This document shows, piece by piece, positions 1 to 64,000 of a stretch of 64,000 nucleotides of DNA. Positions within the stretch are counted from its first letter, which is position 1; each line of letters begins with the position of its first letter. Location of the stretch: IMG/VR virus record IMGVR_UViG_3300017971_000228, positions 34,107 through 98,106 of that record; one strand, given 5' to 3'. The stretch is from a virus. Position numbers and translations under genes: made by a program. Under the pieces are notes generated by a model. The model did not search any database, had not been told where the DNA came from, and saw nothing but the letters and a program-made list of their open reading frames with translations.

Positions 1-3000
1 GATGCCCTGGGGGGTGGTACTGGAACTGCTTTGACGGCCGTACCCTGGAACAGCGATTGGGACGCAGAGGTCCAGTCCGAAGTCAATGATGCCTTGGTAG
101 CGTTGAAGCTGGATCACCTCATCGCTACATCAGAGGCCGATGACCCAGTAAACAACTCGATCATAGCGAAGCTGGCAGCTTCCGGGGGCGACTGGAGTAC
201 CTTTACCGCCAGTCTAAACTCACTGGAAGCCATTACGGACGACGTGGGCGATGTCAACGCTGCTACCGGAATCAGCGCCAGTGACGTGCTGAGTTCCAGC
301 GATCTGGACAAAGCCCTGACAGACATCAACCTGGATCACCTGCTGAAGACGGCGACGGCCGGTTCAGATATGACCACCGAAGTCGCTGACAATACCGTCA
401 TGGCCCGAATCCTGGCCAATGGTGACACTTCGGCCTTCGATCAGGGAACTGACGGACTACAGCTGATTCGAGACAAGCTAACGGACATTGAGACTGATAC
501 CGGGGAAATTGGCGCTGCAGGGGCGGGCCTGACCCAGCTCGGGGGCATGGCAACCTCCATGATGGCAGAAGTGCAGTCTGAAGCGAATGATGCGCTAGTC
601 GCCTTGAAGTTGGATCATCTAGTTGCAGCCGCTGAGAGTGACGATCCGGTAGACAATTCAATCATCGCCAAACTGGCAGCGAGTGGTGGTGATTGGAGCA
701 CGTTCACAGCAAGCCTGAATGCTCTGGAAGCGTTGGCAGATAATCAATCAGACATCGTAACGGATACGGCGGAGATAGGTGCGGCAGGTGCTGGGCTCAC
801 AGCCGTGCCCTGGAACAGTGATTGGGACACGGAAGTTGAGTCAGAAGTCGATGACGCACTGGGCGGTGGAACCGGGACAGCCTTGACGGCGATTCCCTGG
901 AACTCTGACTGGGATACTGAGGTACAGTCCGAAGTGAACGACGCACTGGTAGCCTTGAAGCTAGATCACCTCATCGCCACCTCGGAAGCTGATGACCCGG
1001 CGGACAATTCCATCATCGCCAAGCTCGCAGCCAGTGGGGGTGACTGGAGTACCTTTACCGCTAGCCTGAATTCACTGGAAGCTATCACGGATGACGTGGG
1101 CGACATCAGTGCCGCCCAGAGTATCGCTGCATCTGATGTGCTAAGCTCTAGTGACTTGGACAAGGCACTGACCGACATCAATCTGGATCACCTACTCAAG
1201 ACAGCCACCGCTGGGTCAGATATGACGACTGAGGTGGCAGACAATACGATCATGGCCCGAATCCTGGCGAATGGCGATACATCAGCCTTCGATCAGGGGA
1301 CTGACGGACTGCAACTGATCCGAGACAAGCTAACGGATATCGAGACGGACACCGGGGAGATTGGAGCCGCCGGGGCAGGTCTGACACAACTGGGCGGCAT
1401 GGCAACCTCGATGATGGCAGAAGTGCAAAAAGAGGTTGACGACGCGCTAGTAGCTCAGAAGCTAGATCATCTAGTAAACGTAGCCGACAGCGATGATGCG
1501 GCCGACAATTCACTGATAGCGAAGCTGGCGGCCAGTACGGGCGACTGGAGTGACTTCACGGGAAGCCTCAACTCGCTGGTGGTCATCACGAACAACCAGG
1601 CCAACATTGAGACTGATACCGCAGAAATAGGCGCGGCTGGTGCCGGACTCACGCAACTGGGCGGATTATCAACCTGCATGATGGCTGAAGTTCAAAGCGA
1701 AGTCAACGACGCCCTGGTGGCAGTGAAGCTGGACCACCTCGTCTTCGCAGCGGAAACAGATGATGCGGCCGACAACTCTATCATCGCCAAGCTCGCTGCG
1801 TCAACAGGCGATTGGAGCGACTATACAGCCAGCTTGAATTCGATGGTCATCCAGACCACGAATCAGGCCAATATCGAAGCGGATACTCAGGATCTACAGT
1901 CACAGATCGGAACTGCGGGGGCCGGTCTCACGCAGTTGGGTGGTATGGCTACTTCTATGATGGCGGAAGTCCAGTCAGAAGTCAACGATGCTCTTGTGGC
2001 TCTGAATCTGGACCACCTGCTGGCCACAGCAACGGCTGGCTCGGACATGACGACAGAGGTAGTGGACAATACCATCCTGAGTAGGGTACTGGCCAATGGA
2101 GATACTTCAGCCTTTGACCCGACTACGGACGGGTTGCAGCTCATCAGAGACAAGCTATCAGACATTGAAACGGATACTGGAGAGATAGGTACGGCCGGGG
2201 CGGGGTTGACCCAACTCGGCGGAATGTCCACATCCATGATGGCTGAAGTGCAAAGTGAAGCCAATGATGCTTTGGTTGCCCAGAAGTTGGATCACCTAGT
2301 CGCTGTAGCTGATGGCGATGATCCGGTCAATGATTCTATCATCGCCAAGATCACTGCCAGCACCGGTGACTGGAGTGACTTCAGCGCAAGCACCCAGTCC
2401 CTGGTTGTGCTGGCGACCAACCAGGCAAACATCGAGACCGATACGGCCGAAATAGGTACGGCGGGGGCTGGCCTTACCCAACTGGGCGGACTCTCCACCT
2501 GCGCTATGGCTGAAGTCCAGAAGGAAGTTGATGACGGTCTGGTTGCACAGAAACTGGACCACCTGGTTAACGTAGCTGACTCTGATGATCCTGCCGACAA
2601 TTCCATCATGGCGAAGCTGGCTGCGTCGGGTGGGGACTGGAGTACCTTCAGCCCCAGTTCTGACGCCCTGGAAGCTCTGGCGGACAACCAGTCCGATATC
2701 GTGACGGACACAGCAGAGATAGGCGCAGCCGGGGCAGGGCTGTCAGCGATTCCCTGGAACTCTGACTGGGACACGGAGGTGGAGTCAGAAGTTGACGATG
2801 CGTTGGGCGGGGGTACGGGAACATCACTCACAGCTGTCCCGTGGAATAGCGACTGGGACACGGAAGTCCAGAGCGAGGTCAACGACGCGCTGGTTGCGCT
2901 CAAGCTAGATCACCTGGTAGCAGCATCGGAATCTGACGATCCCGTTGACAACTCCATCCTAGCCAAGCTGGCTGCCAGCGGAGGGGATTGGAGCGCCTTC

Positions 3001-3468
3001 AGTCCCTCAAGCGATGCTCTGGAAGCGGTGACTGACAATATCAACCAGGTCAGCACTGCGACCGGACTCAGTGCTTCAGATGTACTGAGTGCCAGTGATC
3101 TGATAGCGGCGTCGGACATCGCCGACGCAGTCTGGGATGAAACCAGCGCGGGGCATACCGATGCCGGCAAGGCCGGGCTACAGATGTGGACCGACGTCGA
3201 TGCCATCCTATCAGATACGGGAACGGACGGGGTGGTCCTATCTACGGCGACGCAGCAGTCCATTGCCGATGAAACGCTGAAGCGGGATGTGTCCAACGTA
3301 GAGAGCAGTGCTTGTGATCACTCGCTGACGACTATCGTTCTGGCCACACTGGAATCCAGTACGGCGGCCTCGGTCTGGACCATCAAGCAGACGGATGGGT
3401 CCACAACCTACCAGACGAAGACACTGACGCTTGACGGCTCGGCGAGCGCGATCACTGGGGTGTCCTAG
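1..3468 (+). CDS. Giant repeat-built structural protein, fibre/decoration-like (5' end outside the window)
   Basis: Frame 1 is open from base 1 (DALGGGTGTALT...). Shuffled modules EVQSEVNDALVALKLDHL, NSIIAKLAASGGDWS, IETDTGEIGAAGAGLT and VPWNSDWD. Lies upstream of the neck genes. Confidence 0.7.
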   Translation, partial: DALGGGTGTALTAVPWNSDWDAEVQSEVNDALVALKLDHLIATSEADDPVNNSIIAKLAASGGDWSTFTASLNSLEAITDDVGDVNAATGISASDVLSSSDLDKALTDINLDHLLKTATAGSDMTTEVADNTVMARILANGDTSAFDQGTDGLQLIRDKLTDIETDTGEIGAAGAGLTQLGGMATSMMAEVQSEANDALVALKLDHLVAAAESDDPVDNSIIAKLAASGGDWSTFTASLNALEALADNQSDIVTDTAEIGAAGAGLTAVPWNSDWDTEVESEVDDALGGGTGTALTAIPWNSDWDTEVQSEVNDALVALKLDHLIATSEADDPADNSIIAKLAASGGDWSTFTASLNSLEAITDDVGDISAAQSIAASDVLSSSDLDKALTDINLDHLLKTATAGSDMTTEVADNTIMARILANGDTSAFDQGTDGLQLIRDKLTDIETDTGEIGAAGAGLTQLGGMATSMMAEVQKEVDDALVAQKLDHLVNVADSDDAADNSLIAKLAASTGDWSDFTGSLNSLVVITNNQANIETDTAEIGAAGAGLTQLGGLSTCMMAEVQSEVNDALVAVKLDHLVFAAETDDAADNSIIAKLAASTGDWSDYTASLNSMVIQTTNQANIEADTQDLQSQIGTAGAGLTQLGGMATSMMAEVQSEVNDALVALNLDHLLATATAGSDMTTEVVDNTILSRVLANGDTSAFDPTTDGLQLIRDKLSDIETDTGEIGTAGAGLTQLGGMSTSMMAEVQSEANDALVAQKLDHLVAVADGDDPVNDSIIAKITASTGDWSDFSASTQSLVVLATNQANIETDTAEIGTAGAGLTQLGGLSTCAMAEVQKEVDDGLVAQKLDHLVNVADSDDPADNSIMAKLAASGGDWSTFSPSSDALEALADNQSDIVTDTAEIGAAGAGLSAIPWNSDWDTEVESEVDDALGGGTGTSLTAVPWNSDWDTEVQSEVNDALVALKLDHLVAASESDDPVDNSILAKLAASGGDWSAFSPSSDALEAVTDNINQVSTATGLSASDVLSASDLIAASDIADAVWDETSAGHTDAGKAGLQMWTDVDAILSDTGTDGVVLSTATQQSIADETLKRDVSNVESSACDHSLTTIVLATLESSTAASVWTIKQTDGSTTYQTKTLTLDGSASAITGVS

Positions 3469-3728
3469 TGGCCAAGACGCGGGACCTTCTGAACTGGGTT
3501 CTGCACTGGCTGTCGGCTGGTGCCGAACCCACGCGGAGGGTATCCGTTGACCTGACTTCTGATGTAGCGCGGAGCTTCGTGGTCATCTGTGACATGGACC
3601 GGACTACAGACTTTACCCACGACATAGCGCGGAGCTTCACGCTCGTCTTTGACGTGGATCGCACGCCGGACTTCACGCACGACGTGGCGCGTAGTTTTAC
3701 AGTGACAACGGACAGGAAAAATGCCTGA
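3468..3728 (+). CDS. Small protein with three ~20-aa repeats (D[LF]T[SH]D[VI]ARSF)
   Basis: Overlaps both neighbours (coupled); internal repeats visible. Confidence 0.6.
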   Translation: MAKTRDLLNWVLHWLSAGAEPTRRVSVDLTSDVARSFVVICDMDRTTDFTHDIARSFTLVFDVDRTPDFTHDVARSFTVTTDRKNA

Positions 3729-4026
3729 AGTTCACATGAACGATACGGGGGCCTCCATCATCTGCCTCATCCGGGAGGGGACGGCGGCCCTGGACATAGG
3801 ATCTGCTACGGCGATGGCCATTCACTATCAGAAGCCGGATGCTACAACGGGATCCTGGTCGGCGTCGCTGTACACCGACGGTTCGGACGGGAAGATGTTC
3901 TACGAAACGGCGGCCTCTTCGGACCTGTCTGCGTCGGGGTGGTGGAGCATCCAGCCAGCCTTCACGCTGGGCGACTGGACAGGGCGGGCGGAGACCAAGG
4001 AATTCGAGGTGCTGGCGAACATCTAG
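3721..4026 (+). CDS. BppU N-terminal-like / virion accessory domain protein
   Basis: NDTG...LDI..AT...YQKPD...G...Y...DL...GWW pattern typical of phage BppU-like domains. Confidence 0.55.
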   Translation: MPEVHMNDTGASIICLIREGTAALDIGSATAMAIHYQKPDATTGSWSASLYTDGSDGKMFYETAASSDLSASGWWSIQPAFTLGDWTGRAETKEFEVLANI

Positions 4027-4039
4027 GGGGATTATCATT

Positions 4040-4570
4040 ATGGCTTACGGTAGCGCATCGGGGGTCGCAGCCCTCTGCAAGCACCTCACTAACGAAGGCG
4101 ACGGGGCCTTCAACAACGACACGACACCTACTCGTCGGCAGGTGCTGGCCTTCCTGGACGACGGCTCTGCGCTGATGGACGCGGAGATCGCCCAGCATGG
4201 GTTTACTACACCCGTCTCTGCCAGTCTGGTGGTAGCGGTACTGGACCCCATCGCGGAGTACTACGCCGCGGCCATGGCGGAGAGCATCGAAACGGTCTCC
4301 CGTTCTGACTGGCAGGGGACCAGCGAGAGCTCGAAGCCGACGCACTGGATGGACATGCACCGCGACTCCATGGACCGGATCCTGTCGGAACGGGGACGGG
4401 CGCTGGCTATTCTGGGAGCGGGGAGGGGCGTGGACCTGTCGGAGTACCTGCATGCCGGCGGGCTGAGTGAGGATGAGAAGGACACCTGGGAAAGTGACAG
4501 CGACTTCATTCAGCCACGGTTCAAGGTGGGGATGATGGAATACAAGACGGTAGACTGGAGAACGGTGTAG
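4040..4570 (+). CDS. Head-tail adaptor (neck) protein
   Basis: Starts MAYGSASGV after a GGGG SD; MAY..., D..I...GF.TPV pattern; position in the module. Confidence 0.65.
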   Translation: MAYGSASGVAALCKHLTNEGDGAFNNDTTPTRRQVLAFLDDGSALMDAEIAQHGFTTPVSASLVVAVLDPIAEYYAAAMAESIETVSRSDWQGTSESSKPTHWMDMHRDSMDRILSERGRALAILGAGRGVDLSEYLHAGGLSEDEKDTWESDSDFIQPRFKVGMMEYKTVDWRTV

Positions 4571-5073
4571 TGCCGGTCCTTCTGAAGATCTCCACCCAGG
4601 GTTTTGAGGCGACGGCGGGGCGGTTCGCACGGGCGCAGAGCTTCCTGCCGCATAGCTTCCAGCAACGGCTGGGAGAGCTGATGCGCAGCATCCGGGACGT
4701 GGTGCGGGCCGAAGCACCGCCCAATCTGAGCCGATACGTGACGCACCGAACGGAGATGCTATCCCATAGTCCGGCAAGGGCGCTGGGGAAGATCGACCTG
4801 GAGCAACCGCCGAACCCACCCTATCCAGCGGAAATCTGGGACTACATCATCAAGGGGACGAAGCCCCACCCGATTGTACCACGTCGGGCGCGGGCGCTGG
4901 CCTTCTACTGGGAGAAGGTAGGGGCGGACGTAGTACTGCCCCACGTAAATCATCCCGGTACGGACCCCAACGACTTCCCGGCGAGGGCGTGGCGCAGGAT
5001 CGGGAGGGGGCATCTAGAGCGGACGGCGGCGAAGATCGGGCTGGACGTGGTGGGAGTGCTGGGGGGACAATGA
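4570..5073 (+). CDS. HK97 gp10-like tail completion/neck protein
   Basis: GTKPHPIVPRRARALAF...VNHPGT..NDF..RA motif. Confidence 0.7.
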   Translation: MPVLLKISTQGFEATAGRFARAQSFLPHSFQQRLGELMRSIRDVVRAEAPPNLSRYVTHRTEMLSHSPARALGKIDLEQPPNPPYPAEIWDYIIKGTKPHPIVPRRARALAFYWEKVGADVVLPHVNHPGTDPNDFPARAWRRIGRGHLERTAAKIGLDVVGVLGGQ

Positions 5074-5492
5074 GCTGGACGGGGGTACGAAGCGGGGCCT
5101 GTAGCCTGCTGATTGCGACCAGCATCTACGAAGCTGACAATAATACAGGCTGGATTGACCCAGGCGTACTGGACACGACGACATGTCGCTGGGCGGCCAT
5201 CTTCGCACCGGGGCCTATTGAGATCCCGCGTACGACCTTCGGCAGCCATCACGTCACTTGGTCGCTCATCCTGCAGACCTGGATTATCAATGACGGCAAC
5301 TTCGACAACTGGCAGGACGACCACGATACGGTGATCCAGGACACGGTGGATGCGCTGCGGTCGGATGATACGCTGGGGGGGAGCTGTGACAACGCCGTCA
5401 TCAGCCTGGTAGACATCAGCGTAGAGGAACGGGGAAACCGGCGGTACGACGTGTTGAGCTGGCTAATAGAAGCAGAAGAGTACGGACTGTAG
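5070..5492 (+). CDS. Putative tail terminator protein
   Basis: ATGA overlap with the upstream gene; ALRSDDTLGG motif; position. Confidence 0.6.
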   Translation: MSWTGVRSGACSLLIATSIYEADNNTGWIDPGVLDTTTCRWAAIFAPGPIEIPRTTFGSHHVTWSLILQTWIINDGNFDNWQDDHDTVIQDTVDALRSDDTLGGSCDNAVISLVDISVEERGNRRYDVLSWLIEAEEYGL

Positions 5493-5516
5493 ATGGACTG
5501 AGTCGAAAGGAAGGAG

Positions 5517-6695
5517 GTGCGGTTGCGATTTCTGTTCGTAGTAGCGGACAGCGCCCGCGAATGGAACTGTTCGGAATGGCGGGTGGCAATCCCGATGAGG
5601 GCGATTAACAACACAGAGGGTCACAGCGCAGTGGCGATAAACTGGGAGCAATTCGGGCATTTTGAGAGACCGGATGTCCAAGACGTGGTTATGCCGGCGG
5701 ATCTGGTGATCTACCAGCGGAATCTCTTTTGTGAACCGTACTTCTCAGCCGTCGAGTACTTCCAGGGGCTGGGCAAGCCGTTCATCCTGGACCTGGACGA
5801 CTCCTATCCCATCTTGCCCTGGAGCAACCCAGCCCATGGGTTCTGGATCCAGAACGTCCGGAAGATGGACCCGGAGCCGCTGAAGGGGCTGGAGATCGGG
5901 GTACAGCTGGTGGACGCGGTGTCGAGTCCCAGCAAGATGATCTGCCAGGACTGGGCGCATCTGAACACGCCGATCTGGCTACCCAACTTCGCAGAAGGTG
6001 GATGGTACAAGGACTTGCCGGGCAAGGCGGAAGAACTGAAGGACCGGATTGTCATTGGCTGGGGGGGCAGCATCAGCCACTATGATGGGTTCTGGCTCTC
6101 AGGGGTGCGGCAGGCGCTGGAGAACATCTGCCAACGAAGACCGGAGGTACTGTTCAAGTTCTGCGGGAACGACGGGCGAATCTATCTCCAGCTTCCGGTA
6201 GGTACATCGCAGAAGATGTGGCAGCAGGGGGTGCCGCCCAGCCAGTGGCCCAAGGTCATCTCTACCTTCGACATCGGGCTGGCGCCGCTAGACCTTATCG
6301 GGGGGTATGAATCACGCAAGAGCTGGCTGAAGGGGCTGGAGTACATGCTGGCAAAGGTGCCCTGGATAGGTAGCGATGGGCCATCCTACAGCGACCTGCG
6401 GCATCATGGGCTGATGGTAGGCAACAGCCCGGCAGAGTGGGAAGAGGCACTGGAATACATGATAGACCATCTCGAAGAGGAGAAGGAGAAGGCGGCGGGT
6501 GAACCCTATGAATGGGCGCAGACGCTGACGATGGAGAACAACGTAGGGTTCTACGTTCAACTGGCACAGAAGATGGCGGGGCTAAGGTCGGCGGCAATGG
6601 GGCTGCCGGGGTTAATGCACGTAGGGGCGAAGCGACCGATAAGCGTGAAGGACGTGACACCACTGGAGGATCTGATCTATGTCAAAGCTGCTTGA
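5517..6695 (+). CDS. Glycosyltransferase (GT-B, GT4-like)
   Basis: WRVAIP, YQR, DLDD, IGWGGS..H, FDIGLAPL, KSWLK.LEY motifs. Confidence 0.85.
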   Translation: MRLRFLFVVADSAREWNCSEWRVAIPMRAINNTEGHSAVAINWEQFGHFERPDVQDVVMPADLVIYQRNLFCEPYFSAVEYFQGLGKPFILDLDDSYPILPWSNPAHGFWIQNVRKMDPEPLKGLEIGVQLVDAVSSPSKMICQDWAHLNTPIWLPNFAEGGWYKDLPGKAEELKDRIVIGWGGSISHYDGFWLSGVRQALENICQRRPEVLFKFCGNDGRIYLQLPVGTSQKMWQQGVPPSQWPKVISTFDIGLAPLDLIGGYESRKSWLKGLEYMLAKVPWIGSDGPSYSDLRHHGLMVGNSPAEWEEALEYMIDHLEEEKEKAAGEPYEWAQTLTMENNVGFYVQLAQKMAGLRSAAMGLPGLMHVGAKRPISVKDVTPLEDLIYVKAA

Positions 6696-6888
6696 CGTTG
6701 AGGGGTTGCTGGACGAACGGGAGCCGCTGCAGCGCGGGGTATACCAGTTCGTGACGACTTGGTATGAACGACTGAAGCTAGAATACGAAGGAGTGAATCT
6801 GGGAGAATGCCTACAATACAACCTGAGCCAACTGTGCAACCATCGGGTGCTGGCGGAGATGGAGAAGGCACGGGCCAAACCGCTGTGA
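6679..6888 (+). CDS. Small hypothetical protein coupled between the two glycosyltransferases
   Basis: GGAGG SD; overlaps both neighbours. Confidence 0.55.
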   Translation: MSKLLDVEGLLDEREPLQRGVYQFVTTWYERLKLEYEGVNLGECLQYNLSQLCNHRVLAEMEKARAKPL

Positions 6889-8159
6889 AGCCGGTCATCG
6901 TCCTGAGTGGGGGGCCCGCGGTCGTTCCCCTGGTAGCGAAGTTCGACGGGGACGGGAAGGTGACGGACCCGCTACTGTCGGGGGAGTACGATCTGGCATT
7001 CCTGTACCCGCAGGTAGCAGACCAGTTCAGGGGACGGGGACTGGAGTGCTTCAAGATTGACGACGGGACGACGGGGCAGGACAACAACGACGCTATCAAC
7101 TGGGCAGTTCAGAAGGCGATGCCGCTTCTGGCGTCACTGAAGGGTAGAAAGCAAAGCCGAATACGGGAGTGCTTCCCGCAGGACCAGCGGATTCTCAAAG
7201 TGGTGAGCGGGGGGTTGCTGGACTGGATGCCGGGGTACGTGGTCTCGTCGATGGCGCGGATGCACATGCGCATCACGGTCTGGAAGCGGTTCTGGGATTC
7301 GCATGACGTCCGGCTGGTGGTGACGCACGAGGACGTGGCAGAGGACACGAAGGCCCTGGTGCAGTTTGCCAGGGCGCAGGGAACGCCGACGCTGCACGTG
7401 CCGCACTTCAACCATGGCAGTCTGCCGAGGCCCATGCCGGACCTACATGACTCTATCAACTGTGACTACGCAGCGGTAGCAGGGACCTACATGCGGGGGT
7501 GGCTGGCGGAGAGGGGCATGGACCCGGACCATATCCGCATCACGGGGCATCCTGCCTGGGACCGATACGCGCACATCAACCCGGACCGCTACTGGGCGCG
7601 GGCGATGATGCGGCTGAATCCGGCAAGGAAAGCGGTCTGCTATGCAGCGGACTGGGTGCTCTGGACGACGCTATGCTACCACGAGCATACCCCGCAGGCA
7701 GGGTGGCGGGCGATGCTGGGAGCAGCCAAGGCGCTGACTCAGGAGGGGTGGATACTCATCTGCAAGGCACACCCGGGGGCCAAGGAGACCAACGCGGCAT
7801 GGCACGCTAAGACAGCGGAGGACACAGGCGTGGAATGCGTGGTCACTGACAGGCATCTGGATGTGGTGCTACAGGCTGCGGATGTGTTTGTGAGCAACGG
7901 ATTCTCAAACATCATCGCTGAAGCGGCCATGGCGGGGGTGCCGGGCATCACGCTGGGGCCGGGGTATCTGGATGAACCGGCGGTGCCGGGGGTAGAGTAC
8001 GATGCGGAGGCGCTGTACCTGAAGATCAAGGAGGTCCAGGCGACCAGGGAGGCATGGCAGGAGAAGTTGCTGCCGGCTTTCATGACTCGCTTCGTCGGGC
8101 CGAATGACGGGCAGGCAGCGGATCGCATCGTGGAGTGGTGTCGGGAGTTGGCAGGATAA
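6885..8159 (+). CDS. GT-B fold sugar transferase (CDP-glycerol/capsule/sialyltransferase-like)
   Basis: ITGHP.WD, KAHP, ADVFVS..SN...EA...GVP and DGQAADRI motifs. Confidence 0.7.
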   Translation: MKPVIVLSGGPAVVPLVAKFDGDGKVTDPLLSGEYDLAFLYPQVADQFRGRGLECFKIDDGTTGQDNNDAINWAVQKAMPLLASLKGRKQSRIRECFPQDQRILKVVSGGLLDWMPGYVVSSMARMHMRITVWKRFWDSHDVRLVVTHEDVAEDTKALVQFARAQGTPTLHVPHFNHGSLPRPMPDLHDSINCDYAAVAGTYMRGWLAERGMDPDHIRITGHPAWDRYAHINPDRYWARAMMRLNPARKAVCYAADWVLWTTLCYHEHTPQAGWRAMLGAAKALTQEGWILICKAHPGAKETNAAWHAKTAEDTGVECVVTDRHLDVVLQAADVFVSNGFSNIIAEAAMAGVPGITLGPGYLDEPAVPGVEYDAEALYLKIKEVQATREAWQEKLLPAFMTRFVGPNDGQAADRIVEWCRELAG

Positions 8160-8192
8160 GCTGACCTAACGGAATAGTCTAGCGGACTTATC

Positions 8193-8245
8193 GGGCGACC
8201 GCGTCTCTCTGTCCTTGGGGGCAGGGGGTGGTCGCCTTTGTTTTT
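8193..8245 (+). terminator. Long GC hairpin followed by a T tract just upstream of the tail tube SD
   Basis: GGCGACC...GGTCGCC stem with inner CTCTCTGTCC/GGGCAGGGGG, then TTTGTTTTT. Confidence 0.55.
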
Positions 8246-8257
8246 GAGGAGGATCCA

Positions 8258-8713
8258 ATGCCGCACGTACACGGCAAGAACGTCGATGTGAAGATACTGG
8301 ACGTGGACGCTGTAGAGCAGAACATCACGTCGGACGGCAACAGCGTCACGCTCACCTGGACAAATGATATCGCTGAACTTAGGGCCTTTGGTGCGGCGGC
8401 ACTGGAGAAGCTGGAAGGTGTCCCGGACTGGGGCTGGGAGTTCGCCGGATACTACCATACCACGGCATCGCAGATAGACGAGATTCTGGGCAACATCGCT
8501 ACCTGCGTGTCCAGTTCTACAGCCGCCTGCATTGCCTTCGGGGGTGCGGGGGCGACGGAAGTGGGGTGTCCCTTCTGGTATGGCAACTGTATTCTGGCAG
8601 AGTATGCAGTCGAAGCACCGTCTGACGGGCCGGTGACGGTAACAGCCACTTTCGCGGGCAGTGGTGCTCTATCGCGGGCAGCCATCGCCGCTGGCGGGTC
8701 CTGGACTCCATAA
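8258..8713 (+). CDS. Tail tube (major tail) protein, copy 1
   Basis: HGKNV..., ..EY.VEAPSDGPVTVTATF.GSGAL fold signature; GAGGAGG SD. Confidence 0.8.
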   Translation: MPHVHGKNVDVKILDVDAVEQNITSDGNSVTLTWTNDIAELRAFGAAALEKLEGVPDWGWEFAGYYHTTASQIDEILGNIATCVSSSTAACIAFGGAGATEVGCPFWYGNCILAEYAVEAPSDGPVTVTATFAGSGALSRAAIAAGGSWTP

Positions 8714-8734
8714 CAGTAGGTAGGAGGACAACAC

Positions 8735-9160
8735 ATGCCACACGTGCATGGTAAGAACGTAGACCTGAAGATCATCACCGTAGACGGCAGTCTCCGCCGG
8801 ATCGAAACCGACGGCAACTCTGTCACGCTGACCTGGACCAACGACATCGCTGAGCTGCGACCTTTCGGGGCAGCGGCCATGGAGAAGCTGGAGGGGGTGC
8901 CTGACTGGAACTGGGAGTTTGCAGGCTACTACCACACGGCAGCCAGCCAGATTGACGAGCATCTGGCCAACATCGCCACCTGCGTGTCCAGCTCTACATC
9001 GGCATCCATCGCCTTTGGCGGAAGCACGGCAGGCTGCCCGATGTGGTACGGCAACTGTATTCTGTCGGAGTATGCCGTGGAAGCGCCAAGTGACGGGCCG
9101 GTGACGGTGACAGCTACTTTTGCGGGAAGCGGGGCGTTGAGCCGAGCTGCAGTAGCCTAG
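8735..9160 (+). CDS. Tail tube (major tail) protein, copy 2
   Basis: Close paralog of 8258..8713; precedes the chaperone and tape measure genes. Confidence 0.8.
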   Translation: MPHVHGKNVDLKIITVDGSLRRIETDGNSVTLTWTNDIAELRPFGAAAMEKLEGVPDWNWEFAGYYHTAASQIDEHLANIATCVSSSTSASIAFGGSTAGCPMWYGNCILSEYAVEAPSDGPVTVTATFAGSGALSRAAVA

Positions 9161-9172
9161 TGAGGGAGTAGG

Positions 9173-9499
9173 ATGAACATACGGATTGACTGTTCGGTCG
9201 AAGGGCATGAAGGGGAGTATGTGGAGTACAAGCCGCTGCGGCTGAAGGACCGACGGCGGTTCATGGAAAGTGTAGGTGAGGAGAACATCTGGGCAGCCGT
9301 CCGCGACTGTTTGGTACGGTGGAAGCTCACCGACGCGGACGGTGGGGCGGTCGCGGATGTCGCGCCTGATACCACGCTGGACGATCTGGGGGAACTGGAA
9401 GAGCCGATGTACTCCTGGCTCGTCGGTTCCTTCACCGAGTGCATCATCGAGGGGAGGCGACGGGCACAGTCCTCCCCTTTCTCCGAGACGTCGCCCTAG
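9173..9499 (+). CDS. Tail assembly chaperone (gpG-like)
   Basis: Lies between tail tube and tape measure; slippery site near its 3' end. Confidence 0.8.
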   Translation: MNIRIDCSVEGHEGEYVEYKPLRLKDRRRFMESVGEENIWAAVRDCLVRWKLTDADGGAVADVAPDTTLDDLGELEEPMYSWLVGSFTECIIEGRRRAQSSPFSETSP

Positions 9500-9819
9500 C
9501 CTATCGGGGCGAAGGGGCCCTACCCTACGAAGTGGAAGTGGTGATGACGGCGAAGGAGTTCGGCGTCACGCCCAGCGAAATTGAAGATGAAGAGGATGCA
9601 CTGCTCCACATTGGGCTGGAAGGGCAAGCGGTGTTGCGGGCGCTGGCCGCCAGAGACGCCTTCCTGGGGTCCAAGGGAAGGGTCCGGTGGACGCCGGCGC
9701 AGGGGCGCATCATCATGCGGGTTGACGAGATACTGAAAGAAGAGGGGGTGGAGAAGGAACGGGAGTTCAAGGAGGACTTCGTTGAGTCGGATCTGGCGGG
9801 GATCAACATAGAGGACTAG
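9173..9819 (+). CDS. gpGT-like chaperone made by -1 frameshift at C CCT TTC (9475-9481)
   Basis: XXXYYYZ heptamer in the correct phase; the -1 frame stays open to 9819, just before the tape measure ATG. Confidence 0.8.
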
Positions 9820-9820
9820 C

Positions 9821-12469
9821 ATGGCGTCACGAAGTGTCATTATCATTGAGGCTCAGGATCTGGCAACCCAGAAGCTGTCATCTGTTGAACGACAGATGGG
9901 GCGAATGGGTGGTGTGCTGGTTGGCATGTCCCAGGAAATCGGCCATCTCAACCTGCGGAACCAACAGAACAATGAAGAGCTAGACCAGACCCCACCCAAG
10001 CTCAACCTGTTCAGCCAGGCCGTGGGAGGGCTAGTCAAGAATCTCGTCTCCCTCGGTTCTGCCTATGCCAGCATCAAGGGACTTCGGATCGTTCACGATT
10101 TGGCACTACAGGGCGCCCAGGCTGAGATGACTGAGGCATCCTTCTCTCGGATGCTGGCCAGCGTGGGGGCCTCACCCGAAGTCCTGAACCGAATGAAGGC
10201 TGCGGCCGGGGGCACCATTCCGGAAATGAAGCTCATGCAGGCGTTGAACACGTCACTGATCGGGGTCAGTGACGAGTTCGGCAACGCCATGGCCAGAGCC
10301 TACCCGCAGCTCATCCAGATGGCACGTGCGGCCAACATTGCTAACCCGGCGCTGGGCACGACCGACTTCATGCTCCAATCACTGGCCATCGGTCTAAAGC
10401 GAAACTCCATCAAGATCATCGACAACCTGGGCATTCAGGTCAAGCTGACCGAGGCGAACCAACGCGCGGCGGAGATGTACGGCAAGTCTACGAAGGCGCT
10501 GACTGAAGAAGAGAAGGCGATGGGGTTGCTGAACCTCACGCTGGAACGGGGGATGCGTCTCGTCGATCAGGTGGGCCTGTCAAACGACAATGCAGTAGTC
10601 AAGCAGCAGGTGCTGACGACGGCCGTGGCGGACACGAAGATCGAACTGGGCAAGTCGATAACAGCCATCCTGAGCTACCAAGGTGTGCTTGCCGGTGCAG
10701 TGACGATTCTCGGGGAATATGCCAGCAGGAGCAATGAGGCCAGAGATGCTGGTGTGTTGTTCCAAACTGCTCTCAATGAAGCAGCGGGGTCTGGAGAAGG
10801 CCTCCATCTTCAGGCTCGCATACTTGAGCTGCGCCTACGCAACCTACAGAACTCCTTCAAGAATGGATACATCACCGCCAACGAATTCAACACCCAACTG
10901 GTGGAAATGGCTACGGCGGCGGGTATCGACACGGAAGCCATCCGTAGACTGGACCCGGCGGTTCAGAGGCTATTGCAGGGTCTTGGAAGCATTGAATTCA
11001 AGGGCTTCACCGGCGGTGCGGAATTGGCAGAAGGTGCCTTCGATACAATAGGGGCAGCGACGGACGCTTTCAACGCAAAGTTGGCTGCACTGCTGGAGAA
11101 CGAACAGGTCACGGGCGACCAGGCACTGAGACTGTCAGCGATTGTCCAGACACTGGCAGACAGCTTCGAGCCGGGTACGGTCAACACGGCTAAACTCGTC
11201 GAGCGAATCGCGGAGTTGACCGGCACGCTGCCGGACCTTCAGGACAATGCAGTAGAAGCCGCAAAGGACATTCTCAAGACCGATAGCGCAATGAGCGCAG
11301 CAGCGAAGGGATTCAGTTCTGCGGCACCAGGGTTTGACGATATCCAGCGTGGCTACCGGGGAATTGCCGCTGAAGCCAAGGCGGCGGCTGAAGAAGCAGA
11401 AAAGGCCACGGCGAAGATCGTCGATCCTATCACTAGCCAAGCGGGCAAGATCGCAGCGGAATATGCCGACATCGTCCCGATGCGAACTTTGCAGGCACGC
11501 TACGCTCGGGTAGAAGAGTGGGCGAAGCAGAACGCCGAACGCCTAGCGGGAATGAGCGAATGGCAGCGGGACGTAGAAGTCCAGACCTTCCTGGACGGGC
11601 TGTTCGCCAAGGAACAGGGGCTGAGGGACAGCCTGGAACGCCAGACCCAACTGCAAGAAGAGGCGGCGCGGGTTCGGGAACAGGCCAACCAGAAGATGCT
11701 GTCGGACATCCAGGGGCTGATGAAGCCGACGGTGGACGAATCCATCTGGAAGGATGCGCTACCCCGAGAAGATACGTGGGATGAATGGGCCAGACGGGCA
11801 GCTACCGTAGCGGCTGAGGGGTGGGGGTCCGAATGGCTAGATGATATGCAGGCTCTGGATCCCGACTTCCAGGCACTGCTCGAAGAGATGGGGGATCCGA
11901 AGGCGGCAGCCGCGGTATGGATCGACCAGTTCTACAAAGGGATGCATCCCGAAGCGGTAGATGTGGACAAAGTCGCCCAGGACTACATCGACATGATCAA
12001 GGCGTCGGAACGGTGGGCTGAGATTGCCAATGTCGTGGCTGACAAGGTACGCGCGGCGGGATATGACCCTTCTGAGGAAGCCATAGCAGCACTGGCTCAG
12101 GGGGACAAGATCACGGCCATGGACCTCATCGAAGAAAACTTCGAGGATAACATCAAGACGACGGGTACGAGCGCCGGCACGGCACTGAGTGAGACCTTCG
12201 GGGAGGAAGTCACCACGCCTTCCTACATCAGCGACATGCTGACGGCGTTGAACGAACAGTTTGACGAACAGCAGGATGAGTGGGATGCGCTGGGGCTGAG
12301 GATGGGGGAAACGCTGAGTACTGGAGTGCTGAAGGCTCTGACTTCCAGCGGGTTCATGGCGGGGCTGGTCAGCCGGCTGGCACCGGAGATTCTACGCTAC
12401 ATCGGCGAAACGGGATGGGGGCGATGCGTGGTGCAGCAGCAACAGGCGGGGGGGAGGCCGGGGCTGTAG
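9821..12469 (+). CDS. Tail tape measure protein
   Basis: 882 aa, Ala-rich and helical; IIIEAQD.AT N-terminus; IIDNLGI motif. Confidence 0.9.
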   Translation: MASRSVIIIEAQDLATQKLSSVERQMGRMGGVLVGMSQEIGHLNLRNQQNNEELDQTPPKLNLFSQAVGGLVKNLVSLGSAYASIKGLRIVHDLALQGAQAEMTEASFSRMLASVGASPEVLNRMKAAAGGTIPEMKLMQALNTSLIGVSDEFGNAMARAYPQLIQMARAANIANPALGTTDFMLQSLAIGLKRNSIKIIDNLGIQVKLTEANQRAAEMYGKSTKALTEEEKAMGLLNLTLERGMRLVDQVGLSNDNAVVKQQVLTTAVADTKIELGKSITAILSYQGVLAGAVTILGEYASRSNEARDAGVLFQTALNEAAGSGEGLHLQARILELRLRNLQNSFKNGYITANEFNTQLVEMATAAGIDTEAIRRLDPAVQRLLQGLGSIEFKGFTGGAELAEGAFDTIGAATDAFNAKLAALLENEQVTGDQALRLSAIVQTLADSFEPGTVNTAKLVERIAELTGTLPDLQDNAVEAAKDILKTDSAMSAAAKGFSSAAPGFDDIQRGYRGIAAEAKAAAEEAEKATAKIVDPITSQAGKIAAEYADIVPMRTLQARYARVEEWAKQNAERLAGMSEWQRDVEVQTFLDGLFAKEQGLRDSLERQTQLQEEAARVREQANQKMLSDIQGLMKPTVDESIWKDALPREDTWDEWARRAATVAAEGWGSEWLDDMQALDPDFQALLEEMGDPKAAAAVWIDQFYKGMHPEAVDVDKVAQDYIDMIKASERWAEIANVVADKVRAAGYDPSEEAIAALAQGDKITAMDLIEENFEDNIKTTGTSAGTALSETFGEEVTTPSYISDMLTALNEQFDEQQDEWDALGLRMGETLSTGVLKALTSSGFMAGLVSRLAPEILRYIGETGWGRCVVQQQQAGGRPGL

Positions 12470-12835
12470 ATGGCTAGTGCATGTGCAACCTATCTGGGCA
12501 TCGCGGGGGCTTCAGCCCTGCTGCCCGACCCGGTAGTGTGCAACCGGGAGTTGCTGAGGATCGGCACCTACCGTCGGATGGCGGATTCGACGCTGCGCTA
12601 TGACTACTCCGGCAGTGGCCTGCGCTGGCAGCTGGGGTGGCAGCTACTGGATGGGACGAACAAGGCGACGCTACAGGCGGAAGCAGAACGGACGGCGAGC
12701 ATGCTCTTCAGCCCGCCGACGGCGGGCACCTGCTGGAACGTGCTGGTGATGAATTACGCTGAAGAGGCCGTCCCCATGGCGGGGGGAACGGTGCGCTGGA
12801 ATGCGACCCTCACAGTGGAAACGGTAGACGACTGA
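12470..12835 (+). CDS. Distal tail-like protein
   Basis: Directly follows the tape measure gene; RRMADSTLRYD motif. Confidence 0.55.
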   Translation: MASACATYLGIAGASALLPDPVVCNRELLRIGTYRRMADSTLRYDYSGSGLRWQLGWQLLDGTNKATLQAEAERTASMLFSPPTAGTCWNVLVMNYAEEAVPMAGGTVRWNATLTVETVDD

Positions 12836-14382
12836 TGGCGCAGAGCATCGCCGGCACGAGTCTGTGCGCCAACGCCATATCACACAACCGCAAGGTGCTA
12901 TGCCAGGTGGACGTGGCCTGGGGGCAGACCTGGGCTACCCTGTCAGCCTCGGACTGGGTAGACGAAAGCGCCCACGTCCTGGCGGTAGACGGCAATATGT
13001 CGCTGGCGGAACCGGGGGTGGGACTCACCCGAACGGGCGCAGCGGACGTCAACACGGCTCGGGTGACGCTGCGGAACTACGACAACCGTTACAGCCCCTG
13101 GAACACGAACAGCGCCATCTATGCCTCCACCTGTGGCGGGCAGCTCTTCATGACGCCTATCTCTGTCTGCGTCGGATTTGACGCCGCCGGCACACCGGAG
13201 ATGCTGCACCAGTTCGCTGGCGTCATCGCGCGACCCACAGAAGAAACCATCTCCAAGACGGCGACATGGGAATGCAAGGACCGAAGCTGGACCTTTCGGT
13301 CCACGAAATATGCCACCAGCGTCTGTACGGACATCACGCCTGACGCCTATCTGGGAGCACTGTGTACCCAGGCCAGCATTGCAGCAGCGGATCGGACCTT
13401 TGATGAGGGATCGCTGAGCTTTCCCTACGCCTGGATGGATGAAGAGAACATCGCCGCAGAGATGCAGGACGTGGCCCAGGCGGATGGGGGGATGCTGTAC
13501 TTCAACAAGTCCGGCAGCCTGATCTATGAGAACATCAATCACTGGCTATCGGATACTGACTGCATTGACACGGCGGGAACCTTCGACTTCACGGTAAGCG
13601 ACTTCCAGGAATTGCAGCCGGAGTTCACGCACAATGAAGTCTACTCAGGTGTCATTGTCGAACAGAACGTGCGAGAGCGGGGGGCCATCCATACCGTCTA
13701 TTCGCGGACGGACCCCATCTACATCGAGCCTGCGGGAACCCAGACCATCAAGTGCCGGCTGAACAAGCCCATATTATCATTGGAGACACCGGAAGAGGAT
13801 ACGGACTATCTGATCATGACGGGGGGCGGGCGCAAGGTGTCGGGGAGCGTAAGCATCACGTCCACTTCCTACGCCCAGCAGGTAGACGTGACCTTTACGA
13901 ACTCTTCCAGCGCCTACGGCATGTATATCACGCGATTCGAGTTGCGGGGGGAGGCGCTGTGGGGTGGCCCCGTGGCGGAGAGCAAGGAAGAATCGACCGG
14001 GGGCTACATCGAGGAAGAGAAGCTGCTGGAACTGAGGGGCAATTCCTACATCCAGCGGCAAGCCCAGGCGGACATGCTGGCCAAGTTCCTGCGGGATCGG
14101 ACGGAACGGCCTCGGGAGATCTACCACCTGTCGGGGGTGCCGGGCATTCCCTGGCTGGAACTGACGGACCGTATCTCCATCACCGAGGCGGACTCGGGTA
14201 TCACGGCCTGCGCCCACATCTTCGGGCTGGGGTGGCGATTCATCGGCGGTGCGGGGGCGCTCTATGAGCAGGACATCACGGCGGTGAACGCTGCGAACCT
14301 ATTCCCCTATGATAGCGCAAGTTACTTTGTGATCGGTTCCTGCGAAATGAGCGGTAGCGACAGTGCAATCCTGGCGTATTAG
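12835..14382 (+). CDS. Tail tip/hub protein
   Basis: TLRNYDNRYSP.N, G.LYFN..G, PWLEL.DRI patterns; position. Confidence 0.65.
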   Translation: MAQSIAGTSLCANAISHNRKVLCQVDVAWGQTWATLSASDWVDESAHVLAVDGNMSLAEPGVGLTRTGAADVNTARVTLRNYDNRYSPWNTNSAIYASTCGGQLFMTPISVCVGFDAAGTPEMLHQFAGVIARPTEETISKTATWECKDRSWTFRSTKYATSVCTDITPDAYLGALCTQASIAAADRTFDEGSLSFPYAWMDEENIAAEMQDVAQADGGMLYFNKSGSLIYENINHWLSDTDCIDTAGTFDFTVSDFQELQPEFTHNEVYSGVIVEQNVRERGAIHTVYSRTDPIYIEPAGTQTIKCRLNKPILSLETPEEDTDYLIMTGGGRKVSGSVSITSTSYAQQVDVTFTNSSSAYGMYITRFELRGEALWGGPVAESKEESTGGYIEEEKLLELRGNSYIQRQAQADMLAKFLRDRTERPREIYHLSGVPGIPWLELTDRISITEADSGITACAHIFGLGWRFIGGAGALYEQDITAVNAANLFPYDSASYFVIGSCEMSGSDSAILAY

Positions 14383-14393
14383 GGGAGACGGGC

Positions 14394-15821
14394 ATGCTTG
14401 AGTGGGAGGATCCGCCCTCATTCTCGTCATCACAATCCAGCGGCGTTAACGTGGTACTGAGTGCCACGAAGCTGCGGATGTTGAACAAGGACGTGGACTT
14501 CCTGCAGGGCAGGGCCGACGGGCCTCACACCGTCTTTGCGGGGACGTATTGCCAAGCGACGCCCTCATCTAGCGGGACGATCTGGGAAGGGTGGATTCGG
14601 CACAAGAAGGACGCCCTGCGTTACGGTGCTTTCGTTGCGGGTTCTTCTTCGGCCAGCATCCAGATTGAGGGGGATGAGGATGCCTGGGAGACGCTGGCGA
14701 CCTGTGACTTTGGGGAAGCGACGGGGGCCTGGGTGGAGATCGGGGCCAGTACGGACATCTCTTCAGCCTGCATCACCTCGGGGTGCTGGTATCGTATGCG
14801 GGTGGGGTTGAACGGTGCCGGGGGGTCCATCCATCTGGCGATGCTGGAAGAGACCTGCCCGATTCAGGGATGGGTAGCACCACCTACTTTCTCGGCATGT
14901 ACGGAAGATCTGGCTGCCAGTCTGAACACACTCCGCGATGACCTGAATGCGCTGAAGGCCAATAGTGATGCGCCTTTCGGGGCCTTCGGCGGCATGACTA
15001 CGCCCATTGAAGATTCCACCGCTTCGGACGTATGGTACAAGGACGACTCCTACAACAACGCACCGCACTATGACAACTGCTACTTTGGTGGGGGGTTCTA
15101 CTATCCCGCTTGGTCAGCGGGCAGTGCCTTTGTGAAGTATGTCTACAAAGTCGGCTCTGGCAGCCTCTCGGGCAGCATTTACGCTGATGCGGGGGCGGGG
15201 CTGTCAGGCGATGCAGAGGGCACCTTCTCCTGTTCTGAAGGGGATACATACGAAGGGAGGGTGAACATCACCGGCGTAGCGGATACGGCGGGGTGTCTGT
15301 GCCGTCTGAGGATGCGAATTGAGGCAGACCCATCAGCCTGTGGGGCAGATCAGTTCAACCTTCTGTACCTGAGTGTGTACGCTGATGAGACGGATTCCAT
15401 CGCGGGCTGTTCGTTGCGCCACTGGGAAAGCGGGTGTCACATCGACTTCGCCGACCTGAACATGACGGGCAGCCGGATGGATCTGCTGGACGGGGCGGGG
15501 AAGCTGGCCTACTGGCGCAATGCAGCCATCAAGCGGATAGGTATCACGACCCCCAACGAAAATGAGGGATTTCGCATTGGTCTTCACCGGCGACGGGGGT
15601 TCCCTATCCTTCACTACTACAGCAACAGTGGTCATGAGAACCCCCACCTCAAGTTCCCCGATCCATCAGAGAATGACTGGCATACCCAGAAGCTGGACAC
15701 GGTATTGGATACTTGGCACACGATAGATCTGGACCAGGTGCGGGGGTTGTACGAGGGCATGTACTACAATGCTGATGAGGTTGAAGTAGCGCAGGAGTGG
15801 GATGAGGGCCTGAATGCCTAA
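14394..15821 (+). CDS. Minor tail protein (Cys-rich)
   Basis: Position; repeated W..PP.F...A..LN.L..D motifs. Confidence 0.55.
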   Translation: MLEWEDPPSFSSSQSSGVNVVLSATKLRMLNKDVDFLQGRADGPHTVFAGTYCQATPSSSGTIWEGWIRHKKDALRYGAFVAGSSSASIQIEGDEDAWETLATCDFGEATGAWVEIGASTDISSACITSGCWYRMRVGLNGAGGSIHLAMLEETCPIQGWVAPPTFSACTEDLAASLNTLRDDLNALKANSDAPFGAFGGMTTPIEDSTASDVWYKDDSYNNAPHYDNCYFGGGFYYPAWSAGSAFVKYVYKVGSGSLSGSIYADAGAGLSGDAEGTFSCSEGDTYEGRVNITGVADTAGCLCRLRMRIEADPSACGADQFNLLYLSVYADETDSIAGCSLRHWESGCHIDFADLNMTGSRMDLLDGAGKLAYWRNAAIKRIGITTPNENEGFRIGLHRRRGFPILHYYSNSGHENPHLKFPDPSENDWHTQKLDTVLDTWHTIDLDQVRGLYEGMYYNADEVEVAQEWDEGLNA

Positions 15822-16275
15822 GAAGGACACCACTCGCTGGATTGACCTTCCCTACCTGAGTGAGCGTGATGCGATTGACCTGATCCGTCGTAGTACGGAC
15901 AGTAGCGAGGCTGCAGTAGCGGCCAATTACACGCGGCAGGTGCTGTTCTACGTTCCCGGTGCTGCGGTTACGGGGACCAGTGTATCGGGGGAACCGGTAT
16001 GGCGCGGTGAGGATGGGATACCGCAACGGATTGACGCAAGGGCAAAGGGAACGCCGACAGGGGCGGCACTGCAGTATACCGTCAAGGCGGGGGGAACAAC
16101 CGTCGGAACCGTCACCATTGCGGATGGAGCCACAGCGGGAACGACAAGCACCATGTCGGTGAACTCCATTGATCCCAACACGGCGATTACACTGGACTGC
16201 GATCAGGTAGGGTCTACCACGTCGGGTTCGGACGTGACCGTGACGCTGGAATGTCTGGTGGCGACAGAAAGCTAG
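15814..16275 (+). CDS. Minor tail / fibre-associated protein
   Basis: Thr/Gly-rich beta domain, TLDCDQVGST..GSDVTV. Confidence 0.55.
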   Translation: MPKKDTTRWIDLPYLSERDAIDLIRRSTDSSEAAVAANYTRQVLFYVPGAAVTGTSVSGEPVWRGEDGIPQRIDARAKGTPTGAALQYTVKAGGTTVGTVTIADGATAGTTSTMSVNSIDPNTAITLDCDQVGSTTSGSDVTVTLECLVATES

Positions 16276-16284
16276 GTAGAGCGA

Positions 16285-17028
16285 ATGGCAACGACGTGCG
16301 TTATTTCATCATGTACCTATACCTACCTTTCCATCGCTGCAGGATGTCCGGGAGCGGGTTATGGTTCCTATGATGAAGCGTCCTCACCAGCCTTTTTCTC
16401 AGCAGCGAAGCCGACGACATACAAGATCGGTCAGATGGTATATGACAACGGGGCACAGCTTATCTACTACATCAACCGTTCATATCTGAGCTTTGATACG
16501 TCGGTCATTCCAGGAGCAATTCTGGGGGCTTCGCTTTGGCTCACCGGGGCAGCAGATTATGCACTCAGTGGTCCCTACTGTACCGGGACGTGTGGTGAAG
16601 ACTTTGACGTAGAAGTATACCGCTTTGACTTTACACTAGACGCCAATGGTGACCTCGCTCCTGATGATGCCACAGGTTCAGCCAACTGGTATGGTGCCTT
16701 CGGGGATGCTGCCAGCCACGTAGGTACGCTATCATCCACATCTGCTGATTACTGGGAGTACGCTGCATCTTCCCTCTCGAACTTTGGTATGGAAATCCCA
16801 GCTTCCATGATTGACACAGCAGGATGTACGAGATTCACATTGGTTTCATCACGAGATATCAGTGCAACTGATCCTGGCATCTCAGCGAGCGATCTGAATG
16901 CCTATGACTGGTGGTGGGGGGCTGTATGGGCTGCGGGTATGCACCCCACGAGCTATGGGGGAAGTGACGGTTGGCCACGTCTAGCAGTTACCTATGCTGC
17001 AAGTGGAGGCTATGCCTGGATATTCTGA
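16285..17028 (+). CDS. Putative receptor-binding/tail accessory protein (DNRLRE-like jelly roll)
   Basis: RSYLSFDTS.IPG.I..A.L and terminal P.L.VTY motifs; visibly more AT-rich than its neighbours. Confidence 0.55.
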   Translation: MATTCVISSCTYTYLSIAAGCPGAGYGSYDEASSPAFFSAAKPTTYKIGQMVYDNGAQLIYYINRSYLSFDTSVIPGAILGASLWLTGAADYALSGPYCTGTCGEDFDVEVYRFDFTLDANGDLAPDDATGSANWYGAFGDAASHVGTLSSTSADYWEYAASSLSNFGMEIPASMIDTAGCTRFTLVSSRDISATDPGISASDLNAYDWWWGAVWAAGMHPTSYGGSDGWPRLAVTYAASGGYAWIF

Positions 17029-17040
17029 GAAGGAGACTCT

Positions 17041-18120
17041 ATGGGAGTATGGGGCGATACCCAGATGGCCATGCTGCACGAACTGGGACCCAAGGTGCAA
17101 GACAATGAGATGTCCTGGAACGATGCAGCAGAGATCATCAGCAAGACGGGGGAACGCCGGAGCGCACAGGGATGCAGGAACCGATGGAAGCGAGAGAGAT
17201 TACAGCCTAGAAAAGAACAGACGCCGGAAGCTGTACCGATAGAGTTAACGGATCCCAGCGTAGACTGGGACGAGTGGATCACGCACCTTATCAAACGACA
17301 GGAGATGGTGGAGGAAGCTGACCCCATCTTCACGTACGGCCGGACCCGCATCGACACGGACAAGCCGATCATTTACCAAGCTGTGGGCGACATCCACATG
17401 GGTTCGCGCTACGTGGAGTACAAGGAGTTCCGTGCAACCGTCCACCGGATGCTGGATACGCCCAGGGTCTACTGGGGCATGCACGGTGAGGACGTGGAGG
17501 GGTTCAATACCAGCTTCAAGGACGCTTCAGGTGTCCTGAACCAGCTGGTACAGCCGAAGATCCAGCGGGCTTTGGACCAACGGCTGCTGACGATGCTTCA
17601 CGAGAAGGGACGGCTGCTGTACGGGTGCGCCGGCACGCCCGGACACGGTGTCATCAAGATCATTGGCCAGGACTTAGTACAGGACTTGTACCAGGGACTG
17701 CATGTCTGGTACTTCGTGGGCAAGGCCATCTTCGTCCTGGAGGTGGGGGAGCAGCAATACGTGTTCATGGTGGGGCATCGACTTCCCGGAACCAGCATCT
17801 ATAACCCCAACCACGCCCAGATCCGTGCGCTGCTCTACGACTGTCCGGTAGCGGACTTCATCGTCTCGGGCCACACGCATGCCTATGGCTACCAGGAGTA
17901 TATGCATCACGAGTTGGCCTACCGTGCGGGGGTGATGCCGACCAACCGAACCCATCTCGTGAACGTCGGTACGGCGAAGACGGGGCCGGACCCCTACACC
18001 ATGAGCAATTGGCGGCAAGGGGTGATGGAGTACCCAATGTTTTCGCTTCATCCCACACGCCATGAAATCAAAAGGGTCTATGGATGGGATGACATGGACC
18101 ATTATCTGGGACTGAACTAA
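17041..18120 (+). CDS. Calcineurin-like metallophosphoesterase with a small N-terminal HTH-like domain
   Basis: GDIHMG, GED and GHTH motifs. Confidence 0.75.
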   Translation: MGVWGDTQMAMLHELGPKVQDNEMSWNDAAEIISKTGERRSAQGCRNRWKRERLQPRKEQTPEAVPIELTDPSVDWDEWITHLIKRQEMVEEADPIFTYGRTRIDTDKPIIYQAVGDIHMGSRYVEYKEFRATVHRMLDTPRVYWGMHGEDVEGFNTSFKDASGVLNQLVQPKIQRALDQRLLTMLHEKGRLLYGCAGTPGHGVIKIIGQDLVQDLYQGLHVWYFVGKAIFVLEVGEQQYVFMVGHRLPGTSIYNPNHAQIRALLYDCPVADFIVSGHTHAYGYQEYMHHELAYRAGVMPTNRTHLVNVGTAKTGPDPYTMSNWRQGVMEYPMFSLHPTRHEIKRVYGWDDMDHYLGLN

Positions 18121-18131
18121 CGGGAGTTCTG

Positions 18132-18419
18132 ATGGCGGATAGACTAGAAGTCGACAGCCAATGGGTTGTCGCAACACTGAATACCATCTGCACCCAGGTC
18201 GCTGTGTTACCAAGCATAGAACAGCACCTGGCCAGACAGAACGACTCGATTGCGAAGATGCAGCAGAGAGCGCAGTTACGGGAAGACAGGTTGCGTGAAC
18301 TGGAGCGACAGGCGCAAGCTAAGACGGCGCGGTGGAAGAGCTACTGCGCCTCTGGCATCAAGATCCTGGAAGCCCTGATCATTGCGTTCCTGCTGACCAA
18401 AGTTCTTGGAATGAGCTAG
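18132..18419 (+). CDS. Coiled-coil membrane-anchored lysis-region protein
   Basis: Coiled coil plus C-terminal hydrophobic segment, directly upstream of the endolysin. Confidence 0.55.
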   Translation: MADRLEVDSQWVVATLNTICTQVAVLPSIEQHLARQNDSIAKMQQRAQLREDRLRELERQAQAKTARWKSYCASGIKILEALIIAFLLTKVLGMS

Positions 18420-18442
18420 AGCATAGCAGGAGGGAATAGAAT

Positions 18443-19939
18443 ATGGGAAGCAAGCTGGGGATCCACGTCAACGTTCCGGAAGATGAGAATCGGTACGTTG
18501 AGTTCTGCCGGGTAGCCAAACCTGCGGCTGTTCTACATCTGGACTTGGGCAACACGTCATTTCCAAGGCGAGTGAAGGAAGTTTCGCCCAACACGCTCAT
18601 CATCGGGCGGAAGTGGTTCGCGTCGCAACCGCTAGACAATCCAGAATCCCGAGCGGACCGTGCCGTTGGGGCAATGCTGGATTCAAGCTGTGGGCGTGAA
18701 GGGCTGATAGACGTCTGGGTAGTCTATAACGAGATTGGCCCCCACATCACCCATGACTACATGCGCTTTGACATGCGAGCCATGCAGCGACTTCATGAAG
18801 CCAATCAGAAGGGGGCTGTTGGTAACTGGAGCGTCGGAACCCCCGACATCTATGACTGGTACTCGGGGTGGTTCCACGAGACGCTACGAGTTGCTGATTA
18901 CCTTGCCATTCACGAGTACTGTGCCCCTGCGATGGATAGTCCCAGGGGGCTAGATGCTGCCAATCCAGGTGAGGGGTGGTTTACGTTGCGCTACCGCAAG
19001 ATGATGAGGGCCCTGCGGGAACAGAACCTGGGATTTTCAATCCCGCCACTGCTCATTACAGAGTGCGGCATTGATTCCGGCGCTGCTCATTGGGACCCTG
19101 GAGCGCAAGGGGGGTGGCGTTCCTTCGCTTCGCCGCAGGAGTACCTGCGCCAGCTGAAGTGGTACGATTCCTACTTGCAGGGTGACGACTACGTAGCCGG
19201 AGCCGCCACCATCTTCTGCTGTGGGACGCACGACCCCACCTGGGACAGCTTCGACGTTCAGGGCGAGATGCTGGATCTGCTGCAGAACTACTTGGTGGAA
19301 GAGCAACAGGGCGACGACATTATCATTCCGCATCCCGACTGGCTGATGGACTTGCGCCACATACTCCCCAGGCACGTCACCAAGACCTACAGTCGGCGCA
19401 GCCTGGCCAACGTCACCCAAGTCGTCATCCACCATTCTGCCGTCGCCCCAACCGTGGGGCCCTGGCAGATAGCGGAGTATCACGTCGGTGTCAAGGACTG
19501 GCCTGGGCATGGCTATCATGCTGACATCGCCATGGACGGACGCGTGTGGCAGTGCCAGGATTGGGAGACTTGGTCCTACCATGCTGGCGCCGTCAACCCA
19601 ACGTCCATCGGCATCTGCTTGCTGGGCAACTTCATGGGTGGTAGTGAACCTACGGACGCACAGATCGAGACCGCCCGCAAGCTCATCAGCCACCTGGAAC
19701 AAGTGGTAGGGCATGACCTGGAAGTCGTGGGGCATCGGGAAGTCATGGACAACCGCGATTGCCCTGGCGACTCATTCCTTGGTGGGTGGAAGCAGCGGTT
19801 GTTGGATGGGGTGGAACCTGAGCCCGACTGGGAGGAGATGTACCACGCAGTTCAAGAGCGGTACGAAGCAGAAGTCGCAGAGAGTGGCAGATTATCAACC
19901 TTGTTGGCAGATATCGAAGAGTTGGCGAAAGAGAGGTAG
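18443..19939 (+). CDS. Endolysin: glycoside-hydrolase-like TIM barrel plus N-acetylmuramoyl-L-alanine amidase (Amidase_2)
   Basis: YNE, HEY and ITECG in the N-domain; VIHHSA, GYH, SYHAG..N..SIGIC, GHRE...CPG in the amidase. Confidence 0.85.
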   Translation: MGSKLGIHVNVPEDENRYVEFCRVAKPAAVLHLDLGNTSFPRRVKEVSPNTLIIGRKWFASQPLDNPESRADRAVGAMLDSSCGREGLIDVWVVYNEIGPHITHDYMRFDMRAMQRLHEANQKGAVGNWSVGTPDIYDWYSGWFHETLRVADYLAIHEYCAPAMDSPRGLDAANPGEGWFTLRYRKMMRALREQNLGFSIPPLLITECGIDSGAAHWDPGAQGGWRSFASPQEYLRQLKWYDSYLQGDDYVAGAATIFCCGTHDPTWDSFDVQGEMLDLLQNYLVEEQQGDDIIIPHPDWLMDLRHILPRHVTKTYSRRSLANVTQVVIHHSAVAPTVGPWQIAEYHVGVKDWPGHGYHADIAMDGRVWQCQDWETWSYHAGAVNPTSIGICLLGNFMGGSEPTDAQIETARKLISHLEQVVGHDLEVVGHREVMDNRDCPGDSFLGGWKQRLLDGVEPEPDWEEMYHAVQERYEAEVAESGRLSTLLADIEELAKER

Positions 19940-19945
19940 CTTAGA

Positions 19946-20284
19946 ATGGATCTATTGCAGGCGTTCGCACAGGATCCGAGGGTTCGCACACTAGGGGGGC
20001 TGATTGTCCTGGATGTGGTGCTGGGCATTGCGGCCGCCCTCAGAACAGGTGAGTTTGACTGGCAGGAAGTGGGGCGGTTCTACACGTCCATGGTGCTTCC
20101 CATGATCCTGGGGTTCGCAGCGGTGTGGTTCGTGACCCCCTATCTGGTAGCGGACCTTCTCGGGCAGTACAGTGAAGTTCTGGGCCAGGCATTGGTGCTC
20201 TTGGCCTGGGGTACGTTAGTGGCACAGTTGGTGGCTTCTATCTTAGCTCACGTCAAGGAACTATGGGGCGCGGTTCCCGAGTGA
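19946..20284 (+). CDS. Holin
   Basis: Three hydrophobic segments; LDVVLGIAAAL..GEF motif; follows the endolysin. Confidence 0.75.
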   Translation: MDLLQAFAQDPRVRTLGGLIVLDVVLGIAAALRTGEFDWQEVGRFYTSMVLPMILGFAAVWFVTPYLVADLLGQYSEVLGQALVLLAWGTLVAQLVASILAHVKELWGAVPE

Positions 20285-20431
20285 GCTAGTTTCTCCCTTC
20301 TTGGCGGGAACGCATCGGAAACCCAGGTAAGGGTCAACTCCTTCGCCCGGAGAGTCCTGCTATTCGGTGCGTTCCCGTTCCCCTGGACTTTTGGAATCTA
20401 AAAGTATGTCCTATGTGTATGAAGAGATCTT

Positions 20432-20453
20432 GAGCCGTCCTTCGGGGCGGTTC
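20432..20453. terminator. cUUCGg-capped hairpin between the convergent lysis and integrase genes
   Basis: GAGCCGTCC-TTCG-GGGCGGTTC. Confidence 0.55.
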
Positions 20454-20503
20454 TTGCATCTAGGGGATGGGTACTATGGAGATGACGCATGCAGATGAAT
20501 ACC

Positions 20504-22030
20504 CTACATAGCACCCGCAAGCCAGAGACCGGTAACTTCGTCGTCTTCGATGAGGATGGCGCGTAGGACGCTGGTGAGGTTGGCGCGGAGGGCCTGCCGT
20601 TCCTGGGGGGTGAGATTATCATTCGCCAGCAGGCTGATGTGTTGGGGCAGTTCGTGGATGAGCAGATCGCGCAGCTCGTCACGTTCTCGGACTCGCTGCC
20701 GTTCTGCGTCAATCCTGGCAAGTTCCTGAGTGTTCTTGTCCAAGCGGGCCTTGAGGGCCCTGGCCCGTTCGGTGAAATCGGGAAGGGTGATGACACCGGA
20801 TTCATAGGCTTCCCAGACACGACGCTGGCGCAGTTGGGTGTCATCCCGGTCAGCCAGTAATCGCCGTTCTTCCATCTCCCAGCCCTGGTCATCGGGGGCT
20901 TCCATCTGCCCCAAGAGTTCATCCAGTATGCGGGGGTTTCGGGCCAGCCTGATGAAGTAGTCCACCACCTTCTGGTGAATGACGTGGGTTCGCATGGAAT
21001 GGATACGCCAGTCTCGGGTAACGCTTCGACACCGATAGTACCGTCCGCCCCATTCTCGCTGATTGCCGGTGAAGAACCTATCATGGTGGACGCAGTAGAG
21101 TAGTTGGCTAAGTAAGAACGGTGCATTGCGGGAACGGGGGTGGTCCCCATCACGGCGACGCTGTTCGGCCTGTACTCTGTCCCACATGGATGGATCATAC
21201 AGTCCCTCAAAGGTGGCTTCGGCCAGTATGCAGTCTTCCCAGGGGAAGACGACGGCCGTCCGTTTTCCATTCCGCCTGATGTAGCGCCGCCGGCCGTAGG
21301 CTACCATCCCATAGTAGGCGGGCTGGTTCAGGATCCGATTGATGAGATCCTTGCCCCACTTTCCGCCTCGGGACGTGGCCAGACCGAGGCTGTTAGCTTC
21401 TTCGATGATCCACTTCTTGGTGACGCCACGAAGGAAGCTGTCTATCACGAAGCGGACGGTACGTTCGGCCTCGGGATCGACGAATTGGACGCGGGGCTTG
21501 CCCGAACCGTCCGACACGTAGGCGAACCCGAAGGGCAATCGAGATGGGGGAGAGCCGCGGCGCACCCTGGCCTTCATGCCCATCTCCCGACGCTGCTTGA
21601 GACGCAGGACTTCAGCCTCGGAGTAGCCAGACTCAATAGCCTCTCCCCAGACGTCCGCCTCCGTCCGTTCGTCGGTATTCGAGGGGGGCATGGTACGGGA
21701 GTATACCCTGACACCGTGATCCTGCAAATAGTCGGCGACGGCCCGATTGAGGCGGCGAGTACGGGCCAGTCTATCGCGGGACTTGACGATGATCCACTGG
21801 ATGTTGCCTGACGTGGCATGTTCCTGCAACGTGCGGTAGGCGGCGAGGTTCTTGACAGCATCGGCCATGCGATGATAGGATCGGGATTCGCCGGGGACGG
21901 TGATGTCCGCCACCAGTTCCCAGTCCAACGCTTCAGCCAGCGCATGGTTCAACCGATGCTGGTCATTGAGGGATTCCTTCTCAGCCTGGGGTTTGGAGGA
22001 TACGGCAGCCCAGGAGATGGCTCGGGTCAT
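20504..22030 (-). CDS. Large serine recombinase (integrase)
   Basis: Resolvase N-domain (AVSS..Q, SL.DQ, SRDRLAR), recombinase domain (PFGF, IL.QPAY.G), Zn-ribbon-like LYC...YYRC, coiled coil. Confidence 0.92.
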   Translation of the reverse strand: MTRAISWAAVSSKPQAEKESLNDQHRLNHALAEALDWELVADITVPGESRSYHRMADAVKNLAAYRTLQEHATSGNIQWIIVKSRDRLARTRRLNRAVADYLQDHGVRVYSRTMPPSNTDERTEADVWGEAIESGYSEAEVLRLKQRREMGMKARVRRGSPPSRLPFGFAYVSDGSGKPRVQFVDPEAERTVRFVIDSFLRGVTKKWIIEEANSLGLATSRGGKWGKDLINRILNQPAYYGMVAYGRRRYIRRNGKRTAVVFPWEDCILAEATFEGLYDPSMWDRVQAEQRRRDGDHPRSRNAPFLLSQLLYCVHHDRFFTGNQREWGGRYYRCRSVTRDWRIHSMRTHVIHQKVVDYFIRLARNPRILDELLGQMEAPDDQGWEMEERRLLADRDDTQLRQRRVWEAYESGVITLPDFTERARALKARLDKNTQELARIDAERQRVRERDELRDLLIHELPQHISLLANDNLTPQERQALRANLTSVLRAILIEDDEVTGLWLAGAM

Positions 22031-22500
22031 GTTTCCGATTCTGGCAGGGCTTCTCGTATGTTGATGCCGTATAGCAGCATGGCCAAGCCCACAAAGGCCG
22101 CGCCGTAGGTAATGGTGCGTTCAATTCCCCAGGCGATCTGCAAGTAGACTACACTACAGAGCATGACTGCCACGCCGATGCCGCCCACGATCCTGCCGGT
22201 CAGCGAGACGGGGCCCTTCGGCTTGTTACGCTGAGTAGAGAACGTGGGGGTGACTTCGCTCTGACAGTAGGGGCACTTGGTGGCTGCGGGGTCCACGGTC
22301 TTCTTGCAGTAGGGACAGGGGTTGCCAGCTTCACCGACACAAAGTGCTATGATGAGGGCCAGGGGGCCCAGCAGGGCGCCGACGATGAACCACGCCAGGG
22401 CGCTACGTCGTTTGTTGCCGGCGACTATGGAGCACACAAAAGCGGAACCTAGCCAGATCAGCAGCCATGCCATCGCCCATCTCCCTTCAGCGATTATCAT
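22027..22500 (-). CDS. Membrane protein with double zinc ribbon (lysogenic accessory)
   Basis: TM helices, KRRS..AWF..G..LGP motif, CPYC...CPYC. Confidence 0.7.
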   Translation of the reverse strand: MIIAEGRWAMAWLLIWLGSAFVCSIVAGNKRRSALAWFIVGALLGPLALIIALCVGEAGNPCPYCKKTVDPAATKCPYCQSEVTPTFSTQRNKPKGPVSLTGRIVGGIGVAVMLCSVVYLQIAWGIERTITYGAAFVGLAMLLYGINIREALPESET

Positions 22501-22650
22501 TCCAGCCGTCGGATATTTCCTAGCTGATCAATCTCGAACCAGATGCGTATGGGAACATTTAGCCAGTGTGCAAGGAAGAGTTGGGAGGGTGGTGTCAAAC
22601 GCTTCACAAACCAACCGAAGAGGTATTCGTTGATGCCGTTGGGGAGGTGC

Positions 22651-22860
22651 CTACTCGGCCTTGCAGGTACGCCCATCACAATACGCAGTACAGGCTTCGT
22701 GGCATCCAGGTGGGCCACAACATGAAGAACACTGCACCATGATTCTCCCGAGAAGTTGCTGCTGGCACGGTCTCAGCGACCGGATAATCTTCACAAATAA
22801 GTCCTCTAACTCATCATGCGGGAATGCGTGTGGGTGAGTGCGGGTGTCTGGTCGCGGCAT
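22651..22860 (-). CDS. Small Cys-rich protein downstream of the repressor
   Basis: 69 aa with 8 Cys, most in the C-terminal half; AGGA SD; co-oriented with cI. Confidence 0.4.
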   Translation of the reverse strand: MPRPDTRTHPHAFPHDELEDLFVKIIRSLRPCQQQLLGRIMVQCSSCCGPPGCHEACTAYCDGRTCKAE

Positions 22861-22934
22861 TGGGTAGACATCCTATTGAGTTCTGTGCTGACTTTGGACG
22901 CCAGCGTAATGTGTCGGAGGTCGCTATCGTGGCC

Positions 22935-23357
22935 TCACTCCTCTAGGTCTTGACCCTGTGTGGTCGGTGGCCCTTCGTCATCTCCGATGATGCGTGGGTG
23001 TCGGGTACGCTGCTGGTGCTGCTGCAGGAATTGCACCATGTTCAGGATCGTGCGTTGTTCATCTTCTGGGAACTTACGAAAGTCATCCAGCAATTGCCAT
23101 TCGAGTTCGGTTCGGGGGGTGGAGGTTTGGTCGGCAAGCCAGTGCTGATCACTGAGACCGAGGAGATAGTCGGTAGTAGTATTCAGAGCTTCTGCAATCT
23201 TGCCCAGAGTTATTGCTGAAGCATTGGGCCGTTCGCCACTGAGCATGCGATAGATATGACCAACGCTTACACCCGAGCGATAGGACACCTGCCCCGGTGT
23301 AAAGTCCAGTGCCTCCATGCGTTCTCTGATTCTGTCGGTACGGATTCGTTCTGCCAT
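22935..23357 (-). CDS. CI-like XRE repressor (leaderless)
   Basis: HTH_3 signature SGVS...IYRM.SGER.N......IAEALNTTTDYLLG. Confidence 0.88.
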   Translation of the reverse strand: MAERIRTDRIRERMEALDFTPGQVSYRSGVSVGHIYRMLSGERPNASAITLGKIAEALNTTTDYLLGLSDQHWLADQTSTPRTELEWQLLDDFRKFPEDEQRTILNMVQFLQQHQQRTRHPRIIGDDEGPPTTQGQDLEE

Positions 23358-23363
23358 GCGCCT

Positions 23364-23372
23364 ATTATAGCA
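23364..23372 (-). promoter_or_regulatory. Extended -10 promoter (TGcTATAAT) for a leaderless repressor mRNA
   Basis: TATAAT ends 6 nt before the cI ATG; no SD or consensus -35. Confidence 0.75.
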
Positions 23373-23421
23373 TATTCCGAAGGCAATTTGACCGTTTGGC
23401 GAAAGTCGTGGCAAATTGGAT

Positions 23422-23450
23422 TTGACAAGTGGCCAAAAGTATGCTATAAT
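23422..23450 (+). promoter_or_regulatory. Consensus sigma70 early lytic promoter
   Basis: TTGACA-17 bp-TATAAT with a TG extension. Confidence 0.9.
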
Positions 23451-23482
23451 AGTAGCCAGGTGACAACAACGGAGGGAGGATA

Positions 23483-23719
23483 GTGAACAAGCTATTGGAG
23501 GCACTGGAGCAGAAGCGCGGAGATACGTCGATAGTGGAGTTTGCTGAAGGACTCGGTATGCACTTCAGTTCATACTACCGACTTCTCAGGGGTGAGCGCG
23601 GGATAGGTGCGGATCTGGAACGACGGATCATGCGCCGGTATCCCGAACTCACCCTTGTTTTTTTGCAGCAATTTTCGCCAAGTGAGCACCAAGAAGTGCC
23701 AACTGAGCACCAGGAATAG
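23483..23719 (+). CDS. Cro-like HTH protein
   Basis: EFAEGLGMHFSSYYRLLRGER; divergent from cI. Confidence 0.8.
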   Translation: MNKLLEALEQKRGDTSIVEFAEGLGMHFSSYYRLLRGERGIGADLERRIMRRYPELTLVFLQQFSPSEHQEVPTEHQE

Positions 23720-23823
23720 CGTCTAGCAGGCCGTAGGATCAATTCTAAGCATCGGTGGGCGTGTTTCAGGGCGATTAGGACTTCCGATACCTCAAACAGC
23801 TAGAGAGCGTCTAGGGGGCTTAG

Positions 23824-24231
23824 ATGGTTACGATGACAGAAAAGATCAGCCAAGAGTTCGCAGGTAGGACACGGCAAGACGGCCCCGAGTTCCGCCCCAC
23901 GTTCTCCAGGACCAACGGAAGTCTGATCTTCCAGTCACCCCGACGCGGCATCCTCAAGGGGTGGCTCGGGTGGGTGAAGATCCACCTGCCCATGTTCGCT
24001 TACGATCTGGAACGCCAATGGTGGGAAGCACCCCTGGGCGAAACGTCCTACGCCAAGGCAGTCTGGGCGGCGCATCGCCTACACGGCAAGGTGAATTGGA
24101 GTGAGGGGATTCGGGAGTGGGCTGAGTCTCAGGGGCTAGAGACAGACGAATGGCGGGTCACCAAGCAGGAACGAGATGATGCGCTTCCCGCTTATGTGGA
24201 TCGACCAAGCCGAATGAGTATGTTCAAATGA
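23824..24231 (+). CDS. Hypothetical early protein
   Basis: ORF with coding-like composition. Confidence 0.5.
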   Translation: MVTMTEKISQEFAGRTRQDGPEFRPTFSRTNGSLIFQSPRRGILKGWLGWVKIHLPMFAYDLERQWWEAPLGETSYAKAVWAAHRLHGKVNWSEGIREWAESQGLETDEWRVTKQERDDALPAYVDRPSRMSMFK

Positions 24232-25103
24232 CGATCCGAAGATACCCCGATCCCGAACGATATCCCTACAACTGTACTCTCTGTAAGTTCTACGTGCCGA
24301 CAGGCAAGCGGATGTGGGCCTGTGGGCATCTGAGGGGCTACGCGGGGTGCAAGGGGCAGAATGAATGGATAGCAAAGTCGGTCGAAGAGCGTCGTACCAC
24401 CAAGGCGCCCAGATTTGCGAAGGAGGAATGATGGCAGATCCGATGGCGATAGCGTGGGGCATCTTTGCGGTAGTAGCGATCGTGCTGGCCTTTGCGCCAA
24501 GGAAGACCCAGTGATCCCCGAAGACGCGATTATCATTCGATACGGAGAAGTCCCCAGCATGAAGGCATCCCAGCGGTTTGCCAGCATGCTGAAGGGGATC
24601 ATCGAGATAGGGAGGCAACATGAACGCATACATGCCATTGTTCCTGCTGGTGCTGGCCGTGCCGCTGGCGATGCTGATGGACTTGGCGCAGCGGATACTC
24701 GGGTGAGGGAGGCCGCGTGAAGTTCTACCCCGATGCTGACTACTACTGTGGGGCTTGCGAAGCGGTCCGGTCCGGATGGGAGGACCCCCGACTGTGGGAC
24801 ATGCGATCCTACGGCGGGGGGCTGTATGTCATGGCCAACTGCCCGCACTGTCATAGTTCTAGGCTGATTGTAGAGCTGGAACGCAGACAGATGCTGGCCA
24901 GGAGTTTGGAAGGAGACCCCGATGAAAGTCATCGCCATCAACGCCTACACGCAGGACTATCCCCGAATCATCTTTTGTCGTCCGCATAGAAATCGCTGCT
25001 ACGTTCTTACCCAGAAGCGGGCGCAGACGCTGATCCCGATTATCAATGACAGTGGCTCACGCCGCATTCATCATGATGGGTGGGCGTGGGTAAGGGGGGC
25101 GTG

Positions 25104-25469
25104 ATGGATATTGTGAACGAATATCTACAGGAAACTCGGAAGAGCATGGAGGGCTTGCCCCGCGGGCTTCGGGAGATGCTGGATATTAGGCCCAAGATCA
25201 TCTGTGCTGATGGGTTTACCGTGTCAGTGCAAGCAAGCCTAACGCACTACTGTAGCCCTAGAGACAACTATGGGCCCTACAGTGAAGTAGAGCTGGGGTT
25301 CCCGTCGCAGGAAGAACCCGACATCATGGATTGGGCTGAAGATCCCGATGCTCCTACAGGCACAGTCTACGGGTATGTTCCCGTGACTGTAGTCGCAGCA
25401 GTCATTGACAAGCATGGTGGGATTGATCGCAATGCGACGCTGCGTGGTGGTGCGAAGGGGGGCACGTGA
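25104..25469 (+). CDS. Conserved phage hypothetical protein
   Basis: CADGF..SVQAS..HYCSPR...VELGFPS...VYGYVPV family motif. Confidence 0.65.
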   Translation: MDIVNEYLQETRKSMEGLPRGLREMLDIRPKIICADGFTVSVQASLTHYCSPRDNYGPYSEVELGFPSQEEPDIMDWAEDPDAPTGTVYGYVPVTVVAAVIDKHGGIDRNATLRGGAKGGT

Positions 25470-25571
25470 GATGTTCCGCTACTGTGAGCACTGCAAGGCA
25501 ATGACCGTCCACCACCAGAAGCATGGTGAATGGGTATGTGGGAAGTGCGGTGAGAAGTACGGAAGGAGTGA

Positions 25572-26306
25572 ATGATGAACCAGGAACAGCTAGAACGCCT
25601 GAAGTCTCCGTTCCCAGCTGAGGAAGTCCAGTGGCGGGCAGGTGCCACCAACAAGGATGATACCAAGGCTCTGGCCCTGGCCTACATTGACGCTCGTGCG
25701 GTAATGGAGCGACTGGATGAAGTAGTAGGGCCCATGAACTGGACCGACACCTATGATGAGTGGAAGGGTGGTGCAGTCAAGGCTGGCATCGGCATCCGCA
25801 ATGAAGAGGGCTGGGTGTGGAAGTACGACGGGGCGGATGATTCGGACTTTGAAGCTACGAAGGGTGGGTTCTCTGATGCCTTCAAGCGTGCGGCCGTCAA
25901 GTGGGGCATCGGACGCTATCTCTACCAGCTTCCAGCAGTTTGGGTTCCGTGCCAGAAGTACGGCAAGACCGTCAGATTATCAACCACACCAGCACTGCCC
26001 AAGTGGGCCCTGCCCGACGGCGATACTTCATCCCCAAGATCCGAACCACAACCAGAACCTACCGAGGAACCAACAGCTGAAGAACCCACGACTGGGAAAC
26101 CAAAGCCCTGGGTGGTCAACAATAGTACCCGTGGGCGCTTCTGGGGATGGGCCAAGAAGGCTGGCTTGTCCCACGATGACGTTCACACCGCCCTTGGCAT
26201 AGACAGCCTCATGGACTGCGATCTGGACTATGGCGAGGCCCAGAAGGAAGCCCTACGCTGGCGGGACCAGCAGAAGCAAGCGGAACCCGAAGCTCTACCA
26301 CTCTAA
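25572..26306 (+). CDS. Rad52/Sak-like single-strand annealing protein
   Basis: LAYIDARAVMERLDEV, KGGFSDAFKRAAVKWGIGRYLY. Confidence 0.9.
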   Translation: MMNQEQLERLKSPFPAEEVQWRAGATNKDDTKALALAYIDARAVMERLDEVVGPMNWTDTYDEWKGGAVKAGIGIRNEEGWVWKYDGADDSDFEATKGGFSDAFKRAAVKWGIGRYLYQLPAVWVPCQKYGKTVRLSTTPALPKWALPDGDTSSPRSEPQPEPTEEPTAEEPTTGKPKPWVVNNSTRGRFWGWAKKAGLSHDDVHTALGIDSLMDCDLDYGEAQKEALRWRDQQKQAEPEALPL

Positions 26307-27379
26307 GTTCTGTGGGAGGATGCCATGAAGCATTTCGTTGATGGGAACATGCTCTGCATAGTCAAGGATGACTTCGAGAATCTTCAGGAAAGCAATGCGG
26401 TGTTCCTGCCCCTCAAGTCAGAATCTGCCCAGACAATCATCAATCGTGGTTTCAAGGCTCTGCCCATTGGGGATCTGATGGGTATTTACATGGAACTACA
26501 AGGCGCTACGCCAGTAAGATTGAAGTAGTCGTGAATGCCGGCACGGAGGCTTAATGATGCTCGCTCTCTCTAGGGAAACACCGTCCGGCCCGTCTAGCCG
26601 GATACCGTGCAACGGAGAGGGGATCGCTGCTAGGGATCAGTCCGACGATCCACGTTAGGCTAGGTGGGGATAGGCCACCCCTATCCCCACCGCAATCAGA
26701 GGCAAGGGGGTAGGGGAAGTTGAGGCCCCTGCCCCCACAATCAAAGGAGGCCAACATCATGATCGACCTCCATACTGAACAGAGACGATACACTCAAAGC
26801 AGTCTGTGGGACGGGTTGACGGAACGAGGCAACCTCACCCACACAGCCATCCGACACATCGAGAACGCCCAATCGGAGTTATGGGGCGCCTGCGAAGTCT
26901 TCCTCGAACGACGCAAGGTTACCGAAGCCCGACACGCATTATCAATCCAGTTAGCAACCCTAGAAGCCAGAGAAGCGAAGCTGGTGACCAGGGGCGAGAA
27001 CCTACTGCGACGATGCATGCTGGTGATGGGGGATCTGAGGCACATGCGACGAGTATGTTCTTCAGCGGAGTACCAGCAACGCGCAGACGACTGGCGCGAC
27101 GGCCATCTTTACCAGGCATGTCCAAGCAACTAGAGGAGGTGATCCGACTCTCTCTCCCCGGTGACACCCGCTTCCCACTTCTAGGCCCCATCTGGGAAGT
27201 ACAGGATGACGGGGAGTACGTCCAAGTCGAGGGGGCCCGATGGCATAGAGAGGGGGACAGGATCATAGCAGACTACACACGTGAAGAACTTGAGTTGCTG
27301 TACGGGATGCTGGAGTACTCAGAGAACGGTGACACGAACGGGAACGGTTGGTGGTGGCTAGAGTAGAACGGAGGAATGA

Positions 27380-28303
27380 ATGAAGATCGCACTTAACAAT
27401 ATCAAGCCATCGCCTCACCCAATACGCACATCATGGGATGAGGACAAGCTGAATGAGCTGGCACAGTCCATCAGGGAGCAGGGGCTGATCGTGCCGGTGA
27501 AGGTGAGACCAGTGAACGGGTCGTATGAGCTGGTGTACGGCCATAGACGGACAGAGGCAGCACGTCGGGCAGGGCTAGCGGAGCTTGAGTGTGTGGTGGA
27601 GGGATTGGATGATACCGATACGCTCATTCAGGCATTGATTGAGAATGTGCAGCGAGAAGATCTGTCAGCAGTAGAGAAAGCCAAGGGTCTGCATAGACTC
27701 ATAGAGCAGACGGGATGGAGTCGCAATGAAGTGGCTAGGCGTGGGATCATGGACCTCAGCTTTGTCTCTCGATTGCTGTCTTTGCTGGAAGAGCCGGCAC
27801 CGATATTGGCTAAGCTATCACCCATTGTCCAGGGCAATGACTTTCACATCACGGAAAAGCATATCAGGCAACCACGGGAGGTTGGCCTTTCCCCAAATGA
27901 GCGCATCAGCGTGATTGATAAGGCTGAGCGAGAAGAACTCACATCGACTGAGACCCGTCAAGTCGCAGAGTCGTATTCTGCTGCCGAGGATGACGCTGAG
28001 CGCGAAGCCATCCTCAGCACTGACTACCACGATCCCGCCTTCCAGCAACTGGTAAGGGCTAAGGCTACGGTCAAGCGCCGCCAACAACGAAAGGAGCAGA
28101 AAGAACGACAAGACAACCCACGCGAGGTCAAGGAGTACATCGAAGCGGTTCAGACGTTTAGTGCCGCTGTCCAGCTAGCTATCAAGGTCGCTGACTTCGG
28201 CAAGTTCTCACCAGAGGCAGGCCAGTTCCTGAAGGGCTGGCACAACAGTGTCCGCAATGGACTAGACAGACTAGAACAGGTATGGGAGGAAAAGAATGCC
28301 TAA
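27380..28303 (+). CDS. ParB/Spo0J-like protein
   Basis: ELAQSIREQGLIVP..VR...YELVYGHRR..A, ALIENVQREDL. Confidence 0.9.
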   Translation: MKIALNNIKPSPHPIRTSWDEDKLNELAQSIREQGLIVPVKVRPVNGSYELVYGHRRTEAARRAGLAELECVVEGLDDTDTLIQALIENVQREDLSAVEKAKGLHRLIEQTGWSRNEVARRGIMDLSFVSRLLSLLEEPAPILAKLSPIVQGNDFHITEKHIRQPREVGLSPNERISVIDKAEREELTSTETRQVAESYSAAEDDAEREAILSTDYHDPAFQQLVRAKATVKRRQQRKEQKERQDNPREVKEYIEAVQTFSAAVQLAIKVADFGKFSPEAGQFLKGWHNSVRNGLDRLEQVWEEKNA

Positions 28304-28799
28304 GTTCAAGAGTGAAGAGTCACGGCAGGCGTTCTGCGAGCAGTATGCCGCCGTCAAGGAATGGAGAACCGATGTGGTGTGTGACCTGATTCGCAAGGTC
28401 ATGCCCACGGGAAGCGAGAAGGCGATTCCCAAGAATGGGGTGGCCAGGGTCGCCGTTGACTACTATGAGAAGCATGCTGACGAGATCCGAGATGGTGACG
28501 CCATGTTTGATGCGCACAAGGACTCGTTCATCTGCATACGGTACATCCTCAATCACTGGTCTGACGTGACAGGGCGGCTGTCCGACATGGGGGTCACGGT
28601 CTGCTACTGCCATAAGGGGCAGTTCATCTCCGGCAAAAGGGCAGACATCGAAGCTGTGTTTACCCACAGGGACACCATCATTCGCAAGACAACTGAGAGG
28701 CGCAACTTGCTGGCTGAGAACGCCAACCGCAAGCGGTATATCGCTCTTCCGATGCTGACCCTAGACCTCTATCTGCCAGCGGTCTCTGTAGCTGCATAG
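28296..28799 (+). CDS. Hypothetical protein
   Basis: Coupled to the ParB gene; GGAGG SD. Confidence 0.55.
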   Translation: MPKFKSEESRQAFCEQYAAVKEWRTDVVCDLIRKVMPTGSEKAIPKNGVARVAVDYYEKHADEIRDGDAMFDAHKDSFICIRYILNHWSDVTGRLSDMGVTVCYCHKGQFISGKRADIEAVFTHRDTIIRKTTERRNLLAENANRKRYIALPMLTLDLYLPAVSVAA

Positions 28800-28885
28800 A
28801 TCATTGGGAACAGGAAACCTATACACATTATCAAAGCCTGGGGGCTGCCCCAGGTTGGACTCATACATAGAACGAGGGACACGTC

Positions 28886-29827
28886 ATGGAAGACGCAGCC
28901 AGAATCAAGGAAGCGGTGGATTGTCGGGATTGGGTAGCAGCGACGTTAGGCGAACCAGAGTACAAGAACGGTGATCACTGGAAGTGGACATGTCCGTTTC
29001 ATGGCGATACCGATCCGTCCCTTGCGGTGTACCAAAATGGATTCTACTGCTTCGGGTGTGATGCCAAGGGTGACGTGATTGACTGGGTGATGGAGTTCCA
29101 GAACCTGGACTTCAAGGCGGCAACGCAGGTGATAGAGTCCGGCATACTGACTTCGGGATCATACCGCGCCCAGGCCCAAGTCCACCAACGTATTGCCAAG
29201 GCCAAGAAGCAGCGAATCCGAGTGCTGGCAGCGGAAGTCAAGTGGCATGAAGAGTACGCTGATGCCCTACTGAAGCACGCTGAAGCGTTGGAGTACCTAG
29301 AACAGCGGGGCGTGGACTACACGATGGCGGAACACTTCGGGCTAGGCTATCGAGAATCGCCCTGGGGCCCAGCGATAAGCATACCCTGGAAGGTGGGCGG
29401 TGAGTTACGGGGCATCCAGTACCGAATGATCCACGGGGACGGCCACATGCGCTATCGGTGGGAGAACCGCATGGAATCCAACCCGACGATTTTCAATGCC
29501 GACACCATCCATTCGGGTAGCAAGCCACTGTGGATCACGGAAGGCGCCCTCAAGAGTGTCATTCTCGTGAAGCATGGCCTGGACTCATGTGCGATTATCA
29601 ATAAGCAGGGCTGGAAGGCGGGCTGGGCCCCGCACTTCCACCAGCGCCAAGTCTATGTGGCCCTAGATCCCGATGCCCGAGATGAAGCGCAGAAGATCGC
29701 GTCCGACATAGGATCCAACGCGAAGGTGGTACAGCTGCCAAGGAAGCCGGATGACTTGTTGGTGGAAGATGGGTGGAAGGTAGAGAACTTGTTGGCGTGG
29801 GCGAGGAGTGGGAGGGTCGCTGAGTAG
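28886..29827 (+). CDS. DNA primase (CHC2 zinc finger plus TOPRIM)
   Basis: CPFHGD..PS...FYCFGC..GDVID; ITEG; ALDPD. Confidence 0.9.
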   Translation: MEDAARIKEAVDCRDWVAATLGEPEYKNGDHWKWTCPFHGDTDPSLAVYQNGFYCFGCDAKGDVIDWVMEFQNLDFKAATQVIESGILTSGSYRAQAQVHQRIAKAKKQRIRVLAAEVKWHEEYADALLKHAEALEYLEQRGVDYTMAEHFGLGYRESPWGPAISIPWKVGGELRGIQYRMIHGDGHMRYRWENRMESNPTIFNADTIHSGSKPLWITEGALKSVILVKHGLDSCAIINKQGWKAGWAPHFHQRQVYVALDPDARDEAQKIASDIGSNAKVVQLPRKPDDLLVEDGWKVENLLAWARSGRVAE

Positions 29828-30499
29828 ATGGCATATATCCAGAGCAAGCGGCACTTCATCAACTATCTGAACAAGGCGCTGCGAAACTCTGATGAAGTCA
29901 TTGATGAGACACAGTTGCTTCCAGGAGCATTCTATCTTGAGCAAGTCTATGATCGGGGACTAGCTGACGAGTATACGTGGGCACTCAAATGTGATGGAAT
30001 TGGACTACTTCAGGAAGACAAGCTTTGGGCATGGCTAAGTGAACCACCAAAGCGACCTTTGTTCCAGGCGGGGCATGTGTTTAGGCATCGTGTTAGTGAG
30101 GAATTCGAAGCAAGAGTCTGGAAGCTCCAAGACACCAGCGGCGTGTATGGATTCTGGCGCGACGATGAAACTCCACTCTATGTTGGACGGAGTGTTAGGA
30201 ATCTTGGGTCTCGAATGGGACAGAGTTTCGAAGAACGATTCACAAACTATGATCGCCCTGTCTACCTCAGATATATAGAGACACCAAATGGGTCTGATGC
30301 CTGTATCCTTGAGATGTATTTCATCAGCAAGCTGAAGCCACTGCTTAACCGTAGGGGAAACTATGATGACGCAGGATGTAGTTTTGTCATAGGCGATATC
30401 CCTGAATGGTCAGAGCGCGTGTTGTGCAGCAAGGTAATCCGAGATGGTGAGAATGGCGACCAAGAGACTGGGCAAGAAGCTATACCAGACGACGCCTGA
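29828..30499 (+). CDS. GIY-YIG nuclease domain protein
   Basis: SGVY...LYVGRS..L..R...LE.YFI..LKP.LN. Confidence 0.8.
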   Translation: MAYIQSKRHFINYLNKALRNSDEVIDETQLLPGAFYLEQVYDRGLADEYTWALKCDGIGLLQEDKLWAWLSEPPKRPLFQAGHVFRHRVSEEFEARVWKLQDTSGVYGFWRDDETPLYVGRSVRNLGSRMGQSFEERFTNYDRPVYLRYIETPNGSDACILEMYFISKLKPLLNRRGNYDDAGCSFVIGDIPEWSERVLCSKVIRDGENGDQETGQEAIPDDA

Positions 30500-31325
30500 T
30501 GGGGGCATACGATTCATCAGTGATAGGCCCTGGAACGTGGATGTTCCGAACTATGTCTACGATCTCTGGATGCCCGTTCTTGGGATATGCGCTGTCGGTG
30601 TCTATAGCGTGTACTGCCGACTTGGGCGCGAAGGCGTGGTAAAGGCCATTACGCAGCAACGGATTGCCAGAGCCTGTCGGATAGGAACCTCACGACTACA
30701 AAGAATCAATGCCGCCCTGGAAAAGTGCGGCTTTGTTAGCATCCGCGTACCACAAGGACAAGAGCGGACCAAACACTACACCACGGAGATTACTATTCAC
30801 GAAGCACCGAGAACAGTCAAGCCAGAGTTTATTCGGGAGTGGAGTTCGCTGGAAAACTACGAACCTCTGTCTACTTGGTTGGTGGCAGAAATGCCAATCG
30901 GCGCTGATGAGAGCGAGTCCGTAAATCCCAAATGGGATTATGAGGCGATCCCAAATGGGAATGCCGAAGTTGTACCCTTGGATGTTGAACCCTTGAATAC
31001 TACACAAGAGACGGCTACGCCGTCCTGGACTCCCCCCACCACTTTTCAGGGTTGGCGCGACCTACTGAATCACTACCGAGACCGCAAGAACAGACAGTAC
31101 GCTGTGCTGGCAAAGATGCACGACACGCTGTATCCGAACCATGAACCAGTCAACATTGGGCGTGTAGGCAATCTGGCCAAGAAGATCAGTGTGGGGCGTC
31201 TAGCACAACTGTTGTGGGAGACGAGTACACGGCCACCAAGTGGTCGGGTGTTGGACTATATCCAGGCCACGGGTGGCAAGAGAACCGATGACTCAGATTC
31301 CGCTGGACGTATCACTGTAGGCTGA
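30453..31325 (+). CDS. Replication initiator-like winged-helix protein
   Basis: W.P.LG..A..VY, TQQRIA..C.I...L...L...G.V; located before the helicase. Confidence 0.7.
   Translation: MATKRLGKKLYQTTPDGGIRFISDRPWNVDVPNYVYDLWMPVLGICAVGVYSVYCRLGREGVVKAITQQRIARACRIGTSRLQRINAALEKCGFVSIRVPQGQERTKHYTTEITIHEAPRTVKPEFIREWSSLENYEPLSTWLVAEMPIGADESESVNPKWDYEAIPNGNAEVVPLDVEPLNTTQETATPSWTPPTTFQGWRDLLNHYRDRKNRQYAVLAKMHDTLYPNHEPVNIGRVGNLAKKISVGRLAQLLWETSTRPPSGRVLDYIQATGGKRTDDSDSAGRITVG
30924..30998. repeat. Iteron-like repeats, candidate replication origin inside the initiator gene
   Basis: ATCCCAAATGGGA twice (first copy a 7-2-7 palindrome), then GTTGWACCCTTGRAT twice in tandem. Confidence 0.55.
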
Positions 31326-31332
31326 AGGGGGT

Positions 31333-32352
31333 ATGATGGCAGAGACCAAAAGCACCTATCAGGTTGAGACGGGCGAGAGTGCTGAGGATCAAATGATCCG
31401 AGACATCATCTTCTCGCCGGCAGAAGCGGCAACTGCCTTCATTGACTATGCAGGCCAGTTGCAGGAAGCACCAAAGGTGACGTGGGGTGTCAAGGCCATA
31501 GATGAGAAGATCATCCCATTGCATCCTGGTGATTTAGTGAGCTTGATAGGTCGCCCTGGCTCAGCCAAGACATCACTCTTGATCTACATGGCACGGCGTG
31601 AGGCCATGCGCATTTACAAGGCTGGCGAAGAAGGGTCGTGTGTCATCTATGTGACATGGGAGCAGTCGGTTCCTGAATTGGAGGCGATGATTGAGGCTGA
31701 TGATGAGACGAAACTTGATGATATTGCCTGGGGGCGGGCCGACATCAATCGGCTAGTTACGAAAGTCCAGTATCGAGCGAGTTTGCCAATCTGGATTATT
31801 GGACTTGGGTTGGGATCGGCTGGATTAGGTCGCACAGAGATGACGCCAGAGATTGTCTTCCGCGCTATTGACAAGCTCGCCTCGGGTGAGATCTATGGAC
31901 CCGATATGAAGATCAAACCAACGCTGATGTGCTTCGACTACGTACAGTTGATCCCGCCAGATTCGACGGGCAGTTACCAAAAGTGGGAGCGAGTCTATGA
32001 AGCCGTCAACCAGTGCAAACGGCTAGCTGTCAGGGTGGGATGTCCGGTGTTGGTCGCTGCGCAAGCAGGGCGGGAAGTAGACAACTTCAAGGAGAAGATC
32101 CCGCAGCTCGGCTCGGGGCAGATGAGTAGTGCCATAGAGCAGGCATCGGACAAGGTGGTTGGTCTCTGTCGGCCGTGGACGTATGGGGGCTGGGAGATTG
32201 TGGACACAGCGGATGGGCGAGAGTTCAAGGTGACTGACAAGCTGCTATTGATGCGGATTGTAAAGCAGCGCATGGCAGCGCCAGGGTTCACATTCCACCT
32301 GATGTTCGATCCCGCCACGTTCCGACTGGGTGAAGCGCAACCGAACTTCTGA
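31333..32352 (+). CDS. DnaB-like replicative helicase
   Basis: GRPGSAKTS, FDYVQL, AAQAGR, SSAIEQ.SD, IVKQR. Confidence 0.9.
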   Translation: MMAETKSTYQVETGESAEDQMIRDIIFSPAEAATAFIDYAGQLQEAPKVTWGVKAIDEKIIPLHPGDLVSLIGRPGSAKTSLLIYMARREAMRIYKAGEEGSCVIYVTWEQSVPELEAMIEADDETKLDDIAWGRADINRLVTKVQYRASLPIWIIGLGLGSAGLGRTEMTPEIVFRAIDKLASGEIYGPDMKIKPTLMCFDYVQLIPPDSTGSYQKWERVYEAVNQCKRLAVRVGCPVLVAAQAGREVDNFKEKIPQLGSGQMSSAIEQASDKVVGLCRPWTYGGWEIVDTADGREFKVTDKLLLMRIVKQRMAAPGFTFHLMFDPATFRLGEAQPNF

Positions 32353-33021
32353 GGACTTAGCATGATTATCATTCTGGGCATCATGGCGTTCGTAGTGGCG
32401 TGTGTTGTGATCGTAGAGTATTGGAGGGGGCGATGACTCAGAAGTATCTCGTTATCTCGTTACGGTGTCTGGTTCCGCTCATGTTGTTAGGGGTGGTGAT
32501 GCTGGCGATATGGTGGTACTTCGCTAGTGAACTGGAATCGCCGCGTGCGTGATTGGTGCTGAAGAGATGGAAGCAGATGGGTTCTGGGAGGGCAGGCGAT
32601 GAATGAGTGGATATGTCCCTACTGTGGGTACCGACGGTCTGGTGAAGTGTGTAAGGGTTGCGGGTATCTGCGTACCGAAGAAGACCGAAGCCGAGATGAG
32701 TGGAATGCGATACTCCATCATCTCCAGTGCATGGCCGACTTGCCTTCATGCCAGGATGTTGCCGACTATCTGGATCAGGAACGGACGGTGCTGGAAGAAC
32801 AGGTTTCTGGTGCCAAGAAGCTGATGGCTATTGTGTTTGGGGTAATCGCTTCAGTTTTCTATGTGGTTGTAGAGCAGGGATTGTGGTGAATGTGAAGTGG
32901 TGTTTCATTGTGTTGGGCGCGTTGGGATTCGTGCTACTGGACGTTTCGCCAATGGCCTTGCTGGTGATGCTGGTAGTGGGGGAGATAGGGGTAGCGATCT
33001 ACGCAAGGGAGAGGTGGGCTA

Positions 33022-33732
33022 GTGGGTGATCTGGGGCCGTTTGAGCTTGATACCATCGTAGTGGGTGACTGTCTGGACGTGATGCGACAGATGCCAGGGG
33101 GGTGTATAGATTTGGTATTCGCTGATCCCCCCTACGGGATGGGGAAGGGTGGCTGGGATGTTTTGGCGGATGAATGGATTCCAGAGAGTGCGCGGATTCT
33201 GCGCTCAGGTGGGACGCTATACATGACGAGCATGGGTGATGCAACGCTCCATCTAGTACCGCACCTAGATAGGTGCTTGCGTCGTCTCAGTTGGGTCGTC
33301 TGGCAGAGGGTCATCTATCATTCCCGCAAGGACAGATGGCCAAATCGACACGAGGACTTGCTTCACTATACCAGTGGCAGCCCCTGGACTTTCAATGCCC
33401 ATGCCGTCCAGGTTCCTACGACATCACAAGCGATGAAGCGTAGGGGCATTGCTACAAAGGTGCCCGCATCGGTCTGGTACTTTCCAGAGTTCAACTTGAC
33501 GTGTCCTGAGCGAGTTGGGCATCCAACACAGAAACCCGAAGCTCTCTTGAAGCGAGTGATGCTGGCCAGCAGCAATGAGGGTGAATTGGTTTTCGACCCA
33601 TTCATGGGGTCTGGAACTACAGCAGTGGTTGCACGCAAGTTGGGTCGCCACTACTTCGGCTGTGACATCAATCCCGAGTATGTGGCGATGGCGAATGAAC
33701 GTCTATCCAGGGTTCAACTGGCATTGTTCTAG
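33022..33732 (+). CDS. DNA amino-methyltransferase (N4C/N6A, beta class) #1
   Basis: DPPY...HPTQKP...DPFMGSGTT. Confidence 0.92.
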   Translation: MGDLGPFELDTIVVGDCLDVMRQMPGGCIDLVFADPPYGMGKGGWDVLADEWIPESARILRSGGTLYMTSMGDATLHLVPHLDRCLRRLSWVVWQRVIYHSRKDRWPNRHEDLLHYTSGSPWTFNAHAVQVPTTSQAMKRRGIATKVPASVWYFPEFNLTCPERVGHPTQKPEALLKRVMLASSNEGELVFDPFMGSGTTAVVARKLGRHYFGCDINPEYVAMANERLSRVQLALF

Positions 33733-33923
33733 TGATTATCAAGGAGTCATACCATGAACTACGTCGTAACCATCCAGCAGCAGGTATCAGTTCAAGCGAA
33801 GGACAGCGAATCAGCTAAAGAGATCGCGGAGAAGTCACCACCTTTCCGATGGATGTTTGGGCGGGAAGGGATTCTCAAGACGTTGCCGGTGGTGAAGGTG
33901 GTGGGCGTCGAGGAGGAGTAGAA

Positions 33924-34157
33924 GTGATTACGCTGGAGATGTCGGAAGAGACGGCTACGGTTCTGGCCTATTGCATCGGTACGGCGTTGAGCCTGCATGT
34001 GGGCGCAGCCATAGACTATCTGGCGGCTGGAGGGGTAACGTCGGAGGGATTGGACAGTCTCTGTCGGGTGTATGAAGAGATCGTGGAGTGTGTGACGGGC
34101 TGTAGCGTCTATCCGAGTGGTGAGGACGTGGCTGACTGGCTAGGAGGCCAGGGATGA
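33924..34157 (+). CDS. Hypothetical protein, paralog of the next gene
   Basis: ITLEMSE..A / YPS.EDV..WL.GQ shared with 34154..34384. Confidence 0.55.
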   Translation: MITLEMSEETATVLAYCIGTALSLHVGAAIDYLAAGGVTSEGLDSLCRVYEEIVECVTGCSVYPSGEDVADWLGGQG

Positions 34158-34384
34158 GAACCGACGCCTACATCGCGCTGGAGCTGACGGAAGCAGAAGC
34201 ATCTCTGATATGCTGTGGGCTGGCGCACCTTGCTGTTGGGAGTCGCCAGGATCCGATGGTGGCGATGATCGTGGCGAAGGAGAAGCAGACTATGCTAGAC
34301 ATCATGCACAGGATACGCCAGCAGATGGAAGCGTTCCCGTCAACGGAAGACGTACAAGAATGGCTGGAGGGGCAAGATGACTAG
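34154..34384 (+). CDS. Hypothetical protein, paralog of the previous gene
   Basis: IALELTE.EA / FPSTEDVQEWLEGQ. Confidence 0.55.
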   Translation: MRTDAYIALELTEAEASLICCGLAHLAVGSRQDPMVAMIVAKEKQTMLDIMHRIRQQMEAFPSTEDVQEWLEGQDD

Positions 34385-34736
34385 AGAAGAACTGGACGCC
34401 ATACGGGCGAGGGTGGAAGCGGCGACGAAGGGGCCCTGGGAGATCCATCGGTATCAAGAGGGCCACGACTTGGTGCAAGCGGATACCTACGTCTGCAGCT
34501 CGACGGGTGTGGAGCCGTGGTGGCCGGAGTTCAGGTACAACCATGGGCATACGGGCGTAGTGTGGGTCTTGCAGAGCCGGATGTACCGGCCGGCAGATGG
34601 GTATGCGCCGTGGTCGCAGCGGGATCGGGAGTTCGTGGCGCATGCCAGGACGGACATTCCCAAGCTGTTGGATGAAGTGGAGCGGTTGCGGGTGAAGGCG
34701 GGTGAAACAGTCGAATTGTTGGAAGGACTAGCATAG
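34377..34736 (+). CDS. Ead/Ea22-like protein
   Basis: LDAIRAR.EAAT.GPW...FVAHAR.DIP.LLDEVERL. Confidence 0.7.
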   Translation: MTREELDAIRARVEAATKGPWEIHRYQEGHDLVQADTYVCSSTGVEPWWPEFRYNHGHTGVVWVLQSRMYRPADGYAPWSQRDREFVAHARTDIPKLLDEVERLRVKAGETVELLEGLA

Positions 34737-34884
34737 AAAGGGGGGAATGATAGTGGCTGAATGGACGACTGGGGCTTATATCTTCTACGGGGTCATGACG
34801 TTGATGTTGGTAGTCTATGCCTATGATACTTGGCGTCGGTATGGCAGAAGAGGTAGAGGTTGATTGATGCATGCGAAAGGAGAC

Positions 34885-35397
34885 ATGATGGGAACAGTGT
34901 TGGTTAGTGTTTACTTGGTGGCAATCATAGCGGCGAACCTACTGACGGCATGGTTGGGTCCGTGGGTAACGCCCATCAACGGGTTTGTGTTCATCGGTCT
35001 GGACATCACGACACGCGATGCTCTACATGATGCGTGGAACAGGAAGGGTCTGTGGTGGAAGATGGGCCTGTTGATAGCGTCAGGTTCATTCATCTCCTGG
35101 ATCCTGAATCGCAACGCCGGGCAGATCGCAGTCGCATCCTTTATAGCCTTTGCCGTGAGCGGGTTGGTTGATGGTCTGGTCTACCATGCTTTCAGACGGT
35201 CATCGCGCTTTGAGCGGGTGAACTGGAGCAATCTTGCCAGCGCAGCTTCGGATTCAGTACTGTTTCCGTCACTGGCTTTTGGCTGGCCACCCAGCATGGA
35301 GATCGTTTACGGTCAGGCGACAGCGAAGGTGGCAGGTGGACTATTCTGGTCGCTACTGATGGTGAGATTTGGTCGTGATGTTACTTACGCCGAGTAG
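34885..35397 (+). CDS. yhhQ: YhhQ/VUT family queuosine-precursor transporter
   Basis: AIIAANL, IG.D.T.RD..H, IA.ASF.AF......D, SN..SA..DS..F..LAFG, GQ..AK. Confidence 0.8.
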   Translation: MMGTVLVSVYLVAIIAANLLTAWLGPWVTPINGFVFIGLDITTRDALHDAWNRKGLWWKMGLLIASGSFISWILNRNAGQIAVASFIAFAVSGLVDGLVYHAFRRSSRFERVNWSNLASAASDSVLFPSLAFGWPPSMEIVYGQATAKVAGGLFWSLLMVRFGRDVTYAE

Positions 35398-36019
35398 TGC
35401 TGAAGTATGGCGAGGGGCGATCGTGGATCATCCTCGGCTAGTAGGAATTCTGGACAGTCCCGGGACACTTCATAGGTTCGTAAGAGACAGCGGGTGTCGC
35501 TGGGCTGGCGACAACGGAGCGTATAGCAAGAAGGGTTTTGCATCGAAACCTTACAGAAGGATGTTGGAAGTAATGGCAGATTGGCAACCACAGTGCCTTT
35601 TCATCGTTGCCCCCGATTCAGTGGGTGATGCTGAAGCAACTCTGAAACGGTTCCGTAAGTGGGAGCCAGAGCTGCATGCTGGAGGTTGGCCCGTAGCCTT
35701 TGTGTCGCAGGATGGACTCGCGCCAGAGGTGATTCCGTGGGACAGCTTTGAGTGTTTCTTTGTGGGTGGGACGGATGATTGGAAGTTGACGGTTCCGAGT
35801 GTGGCGCTGATGGCTGAAGCGAAGAGGCGTGGGAAGTGGTTGCACGTCGGAAGGGTGAACTCCCGTCCTCGTGTTCTCTTCTGCCATCATGTGGGAGCAG
35901 ATAGCTTTGATGGAACGCATTATGGATTTGAGCCAGATCGAGCAGCGAGGTGGGTAGTTCCGATGCTGCGATGGTTGGACAAGCAACCGACACTGGAGGG
36001 ACTAGAAGATGTCGCATAG
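35378..36019 (+). CDS. TGT/DpdA-like base-exchange enzyme (putative deazaguanine DNA modification)
   Basis: DNGAYS, APD.VGD...TL, VSQDG, FVGG, HVGRVNS, ADSFDGT; coupled to yhhQ. Confidence 0.65.
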   Translation: MLLTPSSAEVWRGAIVDHPRLVGILDSPGTLHRFVRDSGCRWAGDNGAYSKKGFASKPYRRMLEVMADWQPQCLFIVAPDSVGDAEATLKRFRKWEPELHAGGWPVAFVSQDGLAPEVIPWDSFECFFVGGTDDWKLTVPSVALMAEAKRRGKWLHVGRVNSRPRVLFCHHVGADSFDGTHYGFEPDRAARWVVPMLRWLDKQPTLEGLEDVA

Positions 36020-36028
36020 GAGGGTTGG

Positions 36029-36850
36029 GTGACGGATCTTTTGGTGCACCAAAACTCTGGGCGCCAACTCTACGCCACCAGCATCTGCCAAAACACTCCC
36101 GAGCACGTCCAGATTATCATTCACCAGCTGATAGACGGGCCTATGCCGGACATCGAAGAAGTGTCCTCCACCATCGGGGAACTGCTTAGGGCGGATGCTG
36201 ACATCAAGTGGGGTGTAGGGGACTTGCTGGTAGCGTTGCATCGTCGGGCTGGCGGTAGCAGGGATGACTGGGTGCAATACGTCAAGCAGGTCGCGTCCAT
36301 GATTCCCAACGTCGGCTATCACACACTCTGGACGTACTACGCTACGGCACTGATGTTCCCGGAAGAGAAGCGGATCGAGGACAAGGCGTTTAGCTGGCAT
36401 GTAGAGCTCATGCACCTTGCTGGCCACCAGTTGCCAAGGTCTGGGTGGTCCCAGGAAGAGCACGAAGCGGAACGCATAGAGAAGGTGGCGGAATTGCTGG
36501 AGACGGCGGCCGAAGAGGACTGGTCGCTGTCGAGGGTAAGGCAGGAACGGTTGGAGAGCCCGAGGGATGGGCTGGAGTTCACGGTTCCGATACCCGGATG
36601 GGTGGATGTAGTGGACTCGGAGACAGGTGAAGCTGAGCAGTTCTTAGTCTTTGGCAAGGATGCGCCAGTGAAAGCCGCGAAGTATGTCCTGGGGTGCCTA
36701 CGGATACAGTCGGGAAGGCATGAACCTATTGAGATAAGGGAGAGTCATGGTTGTCTGTGGAGTGACGGTAACGTTGTGGCATATCTTGGGACTGGCAAGC
36801 TGGCCCAGCGGGCGTGGCAGAAGGTGAAGGGGAAGGTGGTGGGTGGGTAA
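36029..36850 (+). CDS. LmbU-like DNA-binding protein
   Basis: W.VGD, F....R....FSWH.E, A..E.WS...R pattern. Confidence 0.5.
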   Translation: MTDLLVHQNSGRQLYATSICQNTPEHVQIIIHQLIDGPMPDIEEVSSTIGELLRADADIKWGVGDLLVALHRRAGGSRDDWVQYVKQVASMIPNVGYHTLWTYYATALMFPEEKRIEDKAFSWHVELMHLAGHQLPRSGWSQEEHEAERIEKVAELLETAAEEDWSLSRVRQERLESPRDGLEFTVPIPGWVDVVDSETGEAEQFLVFGKDAPVKAAKYVLGCLRIQSGRHEPIEIRESHGCLWSDGNVVAYLGTGKLAQRAWQKVKGKVVGG

Positions 36851-38012
36851 CCTGGGGCCATTCGAGCTAGATACCATCGTCGTGGGCGATTGTCTGGATG
36901 TGATGAAGCAGATGCCGGACAACTGTATTGACACCATTATCACCGATCCACCATACGGATTGGAGTTCCTGGACACTGATTGGGACAGCGGAGTGCCTGG
37001 GGTAGCTCACTGGCGGGTCGCTCTTCGAGTTGTCAAACCAGGAGCAATTCTTATGGCCTTCGGAGGAACTCGGGCTCACCACCGTTTGATGTGTGCCATC
37101 GAGGATGCAGGGTGGGAGATCAGAGACTGTATGATGTGGCTTTACGCTCAAGGCACCCCAAAAAGCCACAATATCAGTAAGGCGATAGACAAGGTGGCGC
37201 ATAACGGTGCGGGTGCCGCCACGTCTTGGGTCGGATGGGGGACTGCACTGAAACCTGCTTGGGAACCCATCATAGTAGCGATGAAGCCGAGAGAGGGGAC
37301 GTATGCGAACAATGCATTGAAGTGGGGTGTAGCGGGGCTGTGGATCGATGGGGGCAGGGTTGGTGGGGCTGATGGTCGTTGGCCACCAAACTTACTGCTG
37401 ACCCATGACGAAGAATGTGAAACGGCCATGGGCAGCAGCTCAGAGACTGTTACCTATTCGAGGTGTTGTCCTGGATGTCCAGTTCGCATACTGAGTGAAC
37501 AGAGCGGAGAGAGGCCGAGCGCTGGGTACTATCGTGATCCGGCAGGGGATTGTCAACCACGAAGAGGGGCGAAGGATATGTTCGGTCATCGCTATCGAAA
37601 GGATGCACGAAGAAGGACGGCGCGATATAGCGGAGATACTGGGACCGCCGCTCGGTTCTTCTACCAGCCTAAATCATCATTCTTAGAACGGGAAGAGGGT
37701 CTTATCGGCAAGTTGCCCTGTGTGGTTTGTGGGGGGCTAGACACAAAGACTCACGTTGGTTCGGAAGGCAGAGAAATCAACTGTCATAGAAACAACCATC
37801 CTACGGTAAAGCCTCTAGCGTTGATGGAGTACCTGTGCTGTCTCACAAGAACACCATCAGGGGGTATAGTAGCTGATCCCTTTGCTGGTAGTGGATCAAC
37901 GTTGCTGGCAGCAAAGAAGACGGGGCGCAGCTATTTCGGTTGTGATAACAATTCTAGGTACGTTAGGATCGCCAAGGCGCGCTTGTCTGCTGTGCAATTG
38001 GCCCTACTGTGA
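36843..38012 (+). CDS. DNA amino-methyltransferase #2
   Basis: TDPPY, FGGTR..HR...AIEDAGWEIRD, LKPAWEPI, HPTVKP, DPFAGSGST. Confidence 0.92.
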   Translation: MGNLGPFELDTIVVGDCLDVMKQMPDNCIDTIITDPPYGLEFLDTDWDSGVPGVAHWRVALRVVKPGAILMAFGGTRAHHRLMCAIEDAGWEIRDCMMWLYAQGTPKSHNISKAIDKVAHNGAGAATSWVGWGTALKPAWEPIIVAMKPREGTYANNALKWGVAGLWIDGGRVGGADGRWPPNLLLTHDEECETAMGSSSETVTYSRCCPGCPVRILSEQSGERPSAGYYRDPAGDCQPRRGAKDMFGHRYRKDARRRTARYSGDTGTAARFFYQPKSSFLEREEGLIGKLPCVVCGGLDTKTHVGSEGREINCHRNNHPTVKPLALMEYLCCLTRTPSGGIVADPFAGSGSTLLAAKKTGRSYFGCDNNSRYVRIAKARLSAVQLALL

Positions 38013-38028
38013 AAGGATAGATAGCAGA

Positions 38029-38244
38029 ATGATTCAGCCGATTCATTTGTCCTGGTTACTGAGCGCCACTTCAGGTGTGATGCTCTGGCTGATGGGTAAC
38101 AAGAGCAAGTGGGGGCCACGGTTAGGACTGGTGAACCAAGTACTCTGGATCTTCTATGCTGTGTGGTTGCGTCAGTGGGGGCTGCTTCCTGGTGTCATCG
38201 TTTACACGCTGATTCATGCTCGGAACGTGATGCGATGGCGATGA
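38029..38244 (+). CDS. Small PnuC-like membrane protein
   Basis: WL.GNK..WG...GL.NQ.LW..YA....WG motif; three short TM segments. Confidence 0.55.
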   Translation: MIQPIHLSWLLSATSGVMLWLMGNKSKWGPRLGLVNQVLWIFYAVWLRQWGLLPGVIVYTLIHARNVMRWR

Positions 38245-39050
38245 TAAGAGTGTTCCCGCGTCGAACGTCGTTGACGCCAAGTGATCCCTATGCTTTTATT
38301 GGTGATCCTCCCCTGTGGCGGCCAGAGGCAGATGAAGTGCATGTCTCGGTTGCTTTTACCTGGGACATTGAAGAGGGACAGCGGCTGAGGGGTGCCTGGG
38401 CAAACCACTATGAGATTGTCAAGATCGGTGGACCCGCTTTCGGTGGGAATGGCGACTTCATTCCTGGACGCTACGTCAAGCCCGGAGTGACGTTCACGAC
38501 TAGGGGTTGTCCGAACCACTGTCCTTGGTGTCTGGTGCCAGAGCGCGAAGGGGAGCTTAAGCTGCTGGACATCAAGCCTGGGTGGATCATACAGGACAAC
38601 AACCTATTAGCAGCACCGCGCAAGCACAAGGAGGAAGTACTGGCGATGCTAAAGGCCCAGAATCGTGCAGTTTCGTTTTCTGGGGGCTTAGACGCACGAT
38701 TGCTCGATTCATGGTTCGCAGATGAACTGCGGTCACTGAAGATTGGGCAGGTCTTTCTAGCAGCGGATACCGTGGGGCGATTGCAGTCAGTTGAGAAGGC
38801 CATTGACAGATTATCATTCCTGAACAAGTGGCAGATCCGAGTGTACACCATGATCGGATATGGTAGAGAGACTATGGCGGATACTGAGGCGCGGATGGAA
38901 GCAGTCTGGCAGATGGGCGGAACGCCTTTTGCCCAACTCTATCAGCCGCCCGACCAGTACCTGAACTATTCGCGTGAGTGGAAGGCACTGATGAGAACGT
39001 GGAGTCGTCCGGCGGCGATGGTGGCTAAGCATGGAGGATGGCATTCATGA
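38241..39050 (+). CDS. Radical SAM protein
   Basis: TTRGCPNHCPWC (CxxxCxxC), DNNLL, GLDARL. Confidence 0.85.
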   Translation: MIRVFPRRTSLTPSDPYAFIGDPPLWRPEADEVHVSVAFTWDIEEGQRLRGAWANHYEIVKIGGPAFGGNGDFIPGRYVKPGVTFTTRGCPNHCPWCLVPEREGELKLLDIKPGWIIQDNNLLAAPRKHKEEVLAMLKAQNRAVSFSGGLDARLLDSWFADELRSLKIGQVFLAADTVGRLQSVEKAIDRLSFLNKWQIRVYTMIGYGRETMADTEARMEAVWQMGGTPFAQLYQPPDQYLNYSREWKALMRTWSRPAAMVAKHGGWHS

Positions 39051-39529
39051 AGATTCTATCCGTAGACCTAGCCGCTCGCGCCTCCGGCTTCGCACTCTTC
39101 GACAACGGTGAACTCATCTCCCACGGTACGATTATCATTCCCAAGCTGGACTCGCACCACCAGTGGATGTGGGATCTGTACGAGGACTTCTGCGATAGCT
39201 TGCCCTGGGACGATGTGGAGCACGTGGTGGTGGAGTTCGACCAGAACATCGCGGCCTATTCCAAGATGAATGTCAAGAGCAAGCGGCGGATGTACTCGGC
39301 GATGGACGTGCTGATCCTGGCGAAGCATGCCATGTCGGATGCGGAACTGCATGAAGTCAAGCCTCGATCCTGGCAGAAGGCGATGCTGAGCGGATTCCCC
39401 GGCAGCACCAAGGACGCATCGGTAGCGGTGGCGCGGTCCATCTGGCCCTCGGAAGCGTGGACGGAGCATGATGCGGACGCGGCGTTGATGGGGGAGTGGT
39501 GGAGGAAGGATCGTCAGTGGGAGAGCTAG
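39047..39529 (+). CDS. RuvC-like Holliday junction resolvase
   Basis: ILSVD......G, VVVE, P.SWQK, HDADAA. Confidence 0.8.
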   Translation: MKILSVDLAARASGFALFDNGELISHGTIIIPKLDSHHQWMWDLYEDFCDSLPWDDVEHVVVEFDQNIAAYSKMNVKSKRRMYSAMDVLILAKHAMSDAELHEVKPRSWQKAMLSGFPGSTKDASVAVARSIWPSEAWTEHDADAALMGEWWRKDRQWES

Positions 39530-42500
39530 GGCCCTATGAACCCGACACCATAGTCCATGGCCATGTGCTGGAAGTGCTAAGACAGCTGCCGGACGAGAGT
39601 ATTCATTGCTGTATCACCTCACCTCCCTACTGGGGCCTACGCGCATACGGCACCCAGCTCCAGGTCTGGGGAGGGGATAGCGAGTGTCGGCATGTGTGGG
39701 GATTAGAGCAAGCGAACATCTGTCAGACCGCCGGTCTGACAGATAAGCAGATGACCAACAGGGGGAGCTATCATGGTGGAGGCACCAATAGTTTCTGTTC
39801 CCTCTGTGGTGCATGGCGTGGGGAGCTAGGACTTGAACCGTCGCCTGAACAGTTTGTTCAACACTTGGTGGAGATATTCAGGGAAGTGCGGCGGGTGTTG
39901 AGACAGGATGGGACGCTGTGGCTGAACCTCGGCCAGTCATACTGGGGTGGCAAAGGACAAAGCAATTATGCGTTCCAAGAACGGCGAGAGAGTCCATCCA
40001 TTGAAGGTAAACAGCACAACATAACCAGCATGGGGGAAACGCGACCGTCGGATGGTAGTCACGCTGTGTTCAAGCCTAAAGACCTCGTCCCCATCCCCTG
40101 GATGGTAGCGATGGCTCTTCAGCAAGATGGCTGGTGGTTGCGGTCATCCATCATCTGGTGTCTTGCTGGTGAGACTCCTCTACTATGTCGGGTTGACGGT
40201 CGGATCTGGCACGGCACCATTGAGGAGTTGCAGCGCCGATGGGCAGAGTGGCAGACAGTTGAAATGCCCACGATGGGCAAGGGCTACTCCAGGCACTGGG
40301 TCAAGGTTCGTTCTGTGGTGCAGACTGGAGTGCGTGAGGTGAAGCGCATAACTCTCACCAACGGTGCAGAGGTGCTGGCTACCGGCGACCACAAGTTTCC
40401 GGTCAGAAAGAGCACTCTGGCGGGGAGGACATTGAAGTGGATGAATGCGCCTGTCTCAGTACCAGTTAGCGATCTGAGTCCTGGAATGTACCTGTACCAG
40501 AACACACAAATTGAGTCTGGTCTCCCAGAAGGAACAGTACAGGACTACAAGAATGGATACTGGGTTGGCTTCTACTTAGCAGAAGGATATCGAGTAAGTA
40601 CGAATTATGAAACTCTCAGGTTGGCCTGCGGAACACAGGACCGAGAGATTATCAATCGGCTGATATCCTGGGGGATCCCCTTGACTGTAATTGAGAGAGA
40701 GGGGGAGCGACTAACTATCAACCTGCGCATAAGACATGGCGGGGCGGCGTGGAGGGATGTTATCCTATCTCATATAACAGGCCGAAGTGCTGCTACCAAG
40801 AAGCTTAAGCAGGACGTCTTCAACCGCAGTCTCTTATTCTTAGAAGGACTGTTGTATGGCTTTCTGGACGGGGATGGAACTTGGGATGAAGCGGGGCGTC
40901 GGTGGCGCGTCGGGATGACCGCTAAGAACAAGACCCTAGTGAATCAATTCGAGGCCATTTGCCGAATCCTGGGACTAGAGTTTCGGCGTGAGAGGATCAA
41001 GGATGTGGGGGCGTTTGGCAAGGTACATAAGGCGGTCAGATTCAACATCATCAATCTCGCAGCCAACTACCGAGGTAAGGGCAAGATCGTTGTAGAAGAT
41101 ACGGTTACTAGGAGAATCCGCAGCATTGATCCAGCAGGAAGTAGATCTGTTTACGACCTAGAACTAGAGCCGTTGTACGGTGGCGAAAGAGCGAATCAGT
41201 GGGTGCCATCTAGTGGTGAGACTTCGGATGCGAGGAAGGTTCCCTACAATCATCTCTACTTCCTTGGCAATGGCATCTGGACTCATAACTGCAAAGGATC
41301 ATCTTTCGCTACCCATCAAGCCGAGTGTCCTCACTGCAACCACAAGTTCGAGACACAGTACAGCGGATCATGTATGCCTGAGTCGGTGAAAGATCGCCCC
41401 ACTCAGAGCTACGAATACGTCTTCTTGCTGGCGAAGGACAAACGGTATTTCTATGACCAGGAAGCGGTAAGGGAACCGCACTCCCGCGACTGGTCGCGGG
41501 AGTCATGGGCACAGCAGGTCAACTATGGCACCAAGACACAGAGTTCGCTGGGGCAGCTACATGGGGGGAACAAGACAATAGCGGAGACATACAATCCTTC
41601 TGGCCGCAACTTGAGATCGGTTTGGACCATCAACCCCCATCCTTTCAATGACTGGATACAAACCGTCCGTCTGGTCCGTGTGGGACTGGATGGCGTTTCC
41701 GATGGCATGATGCACATAACGTCTCCAAGTTGTCCAGTTCATGGTTGTTTGGGTCGTCCAGATGATGGACGTGGAGAAGATGGTCAGAGCCACATATCAC
41801 GCACTGATGGTTGTCCCGACCCAGAGCCTGAGTCCTTGCTTGCTTATAGTTCCACACGTCCCTTGCTGCCGAAGCCGGGTTGTAGTTCGGGTTCGCAGGT
41901 CCACCAGTGTTCTCATGCTGCCATTGGCCATAGCAATCAAAACCACAGAACGGACCGCGCTCGGTTGACCAGTCCTTCATGTAGGCTTTGCGCTCAAAGC
42001 TCTTGCCGCATTGGCGACAAACAAGAGTTACTCGTTTGCGCTGTGCTTCATGAGAACATGCCCGACTGCAATACTTGGCCGGATGAGATGGGCGCTCGTT
42101 TACTGGATCGAATCCCTTACCACATTGTTGACAAGTCTTCATACTTGCCTCCTTCCTGTACTTGTGGATTCTATCACAAAGTTACCAAGGAGTCAAGTCA
42201 TTTCGCAACCTATCCCCCCGAACTCATCACCCCCATGATCCTTGCTGGCACTTCAGCCCGTGGGGTTTGTCCTAAGTGTGGGAGTCCGTGGGAGAGGGTG
42301 GTGAAGGGGACAGGCAATATGGTGCAACAACACTGGGCTCCTGGTACACAAGAAAAGATAGACACTGCCCAGGGTAAACACGGCAATAGCAGCGTATTCA
42401 ACACAGGGTACATCGAACAGCGGACTACTACTGGCTGGCAACCCACCTGTTCATGCGGCCACGAAGATACCGTGCCGGCTATCGTCTTGGACCCCTTCAT

Positions 42501-42627
42501 GGGCAGCGGTACGACAGCGATGGTCGCCCTGGAGAATCGTCGTCAGTTCCTGGGTATTGAACTGAATCCAGAGTATGTAGCGATGGCAGAGAACCGCATA
42601 GCGGCGGTGCAGCCGAGGATGCTATGA
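39517..42627 (+). CDS. DNA amino-methyltransferase #3 (SPPY type) carrying an intein and an in-frame insertion that encodes an antisense HNH
   Basis: TSPPYWGLR, KPKDL..IPW.VA.ALQ.DGW.LRS.IIW, MPESVKDRPT, RSVWTI, HFATYP, DPFMGSGTT. Confidence 0.9.
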   Translation: MGELGPYEPDTIVHGHVLEVLRQLPDESIHCCITSPPYWGLRAYGTQLQVWGGDSECRHVWGLEQANICQTAGLTDKQMTNRGSYHGGGTNSFCSLCGAWRGELGLEPSPEQFVQHLVEIFREVRRVLRQDGTLWLNLGQSYWGGKGQSNYAFQERRESPSIEGKQHNITSMGETRPSDGSHAVFKPKDLVPIPWMVAMALQQDGWWLRSSIIWCLAGETPLLCRVDGRIWHGTIEELQRRWAEWQTVEMPTMGKGYSRHWVKVRSVVQTGVREVKRITLTNGAEVLATGDHKFPVRKSTLAGRTLKWMNAPVSVPVSDLSPGMYLYQNTQIESGLPEGTVQDYKNGYWVGFYLAEGYRVSTNYETLRLACGTQDREIINRLISWGIPLTVIEREGERLTINLRIRHGGAAWRDVILSHITGRSAATKKLKQDVFNRSLLFLEGLLYGFLDGDGTWDEAGRRWRVGMTAKNKTLVNQFEAICRILGLEFRRERIKDVGAFGKVHKAVRFNIINLAANYRGKGKIVVEDTVTRRIRSIDPAGSRSVYDLELEPLYGGERANQWVPSSGETSDARKVPYNHLYFLGNGIWTHNCKGSSFATHQAECPHCNHKFETQYSGSCMPESVKDRPTQSYEYVFLLAKDKRYFYDQEAVREPHSRDWSRESWAQQVNYGTKTQSSLGQLHGGNKTIAETYNPSGRNLRSVWTINPHPFNDWIQTVRLVRVGLDGVSDGMMHITSPSCPVHGCLGRPDDGRGEDGQSHISRTDGCPDPEPESLLAYSSTRPLLPKPGCSSGSQVHQCSHAAIGHSNQNHRTDRARLTSPSCRLCAQSSCRIGDKQELLVCAVLHENMPDCNTWPDEMGARLLDRIPYHIVDKSSYLPPSCTCGFYHKVTKESSHFATYPPELITPMILAGTSARGVCPKCGSPWERVVKGTGNMVQQHWAPGTQEKIDTAQGKHGNSSVFNTGYIEQRTTTGWQPTCSCGHEDTVPAIVLDPFMGSGTTAMVALENRRQFLGIELNPEYVAMAENRIAAVQPRML
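40159..41289 (+). mobile_element. Intein with LAGLIDADG homing endonuclease (377 aa)
   Basis: Begins W|CLAGET; block B AT.DH.F; motifs VGFYLAEG and YGFLDGDG; VYDL; ends THN|C. Confidence 0.93.
41645..42142 (-). CDS. HNH endonuclease with N-terminal zinc fingers, nested antisense within MTase #3
   Basis: CxxC..YCSxxC and CxxC..FCxxxC fingers, NPNY, RD...C..CG...LHVHH.....N....NL.TLC.SCH...H; GGAGG SD 5 nt upstream. Confidence 0.9.
   Translation of the reverse strand: MKTCQQCGKGFDPVNERPSHPAKYCSRACSHEAQRKRVTLVCRQCGKSFERKAYMKDWSTERGPFCGFDCYGQWQHENTGGPANPNYNPASAARDVWNYKQARTQALGRDNHQCVICGSDHLLHVHHLDDPNNHELDNLETLCASCHRKRHPVPHGPDGRFVSSH
42168..42196 (-). promoter_or_regulatory. Sigma70 promoter for the nested HNH gene
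   Basis: TTGACT-17 bp-TAGAAT with a TG extension on the minus strand. Confidence 0.8.
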
Positions 42628-42751
42628 GATGGCAGCGACGTGACAAGAAGCTACGCCGGCGACGAAGCCGGATTATCAAACATGGCAAGGCGTTCGGTGA
42701 GATGGTAGCCAACGCCATACGCAAACGCAGAGACAAGACTCGGAGGAAGAA

Positions 42752-42988
42752 GTGAGACTCACGGTGTTTACGACGAATATGTGCCATGCCTGTCACGAGG
42801 CGATGGACTATCTGAGAGGACGCAATTATCAGTTTGCGGAGGTGGATATACGGAGCGCAGAAAGCATGTTACGGGTGCGCACAGGAGGGAAGAGGCCAAC
42901 AGCACCGACACTGTACGATTCAGATTCGGGAAGGCTAGTGGTGGGGTTCCAGCCTGATATGTATGACAGATTCCTGGACGGGAGATAG
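42752..42988 (+). CDS. NrdH/glutaredoxin-like protein
   Basis: FTT..CHAC, APTL, GF.PD. Confidence 0.8.
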   Translation: MRLTVFTTNMCHACHEAMDYLRGRNYQFAEVDIRSAESMLRVRTGGKRPTAPTLYDSDSGRLVVGFQPDMYDRFLDGR

Positions 42989-42990
42989 GC

Positions 42991-43641
42991 ATGCTGGCGA
43001 ACGAACGAGTGTATGAAGCGGTGGTGAATGCCGGGCGATGGGTGGATTCAGCTGAGATAGCCGATTTAGTAGGGGCCACGCGCGGGACCGCCCAGGCGCA
43101 CCTTACGAAGCTGGCCAGTCGGGGGAAGATCGTCAGGCACAAGGATGAGGTTGTCGGGGGCAACAAGTGGCAGTGGATGTATGTGTATGAGAACGGTAAG
43201 GACATCTGGAAGCTGCCCGGGGCCCCGCAGTGGACTTCAGTAAGGGAATCGGTCTATCAGACGCTATACGCTTCCGATCGGGAGATGACAACGAATGAGA
43301 TAGCCAAGTCTATGGGGAAGGGCAAGTCGTCCGTCCGGATGAGTCTGATACGGTTGCATATTCAAGGGCGAGTCAGGAAGCGGATGGAAGAACGGGTCGT
43401 CAGCGGTAGGCGGCGACAAGTGTTGGTCTGGGAAGCGGTGGAACCGAAGCCAGAAGAAGTACGGATAGATTATCATTCTCCATTGGATGACTGGTGGGCT
43501 GAAGGACAGGGAAGTGTCCGAGACGCGATAGAGCGCAACTGGGGCCGGTGGTGCGGGGTAGTAGGAGCGGGAAGCTATGCGAAAGGAGACTCGGATGCAG
43601 CGAAAGGAGGCGCGTCGAATGGTCCGGCTGGGGGCCTATGA
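42991..43641 (+). CDS. Tandem winged-helix DNA-binding protein
   Basis: Two EIA...G......L.KL...G repeats. Confidence 0.7.
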   Translation: MLANERVYEAVVNAGRWVDSAEIADLVGATRGTAQAHLTKLASRGKIVRHKDEVVGGNKWQWMYVYENGKDIWKLPGAPQWTSVRESVYQTLYASDREMTTNEIAKSMGKGKSSVRMSLIRLHIQGRVRKRMEERVVSGRRRQVLVWEAVEPKPEEVRIDYHSPLDDWWAEGQGSVRDAIERNWGRWCGVVGAGSYAKGDSDAAKGGASNGPAGGL

Positions 43642-43752
43642 GTGCGAGTACTGTGGGGTTCGCAGTCATGGTTGGCAGTTGGACGGGGTGTTTGGGGGCA
43701 GGGTGTGGGCACGGTGTCCACGGTGTGGGGCGGAACAGGTGGTGGGGAGAGT

Positions 43753-44649
43753 ATGATGATTCACAGCTACCCCAAAGTCTACAATCTGGGCCACGCTGCG
43801 ATAGCAGACCTACTCCTGGATGATGTGCTGGTCGAAGAGAAGGTGGATGGTAGCCAGTTCTCCTTTGGCCTCTTTGATGGTGAATTCCAGTGTCGGAGCA
43901 AGGGCAAGTCGCAGAATCCAGGTGAAACGGACAAGATGTTTGAGGTGGCGGTTGAACAGGCCATGTCCAGGGTGAATCTGCTGGCTCCCGATTGGACCTA
44001 TCGTGCGGAGTTCCTGAGTAAGCCGAAGCACAACACGCTGGCCTATGATCGTGTGCCTGACGGAAATTTCATACTGTTCGACGTGGATACTGGCGACCAG
44101 AGCTACATTGAGTGGGAACAGAAGGTCTCAGAGGCCGAACGGTTAGGCTTGGATGTTGTACCACGGCTGCTGGAGGGCAAGCTAGAGTCCTTTGATCAGT
44201 TCGAAGCCCTGATGGATACGCTGAGTGTCTTGGGTGGTTCCAAGGTCGAAGGCGTGGTTATCAAGAACTATCATCGGTTCGGGCGAGACGGAAAGTGTCT
44301 GATGGGGAAGTTCGTAAGTGAGAAGTTCAAGGAGGTGCATGGCAAGGACTGGAAGGTACGCAACCCTGGAGGCAAGGACATCAAGCAGTTGTTGGGTGCG
44401 AAGCTCCATAGCGAAGCGAGGTGGCACAAGGCCATCCAGCACTTGCGTGAAAACGGCGAACTGACGGATTCACCCAAGGACATTGGGCCGCTGATGAAGG
44501 AGGTGTCTAGAGACGTGATCGAAGAGTGCGGGGACCAGATTCGGGATGCGCTGTTCAAGTGGGCGTGGAAGGACATATCCCGATCTGTGACACGGGGACT
44601 GCCCGAGTGGTATAAGGAACTACTGGCAAAGGCGCAATTTGGTGAGTGA
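43753..44649 (+). CDS. RNA ligase (Rnl2-like nucleotidyltransferase)
   Basis: YPKV, EEKVDGSQFS, LFDV, EGVVIK, K.VSE.FKE. Confidence 0.85.
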   Translation: MMIHSYPKVYNLGHAAIADLLLDDVLVEEKVDGSQFSFGLFDGEFQCRSKGKSQNPGETDKMFEVAVEQAMSRVNLLAPDWTYRAEFLSKPKHNTLAYDRVPDGNFILFDVDTGDQSYIEWEQKVSEAERLGLDVVPRLLEGKLESFDQFEALMDTLSVLGGSKVEGVVIKNYHRFGRDGKCLMGKFVSEKFKEVHGKDWKVRNPGGKDIKQLLGAKLHSEARWHKAIQHLRENGELTDSPKDIGPLMKEVSRDVIEECGDQIRDALFKWAWKDISRSVTRGLPEWYKELLAKAQFGE

Positions 44650-44674
44650 ACAAGACAAGAAAGGAGCGAATGAG

Positions 44675-45058
44675 ATGTACCAGAAGGTGATCATAGCGGG
44701 GAATCTCGGAGGCGAAGTCGATCTAAGGTACACCCCACAAGGTACGCCGGTCTGCAACTTCTCCGTAGCCACCAACGAGAGTTGGACTTCGGACGGGGAG
44801 CAGCAGGAACGCACCACCTGGTTCCGGGTAACGTGCTGGCGCCGGTTGGCAGAGATCTGCGGCCAGTATCTATCCAAGGGCCGGCAGGTACTGGTGGAGG
44901 GGCGCATGAACCCTGATCCTGATACCGGCGGTCCGCGGATCTGGACGGGCAACGACGGCGAACCAAGAGCATCCTACGAGGTCACGGCCATGACGGTGAA
45001 GTTCCTGGGGGGACGGGACAGCGCACAGGAAGCGGATGAATCCGAGATTCCGTTCTAG
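44675..45058 (+). CDS. ssb: Single-stranded DNA-binding protein
   Basis: GNLG....LRYTP.G..V.NFSVAT, YLSKG..V.VEGR, acidic IPF tail. Confidence 0.95.
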   Translation: MYQKVIIAGNLGGEVDLRYTPQGTPVCNFSVATNESWTSDGEQQERTTWFRVTCWRRLAEICGQYLSKGRQVLVEGRMNPDPDTGGPRIWTGNDGEPRASYEVTAMTVKFLGGRDSAQEADESEIPF

Positions 45059-45075
45059 GGCAAGGGGAGGGAGCG

Positions 45076-45354
45076 ATGGAAACGAACGGGAAGTTGGAAG
45101 CGGCAGTAGAACACGTAACGGGGAAGATGTCGTGGCAGCAGGTGGTCCAGCGACAACCTTACACGTGTGTGGTGACGGAATATATCGGGGCGTTGGACGG
45201 GAAGATGAAGGTGTATACAGGGCGTGGATTTTCAAAGTGCCAGCATCCTGATGTGTATAACGCGGATGAAGGCAAGGCGCGGGCGTGGGACAAGGCTAGG
45301 GCTGACATCGCCCGTCAGTTGGTAGCGGATGGGTGGGAGCCGGAAGGAGCATAG
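45076..45354 (+). CDS. Hypothetical protein
   Basis: G.SKC...D.YN...G...A motif seen in phage proteins. Confidence 0.55.
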   Translation: METNGKLEAAVEHVTGKMSWQQVVQRQPYTCVVTEYIGALDGKMKVYTGRGFSKCQHPDVYNADEGKARAWDKARADIARQLVADGWEPEGA

Positions 45355-45357
45355 GTC

Positions 45358-45702
45358 ATGGGCAGGTATATCGTCAAGTTGGGAGAGTTTTATCTGGAGT
45401 GGTCCACTATCACGGACAGTCCCGTGACCTTTGGCATGATGGAGAAGGAGTTTCGTGAGTACTATAAGGCAGAATACGGAAGAGCTGGTCTTCGAGGGCT
45501 AGATACCCGATTAACGCGGACCAAGGCGTATGGCACAAGTTCGTGGGATCCAAAGATGACCGCGTCCCGACTCTTCCGAGGCAACCGAGCTGGCCCGGAT
45601 GGGGGCGAGTTGACTAAAGACGAGGTATATCGGGCATACTGCCGACATGAATCTATCAGAGATGGATGGGTCGTGCCGATAGCAGGGGGATCTAGTGCCT
45701 AG
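45358..45702 (+). CDS. Hypothetical protein
   Basis: YLEWSTI.D.P...G, NRAGP motif. Confidence 0.55.
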   Translation: MGRYIVKLGEFYLEWSTITDSPVTFGMMEKEFREYYKAEYGRAGLRGLDTRLTRTKAYGTSSWDPKMTASRLFRGNRAGPDGGELTKDEVYRAYCRHESIRDGWVVPIAGGSSA

Positions 45703-46237
45703 CAGCATCGAGACGGAACGGCCCATCGCCCAGCCCAGCGTGAGTGCAAACGTCCTCGTTCCCTTTCTGCAGGCAATCATCCTGTCGGTGTCTTCATCGG
45801 TGCCGGCGACGTGGCTGCTGATAGAAGCGGAAGTGGTAAAGGGGTGGTGGCCTGCCTGGGCGGTCGTGGCGGGGCTGTTCTTCGGGATCGCCTTCATGCG
45901 TCGATCCAACGCGGCTGAAGAGACGCTTTGGGTGGTCGAGAGGGTACTCGGTGTGGATCTGGATGGTGACAAGCAGGTCGGTGAACCGATTATCATTCAG
46001 GGTACTTCGCCCATCCAGCGCAAGCGAGCGGACTTCATGACGTTCCTTCGGGCCATTCAAGCGACGGGTGACACGTCCCGCGAGCGGTTCGAGAGTAGCC
46101 TTGGCAGGGCCAGGTACGAAGAGTTCCGAGATGTGCTACTCCGTGCTGGCCTTGCTGAGTGGCGATCTGATGACAACCATCGTCTGGGCTGGGACTGGAT
46201 CGGGAATGCCGAAGAAGTGATCCGGCAGTTGACATAA
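45695..46237 (+). CDS. Membrane protein with DLDGD loop
   Basis: Two TM helices, GVDLDGDKQVG. Confidence 0.55.
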   Translation: MPSSIETERPIAQPSVSANVLVPFLQAIILSVSSSVPATWLLIEAEVVKGWWPAWAVVAGLFFGIAFMRRSNAAEETLWVVERVLGVDLDGDKQVGEPIIIQGTSPIQRKRADFMTFLRAIQATGDTSRERFESSLGRARYEEFRDVLLRAGLAEWRSDDNHRLGWDWIGNAEEVIRQLT

Positions 46238-46412
46238 GCCGTGGGTAGTTGGTTGGGTTGACGGTATGCCAAGGGATTTCCAAGAGGGAAGGTGAGTAGG
46301 GGGGTATGATACGACGCATCGGTTGGGGCTGGTTCCTAGCGCATTGTACGGTAGCAGTGCTGATGTGGGCGCTGATGATTAGCGGGGTGATGTATTGGGT
46401 AGAGCGGATACT

Positions 46413-47966
46413 GTGAGTTGGAAGGTGGAGTGTGCGGACGTATTGGACTGGGCGGAGCGGTACGATGGAAAGAAGTTCCACGCCCTCTTGTGTGATCCAC
46501 CTTATGAGCTTGGTTTCATGGGCAAGGATTGGGATCGGAGCGGGATAGCCTTCAACCCTGACACCTGGGCGGCTCTAGCAGAGCACTTGTATCCAGGGGC
46601 GTTTGGGATGGCGTTCGCCAGCAGTCGGGGCTGGCATAGGCTTGCGGTGGCGATAGAGGACGCGGGGCTTAGGATACACCCATCCATTTTCATGCTCGGA
46701 TGGAGTTATGGGAGCGGATTCCCCAAAGCGACCAACATATCGGGTTGGATTGACAAGAGTGCTGGACATCCACCAAGGGGACATCGGATAGCGGTAGCAT
46801 CTCGTTATCATCCCGATGGCACATTTGAACCCAATGGGGAGAATCTTCCCCCACATGAGTATAAGGAACCAATGGCAAGAGTCTGGCAGTCTCACCGTTA
46901 CGGATTGCAGGCGATGAAACCCGCCCTTGAGCCCATCATCGTCTTCCAAAAACCCTACCCCAAAGGCAAGAAGACGTGGGAGAGCATCGTGGAGACTGGA
47001 GCGGGGGCTTTGAATATAGACGGGGGGCGGATAGCGACTGATGAGAATTGGTCTTATCCGAACGGTCCAGGAGGCTGCAAGTCTAGCCAATTTCATTATC
47101 AAGGTCGAGCTACAAAACCAGCAGAGAGTCATTCTCAGGGCCGCTGGCCACCCAATTTCTGCCTCATTCATTCCCCAGAGTGCGAGCGGGTTGGGGAGAA
47201 GAAGATTGAGAGCAAGAGCAGGGCGACGGCTGGGGGTAGGCGTAAGGGTGGACAAGCCTACGGTGACTATAAGGGGTATGAGAATCCACCAGAGATCGGT
47301 TACGCCGACTCCGACGGCCTCGAAACCATCTCCGACTGGCGGTGTGTTCCTGAGTGTCCAGTGTATCGTCTTGGACTCCAAAGTGGGGAGAGGGCTGGGC
47401 CGTGGGGGAAGGAAAGTGAAAGTACTCGGGATACGAGCTGGTTCAGTGGAAGGACTGACAGCTATGGCAAACTCTATCGTGATACCGGTACTGCCGCCCG
47501 TTTCTTTCATCAATCCGACTGGAGCTATGAGATCGCTGAACGTCTAGCGATGACGGATCCGGTGAGGTACTGTGCGAAGGCGGGAAGGAAGGAGAGAGAT
47601 GCGGGGTTGGATGAATGGGAAGCCAAGATGCCAGGACCAGAAACATTGACGGCTGGAATTGAACGCAAGAACGCTAAGCGGCGGCCTGAGCGTAGGTCCA
47701 AGAACCCTATGCGCAACCCTCATCCTACTGTCAAACCCATCTCTCTAGCCAAATGGCTGGCTACGCTACTTCTACCGCCAGTCGAATACGCTCCCCGACG
47801 GATTCTCATTCCTTTTCTTGGAAGTGGCAGTGAAGCGATAGGTGCTGGCCTGGTAGGTTGGGAGTTTATCCTAGGTATTGAGATGGGCGCCGACACGGTA
47901 GAGATTGCTGAAGCGCGGTTGCGTCACTGGCTAGACAAGCCACGACAAGCGGAGATGGACTTGTGA
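46413..47966 (+). CDS. DNA amino-methyltransferase #4
   Basis: CDPPYELGFMGKDWD, AIEDAG, YGSGFPK, KPALEPI, HPTVKP, PFLGSGSE. Confidence 0.92.
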   Translation: MSWKVECADVLDWAERYDGKKFHALLCDPPYELGFMGKDWDRSGIAFNPDTWAALAEHLYPGAFGMAFASSRGWHRLAVAIEDAGLRIHPSIFMLGWSYGSGFPKATNISGWIDKSAGHPPRGHRIAVASRYHPDGTFEPNGENLPPHEYKEPMARVWQSHRYGLQAMKPALEPIIVFQKPYPKGKKTWESIVETGAGALNIDGGRIATDENWSYPNGPGGCKSSQFHYQGRATKPAESHSQGRWPPNFCLIHSPECERVGEKKIESKSRATAGGRRKGGQAYGDYKGYENPPEIGYADSDGLETISDWRCVPECPVYRLGLQSGERAGPWGKESESTRDTSWFSGRTDSYGKLYRDTGTAARFFHQSDWSYEIAERLAMTDPVRYCAKAGRKERDAGLDEWEAKMPGPETLTAGIERKNAKRRPERRSKNPMRNPHPTVKPISLAKWLATLLLPPVEYAPRRILIPFLGSGSEAIGAGLVGWEFILGIEMGADTVEIAEARLRHWLDKPRQAEMDL

Positions 47967-48364
47967 TGATCCTGGATCCCCAAGAGATGGACGTGAAGCT
48001 GAACAGTAAGAAGCAGGTAGGTGAGTGGCAGCACACGCTTCGCAAACATCTCTACCAAGTTCGGGGTGGGTGCTGCGACAAGTGTGGTAGGCTTTTGTCC
48101 CTGCATGCCTTCAGGGGATTGCCAAACGCAGTTGAAACCCACGAAGCTATAGCTTCGAAGGCAGATGTGAGGGGGTGGAGGTTGCCACGGAAGGCATGGA
48201 TCTTCACAGAAGTAAACACGCTAGTTCTATGTCCTACCTGTCACAGACCACAACCGCCGACTAGGCAGTGGTCATGGGACTATATGTGTGAACGCTACGG
48301 AGTCGAGGCGATGGAACGATGGTACTACGGGCTTCCCTGGAAGGTGAAGCCAAGGAGGTTCTGA
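47963..48364 (+). CDS. HNH-like zinc-binding protein
   Basis: CDKCG...THE...N..VLCPTCH. Confidence 0.65.
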   Translation: MMILDPQEMDVKLNSKKQVGEWQHTLRKHLYQVRGGCCDKCGRLLSLHAFRGLPNAVETHEAIASKADVRGWRLPRKAWIFTEVNTLVLCPTCHRPQPPTRQWSWDYMCERYGVEAMERWYYGLPWKVKPRRF

Positions 48365-48586
48365 TGATAGAGTGGATTCTGGTGGTGGTTCTGTATGAGC
48401 TGATGCTGATAGTGCGGGATCTGGGGGAGGTGTGGGAATCATGATCGCGTGGTGGGTGCTGATTCCGGCAGGGGTGGTGTGTTTCGTAGGTGGTTTGATA
48501 TTGGGCTATCTGTCCACGCTGAGGGCGTGTGAGGATCTGGGGCGGATGCAGGACTGGGTGAATGAGGTGGCGAGGAGGAGTGGGAT

Positions 48587-49240
48587 ATGACAGTGAGGGT
48601 AGAAGTACTAAAGGTAACTGACTTAGTGCCGGACCCTGAGAACGCCAACGTAGGAACGGCGCGGGGTCTAGGGATGATTGAGGAGTCAGTGGCAGAGAAC
48701 GGGGCAGGCCGATCATTACTTGCCAGTGCGGACGGGGTACTCTTGGCAGGGAACAAGACCCAGCAGGCATTGGTGAACCGTGGTGTGGAGGAAGTGATCG
48801 CAGTCCACACGGACGGGATGAGGGCGGTAGTAGTAGTAAGAGATGACGTGGAGTCTGGCACAGATAGAGCGAAGCGGTTGGCCTTGGCAGACAACCGAGC
48901 AAATGAAGTGGGTCTTGAATGGGACCCGCAAGTGCTAGCAGGGCTAGATATTGATCTTGATGAGTACTTTTCACCCTATGAGCAGGCTCAGATCGGGCTA
49001 GACGTAGAAGTGCCGGACTTTGACCCGATGGATGAATGGAAGGGGATGCCGGAGTTTGAGAATGAGGATGTCTTCGGTGCAGTGTTAAGTCTGAAGGTGC
49101 ATTTTGCATCAGAGAATGATGTGCAGCGATTCAGTGAGTTGGTGGGACAAGATGTGACAATGCAGTCCAAGTACATCTGGTTCCCGAAGCAAGAAAGGAT
49201 GGATCTCAAGTCTTACAGAGTGATTGATGATGAATCCTGA
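48587..49240 (+). CDS. ParB/Srx-like domain protein, partner of the downstream glycosyltransferase
   Basis: L.PDP.NAN...G...IEES....GAGRS...AGN.T, LALADNR; C-terminal EW.GMPEF..VHF...D...F...IWFP. Confidence 0.7.
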   Translation: MTVRVEVLKVTDLVPDPENANVGTARGLGMIEESVAENGAGRSLLASADGVLLAGNKTQQALVNRGVEEVIAVHTDGMRAVVVVRDDVESGTDRAKRLALADNRANEVGLEWDPQVLAGLDIDLDEYFSPYEQAQIGLDVEVPDFDPMDEWKGMPEFENEDVFGAVLSLKVHFASENDVQRFSELVGQDVTMQSKYIWFPKQERMDLKSYRVIDDES

Positions 49241-50060
49241 GTTTCCGATCTTCATTCCATCGAAGGGACGATACAGGACACCGTATACGATTCGGGCACT
49301 GCAGCGTATCGGTGTGCCGTTCACGGTTGTAGTGGAGGCTCAGGAGCAGGAGCACTATGAGCGCATTGTTACTGCTGACCAGATGTTAATCCTACCACAT
49401 AGTAACAAGGGCCTGACAGTAACGCGGAACTGGATCTGGGACTATGTTGAGCAGGAGCTGGGCATGCCGTACTTCTGGACAATGGATGACAATATCAGAG
49501 ACTTCTATCGGCTGAACCGGAACATCAAGGCACGAGTCACATCTGGAACATTCCTGAAGGTAATGGAGGACTTCGCACAGAGGTATGAAAACCTAGCCAT
49601 CTGTGGTATGGCATACGAGTTGATGACTCCGAGAAAGAAGAAACAGCCGCCATTCATACTGAATACTCGTGTATATTCCAATATGCTGATTCGTACGGAC
49701 ATTCCATTCCGCAACGTGACTTTCTACAATGATGATACCGATCTCTGCCTGCGAGTGCTCAAGGCAGGGTGGTGCACAGTGGAGTTCTGTGCATTTCTTG
49801 CAGACAAAATTGCTACGATGCAAGTCAAGGGTGGCATGACAGATTACTATCAGCAAACGAATAGACGTAGGGAATTCGCAGAGGAGCTGCAGAGAGCACA
49901 CCCAGATCTGGTGAAAGTTGTTTGGAAGTGGAATCGCTGGCATCACCAAGTAGACTATCGCCCATTCAAGGCCAATCGTCTGAAAAAGAAACCGGGGCTA
50001 GAGGTTCCTAAAGATGTTGACAACTATGGCATGAAGCTAGTACATCGAGGCAAGGAATGA
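49224..50060 (+). CDS. TET-associated/GREB1-like glycosyltransferase (GT-A)
   Basis: PIFIPSKGR, RNWIW, WTMDDNI, DTDL.LRVL..G.CT..F, KGG, RWHH.VDY. Confidence 0.8.
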   Translation: MMMNPEFPIFIPSKGRYRTPYTIRALQRIGVPFTVVVEAQEQEHYERIVTADQMLILPHSNKGLTVTRNWIWDYVEQELGMPYFWTMDDNIRDFYRLNRNIKARVTSGTFLKVMEDFAQRYENLAICGMAYELMTPRKKKQPPFILNTRVYSNMLIRTDIPFRNVTFYNDDTDLCLRVLKAGWCTVEFCAFLADKIATMQVKGGMTDYYQQTNRRREFAEELQRAHPDLVKVVWKWNRWHHQVDYRPFKANRLKKKPGLEVPKDVDNYGMKLVHRGKE

Positions 50061-50075
50061 TGGTGAGGATGGAGT

Positions 50076-50738
50076 ATGCCTAGTGAGAAGTGGGAGCCGC
50101 GTCAGGTTCCGATGAAGGACGATCCAAAGCTGAAGCCCTGGGACCGCCAGTTCGATGAAGAGGGGGTCCAGGAACGGCCGCTGTGGTACGGCCGATTCGA
50201 GACCTATCGTCTCTTGGGACCGGAGCGTAGTCTAACGGCAGCCTACCAGGCATGGCAAAAGGAGAAGGGCCGAAAGGTCACGAATCGGGTATCGCAGTCC
50301 TGGCGGCGAGCGATGAAGCTCTGGAACTGGCAGGAACGGGCTGAGGCGTGGGATGCCTACCAACTGCAGAAGGATGCGGACGCTTACGAGGAAGAGTTGG
50401 ACAAGATGCGTGAACGTCACGTCCAGGAAGCGTTGGCCATGCAGCGGGTGGGAGCGGAGAAGCTACGCCAGATCCTCCAGTCAGACAACCCGGGCGCGGC
50501 ATTGAACGCGGCGGAGGCTCGGAAGTTCATCGACACCGGTGTAGCGTTGGAGCGACAAGCACGGGGGGTGGAGGACGGCAAAGATGCCCCGGACACGGTC
50601 AACGTGGTGACGGTGAGACTGGAGCTGCCGGAGAAGGGTAGTGGGTGGGAGGTGATAGACGGTGTTACAGGTGAGATTGAGGGGACAGCCGGGTCGCCCA
50701 AACTACTCGGCAGTACTACACGGAAAGGAGGTGACTAA
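50076..50738 (+). CDS. Terminase small subunit
   Basis: F..Y..LG..RSL, W.W.ERA.AWD; directly upstream of TerL. Confidence 0.75.
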   Translation: MPSEKWEPRQVPMKDDPKLKPWDRQFDEEGVQERPLWYGRFETYRLLGPERSLTAAYQAWQKEKGRKVTNRVSQSWRRAMKLWNWQERAEAWDAYQLQKDADAYEEELDKMRERHVQEALAMQRVGAEKLRQILQSDNPGAALNAAEARKFIDTGVALERQARGVEDGKDAPDTVNVVTVRLELPEKGSGWEVIDGVTGEIEGTAGSPKLLGSTTRKGGD

Positions 50739-52193
50739 ATGCCTTCGGCGGAGCCTGAGTTGAATCTCAAAGCGCAACCCGGTCGGCAGCAACGCTTCTT
50801 GAGCTGCCCGGTGGACATCGCCATCTATGGTGGCTCCGCCGGCGGCGGCAAAACGCACGCCTTACTTCTAGAGCCTACCTACCACTACAAAGTCCCTGGC
50901 TTCTCGGCGGTATTCTTTAGGCGGACGTACCCTCAGATCACCATGCCGGGTGGCCTGTGGGACGAGTCGATGAAGATCTACAACGCCCTGGGTGGACGGC
51001 CACGCAAGGGGGAGCTGGATTGGCGCTTCCCTTCGGGAGCGTCCATCACCTTCCGTCACATGGAGCACGAAGACGACAAGTACAAGTACCAAGGGGCCCA
51101 GATCTGCCTGGAGTGCTGGGATCAGTTGGAAGAGATGAGCGAAGGCCAGTTCTTCTACCTGCTATCCCGTAACCGTTCAGTATGCGGGGTGAAGCCGTAC
51201 ATTCGAGCCACGTGCAACCCCGATCCTGATTCATTCCTGGCCGACTTCATCTCCTGGTGGATCGCTGATGACGGCTACGCCGATCTGAGTCGTGAGGGGA
51301 AGATCCGGTGGTTCGTGCGGGTGGGAGATGACATCGCCTGGGGCGACTCCCGTGCCGAGCTCATCTCCAAGTACCCACCTCCAGACTACGAACCGAAGTC
51401 AGTTACTTTTATCCCGGCCACTATCTTCGACAACCCGGCGCTCCTGCAGGCGAACCCCAGCTATCTGGCCAACCTGATGTCCCTTCCGCCAGTGGAGAGA
51501 GAACGTCTGTTAGGAGATGTCAAGCGTGGCGGCAACTGGAAGATCCGCCCAACAGCAGGAACCTTGTTCAACCGCGCCTGGTTCGGCATCGTAGACACCA
51601 TCCCAGCGGGGGGAGTGGACTGCCGCTACTGGGACTTCGCCGCTACGGAAAAAGAGGTGGGGGGCCATGACCCAGACTTCACGGCCTCCGTTCGCATGCG
51701 CTACCTGGACGGCATCTTCTACATCCTGGACTGTACCGCCGACCGCATAGGACAAGTGGCCGCAGACAAGATGATGTGCAACCTGGCTCAACAAGACGCC
51801 CAGGACTGCCAGGACGTTGGCGCACGCTACACCATCCGCTGGGAGCAAGAACCGGGCGCCTCCGGCAAACGTGAAGGCCAACGCCTCGCCGCCATGCTGG
51901 CCGGCTACGACGCTCGCCCCGTCGCATCCCGTGAAGACAAACTCATCCGCGCCCACGGTCTCTCAGCTCAAGCGTCCGTAGGTAACGTCAAACTACGCCG
52001 GGGCCGCTGGAACGAATCATGGCTCACCCACATGCACAACCAACCCCAGACTCCTAAGAAGGACATTATGGACGCCAGCTCAGGCGCCTTCAATGCCCTC
52101 ACCCTCTACGCCCGAAGCCAACCGGATCTCAACCAGTCGTACATGGGCTCACGCTGGGGAGCACGCAAGACTTCATGGAGTAAGTGGAGATAG
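50739..52193 (+). CDS. Terminase large subunit
   Basis: YGGSAGGGKT, FRRTYPQ, ATCNP, DNP.L, RYWDFAA, EQEPG.SGK, D..DA. Confidence 0.93.
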   Translation: MPSAEPELNLKAQPGRQQRFLSCPVDIAIYGGSAGGGKTHALLLEPTYHYKVPGFSAVFFRRTYPQITMPGGLWDESMKIYNALGGRPRKGELDWRFPSGASITFRHMEHEDDKYKYQGAQICLECWDQLEEMSEGQFFYLLSRNRSVCGVKPYIRATCNPDPDSFLADFISWWIADDGYADLSREGKIRWFVRVGDDIAWGDSRAELISKYPPPDYEPKSVTFIPATIFDNPALLQANPSYLANLMSLPPVERERLLGDVKRGGNWKIRPTAGTLFNRAWFGIVDTIPAGGVDCRYWDFAATEKEVGGHDPDFTASVRMRYLDGIFYILDCTADRIGQVAADKMMCNLAQQDAQDCQDVGARYTIRWEQEPGASGKREGQRLAAMLAGYDARPVASREDKLIRAHGLSAQASVGNVKLRRGRWNESWLTHMHNQPQTPKKDIMDASSGAFNALTLYARSQPDLNQSYMGSRWGARKTSWSKWR

Positions 52194-52208
52194 GAGGGGG
52201 GTACTCCC

Positions 52209-52775
52209 ATCGCAAACCACGGCGGCCGTGCGCACGAAGAAATAGTCAGCCTCATCCGCTACGCAGTCGGCAGCGTCCTGCTTGACGAAGGGCTGATCCT
52301 GGGCGTGATCGGAGACGACTGGCTCATGGCATTCATGCTCGGGACGCTAGGGCAAGGGCTAGGTTCACGTGGTTCAAACTACCCGGACCTACTCTTCACC
52401 TTCAAGCAGGGCCCACCGCTCCTACTCGAAGTGGGTGGCTACGATCCAGGCAAGTGGCCCGAAGAACTGCCAGTAGTTCACGTCGCAAAGAACCACCGGG
52501 TGTCTCTCGTCAACTGGACGGGTAGGCAAGAAGAATTCACCGCGCTGACCCTCATCCGGACAACCGTACACCATCACTTCTACCACGAACGAGTCAAACA
52601 GTGGGCGGTAGAAGACGAGGAACTGATGGAACGGCTGCTCTACGTGCAGGAAAAGGGCGGCGATGAGCCACCAGAAGAACCGAAACGACCAAGCCGAGGC
52701 AGAAAAGATGAACAACTGCTCGTAAAAGCGGCAGGGGGGTGGGCAGTCTGGAACCGAAATCGGCGGAATTGGTAG
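52209..52775 (+). CDS. Hypothetical PD-(D/E)xK-like protein, probable ATC start
   Basis: Frame open from the TerL stop; YPDL...LLEVG motif; AGGAGG SD. Confidence 0.5.
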   Translation: MANHGGRAHEEIVSLIRYAVGSVLLDEGLILGVIGDDWLMAFMLGTLGQGLGSRGSNYPDLLFTFKQGPPLLLEVGGYDPGKWPEELPVVHVAKNHRVSLVNWTGRQEEFTALTLIRTTVHHHFYHERVKQWAVEDEELMERLLYVQEKGGDEPPEEPKRPSRGRKDEQLLVKAAGGWAVWNRNRRNW

Positions 52776-52959
52776 GCGAAATGAACGACGCAGGGGGCGG
52801 GAAATGCGGAACGGGTCAGTGGGACTTGCGGAAACGCCAACCGACGGGCACGCGCCGACGCGCCCACAAAACTGCGGGGCGACAGCGGCTCCGATCATCG
52901 TGCCGTTGGCGTGGTTCAAATCAAGCGGCGGGGTGCCCCCTCGGGATTCGCGGATGGGT

Positions 52960-52981
52960 TGGTATAATGTACCTTATACCA
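52960..52981. promoter_or_regulatory. Palindrome TGGTATAA-N6-TTATACCA containing an extended -10
   Basis: 8-bp inverted repeat in the long non-coding region after terminase. Confidence 0.45.
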
Positions 52982-54078
52982 ACCTAGTTCTTCCCAATTG
53001 GCGTAGTTTCTGTATAGATGGGGCGTGCAAAGTGGGAACATTCACTCAGAAGTACCCAGGGCGGTACTCCATGAGAGAACAAGGGTGCGTGAGAAATTGG
53101 CCGGGGGGAGGGGGTTCCGGAACCCTGGTAGGGTTACCGAAAGCGATCTGGAGAAGAGCTGACGCACAAAATGATGAGTTCGGGGACCTCAACGCGGCTG
53201 CGCACGGTGGATTTCAGCGTCCAAGTTCACGCGAAAAGTGTCAGAATCACCAGAATTTCCAGAAATGGCGGATCGGCCCTGCGCCAGCCTCTCCCACAAT
53301 TTTCCCTACTCCCAACCCATCTATACCCCTATGGGAACGGGGGGCTTTGACGATCCCTACGCTTTCGGCCCTTGAGTGGAATGGCCAGTTTTTTTGTAGA
53401 GGGGGTTACGGATGCTTGAACGGGTAGCGGCGTTGGTGTGTTTGGTAGGCTGCTTCGTGATGATAGGGGTAGTGACGTGGATGGAAAGGAGGAGGTGATA
53501 GTCTGTGACACGAAACCTGCTGTGGTGGGTGTGTTTCGTGTGGTGAAGATGATTGGCGCATGCGAAAGGAGGCGTGATGTTTCTAAACTGGCTGAGAAGT
53601 ACTACGGGGACTCCGATTGTATGGATAGTTCTAGGATGGGTAAGTTATGAGCTTTGGGCCGCAAAGGGCTGGCCGATGTGGGCGTGGATACTGTTTGTCG
53701 TAGGTGTAGGCACCGCTGATGCGGTACTAGAGGCGATGCTAAGGTGATCGGCTACATAGCCCTCGGCTTTGTCCTTGGCGTGGCGGCATCGTGTGCGGCG
53801 TACTGGTGGATCTACGAGCACCAGGACCGAGTGTGCGATGCCATTGAGGCGGCACATCGAGAGTGGTAGGGGGAGGGGGCGATGGTGGCGAATGAGAGTA
53901 TAGCCCTTAGGAATCTCGCCGTTGACGGTGGCGAGATAGGCGTAGAGGCACATATTGATGAGCAAGTGATAGCTCTCAATATCGATGCTGTGGACAGGGC
54001 ATGGGTTCGGTTGACCAAGGTGGAGGCGCAGGGGCTTGTCAACAGGCTAGAGGAGGCTATTGCAATACTGGGGTGGAG

Positions 54079-54627
54079 GGAGGCCGACGATGAGTGAGAC
54101 TATCTGTCCACGATGCCAGGGCAAGGGGATTGTGATAGCAGAGATGGACAGCAAGGACCTGCCCGATGGGCTGGTATGGCAGTACATTTGCCCTGATTGT
54201 GACAGCTACGATAGGCTGAAGAAGGACGTGGTAACACTGTTGAAGGAGGCCGACGATGAGCACTAGCTATTACAGGCTGAAATCGCCAGTAACTTGCTTG
54301 AGGCTAAAAAAGGGCCCGAGGCACGACTATCTTTCCATCTGGGTGAATCACGCTCTTGTAGGACAGCTTACCCTTGCCAACAGGGAAACCCAATCGTTCC
54401 TACAGATACTGGCGGAGTGGAACGAGCCGCCCATGAGAACACACTGGGGAGGGTCAGGCAGGGGAGCAGTTGTTACCATCAACGATCCAAACCTATCTGA
54501 CGAGGATCTTCTCATCAGCGAGTACGGACAACTACTGACAGTGGCGCAGATCAAAGAACGAGATGGAGCAAAGCGTAAGGATGGGATGCCCACCGAGATG
54601 TTCGGGTATGAGGAGGCCGACGATGAG
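54079..54627 (+). repeat. Three exact copies of GGAGGCCGACGATGAG at gene junctions (54079, 54245, 54612)
   Basis: Each copy provides the SD and ATG of the next gene and the EADDE end of the previous one. Confidence 0.9.
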
Positions 54628-54630
54628 TGA
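54256..54630 (+). CDS. Hypothetical cassette protein
   Basis: Bounded by EADDE repeats. Confidence 0.6.
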   Translation: MSTSYYRLKSPVTCLRLKKGPRHDYLSIWVNHALVGQLTLANRETQSFLQILAEWNEPPMRTHWGGSGRGAVVTINDPNLSDEDLLISEYGQLLTVAQIKERDGAKRKDGMPTEMFGYEEADDE

Positions 54631-54825
54631 AGGACTCCCCAGGAAAGTAGCTATCGAGTATGAACTGCTTTTCTGGCATCGAATGTGGGTCTACCGATGT
54701 TGTTGGTGCGATCGACTGTTCACGATTCTAGCTGTGTTCGAGGATGAACATGGCGAGCCGAAGGCGTGGTCGGGACAGGCTGGTGATGACATGCACTGTC
54801 CATTCTGTGGAGGGGAGCAAAACGC

Positions 54826-55071
54826 ATGAAAGCTAATGATGCAGGACTCCCCGTGCCTGGAAGAGCTAACATGGTTCTTCAAGCCATCAAGAGAAGGGAG
54901 TATGCTATTGCAAGGGAGATATGTGACGACACTGGCATACCACGTTCTACAGTGAACCGCTATCTCTTGTGGCTGTATAAGAAAGGCTTGGTGCGCAGAT
55001 CGCTTATCGAAGACCAGACTTTCTTTGGAACATACTTATACGCAGCACTGGAGTACAACAATGAACCTTGA
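54826..55071 (+). CDS. Winged-helix protein with GLPVPGR leader
   Basis: AREIC..TGIPRSTV.RYL..L...GLV. Confidence 0.7.
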   Translation: MKANDAGLPVPGRANMVLQAIKRREYAIAREICDDTGIPRSTVNRYLLWLYKKGLVRRSLIEDQTFFGTYLYAALEYNNEP

Positions 55072-55103
55072 CACCAATGGACTTCCTCTGCCTGGGAGGG
55101 ACG

Positions 55104-55412
55104 ATGCCTAGCTATTACAAGTTCAAGTGTGAAGCATGTGGATTCACTGGCATACGCTATCGAAACGTCAAGAAGTGTCCATCTTGTGATGAGCATGAAT
55201 TATTCAGATTTGAACCACGGCCTGGGCCAGAAACATCGGCAGTCTTGGATGTGCTTTGCCAGATGTTTGACGAGATGGAGTTGACACCAGACGAAGTAGA
55301 CGCAGAGTTGAGACGAGTGGGCTATGATCCTGATGAAGTAGCTGAGAGATTCCGCAAGATTGTGGAGCCGCTACTAGAGCAGAAAGAGAGGGAGATCAAT
55401 GCTAGAGAATGA
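55104..55412 (+). CDS. Zinc-ribbon protein
   Basis: MP.Y.FKCEACG...CPSC; start preceded by the repeat-borne SD. Confidence 0.6.
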   Translation: MPSYYKFKCEACGFTGIRYRNVKKCPSCDEHELFRFEPRPGPETSAVLDVLCQMFDEMELTPDEVDAELRRVGYDPDEVAERFRKIVEPLLEQKEREINARE

Positions 55413-56614
55413 AGGAATGATGGCTGATAGAAGCTGGTGCAGCAAGGATGGGTGGCAGCATATCCATCCTGACGTGGAGTGGGATTACCTGCGGATGGAG
55501 ACCCTGCGTAAAGAACTGAAGCCGATACTGGACAGCTATATCCACTGGGAGCTTTCGGATGGAGGGGAATGGTCTTCGGGGGATTGGGAGCATTATGGGC
55601 AATTGGTCTGTGAAGTACGTCTGGTATTGACTACGTTTCAAGATCAGTTGATGCAACGACTTGTCCATGCATTCCTTGGAGCTAACGATGAACCTCAATG
55701 ACGCCAAAGGACTCCCTCTGCCTGGGCGCAGATGGGAACTACTGATTTTCCTGGATCGCCACCTTTGGCACTGGCATGTCAACAGGGCCGTAGGCAAGTA
55801 CAAGCCCTTCCTCTGGGAGACGTGGCTAGGCCCATTCTGTTTTCGGGTATGGCGTGATCCACGATCCGTGTCTAGCGTGAGCAAGGCGGTTAGGGTACTG
55901 GGGAGGATCAATGCAATTCAATAACCAAGGACTCCCTCTGCCTGTCTTGTTGCCTTGGGCATTGCCCCCTGTCGATTGCATGGCTGTAAATGTAGGTGGA
56001 TTAGTCCTGTTGCCCTGGGAAGATGAAAGAGCAGAAACGATGGTCTTTGTTGAGCCGTATCCTCCTTGGGACAGACATGAGTTTGTTCGGCACGAGTACC
56101 GCTGCATTGGGGATGTGTGCAACTGGGTATGGAGGAGGATTGCATGAAGACCGAAGGACTCCCTCTGCCTGGGAGGGAGCTATGACAGCAATCGTAGCAA
56201 TATCCAACAAAGGGGTGCTTCATCGAGTGGTATCAGGCAAGTTTGATCCAACATGGAATTGCGATGTCAGGGTTGCTTGTGGAGCTATCTCAGATTGGTG
56301 CTACATGGGCATGAGAGATGTTGAGACGTTGAGTGGGCCAAGGTGTAAGCGGTGCTTTGGGGAGGAGGTGGAAGAAGATGAAACCCAACCCTAGCGAACT
56401 CCCTCTGCCTGGGAGGGGGCTATGACGCATAAGCGTAGGTGGAGAGTAAGGATTGATCCCAAGAGACCACACCAGTCCAAGATATGGTTCGATGACATAC
56501 CGCTGGCAGGCACATACTGTGTCCGCATAGAGTCTCGTGACAACTATTCATGGGCAACCTTCTGTGTGCCTGGAAGATACCGCAACGTGGACTGGCTGAC
56601 AGAGGAGGAAAGCG

Positions 56615-57121
56615 ATGAACTTGCGGCTGAATAGTAACGGCTTACCCGAACCTGGGAGGGAGCTGGATGAATACATGGCGACGAAAGTAATGGGATGCCG
56701 TTCGGTTTGGGTACGCTGTAAGATAGGGGGTACTACACTGATAGGGGGTTGGTATCTCACTGAAGAAGACTGTAAGGCTGCTATCACTGAAAAGCTGCGT
56801 GAGGAACTCTACTATGCTAGAAAACTCTGGGTGCGCAATGGAGCACACTGGAAATGGGCTGATGAATGGACGCCCTCCACCACCCACGCCTTCTTCCAGG
56901 TGATGGAGGTGGATAGTGACTGGCGATGGAGATTCACAGAGCATACGCGATGCTTGTTTGCATACCTATTCCGAGACGAACAGCATCAGGTGGCCTTTGA
57001 GATATACCCTGACGAGCCAACGAGCAAGCCGATATGGGCGCTTGTGAACTGGGCCGACTACCCCTCCCGAGAAGAAGCCTACGCCCATGCAGTCTGTTTG
57101 TGTGGGTTCCAAGGGAAGTGA
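56615..57121 (+). CDS. Phage ABA-sandwich-like protein
   Basis: PGRELD...A.KVMG, PST..AF.V.E, A.A.CL motifs. Confidence 0.65.
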   Translation: MNLRLNSNGLPEPGRELDEYMATKVMGCRSVWVRCKIGGTTLIGGWYLTEEDCKAAITEKLREELYYARKLWVRNGAHWKWADEWTPSTTHAFFQVMEVDSDWRWRFTEHTRCLFAYLFRDEQHQVAFEIYPDEPTSKPIWALVNWADYPSREEAYAHAVCLCGFQGK

Positions 57122-57131
57122 GGCAGTCTAG

Positions 57132-57410
57132 CTGACACGCTGGAACCGCAAGACCGTCCGCGAATACGCCCCCTACACCCGATGGGATTGGACCGATCCG
57201 ATGCATGATGCGTTGGACTGCTTATCGGGTTCTTCCTGTGAACTGTTCAAGATGGCGTACTGGCAGGGCTGGCCCAGGGAGCAGATCGGGGTGTATTGCC
57301 AGCGTTGGGACAAGAAGAGGACATTGACTGCCGGCCAGGTAACTACTCGACTCAACGATATCTGCGAGGAGGTGGCTTGTCTGATGAACCAACACGAGCA
57401 GAGGAGGTGA
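57132..57410 (+). CDS. Sigma70 region-4-like HTH protein, copy 1 (probable CTG start)
   Basis: Homology to the next gene extends upstream of the ATG (RW...TVR.YA.Y...D..DPMH). Confidence 0.55.
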   Translation: MTRWNRKTVREYAPYTRWDWTDPMHDALDCLSGSSCELFKMAYWQGWPREQIGVYCQRWDKKRTLTAGQVTTRLNDICEEVACLMNQHEQRR

Positions 57411-57412
57411 GG

Positions 57413-57655
57413 ATGGGGCAGAGGTGGACGGCTGATACGGTAAGGGACTACGCAGTCTATCCGAAGTACGACGCATCCGATCCGATGCACGCTGTAGTGC
57501 AGGCGCTGCCAGATGTGGACCGCACGCTGTTCATCGACAGCTATTGGGAGGGCAAGACGCGCAGGGAAGTGGGCGAGGAGTGGGGCGTGACGGGCTGCAC
57601 CATCTCCGTTCACCTGACGCGCATACTGGGCAACATCGCCTCCTGCTTGAGTTAG
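57413..57655 (+). CDS. Sigma70 region-4-like HTH protein, copy 2
   Basis: LP..DR.LF...YWEG.T..EVG...GVT..TIS..L.R. Confidence 0.65.
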   Translation: MGQRWTADTVRDYAVYPKYDASDPMHAVVQALPDVDRTLFIDSYWEGKTRREVGEEWGVTGCTISVHLTRILGNIASCLS

Positions 57656-58009
57656 GTTAACGGTTGTTACGAATCTAATCTGGCAAGGGGGTGGGGCTAT
57701 AATTAAGGTGAGGCATATTATCATTCATGCTCAGCCCCTGCACAACCTACCACTGAGGGATGGAGGGGCCACGGTAGGGACTGCTGGGTGGCAGGAGGTA
57801 GGCTCTGGTTCGTAGCACTGGGCCGGGGCGTGGGGAACCCCAGGGGCCAACTCACGCCAAGGAGGAAGGATGCCGGATTGGGTTTGTGAAGTAGCGTTGT
57901 GGGTGACGCATCTGCCCTGGACGCCGATGGACATTACGTCGCCGATCAAACACGTGGGGTTGTATGTGGCAGTAACCTTGGCCTGGGCGCTGGTATTGGG
58001 GCTGAAGGC

Positions 58010-58225
58010 ATGAAGTGTCCCATCTGTGAGAAGGAAGTTGGCCAGACCATCATCGGACATCTGACCGTTACCCACGGCATGAACCCCGTGCAGATGCTGG
58101 CGACGCTGTTCTGGCAAGTGGATAGGTTGGAGCGGTTACTGGATGAGCTGGCGGAGGCCGTGAAACAGGAGGTAGGCTTGCTGGCAAAGCTGGAAGAGCG
58201 TGTTGCTGAGGAGGAAATCGAATGA
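58010..58225 (+). CDS. C2H2-type zinc finger plus coiled coil
   Basis: CPIC...HL...HG. Confidence 0.55.
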   Translation: MKCPICEKEVGQTIIGHLTVTHGMNPVQMLATLFWQVDRLERLLDELAEAVKQEVGLLAKLEERVAEEEIE

Positions 58226-59286
58226 TCGCCGGTTCTATGCCCCCCTACGTCTTCGGCTCTGGTGCCATCCAGTCGCTGCCTAGGTTGCTAGCGAAGCGGC
58301 GGCCTGGGTGGGTGCTGTGGCTGGTAGATCACTACTTTCGCGGGCTGAGAGAAATCTGCCTGCATGGTTCGAATATCTCAGACCAGCGGTTCTGTGTGGA
58401 TACCACCTTTGAGCCGACGGTGGAATCCGTGGATCGTATAGCTGAGGTCGTGCGAGACATAGGTGATGCGCCTACTGCCATCGTCGCCATTGGCGGCGGT
58501 TCCACCATGGACACCGCCAAGGCAGTCTCCGTGCTCCTCACCAATCCCGGCAAGGCAGCGGATTATCAAGGCTGGGATCTGGTGAAGGAACCCGCGGTCT
58601 ACAAGATCGGCGTTCCTACCATCTCGGGGACCGGCAGCGAGTCATCCTCTACGGCTGTCCTTACCAACCACGCCAAGGGGCTGAAGCTGGGGATCAATTC
58701 GCCGTACTCACGATTCGATCAGGTGGTGCTGGACCCGGACCTGACGAAGACGGTGCCGCACGAGCAGCGGTTCTACACGGCGATGGACACGTGGTTTCAC
58801 TGCAATGAGTACCTGTATGGACATGAGCACAACCGACTGACAAGTGAGTTAGCAGAATCAGCGGCAGGGCTAGTATCAGAAGTTTTTGTACCATACTGGT
58901 TGGACCCGCCAGCGGACGACGATGCAAGAGAAATGCTGATGGTAGCATCCTATCTAGGCGGTGCTGCTGCTGGATGCACAGGGCTAGTTCATCCATTCTC
59001 GGCGGGCCTGAGCATGGTACTGGGGCTGAGGCACGGGTTGGCGAATTGCGTGGCGGTACGGGGGTTGCAGGATCTAGCGCCGATGTATCACTGGTTCATG
59101 GACTACTTGGAAGATAGCCACATCGAGCTTCCCACTGGCCTCTGCGCCGACCTGACCGATGACCAGATGGAACAACTCTATCAATCCACCATCGTCCACG
59201 AGAAGCCCTTGCGGAATGCGCTGGGGGATGGGTGGCGGGACGTGCTGACACGGGAGAAGGTGCTAGAGATCTTCGGGAGGATGTGA
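58222..59286 (+). CDS. Iron-containing alcohol dehydrogenase, KdnB-like sugar oxidase
   Basis: GGGSTMDTAKAVS, YQGWDLVK.P, PTISGTG.E, KLGINS, FYT.MD...HC.E. Confidence 0.8.
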   Translation: MIAGSMPPYVFGSGAIQSLPRLLAKRRPGWVLWLVDHYFRGLREICLHGSNISDQRFCVDTTFEPTVESVDRIAEVVRDIGDAPTAIVAIGGGSTMDTAKAVSVLLTNPGKAADYQGWDLVKEPAVYKIGVPTISGTGSESSSTAVLTNHAKGLKLGINSPYSRFDQVVLDPDLTKTVPHEQRFYTAMDTWFHCNEYLYGHEHNRLTSELAESAAGLVSEVFVPYWLDPPADDDAREMLMVASYLGGAAAGCTGLVHPFSAGLSMVLGLRHGLANCVAVRGLQDLAPMYHWFMDYLEDSHIELPTGLCADLTDDQMEQLYQSTIVHEKPLRNALGDGWRDVLTREKVLEIFGRM

Positions 59287-59588
59287 TGGCAGAATCAGAT
59301 GAACTGAAGGAGCTCAAGGGTCAGATCACTTCGCTCAAGGGGCGACTGACTAGGCTCGAGAGAGACAGGGACGAGCTAAAGGAGCGCCAGGACCGCGCCC
59401 TGCTCATCGAGGGCATCATCACGCCCGACATGGAGCGGTCGGAGACCGTCGTCACCTTCATGCGCAAGGTGGTGCTGATGGGGCTGCTGACCAAGGACGA
59501 GGCGCGGGCGCTGTTCCGGCGGGTGGTGCGGCCGGACGGGTATCTCTTGAGCAGGTTCGACGCGGTGGTGCTGGACAGGAGGGAGTGA
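59286..59588 (+). CDS. Coiled-coil hypothetical protein
   Basis: Coupled ORF between the sugar genes. Confidence 0.55.
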   Translation: MAESDELKELKGQITSLKGRLTRLERDRDELKERQDRALLIEGIITPDMERSETVVTFMRKVVLMGLLTKDEARALFRRVVRPDGYLLSRFDAVVLDRRE

Positions 59589-60784
59589 TGGATTGGAAGA
59601 TCCCCTTCTCCGGTCGCCAGCACGAGTACACCCTTGACGAGATGGTGGTAGTCCTGAAAGCCATGATGGGCGCCAACCCACTTACCCAGGGCGGCTACCG
59701 AGACGAGTTCGAGGCGGCCTTCGCAGACTACCTGGGCGTGAGTGGGGGGTGCTTCGCGGTGAGCAACGCTACGTGTGCTCTGGAGCTGGCGGCGCAGCTC
59801 TGCCAGTTTGAGGAGGGCGACGAGGTCATCATCCCGGCGCACACATTCACGTCCACGGCCTACCCGTTTATCAAGCACGGCGCCAAGGTGGTGTGGGCTG
59901 ATATTGATCCAGAGACGCATGTGGTGACGCGCCACACAGTCCAGCGTTGTGTGACAGAGCGGACACGAGCGGTGGTTGTTGTGCATCTCTATGGCTATGT
60001 AGCTGATACGGGTACGGTTTCAGAGGCCCTGTATCTCAAGCATGGATTCGTGATAGAGGATGCTGCGCAAGCACTTGGAACACGCTTTGAGGCTGGTAGT
60101 GGGCAGTATCACTATGAGTGGCATCCTGGCGCCTATGGACACATGGGTGTGTTCTCTTTACACTCTCACAAGAACATCACAACGCTGGGCGAGGGTGGTG
60201 TTCTGTTTGTAAATGACTGGATGGACGAGGACCTGGTCCCCATGCTCCGACACAACGGCCACAAGCCCTATCCCGAGCGTGAGGACTACTGGGTGCCGGC
60301 CATGGGCGACGTGGACCTGCCAGAGCTGAACGGCAAGCCACTGATGCCGCACAACTTCTGTCTGGGCGAGGTGGAGTGTGCTTTGGGGACGAAGCTGTTG
60401 GAGAGGATAGATAGTATCAATGCCGAGAAGCGACGAAGGGCACTGTGGTTCATTGATGAGCTCTCAGGATATGAACAGCTTTCATTTCACCGAGTTGATT
60501 CTGAACGACACAACTACCACTTGTTGGTTGCACGCTATGAAGGAACTACAGAAGATCGTAATTCTCTCATACGGAGTCTCGCGCGAGATCATGGGGTTCA
60601 ATGTGTCGTCCAGTACATGCCCCTGTACCGCTATCCCTTCTACCAGAAGCTAGGGCTGGGTGAAGCGGACTGTCCGGTGACGGATCAGTGGTACGATCAC
60701 ATGGTGAGCTTCCCGTTCCAGCATTCGCTGACGGATGGGGAGCTGGAGTACGAGGTGGAATGTGTGAAGGAGGTACTGGGATGA
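59585..60784 (+). CDS. DegT/DnrJ/EryC1/StrS sugar aminotransferase
   Basis: FE..FA.YLG, VSNAT.AL, VVHLYG, IEDAAQA, FSLHSHKNITTLGEGG. Confidence 0.93.
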   Translation: MMDWKIPFSGRQHEYTLDEMVVVLKAMMGANPLTQGGYRDEFEAAFADYLGVSGGCFAVSNATCALELAAQLCQFEEGDEVIIPAHTFTSTAYPFIKHGAKVVWADIDPETHVVTRHTVQRCVTERTRAVVVVHLYGYVADTGTVSEALYLKHGFVIEDAAQALGTRFEAGSGQYHYEWHPGAYGHMGVFSLHSHKNITTLGEGGVLFVNDWMDEDLVPMLRHNGHKPYPEREDYWVPAMGDVDLPELNGKPLMPHNFCLGEVECALGTKLLERIDSINAEKRRRALWFIDELSGYEQLSFHRVDSERHNYHLLVARYEGTTEDRNSLIRSLARDHGVQCVVQYMPLYRYPFYQKLGLGEADCPVTDQWYDHMVSFPFQHSLTDGELEYEVECVKEVLG

Positions 60785-61110
60785 AGTTTTCTATCAGCCG
60801 AACGTCTGGTGGGGATCCTCCATGTGGGGAAGCTGTCAAAGAACACTACCAGATGATGCAGCATCGGCTAGTTGCGTGGCTAGAAGAGCATCCGAGGCAG
60901 CACAAAAACTGGCAGCAGCATGGTTCTGATCACCAGGTCAAGAATGGGATAGCAACGCGGATGATTCCGTGGGAGCGGTGGGTGGTTGAGATTGAATCAC
61001 TTGAGGATCTGCTTGCTCACATTGACAAATGGGAGTCGGAGACCATCGTGTACGGCAAGAAGAGCGATGGATTGCCAAGCATAGAGATTTATGACGACTA
61101 TCGAGAGTAG
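60781..61110 (+). CDS. Conserved phage hypothetical protein
   Basis: W.VEI.SLEDL...IEIYDDYRE. Confidence 0.6.
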   Translation: MKFSISRTSGGDPPCGEAVKEHYQMMQHRLVAWLEEHPRQHKNWQQHGSDHQVKNGIATRMIPWERWVVEIESLEDLLAHIDKWESETIVYGKKSDGLPSIEIYDDYRE

Positions 61111-61408
61111 GCTTCATTTAGCCTCCGCGCCCCAACACTCCACCGAACGCATAGACGTCAATGTCCTCATCGGCGACGTGTCGGAGCGCGACAAGTTCCT
61201 ATTCTTTGAGCCTTTCCAGGACGATGACGTGTGGCTGGAACTGCCGGCAGGCGAACTCTTGTGGGCGGACTTGTTGGCGCATCTGGGGGTGTTCAGTTCC
61301 AAGAGCCAGGCACGGAAAGCGGGGTGGGATAGGATGGTGGAATCAGGGTTCAGCGACGTGACGGTGGGGAAGCTGAAGCACAGGGTGGTGGTATTCAAGG
61401 AGGAGTGA
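61091..61408 (+). CDS. Stand-alone S4-like RNA-binding domain (TyrRS C-terminal-like)
   Basis: DLL..LG.FSSKSQARK...VGK. Confidence 0.55.
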   Translation: MTTIESRLHLASAPQHSTERIDVNVLIGDVSERDKFLFFEPFQDDDVWLELPAGELLWADLLAHLGVFSSKSQARKAGWDRMVESGFSDVTVGKLKHRVVVFKEE

Positions 61409-61728
61409 TGAGGCTGAAAGAACGTGTTCAGGTTCTGGAGGACAAGCAGCAGGATATGGAGAAGAGGCTAGTAGAAGCAAGGATTCTAACTGAGCCCTGG
61501 GACTGGTCTGCATGGCCTTGGGAAACAATGGACTCTGGCAGCGTACTCATTCGCAAGAGAAGTCATGCTATTCGCCTGGTAGATCTTGTAGAGAAGATAG
61601 AGAAGTTGGAACAAAAAGTGGATCTGCTGGCAGCTGAAGGATGTCATCTTGAGTTCAGATGGGTTAGGGACAAGGTTGAGAAGGCCCATCATGAATTGGT
61701 GCCCTTGGGGGATGCTGAGTGCGAATAG
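61405..61728 (+). CDS. Coiled-coil hypothetical protein
   Basis: GGAGG SD; coupled ORF. Confidence 0.5.
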   Translation: MMRLKERVQVLEDKQQDMEKRLVEARILTEPWDWSAWPWETMDSGSVLIRKRSHAIRLVDLVEKIEKLEQKVDLLAAEGCHLEFRWVRDKVEKAHHELVPLGDAECE

Positions 61729-61782
61729 TCATCCGAGTCATCGGGTAGTAGTGCTGAATATGACCGGGGAAGAGAGGAGATT

Positions 61783-61980
61783 TTGCAGTTACCAGTAGCA
61801 GGTTGGACAGATGAAGGTCTGCGGTCCTGCCCTTTCTGTGGGGGCAGGGTAATGCTGTCATTCTATGACGGCAGTATTCACTGTGATACATGCGGCAAAC
61901 GCCAAGAATCCAGCCGAAGCGAATATGAAGCAAGGTGTAAATGGAACACACGCGCATGCGAATCATCATCCGAGTCATAG
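61783..61980 (+). CDS. Lar-family restriction-alleviation zinc ribbon
   Basis: L.SCPFCGG...C..CG...EA...WN.RA. Confidence 0.7.
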   Translation: MQLPVAGWTDEGLRSCPFCGGRVMLSFYDGSIHCDTCGKRQESSRSEYEARCKWNTRACESSSES

Positions 61981-62948
61981 CTTCCCAAGAACATGGACTG
62001 GGCCACGTCTATCGGGCGATGACGCTGGCGGAGGAGTTTGAGCGGCTGGGGCATGAGGTGCGGTTCGCTTGCGGCAATGACGCTCTAGGTCTGGTAGAGC
62101 AGATAGTTGGGGTACGGTATGGGGTGGATGCTGGTCACTCTTCCGACTACGCACTCTTTGCATGGCCCACACTCGTTATCAATGACATCTTGGACACTAG
62201 CGAAGAGTATGTAGAAGCCCTCAAGGATGCGGGGCGCAAAGTCATCAACTTCGAAGACCTTGGCCCAGGTGCGGACCACGCCGACCTCGTCATCAATGCT
62301 CTCTTCCAGACGCCTCAACGCGAAGGTGACCACTATCTGTGGGGGATAGACTACTTCTTTCTGCGTGATGAGTTCGTTCAAGCACAACCGTCGCCCTGGA
62401 ACAACCAGGTGGACAACGTACTGGTGTCCTACGGTGGCACGGATCCTACGGATCTCACCTGGAAGACGGTGAATGCCATCGCGCCCTACTGTCGGGAGCA
62501 CAAGATCACCATGTACATCGTCGTGGGACCAGGCTATACGGTGGAGCGCGAGGCCGCGGTGTTGAAACTGCTGTGGGACTGGGGCGTGGAGCGGGTGTTC
62601 TTCGTGCGGGAGACGGGGGTGATGGCGCAGATCATGAGCCGGTGCCAGCTGGCGTTCTGCTCCAACGGGCGGACGGTGTATGAGCTGGCGCACATGCACG
62701 TGCCGGCCTTTGTGATAGCTCATCATGAACGGGAAAACACGCACGATTTTGCCACTAGGGAGAATGGGTTCGCCAACATGGGTGTCTATCGGGAAGGGTT
62801 GATGTACGAAATGCGAAGGTTCGGGGAGTGGGCTGCTGAAGCTGCTGATGTCAGACGCGAGTGCTGGGAAGCCATGCAGCGGTTCGATCTGAGTGGGAAC
62901 AAGGAGAGAGTGGCGAGGAGGATACTGGAGGCATGTAATGAGCGGTAG
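61956..62948 (+). CDS. PseG/SpsG-like nucleotide-sugar hydrolase/glycosyltransferase
   Basis: GLGHVYR..TLA, FEDLG.GA..AD.VINAL, LR.EF, YGGTDP, NGRTVYEL. Confidence 0.85.
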   Translation: MRIIIRVIASQEHGLGHVYRAMTLAEEFERLGHEVRFACGNDALGLVEQIVGVRYGVDAGHSSDYALFAWPTLVINDILDTSEEYVEALKDAGRKVINFEDLGPGADHADLVINALFQTPQREGDHYLWGIDYFFLRDEFVQAQPSPWNNQVDNVLVSYGGTDPTDLTWKTVNAIAPYCREHKITMYIVVGPGYTVEREAAVLKLLWDWGVERVFFVRETGVMAQIMSRCQLAFCSNGRTVYELAHMHVPAFVIAHHERENTHDFATRENGFANMGVYREGLMYEMRRFGEWAAEAADVRRECWEAMQRFDLSGNKERVARRILEACNER

Positions 62949-63201
62949 CTTGAGTATATACGGAATGCGGGAAGTGAACCGTGAGTTAGTAAAGCTCTTG
63001 AATGACTACCAAGAGCGCCCCGATACTTCACCCCAGGCACATGATTGGGCAATGGAGCTGGCTGAAGAAATATCGAGTCAAGTAGACTTCATTCGTGACA
63101 AGCCATCAATTGCGACAGAGATCAATGAGTGGTGTTACGATATCCGGGTCGCAGACATACCAGACACCATAGACATCATTAGGGTAGAATATAGCTGGTG
63201 A
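62938..63201 (+). CDS. Hypothetical protein
   Basis: GGAGG SD; coupled ORF. Confidence 0.5.
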   Translation: MSGSLSIYGMREVNRELVKLLNDYQERPDTSPQAHDWAMELAEEISSQVDFIRDKPSIATEINEWCYDIRVADIPDTIDIIRVEYSW

Positions 63202-63351
63202 TTGGAGGTGTGCGAATGAGTCTGGGAGAAGCAGCGATTCTCAGTGGGATATGGCTTCTGATAAGGCTTCATCATGGCTGGCCATGGTGGGCTGGCCTCA
63301 TCGGCTTTACGCTAACGCTTCTGACAGTTCATTTGATAGGGGCATGGTTCA

Positions 63352-64000
63352 ATGTCTGATAAAGTCGTCGCCGTCGTTCAAGCTCGCATGGGCAGCACGC
63401 GCCTTCCTAACAAGGCTATGCTGTGGCTCAACGGCTATCCGGTGATTGAGTGGGTCATTCGGCGACTCAGGCGATGCGAAAGACTGGATGACATCATAGT
63501 TGCTATCCCGCACGCTGGCATCAGTCGTGAGAATAGCGTGCTAGGTGAGTACGTGGCGAGGCGTGGGGTAGAAGCGACGGGGACAATCAACGAGAACAAT
63601 GTACTCAATCGGATTCTGGTAGCGGCCGAGGTCAAACAGGCAGATTATGTAGTTCGGGTGTGCGGCGACTGCCCATTTGTATCGCCTAGCGTAGTGGATG
63701 ATCTCGTGGAACGTTTCATGGAGATTGAAGTGGACTATATGTACAACCATATCCCACGCAGCAATCTCTATCCTGATGGACTGGGGGCTGAGATAGTATC
63801 CTTTGAGACGCTTGAATTGCTGCACCAGCGCGCGAAGGGATCGGAGCAGATTGAGCATGCTTTCAACCACATCTAAAACAACCTAGGCATGTACCGCATG
63901 AGTACATTCAACCCACCAGACCCATGCCTACACCATCCTGAGCTCAAGCTCGATCTCGACACCTACGAAGATTATCAAAGACTGCTGGCCAGCGGGGTGG
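63352..64000 (+). pseudogene. SpsF-like cytidylyltransferase with an in-frame TAA at 63874-63876
   Basis: QARMGSTRLPNK, VRVCGDCP, YPDGLG.E; homology continues past the stop (LKLDLDTYEDY). Confidence 0.7.

Follow-up and report, generated by a model that had tools for sequence, protein, structure and literature searches.

A methyltransferase gene and the HNH gene nested in it

The gene under study in the window (the whole 64,000-nt stretch of viral DNA that was analysed) encodes a DNA methyltransferase and is open from end to end (Table 1). Its product matches the Pfam family N6_N4_Mtase (PF01555) at 3.3e-32 and carries motif IV, SPPYW, at residues 42-46 and motif I, DPFMGSGTT, at residues 999-1007; this order, IV (S/DPPY)...X...I (FxGxG), is the one that characterizes the beta class. 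The core of the enzyme is modeled by AlphaFold2 with a pLDDT above 90, and the model of a homologous allele, L003, matches CcrM (6pbd, 2.3e-13), M.BceJIV (8urk, TMt 0.78-0.80), M.RsrI, and M.PvuII in Foldseek searches. Within the gene we found a canonical LAGLIDADG intein (slashes in motifs mark insertion or splice sites throughout), with matches to Pfam Intein_splicing (6.3e-05) and LAGLIDADG_3 (0.0078) that both fall below the curated cut-offs. This segment is absent from most methyltransferase homologs, and it is a second selfish element in the same gene, independent of the one described below. The first-pass annotation had left it out of its finding on the HNH insert.

The other element lies between the PFxG and (A)HFATYP stretches of the methyltransferase. 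Homologs that lack it read RSVWT[IV]xTxP[FY]xxA/HFATYPPEL without a break, and the window has 184 extra codons at that point, in frame and free of stops, whose peptide has no match to any Pfam or PHROG family. At the left junction, the F-N codons share nucleotides with the stop codon of the antisense HNH gene (41645-41647), and at the right junction the −35 box of that gene adjoins the HFA codons. The window DNA was found in two public DNA runs and in no RNA run. Over positions 41000-42800, contigs from the two runs show 0 differences from the window; as it may have come from one or the other of them, they provide no independent support for the junctions. A likeness of the insert's start to the sequence past the site, noted for the ShiLan domain discussed below, is not visible in the window.

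On the minus strand, the HNH protein matches Pfam HNH (PF01844) at 7e-05 (23.3 bits against a cut-off of 21.4), PHROG 1271 at 1e-24 over residues 2-151, and PDB entry 5h0m at 2.5e-06. Two N-terminal Cys4 zinc-finger-like motifs precede a core of the form CxxC...HH...N...CxxCH...H, in which the columns HH, N, CxxCH, and H are kept in 29-30 of 30 alleles; the catalytic H, N, and H and the cysteines are invariant or nearly so. The putative promoter has 10 of 12 matches and a TG upstream of the −10 box (extended −10), and the HNH gene would thus be read from its own promoter on the opposite strand; it is because of this position on the other strand that it has an ordinary promoter and ribosome-binding site. 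Upstream of the HNH genes of the distinct alleles, a promoter score of at least 9 was obtained in 12 of 31, compared with 1.6% of 306 control pieces, which limits clear promoter matches to about 40% of alleles, and 21 of the 31 have a Shine-Dalgarno-like motif. The first-pass annotation had described an insert of about 540 nt splitting a normally contiguous methyltransferase motif, an open but non-homologous plus frame, a minus-strand zinc-finger HNH gene, intact, with a GGAGG Shine-Dalgarno and a TTGACT-17-TAGAAT promoter, and junctions that coincide with the HNH stop codon and the −35 box. The comparison with insert-free homologs and the database matches bear out this description.

Table 1. 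Position of the host gene, the intein, and the parts of the antisense HNH insert in the window
Feature	Position	Strand	Basis and remarks
Beta-class N6/N4 DNA methyltransferase (host gene)	39496..42627	+	ORF, 1043 aa as encoded
Canonical LAGLIDADG intein	40159..41289	+	aa 222-598, CLAGET...WTHN/C, site IIW/K
In-frame stop-free insert, 184 codons	41647..42198	+	aa 718-901; bounds from insert-free alleles
N-terminal structured arm (predicted)	41647..41745	+	aa 718-750; strands 720-729, 738-741; AlphaFold2 pLDDT 81-90
C746-P-V-H749, first half of proposed zinc clasp	41731..41742	+	antisense to HNH codons H-E-L-D-N
Central part, predicted disordered	41755..42075	+	aa 754-860; AlphaFold2 pLDDT about 27
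C-terminal structured arm (predicted)	42091..42198	+	aa 866-901; strands 876-878, 891-901; AlphaFold2 pLDDT 79-86
C888-T-C890, second half of proposed zinc clasp	42157..42165	+	in HNH 5′UTR, between −10 box and Shine-Dalgarno
HNH endonuclease gene, 165 aa	41645..42142	-	ORF; Pfam, PHROG, and PDB matches
Shine-Dalgarno GGAGG	42148..42152	-	5 nt upstream of HNH ATG
Sigma-70-like promoter for HNH (putative)	42168..42196	-	−35 TTGACT 42191-42196, 17-nt spacer, −10 TAGAAT 42168-42173

Constraint on the two overlapping frames

Relatives of the HNH protein, 36-76% identical and drawn from viral, metagenome, and genome collections, are encoded antisense at the same place (VW..PF/../HFAT) in methyltransferase genes whose frame is open, and all the relatives found share this one site. 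Approximately 35 diverged alleles carry the arrangement, so that both insertion-free alleles and other alleles with an antisense HNH, which the first-pass annotation had proposed to look for, exist. The length of the insert varies from 177 to 235 codons and always preserves the frame. It is present at full length and read through in 373 protein-cluster representatives (305 at E<=1e-10), in proteins of 236-959 aa. One candidate for a further insert at the site, L103, arose from an artefact of motif matching; the allele is empty there, with the sequence STYPGKHFATYP. In a collection of 50,697 phage records, neither the gene (blastn) nor the HNH protein (tblastn) found a match; the antisense-HNH family has no annotated precedent among those records and, as no cultured phage in the collection carries the HNH gene, it has no tie to a known host.

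We permuted synonymous codons in the 31 distinct complete HNH genes and counted the stops that arise in the methyltransferase frame. A total of 95.7 stops were expected and 2 were observed, both in L163. Here the stops lie at the end of the contig, and we do not regard this allele as an exception to the open frame; neither do we so regard L188, whose stops fall within the final codons of a contig with 99% identity to the allele L164, which is open. The probability of finding no stop ranged from 0.0003 to 0.3 per allele (geometric mean 0.014), and 30 of the 31 alleles have none, while the other antisense frames hold 0-16 stops each. For the HNH gene of the window itself, 2.4 stops were expected (P(0)=0.037) and the other two antisense frames hold 3 and 11, indicating that the open frame exceeds chance. 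These counts answer another check suggested in the first-pass annotation, that for a depletion of stop codons. These data already contradict the idea that the methyltransferase is dead or split and that its frame reads through the insert only by chance or through the composition of the sequence antisense to the HNH gene, an idea to which we attach hardly any weight. It is true that, of the three antisense frames, that of the methyltransferase is the one least prone to stops (1-5 are expected per allele), and that L190 lacks the N-terminal half of the enzyme. Nevertheless, the missing stops speak against it, as do the two halves of the methyltransferase, which keep their catalytic motifs and are modeled by AlphaFold2 as one domain, and CxC, a conserved host-frame motif that in most alleles lies beyond the HNH coding region.

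Between alleles, identity amounts to 60-68% in the HNH frame against 23-36% in the methyltransferase frame (18-39% for the inserts when 29 of them are compared), and the HNH codons differ pairwise by 0.365, 0.336, and 0.584 at their first, second, and third positions, respectively. Judged by these comparisons, the HNH frame is the conserved one, and the methyltransferase frame keeps just two motifs, CPxH and CxC, near opposite ends of the insert. The invariant residues of the methyltransferase frame in the 29 inserts are solely C29, C171, C173, and one Ala. In CPxH, the Cys is invariant and the Pro and His are at least 90% conserved (one allele has CPIC instead), and the third positions of the HNH codons opposite S-P-x-C-P-x-H differ at 0.07, 0.19, 0.07, 0.00, 0.30, 0.19, and 0.13, compared with 0.5-0.77 elsewhere. 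As far as the alignments tell, CPxH suppresses synonymous change at the HNH sites opposite to it. In CxC, both cysteines are invariant in the 29 inserts, while any of several residues may stand between them (T, Q, L, K, S, E, C, I); the motif occurs in 136 of 140 database representatives, lies in the HNH 5′UTR in most alleles, and its Cys codons vary synonymously only. Both motifs are part of the insert; empty alleles have neither. We take this pattern as evidence of adaptation to the insert in the host frame.

The AlphaFold2 model of the window protein gives the insert two structured ends and a disordered center, the latter lying opposite the greater part of the HNH gene. The L003 allele shows the same pattern, with confident ends and a center (residues 301-434) at a pLDDT of about 30. 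The ends of the insert are thus probably a stem, closed by a zinc clasp and bearing a floppy loop, where zinc binding is suggested by the conservation of the Cys and His residues.

A removal of the insert at the RNA or the protein level was considered as well. The insert could be an intron, of group I or of an unknown self-splicing type, in which the endonuclease gene is antisense and the open frame is incidental or useful in some other way. Group I introns of phages often carry HNH genes, and nuclear rDNA group I introns with antisense endonuclease genes reportedly exist. However, we found no Rfam match at E<=1 over positions 39000-43500 and none at the gathering score in 15 alleles, and the HNH cassette fills nearly the whole insert, leaving no room for a ribozyme core. 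Furthermore, an intron would not explain the approximately 96 missing stops, the lengths in multiples of three, or the conservation of Cys, Pro, and His codons in the frame of the exons, which makes this reading extremely improbable. A non-canonical intein with an antisense homing endonuclease, whose ends form a minimal splicing domain that removes the insert after translation, is hardly better placed, and we hold it to be very unlikely. A recent preprint documents antisense LAGLIDADG and VSR-like genes in inteins (bioRxiv 10.1101/2025.01.02.630785), and the insert is indeed in frame and stop-free with both ends predicted to be structured. On the other hand, the structured part comes to just some 70 residues, about half a Hint fold, and none of the 29 insert peptides matched an intein or Hint family of Pfam at E<=1, although the true intein of the same protein was detected. 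Neither did the insert present Hint blocks, an N-terminal Cys/Ser/Thr or class-3 WCT, a C-terminal His-Asn, or a Cys/Ser/Thr at +1: its first position is variable (N, S, or T) and is followed by G or D and next by W, with no conserved nucleophile, its end has no terminal His-Asn, and the next residue is H, or S or D followed by H. Three invariant cysteines and a nearly invariant histidine are instead the pattern of a metal site. The statement of the first-pass annotation that the insert has no recognizable intron or intein agrees with these searches, and the group I fold that it had named as a refuting condition did not appear in them.

Spread of the insert among methyltransferases

On a tree of 64 rows, the distribution of 16 insert-bearing methyltransferases takes 13 state changes to explain, with at least 7 forced by well-supported branches, and when the insert labels are shuffled the mean is 14.4 changes. 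Pairwise identities of the HNH proteins and of their methyltransferases are nearly uncorrelated (r=0.17), and in 102 of 120 pairs the HNH protein is the more similar of the two. The methyltransferases closest to that of the window, L083 and L133 (50-52%), are free of the insert. This scatter of insert-bearing enzymes over the methyltransferase tree suggests homing, and an insertion exactly inside the coding sequence of a conserved motif is the classic homing pattern. A single origin of the insert-bearing methyltransferases lowers lnL by 127.6 and has p=0.051 in the AU test, on a quick LG+G4 tree with long branches, so monophyly is not formally rejected and a long vertical association with losses is possible. 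With about 35 alleles, what we see is nonetheless the sporadic spread at one conserved site that is expected of a homing element.

The same data bear on the possibility that the HNH gene and the methyltransferase have become a domesticated pair, a stable nested module inherited mostly vertically with occasional loss. In such a pair, the nuclease might act against unmethylated DNA of a competitor or of the host while the methyltransferase protects the phage, or the antisense transcript might time the methyltransferase. Even at identities as low as 36%, each of the 31 distinct alleles has an intact HNH gene with its catalytic residues conserved, and as pure homing predicts some decay, this may hint at a domesticated role. 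The universal association with one site, the borderline AU test, and the adaptation of the host frame to the insert, which implies long co-residence, point in the same direction. Nevertheless, the inserts are as scattered as shuffled labels, with several changes forced, the divergence of the HNH proteins hardly follows that of the enzymes and is usually smaller, the nearest relatives of the window methyltransferase are empty, and the position inside a conserved motif fits homing. We therefore regard a domesticated pair as rather unlikely.

In our opinion, the insert is probably a mobile antisense HNH cassette that is left unspliced, is translated as a loop of the methyltransferase, and homes into empty alleles. 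The cassette (promoter, Shine-Dalgarno, and ORF, about 550 bp) would be placed antisense at PFxG/AHFAT, in the position of the target-recognition region, and would be kept at both the RNA and the protein level, with ribosomes presumably reading through it and adding about 184 residues in vivo. Selection would hold the methyltransferase frame stop-free and in register, and would have shaped the ends of the insert. In the predicted structure, the first 33 or so and the last 35 or so residues of the insert would form a beta-stem, probably with one zinc held by C-P-x-H and C-x-C, and the middle 110 residues or so, a mere antisense reading of the HNH gene, would hang out as a disordered loop while the two halves of the methyltransferase stay together. 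We infer that the enzyme retains its activity despite the insert. The HNH endonuclease most likely cuts or nicks insert-free alleles of co-infecting phages or prophages, its presumed target, and recombinational repair of the cut allele would then copy the cassette in.

Comparison with known systems

To our knowledge, homing endonuclease genes are thought to persist inside genes only by means of self-splicing introns, inteins, or gene splitting. The ShiLan work of 2023-2025 proposed an unspliced in-frame insertion and left open the translation of the host frame and the expression of the nuclease (PMC9957025; PMC11855218). The ShiLan domain is an in-frame, stop-free, non-splicing insertion in phage DNA methylases that hides an HNH gene (PMC9957025, 2023; PMC11855218, 2025). 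It shares with the window insert, as there described, a length of about 200 codons, a phage methylase of the PF01555 type as host, an in-frame and stop-free reading with no intron or intein signature, a zinc-finger HNH in another reading frame, a predicted loop off the enzyme core, a host gene that can also carry a LAGLIDADG intein, and a patchy distribution from which homing was inferred, as it is here. The first-pass annotation had inferred a selfish antisense HNH cassette tolerated as a protein loop and had called this another strategy. The first part is strongly supported by the comparative data (about 35 open alleles, the CPxH/CxC constraint, the AlphaFold2 models, the patchy spread, and the promoter and Shine-Dalgarno), whereas its newness to the field is overstated, since ShiLan was already published and antisense homing endonuclease genes are also known from inteins.

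The two kinds of insert nevertheless differ. The ShiLan HNH lies on the same strand in frame +3, with a GTG 18 bp in, a TAA in the last 4 nt, and no ribosome-binding site found (PMC11855218). As a ShiLan-type example we compared gp54/gp55 of the mycobacteriophage Applejack (PP978873; PMC12613952). Its HNH gene is on the same strand, while the window HNH gene runs on the other strand and has a promoter and Shine-Dalgarno of its own, and the two HNH proteins are 25% identical. Applejack gp54 is 47% and 42% identical to two other methyltransferases of the window, 36843-38012 and 46395-47966, respectively, and not to 39496-42627, and its insertion follows GFPKS instead of lying at PFxG/AHFAT. The available text of PMC9957025 and PMC11855218 mentions no antisense case and reports neither stop-depletion statistics nor host-frame constraint. 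What is new is the combination of opposite strand, own promoter, another methyltransferase subfamily and site, host-frame adaptation, and no splicing domain.

Inteins with an antisense homing endonuclease, reported for some actinophages, were described by Gorbalenya (1998) and by Gogarten et al. (2002), both cited in bioRxiv 10.1101/2025.01.02.630785. As in the window, their endonuclease lies on the strand opposite a translated in-frame intervening sequence, so in both cases the host frame must stay open; in contrast, a Hint domain removes the intein, whereas the window insert has no splicing motifs and appears to be retained.

In the arrangement called "genes in pieces," free-standing phage endonuclease genes are said to split host genes, for example Aeh1 nrdA with mobE and T4 39/60 with mobA. 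There, too, a phage gene that is essential or useful harbors an endonuclease gene, with neither intron nor intein, and still works, but its product is translated as two separate polypeptides and both genes share one strand, whereas the window gene would yield one continuous polypeptide. Within the window itself, methyltransferases 36843-38012 and 46395-47966 also have a pair of Cys/His motifs flanking a loop of variable length, although these clasps are part of the enzyme itself and enclose no nested gene.

The antisense family bears by comparison on both questions left open for ShiLan, since its host frame is open with selected residues and its nuclease has a promoter and a ribosome-binding site. 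It comprises more than 300 protein clusters and shows dual-coding constraint on both strands. As a large natural data set of overlapping antisense genes that are both selected, it should be useful for studies of overprinting and, as gene callers report just the methyltransferase and miss the HNH gene, for their improvement. The family also points to the insert site as permissive, and this site and the self-contained proposed clasp could serve for building large loops into methyltransferases. Near its ends, the insert of Applejack carries CDC...CSWC, a pattern missing from the empty allele. We tentatively propose, with about as much doubt as confidence and leaning slightly to doubt, that hidden-HNH elements represent a third, protein-level way of being harmless, in which the element would bring its own stem and zinc clasp in the host frame and extrude the rest as a loop, and that the antisense family and ShiLan are independent instances of it. 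On such a reading, the clasp of the antisense family is partly overprinted on the HNH motif itself.

An HNH gene on the minus strand of a methyltransferase insert

The methyltransferase of the window carries two segments that are foreign to its family, an intein and the insert. In more than 50 viral-contig homologues that lack the insert, RSVWT[IV]xTxP[FY]xxA continues into HFATYPPEL without a gap. The minus strand of the insert encodes a genuine HNH endonuclease, which matches the Pfam HNH family, PHROG 1271 (1e-24 across residues 2-151) and PDB 5h0m (2.5e-06). The HNH stop codon shares bases with the F-N codons of the left junction, and the -35 box adjoins the H-F-A codons of the right one; the insert is a single antisense expression cassette and nothing else. 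The first-pass annotation had proposed such a cassette, in frame within the methyltransferase, with a GGAGG Shine-Dalgarno (SD) sequence and a TTGACT-17-TAGAAT promoter: the open reading frames, the HNH profile matches and the junction positions confirm the arrangement, and all the expression elements were located on the minus strand. Contigs of two public DNA runs, either of which may be the source of this 98-kb viral record bearing terminal repeats, span both junctions without a difference.

Features of the methyltransferase locus (window coordinates)
Feature	Position	Strand	Remarks
Methyltransferase ORF	39496..42627	+	1043 aa; Pfam N6_N4_Mtase in three stretches, 3.3e-32
Intein, canonical (CLAGET...WTHN/C)	40159-41289 (aa 222-598)	+	two LAGLIDADG motifs; interrupts the methyltransferase between IIW and K
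Cys-rich stretch	41290-41380 (aa 599-626)	+	~24 extra aa with CPHC, directly after the intein
Insert	41647-42198 (aa 718-901)	+	184 codons separating PF from HFATYP
HNH ORF	41645..42142	-	165 aa
SD GGAGG	42148-42152	-	upstream of the HNH ATG
-10 TAGAAT, TG-extended	42168-42173	-	upstream of the HNH ATG
-35 TTGACT	42191-42196	-	17-nt spacer to the -10

We found no recognisable intron or intein in the insert, in agreement with the original description. Hint/intein families gave no match at E<=1 among 29 insert peptides, while the genuine intein of the window protein was detected, and the insert junctions have neither a conserved nucleophile, nor a terminal His-Asn, nor Cys/Ser/Thr at +1; together these results make an intein very unlikely. 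As for an intron, Rfam families gave no match at E<=1 in the window region and none at gathering score in 15 other alleles, and splicing at the RNA level would leave unexplained the stop depletion and the Cys/Pro/His constraint described below. The LAGLIDADG intein is absent from most homologues, including the HNH-bearing viral loci L002, L003 and L005. The Cys-rich stretch that follows it, where homologues have KPNPMPESV, may be another small metal-binding loop.

Constraint on the two reading frames

Methyltransferase codon positions 1, 2 and 3 pair with HNH positions 1, 3 and 2, respectively, so that a stop arises in the methyltransferase frame wherever an HNH codon ending in TT, CT or TC is followed by one starting with A. 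Synonymous codon permutation of the window HNH gene predicts 2.4 such stops (P(0)=0.037), and the remaining two antisense frames hold 3 and 11, which for this allele alone is only suggestive of a non-random open frame. Across 31 distinct complete HNH genes, the stop-depletion check suggested by the first-pass annotation gave a clear answer: 95.7 methyltransferase-frame stops were expected by permutation and 2 were observed, both from a single allele, where its contig ends, while the remaining antisense frames carry 0-16 stops per gene. The methyltransferase is very probably translated by reading through the insert.

Overall, selection acts on the frame of the HNH gene. HNH proteins are 60-68% identical where the methyltransferase frame is 23-36% identical in the same comparisons, and pairs differ at the first, second and third HNH codon positions by 0.365, 0.336 and 0.584, the pattern of a normal coding gene in the HNH frame and opposite to the one that the methyltransferase frame would require. 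More than an absence of stops is nevertheless maintained in the methyltransferase frame. Its only invariant residues in an alignment of 29 inserts are Cys29, one Ala, Cys171 and Cys173, with Pro30 and His32 at least 90% conserved. The first motif, C-P-x-H, is antisense to the HNH codons H-E-L-D-N-L-E, whose third-position pairwise differences are 0.07, 0.19, 0.07, 0.00, 0.30, 0.19 and 0.13, as against 0.5-0.77 at other conserved His, Cys and Leu codons of HNH. Synonymous sites that are frozen exactly at the bases specifying Cys, Pro and His on the opposite strand are a signature of dual coding. The second motif, C-x-C, lies in most alleles in the HNH 5′UTR between the -10 and the SD, and in some the overlap is instead with the opening codons of HNH or with the -35; its Cys codons change only between TGT and TGC, and the residue between them is unconstrained. 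In one allele CPxH is replaced by CPIC, and among database representatives with the HFA motif C-x-C is present in 136 of 140 and the first motif is CP[VLI]H in most.

AlphaFold2 models were built from a 41-row alignment for two proteins, the L003 enzyme, which lacks the intein (526 aa), and that of the window (1043 aa). The methyltransferase core is confident in both, and the L003 model matches CcrM, M.BceJIV, M.RsrI and M.PvuII. In both models the insert ends (the first ~33 and last ~20-35 residues) are confident beta-strands, with pLDDT of 81-90 for aa 718-750 and 79-86 for aa 866-901 of the window protein, and the middle is disordered (window aa 754-860, ~27; L003 aa 301-434, ~30). Both conserved motifs fall within the predicted structured arms. 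On balance we lean towards a putative zinc clasp in which the four Cys/His ligands would converge on one zinc, a reading that the comparative data support without proving.

The HNH gene is likely expressed from its own promoter. In the 90 nt preceding the HNH start, sigma-70-like promoter scores (out of 12) reach at least 9 in 12 of 31 distinct alleles, compared with 1.6% of 306 control fragments taken from those loci, and at least 10 in seven alleles and no control; in several further alleles a TG-extended -10 is paired with a weaker -35, and 21 of the 31 have an SD-like motif. In metagenome loci L182-L187 and L189, with HNH proteins of about 210-217 aa, the -35 TTGACA overlaps the C-x-C codons (ACAAGTACA); there the promoter is shifted relative to the clasp, whose position is unchanged. 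A transcript from the HNH promoter would oppose the methyltransferase mRNA, and any regulatory effect of this is speculation.

Distribution and spread of the cassette

With the HNH protein as query we recovered relatives from viral contigs (L002-L005), from metagenome contigs (L158-L191) and, twice, from a single genome bin (L192, L193). Every relative with enough flanking DNA has an antisense HNH gene (36-76% identity) at the same site of a homologous methyltransferase. Both kinds of allele that the first-pass annotation proposed to look for, insert-free and occupied, exist. The inserts are 177 to 235 codons long and vary in their UTR/promoter part as well, and register is kept in all. A profile of the 29 insert peptides, run against 1.84 billion cluster representatives, matched 373 proteins (305 at E<=1e-10); most of the matches listed, in proteins of 236-959 aa, cover it nearly end to end. 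The family is thus large, and gene prediction routinely carries the methyltransferase frame across the insert. The ten clusters looked up all consist of metagenome proteins, and the HNH search found no relative among the cultured phages of the phage collection. L192 and L193, two contigs of one Solirubrobacterales bin, have identical HNH genes and insert peptides in their match regions and could represent either copies of a prophage or a duplication in the assembly. In the most divergent allele (L190:177-709; HNH identity 36%) the insert and the C-terminal half of the methyltransferase are preserved, but the region expected to encode the N-terminal half has stops in every frame; this allele may be decayed or rearranged.

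In a 64-member tree of methyltransferase cores (316 columns, 16 insert-bearing), insert presence takes 13 state changes, about as many as with shuffled labels (mean 14.4), of which well-supported branches alone require at least 7. The enzymes nearest to that of the window, L083 and L133 (50-52% identity), are both empty, and the window HNH is 60-70% identical to HNHs residing in methyltransferases only 44-53% identical to its own. Over 120 pairs, HNH and methyltransferase identities correlate with r=0.17, HNH being the more similar in 102. Forcing the insert-bearing enzymes into a single clade lowers lnL by 127.6 (AU test, p=0.051), which is suggestive but not decisive against one clade. This patchy distribution and the single, motif-coding insertion site form the pattern of a homing element, and spread of the cassette by homing is reasonably probable. 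The main rival, a domesticated nuclease-methyltransferase module, is retained because the HNH gene is intact in all 31 alleles.

Relation to known hidden endonucleases

The closest precedent is the ShiLan domain, a stop-free segment of ~202 aa lying in frame within a DNA methylase of a mycobacteriophage, an enzyme that carries an intein as well (Gosselin et al., 2023; PMC9957025). Frame +3 of this segment, on the same strand, conceals an HNH gene; the authors detected neither intron nor intein features nor a ribosome binding site, predicted a loop, and inferred homing from the patchy distribution (Arsenault, Gosselin and Gogarten, 2025; PMC11855218). That 2025 paper makes no mention of an antisense arrangement. 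In the ShiLan-type Applejack gp54/gp55 (PMC12613952), the same-strand HNH is only 25% identical to that of the window, and the methyltransferase is from a different subfamily, sharing 47% and 42% identity with the window enzymes at 36843-38012 and 46395-47966 (+), with the insertion elsewhere, after GFPKS. In both of these window enzymes the ShiLan site is empty, and each has a split Cys/His pair (H..EC ... C.P.CP) flanking a variable loop at another position. Read in the methylase frame, the Applejack insert (L197:6659-8218, -) shows CDC close to the beginning and CSWC close to the end, both absent from the empty allele of phage Rhynn (gp57, L198); a clasp may be a general feature of hidden-HNH elements. 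Antisense endonuclease genes in translated inserts are also known inside splicing inteins (bioRxiv 10.1101/2025.01.02.630785), whereas the present insert has no splicing domain.

The interpretation of the first-pass annotation was thus largely right, except that the strategy is not new in kind, since the ShiLan domain has been published. We consider the mechanism as a whole quite likely, and clear experiments are available for this family. Relative to what the cited ShiLan accounts present, the sequence comparisons appear to give the first quantitative evidence for selection on the host frame. In the present family, unlike in ShiLan, the HNH gene occupies the opposite strand, has a promoter and SD of its own and sits at another site of the host gene; this is a large, previously undescribed antisense family under real dual-coding constraint, with ShiLan as its precedent.

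Follow-up and report, generated by a model that had tools for sequence, protein, structure and literature searches.

The window, the whole 64,000-nucleotide stretch of viral DNA that was analysed, carries a DNA methyltransferase (MTase) gene that houses both an intein and an HNH insert. The insert lies in the reading frame of the MTase, and the HNH homing-endonuclease gene is read from the opposite strand. The features of the locus are as follows.

39496..42627, plus strand: ORF of a beta-class N4/N6 DNA methyltransferase, 1043 aa (PF01555, E 3e-32)
40159..41289, plus strand: LAGLIDADG intein, residues 222-598, CLAGET...THN followed by Cys599 (from sequence; Intein_splicing and LAGLIDADG_3, both below the Pfam cut-offs)
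41645..42142, minus strand: ORF of an HNH homing endonuclease, 165 aa (PF01844, 23.3 bits against a cut-off of 21.4)
41647..42198, in frame with the MTase: insert of ~182 codons (~550 nt) between PF(ND) and HFATYP, placed by comparison with insert-free homologues (PFPEAHFA); boundaries ambiguous by ~6 nt
41656..41682, plus strand: candidate N-side stem strand IQTVRLVRV, residues 721-729, a predicted strand (pLDDT 83); antisense to the C-terminal tail of the HNH protein
41731..41742, plus strand: CPVH knuckle, Cys746 and His749, then Gly (pLDDT 87-91); antisense to HELDN of the HNH motif
41746..42135, plus strand: putative extruded loop, residues 751-880, predicted to be disordered in the MTase frame (pLDDT 28-53); poorly conserved and variable among loci
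42148..42153, minus strand: Shine-Dalgarno sequence AGGAGG, 5 nt upstream of the ATG of the HNH gene; Pro-Pro in the MTase frame
42157..42165, plus strand: CxC, Cys888-Thr-Cys890, outside the HNH ORF and between the -10 box and the Shine-Dalgarno sequence of the other strand
42166..42195, plus strand: candidate C-side stem strand GFYHKVTKES, residues 891-900, a predicted strand (pLDDT 86) that runs into the HFATYP helix
42168..42173, minus strand: -10 box TAGAAT with TG upstream; (G)FY in the MTase frame
42191..42196, minus strand: -35 box TTGACT, with a 17-nt spacer; E-S-S just before HFA in the MTase frame

The MTase ORF has an SPPY motif IV near its N-terminus and a DPFMGSGTT motif I near its C-terminus. 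This arrangement, motif IV (S/D)PPY N-terminal to motif I FxGxG on a Rossmann-type MTase fold, is that of the beta class in PF01555. The core of an intein-free homologue (P0008) matches the solved beta-class MTases M.BceJIV, CcrM and M.PvuII (TMt ~0.77). The intein is a separate, earlier invasion of the gene. Its Pfam signal is confined to residues 266-558 of the MTase protein, and its low AF2 confidence is explained by the lack of relatives in the alignment used (A3).

The insert is evident from the comparison with insert-free homologues, which carry SVWTIATQPFPEAHFATFP at the site. The spacing from W to H is 13 in these proteins versus 194-210 in the insert-bearing ones, and therefore the insert is about 182 codons long. 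The plus-strand translation of 41635-42216 contains PHPFNDWIQTVRLVRVGLDGVSDGMMHITSPSCPVHG and SSYLPPSCTCGFYHKVTKESSHFATYP. In the MTase frame, with the codon phase taken from 39496, WIQTVRLVRV is encoded at 41653-41682, HITSPSCPVH at 41713-41742 (Cys at 41731-33 and His at 41740-42), and PPSCTCGFYHKVT at 42148-42186 (Cys at 42157-59 and 42163-65). The initial annotation had placed these three motifs at the two ends of the insert. Translation confirmed them, and the stop-free frame and their recurrence in homologues put them beyond chance.

As read from its sequence, the minus strand of the insert is a complete HNH expression cassette with a predicted promoter, a Shine-Dalgarno sequence, an ORF and a stop. 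The encoded protein has two CxxC...C..C zinc fingers followed by the HNH motif. Its PF01844 score is above the gathering threshold, the His...Asn...His pattern is flanked by Cys pairs, and HH, N and C..CH are invariant. The TGA stop of the HNH ORF overlaps the host codons of Phe717 and Asn718. Most relatives have a promoter-like element comparable to TTGACT-17-TAGAAT. Neither blastn with the DNA nor tblastn with the HNH protein gave a match among GenBank phages. The two strands overlap in what they encode at both ends of the insert: the residues before HFA and the C-side strand are confounded with the -10 and -35 boxes, and the conserved tail of the HNH protein likewise confounds the N-side strand.

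The insert is patchily distributed among related MTases. On a FastTree core tree, its presence takes 14 or more changes to explain, and well-supported branches force at least five of them; for example, one insert-bearing locus (L002) is sister to a protein that has no insert (P0001). Insert-free relatives are in the majority (82/121) and have only three residues at the site.

The MTase frame was then judged on loci that had been gathered through the HNH protein and not through the MTase, which makes the sample unbiased. In every HNH-found locus that covers the site, the HNH gene lies antisense inside an MTase ORF. The MTase frame is stop-free in 28 of the 29 non-redundant loci, whereas the other antisense frames carry 1-17 stops. 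When the HNH gene was shuffled synonymously, the probability of an open frame was 0-0.28 with a median of ~0.02. The combined Fisher p for the open MTase frame is ~2e-24, a value that overstates the independence of the loci because they are related. HNH dipeptides that would force a stop in the MTase frame, F+[IMTNK], were observed 0 times against ~29 expected. Distant HNH loci (L005-L076) were considered as free-standing controls. They are small, unrelated HNH genes in which every antisense frame carries stops, and they were set aside as too different for a matched control.

Codon choice in the HNH gene follows the host residues. The host-frame Cys requires the HNH codon GAC/GGC, which was found in 28/28 against a GAT:GAC background of 111:111. 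The host-frame His requires CAT, found in 27/28 (background 151:123), and the host-frame Pro requires a G at the third position, also found in 27/28 although the HNH residue there varies. The synonymous sites beside these Cys-, Pro- and His-determining codons vary freely. In resampling, the observed conservation of V.V, S, P, C, P, V and H of the host frame was reached in 0 of 1000 replicates, so that it goes beyond the constraint set by the HNH protein. These statistics demonstrate, at the level of sequence comparison, that selection keeps the MTase frame open and acts on its Cys, Pro, His and Val residues.

The initial annotation had suggested that CPxH and CxC should be conserved in the plus frame across homologous inserts. 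They are, and in excess of what the HNH protein demands. CxxH is kept in 54 and CxC in 55 of 56 non-redundant insert-bearing MTases, including a second subfamily whose HNH is only ~40% identical. The four Cys and His ligand candidates form two pairs that are conserved across the family. The two codons of CxC wobble between TGT and TGC, its middle residue is free, and Trp never occurs. In one locus (L080) the knuckle reads CPIC, the sole replacement of the His in a protein that retains CxC (n=1). In one protein (P0027) it reads CPVY, and the His and the CxC are lost jointly (n=1). Both cases are suggestive of ligand behaviour. The CPxHG knuckle and the CxC would probably make up a Cys3His zinc site. 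We infer the zinc from the type of the motif, the one His-to-Cys swap and the one co-loss.

Some of the conservation around these motifs belongs to the other strand. ITSP is in part a mirror of DNLET in the HNH protein. At the C-terminal end, and as a correction to the initial annotation, the apparent conservation of FY and K[TS]S turned out to reflect, in antisense, the -10 and -35 boxes that precede the HNH gene. An HNH-promoter signal, for transcription start or for an operator, was considered as the main cause of the CxC conservation and rejected, for CxC overlaps the start region in subfamily 1 but, in subfamily 2, the -35 box. Between the subfamilies it moves with respect to the promoter and stays in place in the protein.

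Structure prediction was carried out with AF2 on the window protein and on the intein-free homologue. In the window protein, strands were predicted at residues 721-729 and 891-900, the pLDDT was 83-91 over 721-750, and it was below 40 over most of 751-880. The intein-free homologue showed the same pattern of strands plus a disordered loop. This is in line with what the initial annotation expected. The stem has two strands, the knuckle region is modelled with confidence, some 130 residues form a disordered loop, and the MTase fold is predicted to be intact. The proximity of the four ligands would follow from the register of the strands and the confidence of the model. When the insert ends (714-756 and 874-912) were predicted as separate chains together with Zn, the complex scored 0.04 and the fold of the partner was uncertain, a result that weighs on neither side. 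A PDB sequence search with the 37-aa stem-and-knuckle peptide returned only spurious low-complexity matches. The original idea of a zinc clasp and a beta-stem is thus partly supported by strands of paired length, a disordered loop and conserved motifs; its metal stays at the level of a deduction, and part of the C-side conservation has to be given to the promoter.

Taken together, the favoured reading, with a probability of roughly 0.62, is that an unspliced HNH cassette is read through by the MTase and that a beta-stem and a zinc clasp close the loop and leave the core intact. A minimal mobile HNH cassette would occupy, in reverse orientation, a conserved loop in a beta-class N4/N6 MTase of a phage, and the MTase would be translated straight through the complementary strand with no splicing. 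IQTVRLVRV would pair with GFYHKVTKES as an antiparallel beta-stem at the ends of the insert. Beside this stem, the CPxHG knuckle (Cys746, His749) would meet the CxC (Cys888, Cys890), most likely as a structural Cys3His zinc site. This self-closing adapter would bring the chain back to its exit point in the fold (PF...HFATYP). The ~130 residues between, a mere mirror image of the HNH gene, would be extruded as a disordered loop, and the catalytic core would be unharmed. The enzyme would then retain its methylase activity, and the element would home through cleavage of insert-free alleles. We also lean slightly towards a broader view in which such inserts are dual-coded mobile elements, with a nuclease on one strand and a purpose-shaped, self-closing host-frame adapter, stem plus Cys3His clasp, on the other, around which the host enzyme could fold with the parasite unspliced.

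It is unlikely, but deserves weight, that there is no clasp and that a disordered surface loop is tolerated as such, its Cys, His and strands being a passive, metal-free mirror of the HNH gene and its promoter. ITSP.CP.H does face DNLET on the other strand, the -10 and -35 boxes face FY and K[TS]S, and tolerance of the ShiLan insert is ascribed to its forming a loop, with no appeal to a clasp (PMC11855218). However, a passive mirror does not account for HNH synonymous sites that are fixed exactly where the host-frame Cys, Pro and His are decided while their neighbours vary, nor for a CxC that keeps its place in the protein, and never becomes Trp, through codon wobble and a shift of the promoter. 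The confidence of AF2 in the stem and knuckle region also argues against it. Selection on the host frame has been demonstrated and could have a purpose other than closure of the loop, but we consider it improbable that a real cluster and stem serve such another function, for example as an exapted DNA-contacting or regulatory metal/redox module, or as a disulfide staple, that alters the specificity or control of the methylase. The insert adjoins the HFATFP motif of the cofactor/target pocket, as such a role would have it. On the other hand, most relatives do without the insert and have three residues in its place, and the patchy distribution is what a parasite would show, more than a domain recruited by the enzyme. 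Disulfides, moreover, are disfavoured in the cytoplasm.

Two further readings deny the enzyme its activity or the insert its place in the protein. An invaded MTase that is inactive, with its frame kept open for a reason such as avoiding polarity or premature termination on downstream genes, is very improbable. Methylases are often dispensable for phages (PMC11855218), which makes such a loss conceivable. Against it, SPPY and D.F.G, the catalytic motifs, are invariant in 39/39 insert-bearing proteins (alignment A2), the selection acts on specific residues and not merely against stops, and the intein of the window gene retains intact splice-junction residues. Least credible is removal of the insert, either as an unrecognised intron or by an unorthodox Cys-using protein splicing or cleavage. 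The site is highly conserved, as with introns and inteins, and there are conserved Cys near both ends. However, an Rfam search of 39000-43500 on both strands, with permissive thresholds, gave no family at E<=1; a group I or group II intron was rejected, as the covariance models found no ribozyme core, and an intron would not require an open, residue-selected host frame. For protein splicing, the insert, which starts at about Trp720 and ends with ...KESS before His, has no Cys/Ser at the N-junction and no His-Asn plus Cys/Ser/Thr at the C-junction. Its conserved Cys lie 27 and 12-14 residues inside the junctions, and Pfam finds only the other, genuine intein.

In the prevailing view, a homing endonuclease can last in an essential or conserved gene only if it hides in a self-splicing intron or an intein, or if it splits its host gene. 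A route with no splicing was hinted at by the 2025 ShiLan work, which left open how the nuclease is expressed and why the host tolerates the insert (PMC11855218). For an antisense version, the locus in the window and ~60 relatives bear on both points. The nuclease comes with a predicted promoter and a ribosome-binding site of its own, and the host frame is under residue-level selection for what would be a stem and a probable zinc clasp. The locus is therefore a clean, testable case of antisense dual coding with selection on both strands. Dual coding with a self-closing adapter, if true, would be a third solution, beside introns and inteins, for the non-lethal invasion of a conserved gene, and the host frame would limit the parasite in its codons and amino acids. 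The locus also hints at a naturally occurring, portable "insertion socket" by which a large, unstructured payload could be looped out of an enzyme, and this may be of interest to protein engineers.

Among published systems, the nearest is the ShiLan domain or 'hidden HNH', an insertion in the DNA methylases of actinobacteriophages (Gosselin et al. 2023, PMC9957025; Arsenault, Gosselin & Gogarten 2025, PMC11855218). In both cases, a PF01555 phage methylase carries, at a conserved site, a stop-free insert with an HNH gene in another of its frames. Among related methylases the insert is distributed disjunctly, neither intron nor intein features are detectable in it, and the prediction is that it loops out of the host enzyme. 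Both host genes have also taken up an intein or a LAGLIDADG element, and the HNH proteins share an N-terminal C..CGK.F...YCSR.C zinc finger. The layouts differ. The ShiLan HNH gene shares the strand of its host gene and uses the +3 frame; it begins 18 bp in with GTG, ends with TAAC and has no detectable RBS. Mantra gp64 shows this same-strand layout. By contrast, the HNH gene of the window is on the opposite strand and has an ATG start with its own sigma70-like promoter and Shine-Dalgarno sequence. The ShiLan site is between duplicated EPVVVARKP in a DPPY/GRWP-type methylase; here, it is between PF and HFATFP in an SPPY-type one. The ShiLan paper mentions neither an antisense orientation nor a host-frame zinc site (PMC11855218). 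Relative to ShiLan, host-frame selection is demonstrated here, and a Cys3His clasp with a beta-stem is proposed. The nuclear rDNA L2066 group I introns also carry a homing-endonuclease gene opposite to the host gene (PMC9548176). Those are self-splicing ribozymes in rRNA genes, while here there is no ribozyme and a protein-coding host frame is read through. An intein is likewise translated in frame with its host at a conserved site and gains mobility from a nuclease. However, inteins excise themselves and have the nuclease in the same frame; splicing blocks and junction residues are absent from the present insert, whose nuclease is encoded on the opposite strand. In Aeromonas phage Aeh1, Friedrich et al. 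2007 are said to have described mobE as a free-standing homing-endonuclease gene that splits nrdA. There too, a conserved gene is invaded with neither intron nor intein and the host function survives; the host protein of mobE consists of two reassembling pieces, in contrast to the single polypeptide with a closed loop here. Finally, in the CPxCG knuckles of zinc-ribbon and rubredoxin-type proteins, a C-P-x-[C/H]-G turn supplies two ligands and a second two-ligand element lies on a neighbouring beta-hairpin. The candidate clasp differs from these in having CxC instead of CxxC, a His as one ligand, and two halves that lie, as known from sequence, ~140 residues apart.

The window comes from an IMG/VR viral contig of 98 kb that has terminal repeats. 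The methylase ORF of the window has two interruptions, one LAGLIDADG intein and one antisense-HNH insert. The HNH insert, of about 182 codons, is flanked by ...SVWTINPHPF(ND) and HFATYPPEL. Its minus strand is a complete, minimal expression cassette, with no insert sequence left over.

39496-42627, plus strand: N4/N6 DNA methyltransferase, 1043 aa, PF01555
Residues 222-598 of the methyltransferase, plus strand: LAGLIDADG intein
42196-42191, minus strand: -35 box TTGACT, followed by a 17-nt spacer, TG and the -10 box
42173-42168, minus strand: -10 box TAGAAT, TG upstream
42153-42148, minus strand: AGGAGG, 5 nt ahead of the ATG
ATG at 42142, minus strand: HNH endonuclease, 165 aa, PF01844 above gathering score

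The HNH protein contains the HNH motif and two zinc fingers, and at the left junction its TGA stop shares nucleotides with the Phe/Asn codons of the host frame. Neither intein blocks nor intein junction residues were found in the insert, and Rfam gave zero family matches there on both strands. Insert-free homologues read SVWTIATQPFPEAHFATFP at the insertion site and their W-to-H spacing is always 13; it is 194-210 in insert-bearing homologues. Elsewhere in the window methylase, about 27 extra extein residues (CKGSSFATHQAECPHCNHKFETQYSGS; 41290-41370, residues 599-625), including a CPHC knuckle, follow the intein THN|C junction, where homologues have just xKPNP ahead of MPESV. An extra Cys/His-bearing segment of ~55 aa (39640-39830, residues ~50-112; …GGDSECRHVW…FCSLCGAWRGELGLEP) is missing from most homologues, in which YG..GQ runs directly to LGLEP. 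A zinc-ribbon-like CPKC…CSC insert after AGTS is common to the window methylase and many relatives.

Relatives were gathered by using the HNH protein, rather than the methylase, as query against public collections of viruses, metagenomes and genomes. Four close loci came from the viral collection, 34 from the metagenome collection and 2 from the genome collection, and HNH lies antisense within an open methylase ORF in every locus covering the site. With a methylase as query instead, ~40 of the best 120 proteins carry the insert and ~80 lack it. In a methylase-core tree built with the insert columns taken out, insert presence changes at least 14 times, and at least 5 changes are forced by well-supported branches; an insert-bearing locus (L002) and an insert-free protein (P0001) are well-supported sisters. 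Such a patchy distribution is the pattern expected of a homing element. Both genome-collection loci (L114 and L115) belong to one actinobacterial MAG (Solirubrobacterales), in which the arrangement occurs twice, on two contigs, adjoining a C5-cytosine methylase. As probable prophages, they hint at the host range of the element family. Two further loci look damaged, with the HNH C-terminus frameshifted (L083) or the HNH truncated ahead of C..CH (L110). Both still keep the host-frame C..H, CxC and open methylase frame, which fits an insert outliving its nuclease.

The open host frame was evaluated in 29 non-redundant HNH genes by permuting the synonymous codons of each gene separately. In 28 of them the methylase frame is free of stops, the exception being L083, whose HNH is frameshifted, and the remaining two antisense frames have 1-17. 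Under permutation the probability of zero stops is 0-0.28 (median ~0.02). The product of these probabilities is ~1e-52 and the Fisher combined p is ~2e-24; since the loci are related, both figures overstate significance. The need for an open host frame also shapes the protein sequence of HNH. Dipeptides of Phe and then Ile, Met, Thr, Asn or Lys, which would force a host-frame stop with any codons, were observed 0 times against ~29 expected. The insert is under selection in both frames.

The initial annotation had proposed that CxxH and CxC motifs at the two ends of the insert bind zinc and close a beta-stem looping the insert out of the methylase. In the translation of 41635-42216, WIQTVRLVRV, HITSPSCPVH and the C-terminal string are present at 41653-41682, 41713-41742 and 42148-42186. 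Both motifs proved to be conserved among 56 non-redundant insert-bearing methylases (CxxH in 54, mostly as CPxHG, and CxC in 55). Part of this conservation comes for free, since HITSPSCPVH is antisense to H-E-L-D-N-L-E-T-L-C, the HNH motif. The host-frame motif residues hinge on synonymous positions of HNH. The host Cys comes from an Asp/Gly codon ending in C in 28/28 (other Asp codons, GAT 111 : GAC 111), the host His from CAT in 27/28 (other His codons, CAT 151 : CAC 123) and the host Pro from a third-position G in 27/28, where the HNH residue is L, Q, P, T or M. The adjoining synonymous sites vary freely. When HNH codons were drawn from each gene's own usage, 0 of 1000 trials reached the conservation seen at both Val residues of the strand and at S, P, C, P, V and H; the GLDGVSDG loop in between is conserved no more than by chance.

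CxC is encoded beyond the HNH ORF. Its two Cys codons vary between TGT and TGC (21:6 and 13:14) and never become Trp (TGG), and the residue between them is free. In a second subfamily (HNH ~40% identical, insert ~240 aa), SPDCPIHG and CxC are both kept, and CxC overlaps the -35 box, not the transcription-start region. The retention of CxC while the promoter overlap shifts argues for a protein-level rather than a promoter-level constraint. As a correction to the initial annotation, two other parts of the C-terminal string mirror the HNH promoter. F/Y-Y complements the -10 box, and K-[TS]-S, directly ahead of HFA, complements the -35 box; therefore, their conservation is not creditable to the methylase frame. 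The codon preceding F/Y ends in A regardless of the amino acid, which is a nucleotide-level signature.

CPxHG is a classic zinc-knuckle turn with the second Cys replaced by His. The sole sequence swapping this His while retaining CxC has Cys instead (CPIC, L080), and the protein with Tyr at this position (P0027) has lost CxC too. With one sequence each, the ligand swap and the joint loss are no more than suggestive of metal-site behaviour, and zinc binding by CxxH and CxC is plausible.

AF2 prediction was performed on an intein-free homologue (P0008; 42% identical across the insert, 122-row alignment). The model has stem strands at 247-255 and 417-426, with pLDDT of 86-90 near the knuckle and CxC and below 50 at residues 286-408. 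Its core resembles the solved beta-class methyltransferases M.BceJIV, CcrM and M.PvuII (TMt ~0.77). The model of the window protein repeats this pattern, with strands at 721-729 and 891-900, a short strand at 739-741, and pLDDT of 83-91 at 721-750, 74-86 at 881-900 and ~28-40 over most of 751-880. The reading of the initial annotation is partly supported: its stem and extruded loop hold up as a predicted structure, and so does the conservation of the motifs, while zinc binding is plausible.

From these results we infer a homing route. HNH would be made from its own antisense promoter and would cut the conserved coding site for PF...HFATFP in insert-free alleles, carried by a relative that is co-infecting or resident, and repair would copy the cassette into the cut allele. 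The invaded allele would survive because its complementary strand has no stops in the host frame and would encode a stem that closes on itself, with a Cys3His clasp. This would lead the chain back into the fold, and the nuclease gene's mirror image would be extruded as a loop, with methylase activity retained.

Other inserts were seen in related methylases. A second, unrelated antisense HNH of 189 aa (L001:4898-5467, plus strand in that locus) lies in the methylase ORF L001:3522-5807 at a different site, flanked by LNLGSSYASG and KQKDLVPIPW. The host frame is open across it as well (P(open) 0.003, synonymous shuffle), and the Cys-rich host-frame ends of this insert, …QCDCLAGHG… and …GRCGFCWCS…, hint at a similar clasp. 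P0081 has a further insert of 166 aa between LLAKGQR and YFYD.

Among published systems, the ShiLan "hidden HNH" of a mycobacteriophage PF01555 methylase comes closest: an HNH insertion that is in frame, free of stops and not spliced out, and that is likewise predicted to loop out (PMC9957025, PMC11855218). However, the ShiLan HNH is encoded in the +3 frame of the same strand and its RBS was not found, whereas the window HNH is antisense with its own promoter and AGGAGG. The insertion site and methylase subfamily also differ, as seen in Mantra gp64. Neither antisense orientation nor a host-frame zinc site is mentioned in the ShiLan paper (PMC11855218), and full-text literature searches found antisense HEGs only within group I introns of nuclear rDNA. 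The subfamily hosting the ShiLan domain, the DPPY/GRWP type, is represented by two more window methylases (36843-38012 and 46395-47966), in both of which Cys clusters bracket variable loops (…THDEEC…RCCPGCP… and …IHSPEC…RCVPECP…). The 'lone LAGLIDADG' described for the ShiLan methylase is resembled by an in-frame 182-aa insert of P0070, between ...AFALQ and TPGWWLRSD, which contains the LAGLIDADG-like motif LAAVFDGEGTF and lacks obvious intein ends. The same-strand HNH of Mantra gp64 (L113:1036-1725) and the antisense HNH have an N-terminal zinc-finger signature in common (C..CGK.F…YCSR.C), so that hidden nucleases of both kinds may be related despite their opposite orientation.

Follow-up and report, generated by a model that had tools for sequence, protein, structure and literature searches.

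The window analysed here, a 64,000-nucleotide stretch of the 98,106-bp genome of an uncultured phage, contains eight small cargo genes between positions 54623 and 56634, all on the + strand and with every junction either overlapping or bridged by a leader mini-ORF. The first (54623–54829) encodes a Cys-rich protein of 68 aa and the second (54826–55071) an 81-aa winged-helix protein, with HTH_IclR/TrmB/MarR matches over residues 13–76. They are followed by a Zn-ribbon gene (55104–55412), a gene at 55399–55701, a 78-aa gene of the RRWE family (55688–55924), a further 78-aa gene (55911–56147) and genes at 56182–56394 and 56422–56634. For six of the eight, neither Pfam nor PHROGs suggested a function. 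The array ends in a resident gene (56615–57121, + strand), whose 168-aa product belongs to a divergent subfamily of Phage_ABA_S.

The G+C content at 54–56 kb is 51.7%, compared with 55–61% for most of the window, and the array genes have codon-usage scores below those of the core genes; both count for a foreign composition of the array. The first-pass annotation had described the intervals as unrelated small ORFs, and this is borne out by an all-against-all BLASTP comparison, which found nothing in common past the shared leader, and by codon usage, which backs every called frame. No promoter-like sites were found on the + strand between 52000 and 58500, and no convincing terminator-like sites on that strand within the array. 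Because there is neither an internal promoter nor an internal terminator on the + strand, and the frames are backed by codon usage, the array is taken to be one operon.

Copies of the repeat and their source

A core encoding GLPLPGR occurs in eight copies, all on the same strand and confined to 54.6–56.7 kb. A six-frame scan for the peptide motif located copies at 54844, 55079, 55709, 55929, 56156, 56396 and 56639, with nothing credible elsewhere; the eighth, at 54632, is partial, with an 11-nt match (GAAGGACTCCC) and the peptide GLPRK. When up to three mismatches were allowed, the core GGACTCCCTCTGCCTGGGAGGG gave four matches, all on the + strand within 55079–56417, against 0.01 expected, and none of 100 shuffles reached four. 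A 14-nt core with at most one mismatch was found five times in forward and not once in reverse orientation in the whole genome, and the backwards control gave no match. The core coordinates and the spacings (212, 235, 630, 220, 227, 240 and 243) agree with those reported previously; the degenerate copy placed near 55414 agrees with the core at 8 of 22 positions, no more than chance would give. An assembly artefact was rejected, as typical assembly k-mers are longer than the repeat, its flanks are unique and the contig is 98 kb long with a 123-bp terminal repeat; in addition, the product of the last gene is on record from three contigs.

The copies, designated J0 to J8, are all on the + strand and are of two kinds. 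Four or five of them supply the start codon of the following gene in frame. J0 (54623–54642) is a partial leader, MSEGLPR, that continues in frame into the 68-aa gene and was recognised from its GAAGGACTCCC match to J6 exactly at the gene start; its 5′ half is the GGAGGCCGACGATGAG repeat described below. J1 (54826–54870; MKANDAGLPVPGRAN) is in frame with the winged-helix gene, whose native ATG is probably at 54871, and differs from the consensus by three synonymous changes and one at the variable position. J4 (55688–55726; MNLNDAKGLPLPG) is fused in frame to the RRWE-family gene and is its sole start codon, an alternative 41-aa ORF having been rejected by codon usage, and J5 (55911–55944) is a leader truncated after CCTG (MQFNNQGLPLP) and fused in frame to its 78-aa gene. 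The other kind comprises stand-alone mini-ORFs of 13–16 codons, each closed by its own stop codon: J2 (55061–55111; MNLDTNGLPLPGRDDA), J6 (56144–56185; MKTEGLPLPGREL) and J7 (56378–56425; MKPNPSELPLPGRGL). J8 (56615–56665) is the resident leader and makes up codons 1–17 (MNLRLNSNGLPEPGREL) of the ABA-sandwich-family gene.

The 36 members retrieved for the resident-gene family, drawn from ENA, Logan, JGI and NCBI metagenomes, all begin M-x-L-[ND]-x-x-GLPxPGRELD, with an overall identity of only 26–38%. None of 30 family members scored above the cut-off of the Pfam PF18066 model, and the resident gene itself gave no match. In hhalign, the family profile (A5) matched a protein of a distantly related genome, L008 (14287–14715, itself matching PF18066 at 4e-15), with a probability of 97.3% and an E-value of 2e-11, the alignment starting at G14-R-E-L-D. 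The AlphaFold model of the resident protein has a pLDDT of 84–86 over residues 1–20. Its best structural match is PDB 1r7l (VIA-align Z 7.0, rmsd 3.1, 93 residues), a Z-score within the range of common arrangements, with a Foldseek E-value of 0.16. The family-wide N-terminus, the profile alignment and the pLDDT values together indicate that the GLPxPGR peptide belongs to the ABA-type protein. What is repeated is the 5′ end of the resident gene, comprising the ribosome-binding site, the ATG and the first 11–17 codons; the likeness to the start of that gene, correctly pointed out in the first-pass annotation for ~14 codons, is confirmed for the first ~15. Elsewhere in the 98-kb genome there was no trace of the ABA body or its conserved C-terminus.

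The leader has been placed on at least one unrelated gene. The RRWE-family cargo gene has 11 homologues, 38–60% identical, which begin at M-x-x-RRWE; because these lack the leader, it has been grafted onto the array copy. Among the resident-family members from other phages, P0037 is fused to a homologue of the array gene 54623–54829 (E 2.5e-12), and P0043 carries two leaders in tandem with no cargo between them.

The copies are unequally divergent. J2, J4, J5, J6 and J7 agree with one another at 16–20 of 21 positions, whereas J8, the resident copy, stands furthest apart, agreeing at 10–14 of 21 positions with the non-partial copies and at 7 of 21 with the partial J0. A 17-nt core is almost identical in five copies, down to the codons used, whereas each copy has its own sequence in the 12–21 nt that separate the ATG from the core. 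The codon changes in J1, J2 and J8 comprise seven synonymous and two non-synonymous ones, the latter both at the variable x position of the family, a pattern that would be expected for inheritance from ABA-type genes. The right-hand boundary GAGCTA is common to J1, J6 and J7, which hints that one unit was copied rather than joined independently each time. It had been proposed that new genes were inserted at one site, with the gene start duplicated each time. The data do not support this, as J8 is the most divergent copy, the ATG-proximal parts all differ and the divergence gradient that was to be looked for is absent in the direction of the resident gene.

Signals for translation at the junctions

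Each leader has its own GGAGG, and its ATG lies on or just before the stop codon of the preceding gene. The leader start forms an ATGA overlap in J1 and J6, and the remaining leader ATGs lie 8–17 nt before the preceding stop. At the other end, the stop codons of the mini-ORFs overlap the ATG of the next gene, at 55104 for J2 (ATGCCTAG) and at 56182 and 56422 for J6 and J7 (both ATGA). GGGAGGG, the putative Shine-Dalgarno (SD) sequence of the next gene, is found 4–6 nt before the cargo ATG in J2, J6 and J7, and a degenerate form, GGAAGAG, in J1. A programmed frameshift from leader into cargo was rejected, since J2 would need +1 and J6 and J7 –1, and every cargo comes with an SD and an ATG of its own.

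A stem (CUCCCUC/GGGAGGG in J6) covers the SD in the minimum-energy folds of J2, J6 and J7, with z-scores of +0.24, –2.2 and –0.45, respectively; the J6 fold has an energy of –19.7 kcal/mol. The 8-bp stem is confined to these three of the eight copies: its 3′ arm is missing from J4, J5 and J0 and degraded in J1, and in the J4 fold the same 5′ arm is paired with a different 3′ arm. These models speak faintly for a hairpin. A known RNA family was rejected, as there was no Rfam match, and so was a promoter or terminator role of the repeat, as the scan found neither at the repeats and no T-run follows the stem.

Recombination enzymes and other duplicated gene starts

A Rad52/Sak-type single-strand annealing protein is encoded at 25572–26306 on the + strand (244-aa frame; PF04098 at 36.5 and 25 bits, both above the cut-off), confirming the Sak-type protein named in the first-pass annotation and making it a candidate enzyme for recombination between short repeats. 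That no integrase adjoins the array was likewise right: the tyrosine recombinase family PF00589 had no match in the whole 98-kb genome, although the control matched in all 14 genomes, and a serine recombinase is encoded on the opposite strand, at a distance of ~33 kb. No Cas-type match emerged when the array genes and the genes around them were scanned against Pfam and PHROGs, and no attC-like structures were seen at the repeats, where the shared sequence is 17–28 nt long and the flanks are unrelated. For the proposed CRISPR- or integron-like accretion, these scans showed nothing that resembles either machinery.

Relatives of the array were sought in several databases. The exact 17-mer occurs in two singletons in IMG/VR, and an 18-mer in 40 singleton metagenome contigs, which is about the estimated chance number; none of the latter has blastn or tblastn similarity to the region. 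Searches of IMG/VR and the GTDB genomes with the ABA protein and its profiles, of IMG/VR with the RRWE cargo profile, and of INPHARED for relatives gave no match. Residues 1–40 of family member P0022 gave no candidate among proteins shorter than 88 aa, in a search that also missed the fused proteins of the window itself. Relatives found via the terminase are at most 57% identical and have none of the array genes in common. As the searches yielded no genome close enough to reveal a gain, loss or swap at a repeat, the recombination history is reconstructed from one genome and from analogies.

The same architecture is built on other gene starts, both in this genome and in distant relatives. A second junction repeat, GGAGGCCGACGATGAG, is present in three exact copies on the + strand within 54079–54627 (at 54079, 54245 and 54612), each consisting of the EADDE tail of one gene together with the SD and ATG of the following gene, and the genes at 54256 and 55104 share the start SYYxxK. 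Further downstream, a Lar-family gene (61783–61980, + strand; PF14354 32.4 bits, cut-off 28.6) in the region 61719–61981 is flanked at 61719–61744 and 61956–61981 by a direct duplication, 21/26 identical, of the start of the downstream pseG-like gene. In L008 the start MI(R/H)HFINL occurs three times, twice as mini-ORFs of 12 and 14 codons with starts that overlap the upstream stop; the copies are 78–93% identical, whereas the two alignable flanking paralogues are ~61% identical. L008 also carries a tandem pair of PF18066-type genes whose starts and ends are repeated. In L032, another distant relative, a second copy of the 36-nt start of a 189-aa gene forms an 11-codon mini-ORF 461 nt upstream of that gene. 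Because the same pattern is found with unrelated starts here, in L008 and in L032, a generic rather than a sequence-specific process is favoured, and the recurrence points to gene-start duplication during insertion or segmental duplication.

Origin of the array and comparison with known systems

The reading that we prefer, with a probability of roughly 0.55, is that small genes have accreted upstream of the resident gene and that the leader copies are the scar of this process, which now also serve as translation starts. The anatomy, the source of the leader and its graft onto a cargo gene are seen directly; we infer the route of recombination and the coupling function as follows. Foreign small ORFs would have been stacked upstream of the resident gene by recombination with joints a few codons inside the gene start, and segmental duplication or staggered-joint insertion would duplicate the start and leave the resident gene intact. 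Once two or more copies existed, they would provide homologies of 17–28 nt through which Rad52/Sak or host recombination could add, delete, swap and homogenise units. The copies would then persist as the translation signals of the array, which is in part directly visible at the junctions. In one mode (J4, J5 and J0) the leader runs in frame into the cargo and would be its only start codon; in the other (J2, J6 and J7) it ends on the cargo ATG (AUGA or AUGCCUAG) after GGGAGGG, which would act as the cargo SD and is complementary to the CUCCCUC within the Leu-Pro codons, J1 being an in-frame version of the latter. The outcome would be a 3.6-kb chain of 15 small genes and three mini-ORFs translated by termination-reinitiation. 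Simple duplication followed by drift is insufficient, because the core is conserved while the ATG-proximal part is divergent and because the L008 starts are better kept than the paralogues. Something more must have acted on the copies, whether gene conversion or selection at the nucleotide level.

Nucleotide-level selection is the basis of one alternative, in which the core is a cis-regulatory element and the likeness to the ABA start reflects ancestry only. The element could be an SD-sequestering hairpin, the site of a translational repressor, or a DNA operator (ACTCCCTC-N7-GAGGGAGC) for the winged-helix protein, whose gene lies within the array. It would explain why the core is near-identical in five copies when the flanks are saturated with changes, and it fits the stem over the SD in three folds, the altered pairing of the 5′ arm in J4 and the L008 start copies, which likewise exceed their flanking genes in conservation. 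We nevertheless consider it unlikely, given the incomplete 3′ arm, the mostly insignificant fold z-scores, the lack of an Rfam match, the confinement of the core to a 2-kb cluster and its absence at other genes, and the fact that the relatives have built the same architecture on unrelated sequences without such a dyad. Old tandem paralogues, of which the diverged 5′ ends were kept and the bodies replaced by other ORFs, would account for the first 4–8 codons, which differ in each leader and resemble natural variants of the family (MNLDTNGLP is similar to P0005 and MNLNDA(K)GLP to P0004), and the tandem PF18066-type genes of L008 offer a parallel. Identical core codons in five copies are unexpected on that account, and with no remnant of an ABA body or C-terminus elsewhere in the genome we regard it as quite improbable.

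Conservation of the peptide itself could also be at issue, if GLPLPGR were a functional N-terminal tag for targeting or processing, like the T4 capsid-targeting sequence, or a nascent-chain regulatory peptide. The excess of synonymous changes in J1, J2 and J8, the four or five of eight copies that are in frame and the invariance of the peptide in the 36 family members agree with such a role. Three copies, however, stop before the cargo, in two frames (+1 in J2, –1 in J6 and J7); J5 retains only GLPLP and J0 only GLP, and J7 has Glu for Gly; the in-frame proportion (4/7, with one in three expected) is not significant; and the homologues of the J4 cargo work without a tag. As conservation in the source family is explained by the confidently predicted place of the peptide in the protein, a tag appears very improbable. 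Regular units of 212–243 bp, co-oriented copies, unrelated cargo, the identical right-hand boundary of J1, J6 and J7 and the cargo-free double leader in P0043 are features that a dedicated integron- or CRISPR-like capture platform would share, with cassettes integrated at the core and one repeat added per event. There is little to be said for this idea, in which we place the lowest credence, when the genome has no tyrosine recombinase and its only serine recombinase is distant and on the opposite strand, when no attC-like structure was seen and the Pfam and PHROGs scans gave no Cas-type match, when there is no gradient, the resident copy is the most divergent and the ATG-proximal part differs in each copy, and when the same pattern is found with unrelated starts in this genome, L008 and L032.

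Accretion upstream of the resident gene, with the leader copies as its scar, may be one case of a recurrent route in this lineage, as the other duplicated gene starts suggest. Whether it extends to a general, homology-driven form of gene capture, in which ORF-sized DNA is placed inside a resident start and the start is duplicated, is doubtful. If it did, each duplicate start would be both a landing pad for the next capture or exchange via Rad52/Sak and a prefabricated start codon or coupling leader for the captured gene. Such an "integron without an integrase" would be most developed here (eight copies), with other genes, as well as L008 and L032, showing less advanced stages.

Integron attC sites are imperfect palindromes of about 57–141 bp. 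The array resembles integron cassettes in its promoterless, co-oriented, gene-sized units with a recurring site and unrelated cargo, and differs in lacking an IntI-type tyrosine recombinase, an attC-like folded site and an attI/Pc platform; its repeat is, moreover, a coding gene start. CRISPR arrays have repeats of 23–47 nt, non-coding spacers of similar size and cas genes nearby, whereas the intervals here are 212–630 bp and protein-coding. In termination-reinitiation, with its AUGA overlaps, a short ORF is translated through an SD-containing stem and the downstream start depends on upstream translation. The array has AUGA-type overlaps and short ORFs that would read through a putative SD-containing stem, with downstream starts that may likewise depend on upstream translation, but one leader ORF is reused serially and is a recycled protein N-terminus, not a dedicated leader. 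The Lar/pseG insertion is similar in that a small foreign ORF lies at a gene boundary with a 20–30-nt direct repeat that includes a truncated downstream start; it is a single event, whereas in the array the same start occurs eight times in series and has been adopted as a start or coupling signal.

The start-associated sequences (SAS/ESAS) of Cluster K mycobacteriophages are 13-bp non-coding motifs right before many start codons, distributed genome-wide, conserved gene for gene among relatives and, in about half of cases, continued into an inverted repeat that lengthens the motif (Pope et al. 2011, PMC3203893). The array shares with them a conserved motif immediately before starts, overlapping the ribosome-binding site and in one orientation. 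Unlike SAS, its repeat is clustered in 2 kb, brings an SD and ATG from which it is itself translated, and goes back to a protein N-terminus. For annotation, the array is a warning that N-termini common to small phage proteins can be recombination scars and not functional motifs; a mini-ORF that copies a gene start lying a few hundred bases further downstream could also be used as a search signature for recently acquired phage genes.

How phages acquire and express tiny accessory genes, often anti-defence genes, is only partly understood, and the best-described vehicle is the PeSL of T4. PeSL cassettes in the hyperplastic regions of T4-type phages consist of a sigma-70 promoter and a terminator stem-loop and are non-coding; recombination between them is proposed to rearrange or remove individual genes or release them as circles, which has been demonstrated in part (Arbiol et al. 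2010, PMC2839356; Comeau et al. 2014, PMC4122927). In both systems short conserved repeats with expression signals flank small co-oriented genes, in PeSL mostly ORFans, in a variable region. The repeat described here, by contrast, is a coding gene start with a ribosome-binding site, taken from one resident family and probably acting in translation; neither a sigma-70-like promoter nor a terminator stem-loop was detected at the repeats, and the array is known from one genome. By analogy, it could be a PeSL-like variant of repeat-flanked ORF shuffling, the translational counterpart of PeSL, in which a recycled N-terminus and ribosome-binding site head unrelated mini-genes in one termination-reinitiation chain.

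Leader copies and junctions of the small-gene array

The small-gene array at 54623-57121 (+) carries a genuine repeat, as the first-pass annotation had proposed. Its 22-nt core, GGACTCCCTCTGCCTGGGAGGG, gives four matches at ≤3 mismatches against 0.01 expected, and a 14-nt core at ≤1 mismatch finds five forward and no reverse matches in the whole genome. Copies with the peptide (G/E)LPxP(G/V)(R/L) were confirmed at 54844, 55079, 55709, 55929, 56156, 56396 and 56639, with no credible others. A further listed copy, at 54632, is present but only in part (11 nt, peptide GLPRK), while the degenerate copy claimed at 55414 matches at 8/22 positions and was rejected. The genes behind the leaders (the cargo) are mutually unrelated, and the leader is the sole part that they have in common.

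Each unit, as read from the sequence, begins with a GGAGG inside the final codons of the upstream gene. The leader ATG (mostly ATGAA) overlaps the stop of that gene or sits just before it, and is followed by 4-8 variable codons, by GGA CTC CCT CTG CCT GGG AGG (GLPLPGR) and then by the cargo. The leaders J2 (start at 55061), J6 (56144) and J7 (56378) are stand-alone ORFs of 16, 13 and 15 codons, respectively, the stops of which overlap the cargo ATG (ATGCCTAG, ATGA and ATGA, respectively), with GGGAGGG 4-5 nt upstream of that ATG, at the expected Shine-Dalgarno (SD) position. J1 (54826) is arranged like these three, yet is in frame via a 2-nt difference. J4 (55688), J5 (55911) and J0 (54623) are in-frame fusions in which the leader provides the cargo's only start codon.

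A chain of 15 small genes and three mini-ORFs extends over 53553-57121, every junction being an overlap or a gap of ≤12 nt, and the + strand of this chain has no promoter-like and no convincing terminator-like site. The codon-usage score is positive for every called frame and negative for alternative frames; a 41-aa alternative ORF at 55732 was ruled out by codon usage. Between the post-terminase gene and the start of the chain lie ~780 nt without a convincing ORF (52776-53552), which may contain the chain's promoter or regulatory region.

The leader as the N-terminus of an ABA-sandwich protein

The derivation of the repeat from the start of the resident gene, the last of the array (56615-57121, 168 aa), is borne out. 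The resident gene's product has few relatives; 36 proteins of its family were collected by profile search from four data sources, and all 36 open with M-x-L-[ND]-x-x-GLPxPGRELD. The members (110-199 aa in total length) are 26-38% identical overall, with a hypervariable middle and conserved ends, and the family is not recognised by Pfam. The family profile aligns with a true PF18066 (Phage_ABA_S) member encoded at the distant-relative locus L008 at 97.3% probability, the alignment beginning at G14-R-E-L-D. In structure, the AlphaFold model of the resident protein comes closest to 1r7l, the founding ABA-sandwich structure (Z 7.0, a value within the range of common arrangements), and the first 20 residues of the model have a pLDDT of 84-86. 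The leader is thus identified as the N-terminal extension that a divergent subfamily of ABA-sandwich proteins conserves, and the leader peptide is conserved because it is part of such a protein.

The cargo protein encoded at 55688-55924 has 11 clear homologues in a family of small proteins (38-60% identical in alignment), all of which open with M-x-x-RRWE; in the window, MNLNDAKGLPLPG stands in for these first residues. The leader is thus a graft on this cargo. The homologues end within a few codons of the position of the next leader's ATG, so the moved unit was almost exactly one ORF. Two members of the resident-gene family from other metagenomes point in the same direction: P0043 has two tandem leaders 19 residues apart, and P0037 joins an ABA-type protein to a homologue of the array gene 54623-54829 (51% identity over 41 residues, E 2.5e-12).

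Copy divergence and similar junctions elsewhere

The first-pass annotation supposed that the resident start had been duplicated at each insertion. The 21-nt core is 16-20/21 identical among J2, J4, J5, J6 and J7, whereas J8, the resident gene's own start, matches the non-partial copies at only 10-14/21 and the partial J0 at 7/21, and no gradient of divergence runs toward J8, which argues against an array built by repeatedly duplicating the start that the resident gene has today. The stretch from ATG to core (12-21 nt) is different in every copy and, as peptide, resembles natural variants of the resident-gene family. Codon changes among J1, J2 and J8 comprise seven synonymous and two non-synonymous, both of the latter at the family's variable position (binomial estimate about 0.008, assuming that one third of single-base changes are synonymous). 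This pattern fits evolution of the sequence as the N-terminus of an ABA-type protein and is no proof of a function of the peptide on the cargo. A near-identical core beside diverged flanks requires nucleotide-level selection or gene conversion. The collections searched yielded no close relative.

This genome has a second junction repeat, GGAGGCCGACGATGAG; its three copies, all exact, lie at successive junctions (54079, 54245 and 54612), each encoding an EADDE tail together with the SD and start codon (ATG) of the gene that follows. Over 54079-54627 the repeat connects three unrelated genes in a row, all ending in EADDE, and its third copy runs into the partial GLP copy, giving a chimeric junction. 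At 61719-61981, a restriction-alleviation gene of the Lar family (PF14354; TTG start at 61783) sits between two direct copies (21/26 identical) of the opening ~8 codons of the pseG-like gene that lies downstream. The otherwise unrelated genes at 54256 (124 aa) and 55104 (102 aa) have a start in common (16/19 nt, SYYxxK), a further mosaic joint a short way into a gene; the common first codons, (T/P)SYY(R/K)(L/F)K, lie at 54263-54281 and 55108-55126.

Judged by terminase, the nearest relative is L008 (57% identity). It has a 163-aa gene whose start (ATGATCCGCCACTTCATCAACCT, MIRHFINL) reappears at two places upstream as mini-ORFs of 12 and 14 codons, the three copies, within 19575-20357, encoding MI(R/H)HFINL. 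The start of either mini-ORF overlaps the stop of the preceding gene (ATGA, GTGA), the end of one falls on the ATG of the following gene, and each precedes a small gene, the two being MNGAI-family paralogues. The start copies are 78-93% identical, against ~61% for the flanking paralogues (two alignable). Another distant-relative locus, L032, has on its minus strand (+ coordinates about 4610-5106) a 189-aa gene with a second copy of its 36-nt start (MKYYKILN) lying 461 nt upstream, in the form of an 11-codon mini-ORF; small ORFs separate the two. The same geometry with different sequences favours a generic process over a GLPLPGR-specific machine.

Genome setting, proposed mechanism and known systems

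The 98,106-bp IMG/VR virus record from which the window is taken, as its right-hand 64 kb, has an exact 123-bp terminal repeat. The array follows the large terminase gene (50739-52193) at a distance of 2.4-5 kb and has a nucleotide-sugar gene block upstream. A Rad52/Sak-type annealing protein (25572-26306, +) and a large serine recombinase (20504-22030, −; Resolvase domain, 33.9 bits) are encoded, and neither a tyrosine recombinase nor RecT was found in the genome. The phage may be temperate, and it possesses a homologous-recombination function of its own. At the start of the window (1-2600), an ORF of 1155 aa contains long internal direct repeats (period 852 nt, many exact 14-20-mers) and looks like a repeat-domain structural protein. 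Two small paralogous ORFs at 57132-57655 have RW.xxTVR(E/D)YAxY...DPMH in common; the first is an open frame without ATG, GTG or TTG at its start, and the second has a weak, below-cut-off match to Sigma70 region 4 (21.9 bits).

We propose that a recombination joint would land a few codons inside a gene and that the start would be doubled, either through a segmental duplication or through an insertion whose joints are staggered; since this keeps the resident gene intact, such events would survive. The resulting 17-28-nt repeats could then be substrates for the phage Rad52/Sak protein or for host recombination, leading to exchange, loss, homogenisation and further stacking. The copies would be kept for translation initiation: some would supply the start codon of the cargo, and others would be coupled mini-ORFs in which its SD lies. 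In J2, J6 and J7 a 6-8-bp stem can form over the SD, since CUC CCU (Leu-Pro) and AGG GAG (Arg-Glu) are exactly complementary. Of the three, J6 alone has a fold that beats shuffled sequences (z -2.2, against -0.45 for J7 and +0.24 for J2), and occlusion of the SD is thus offered as a hypothesis.

Integron- or CRISPR-like accretion, the earlier interpretation, is not upheld, as the integron and CRISPR features tested for were not found, apart from the promoterless, co-oriented, gene-sized units with unrelated cargo that integron arrays also show. The closest functional analogue is the promoter-early stem-loop (PeSL) cassettes of T4-type phages, which are promoter-terminator modules (PMC2839356); no such module is detectable in the array. 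The start-associated sequences of Cluster K, which are non-coding and dispersed genome-wide, resemble the leaders in being positioned at gene starts (PMC3203893). We place the array with the repeat-flanked ORF shuffling of phage variable regions, as a variant form.
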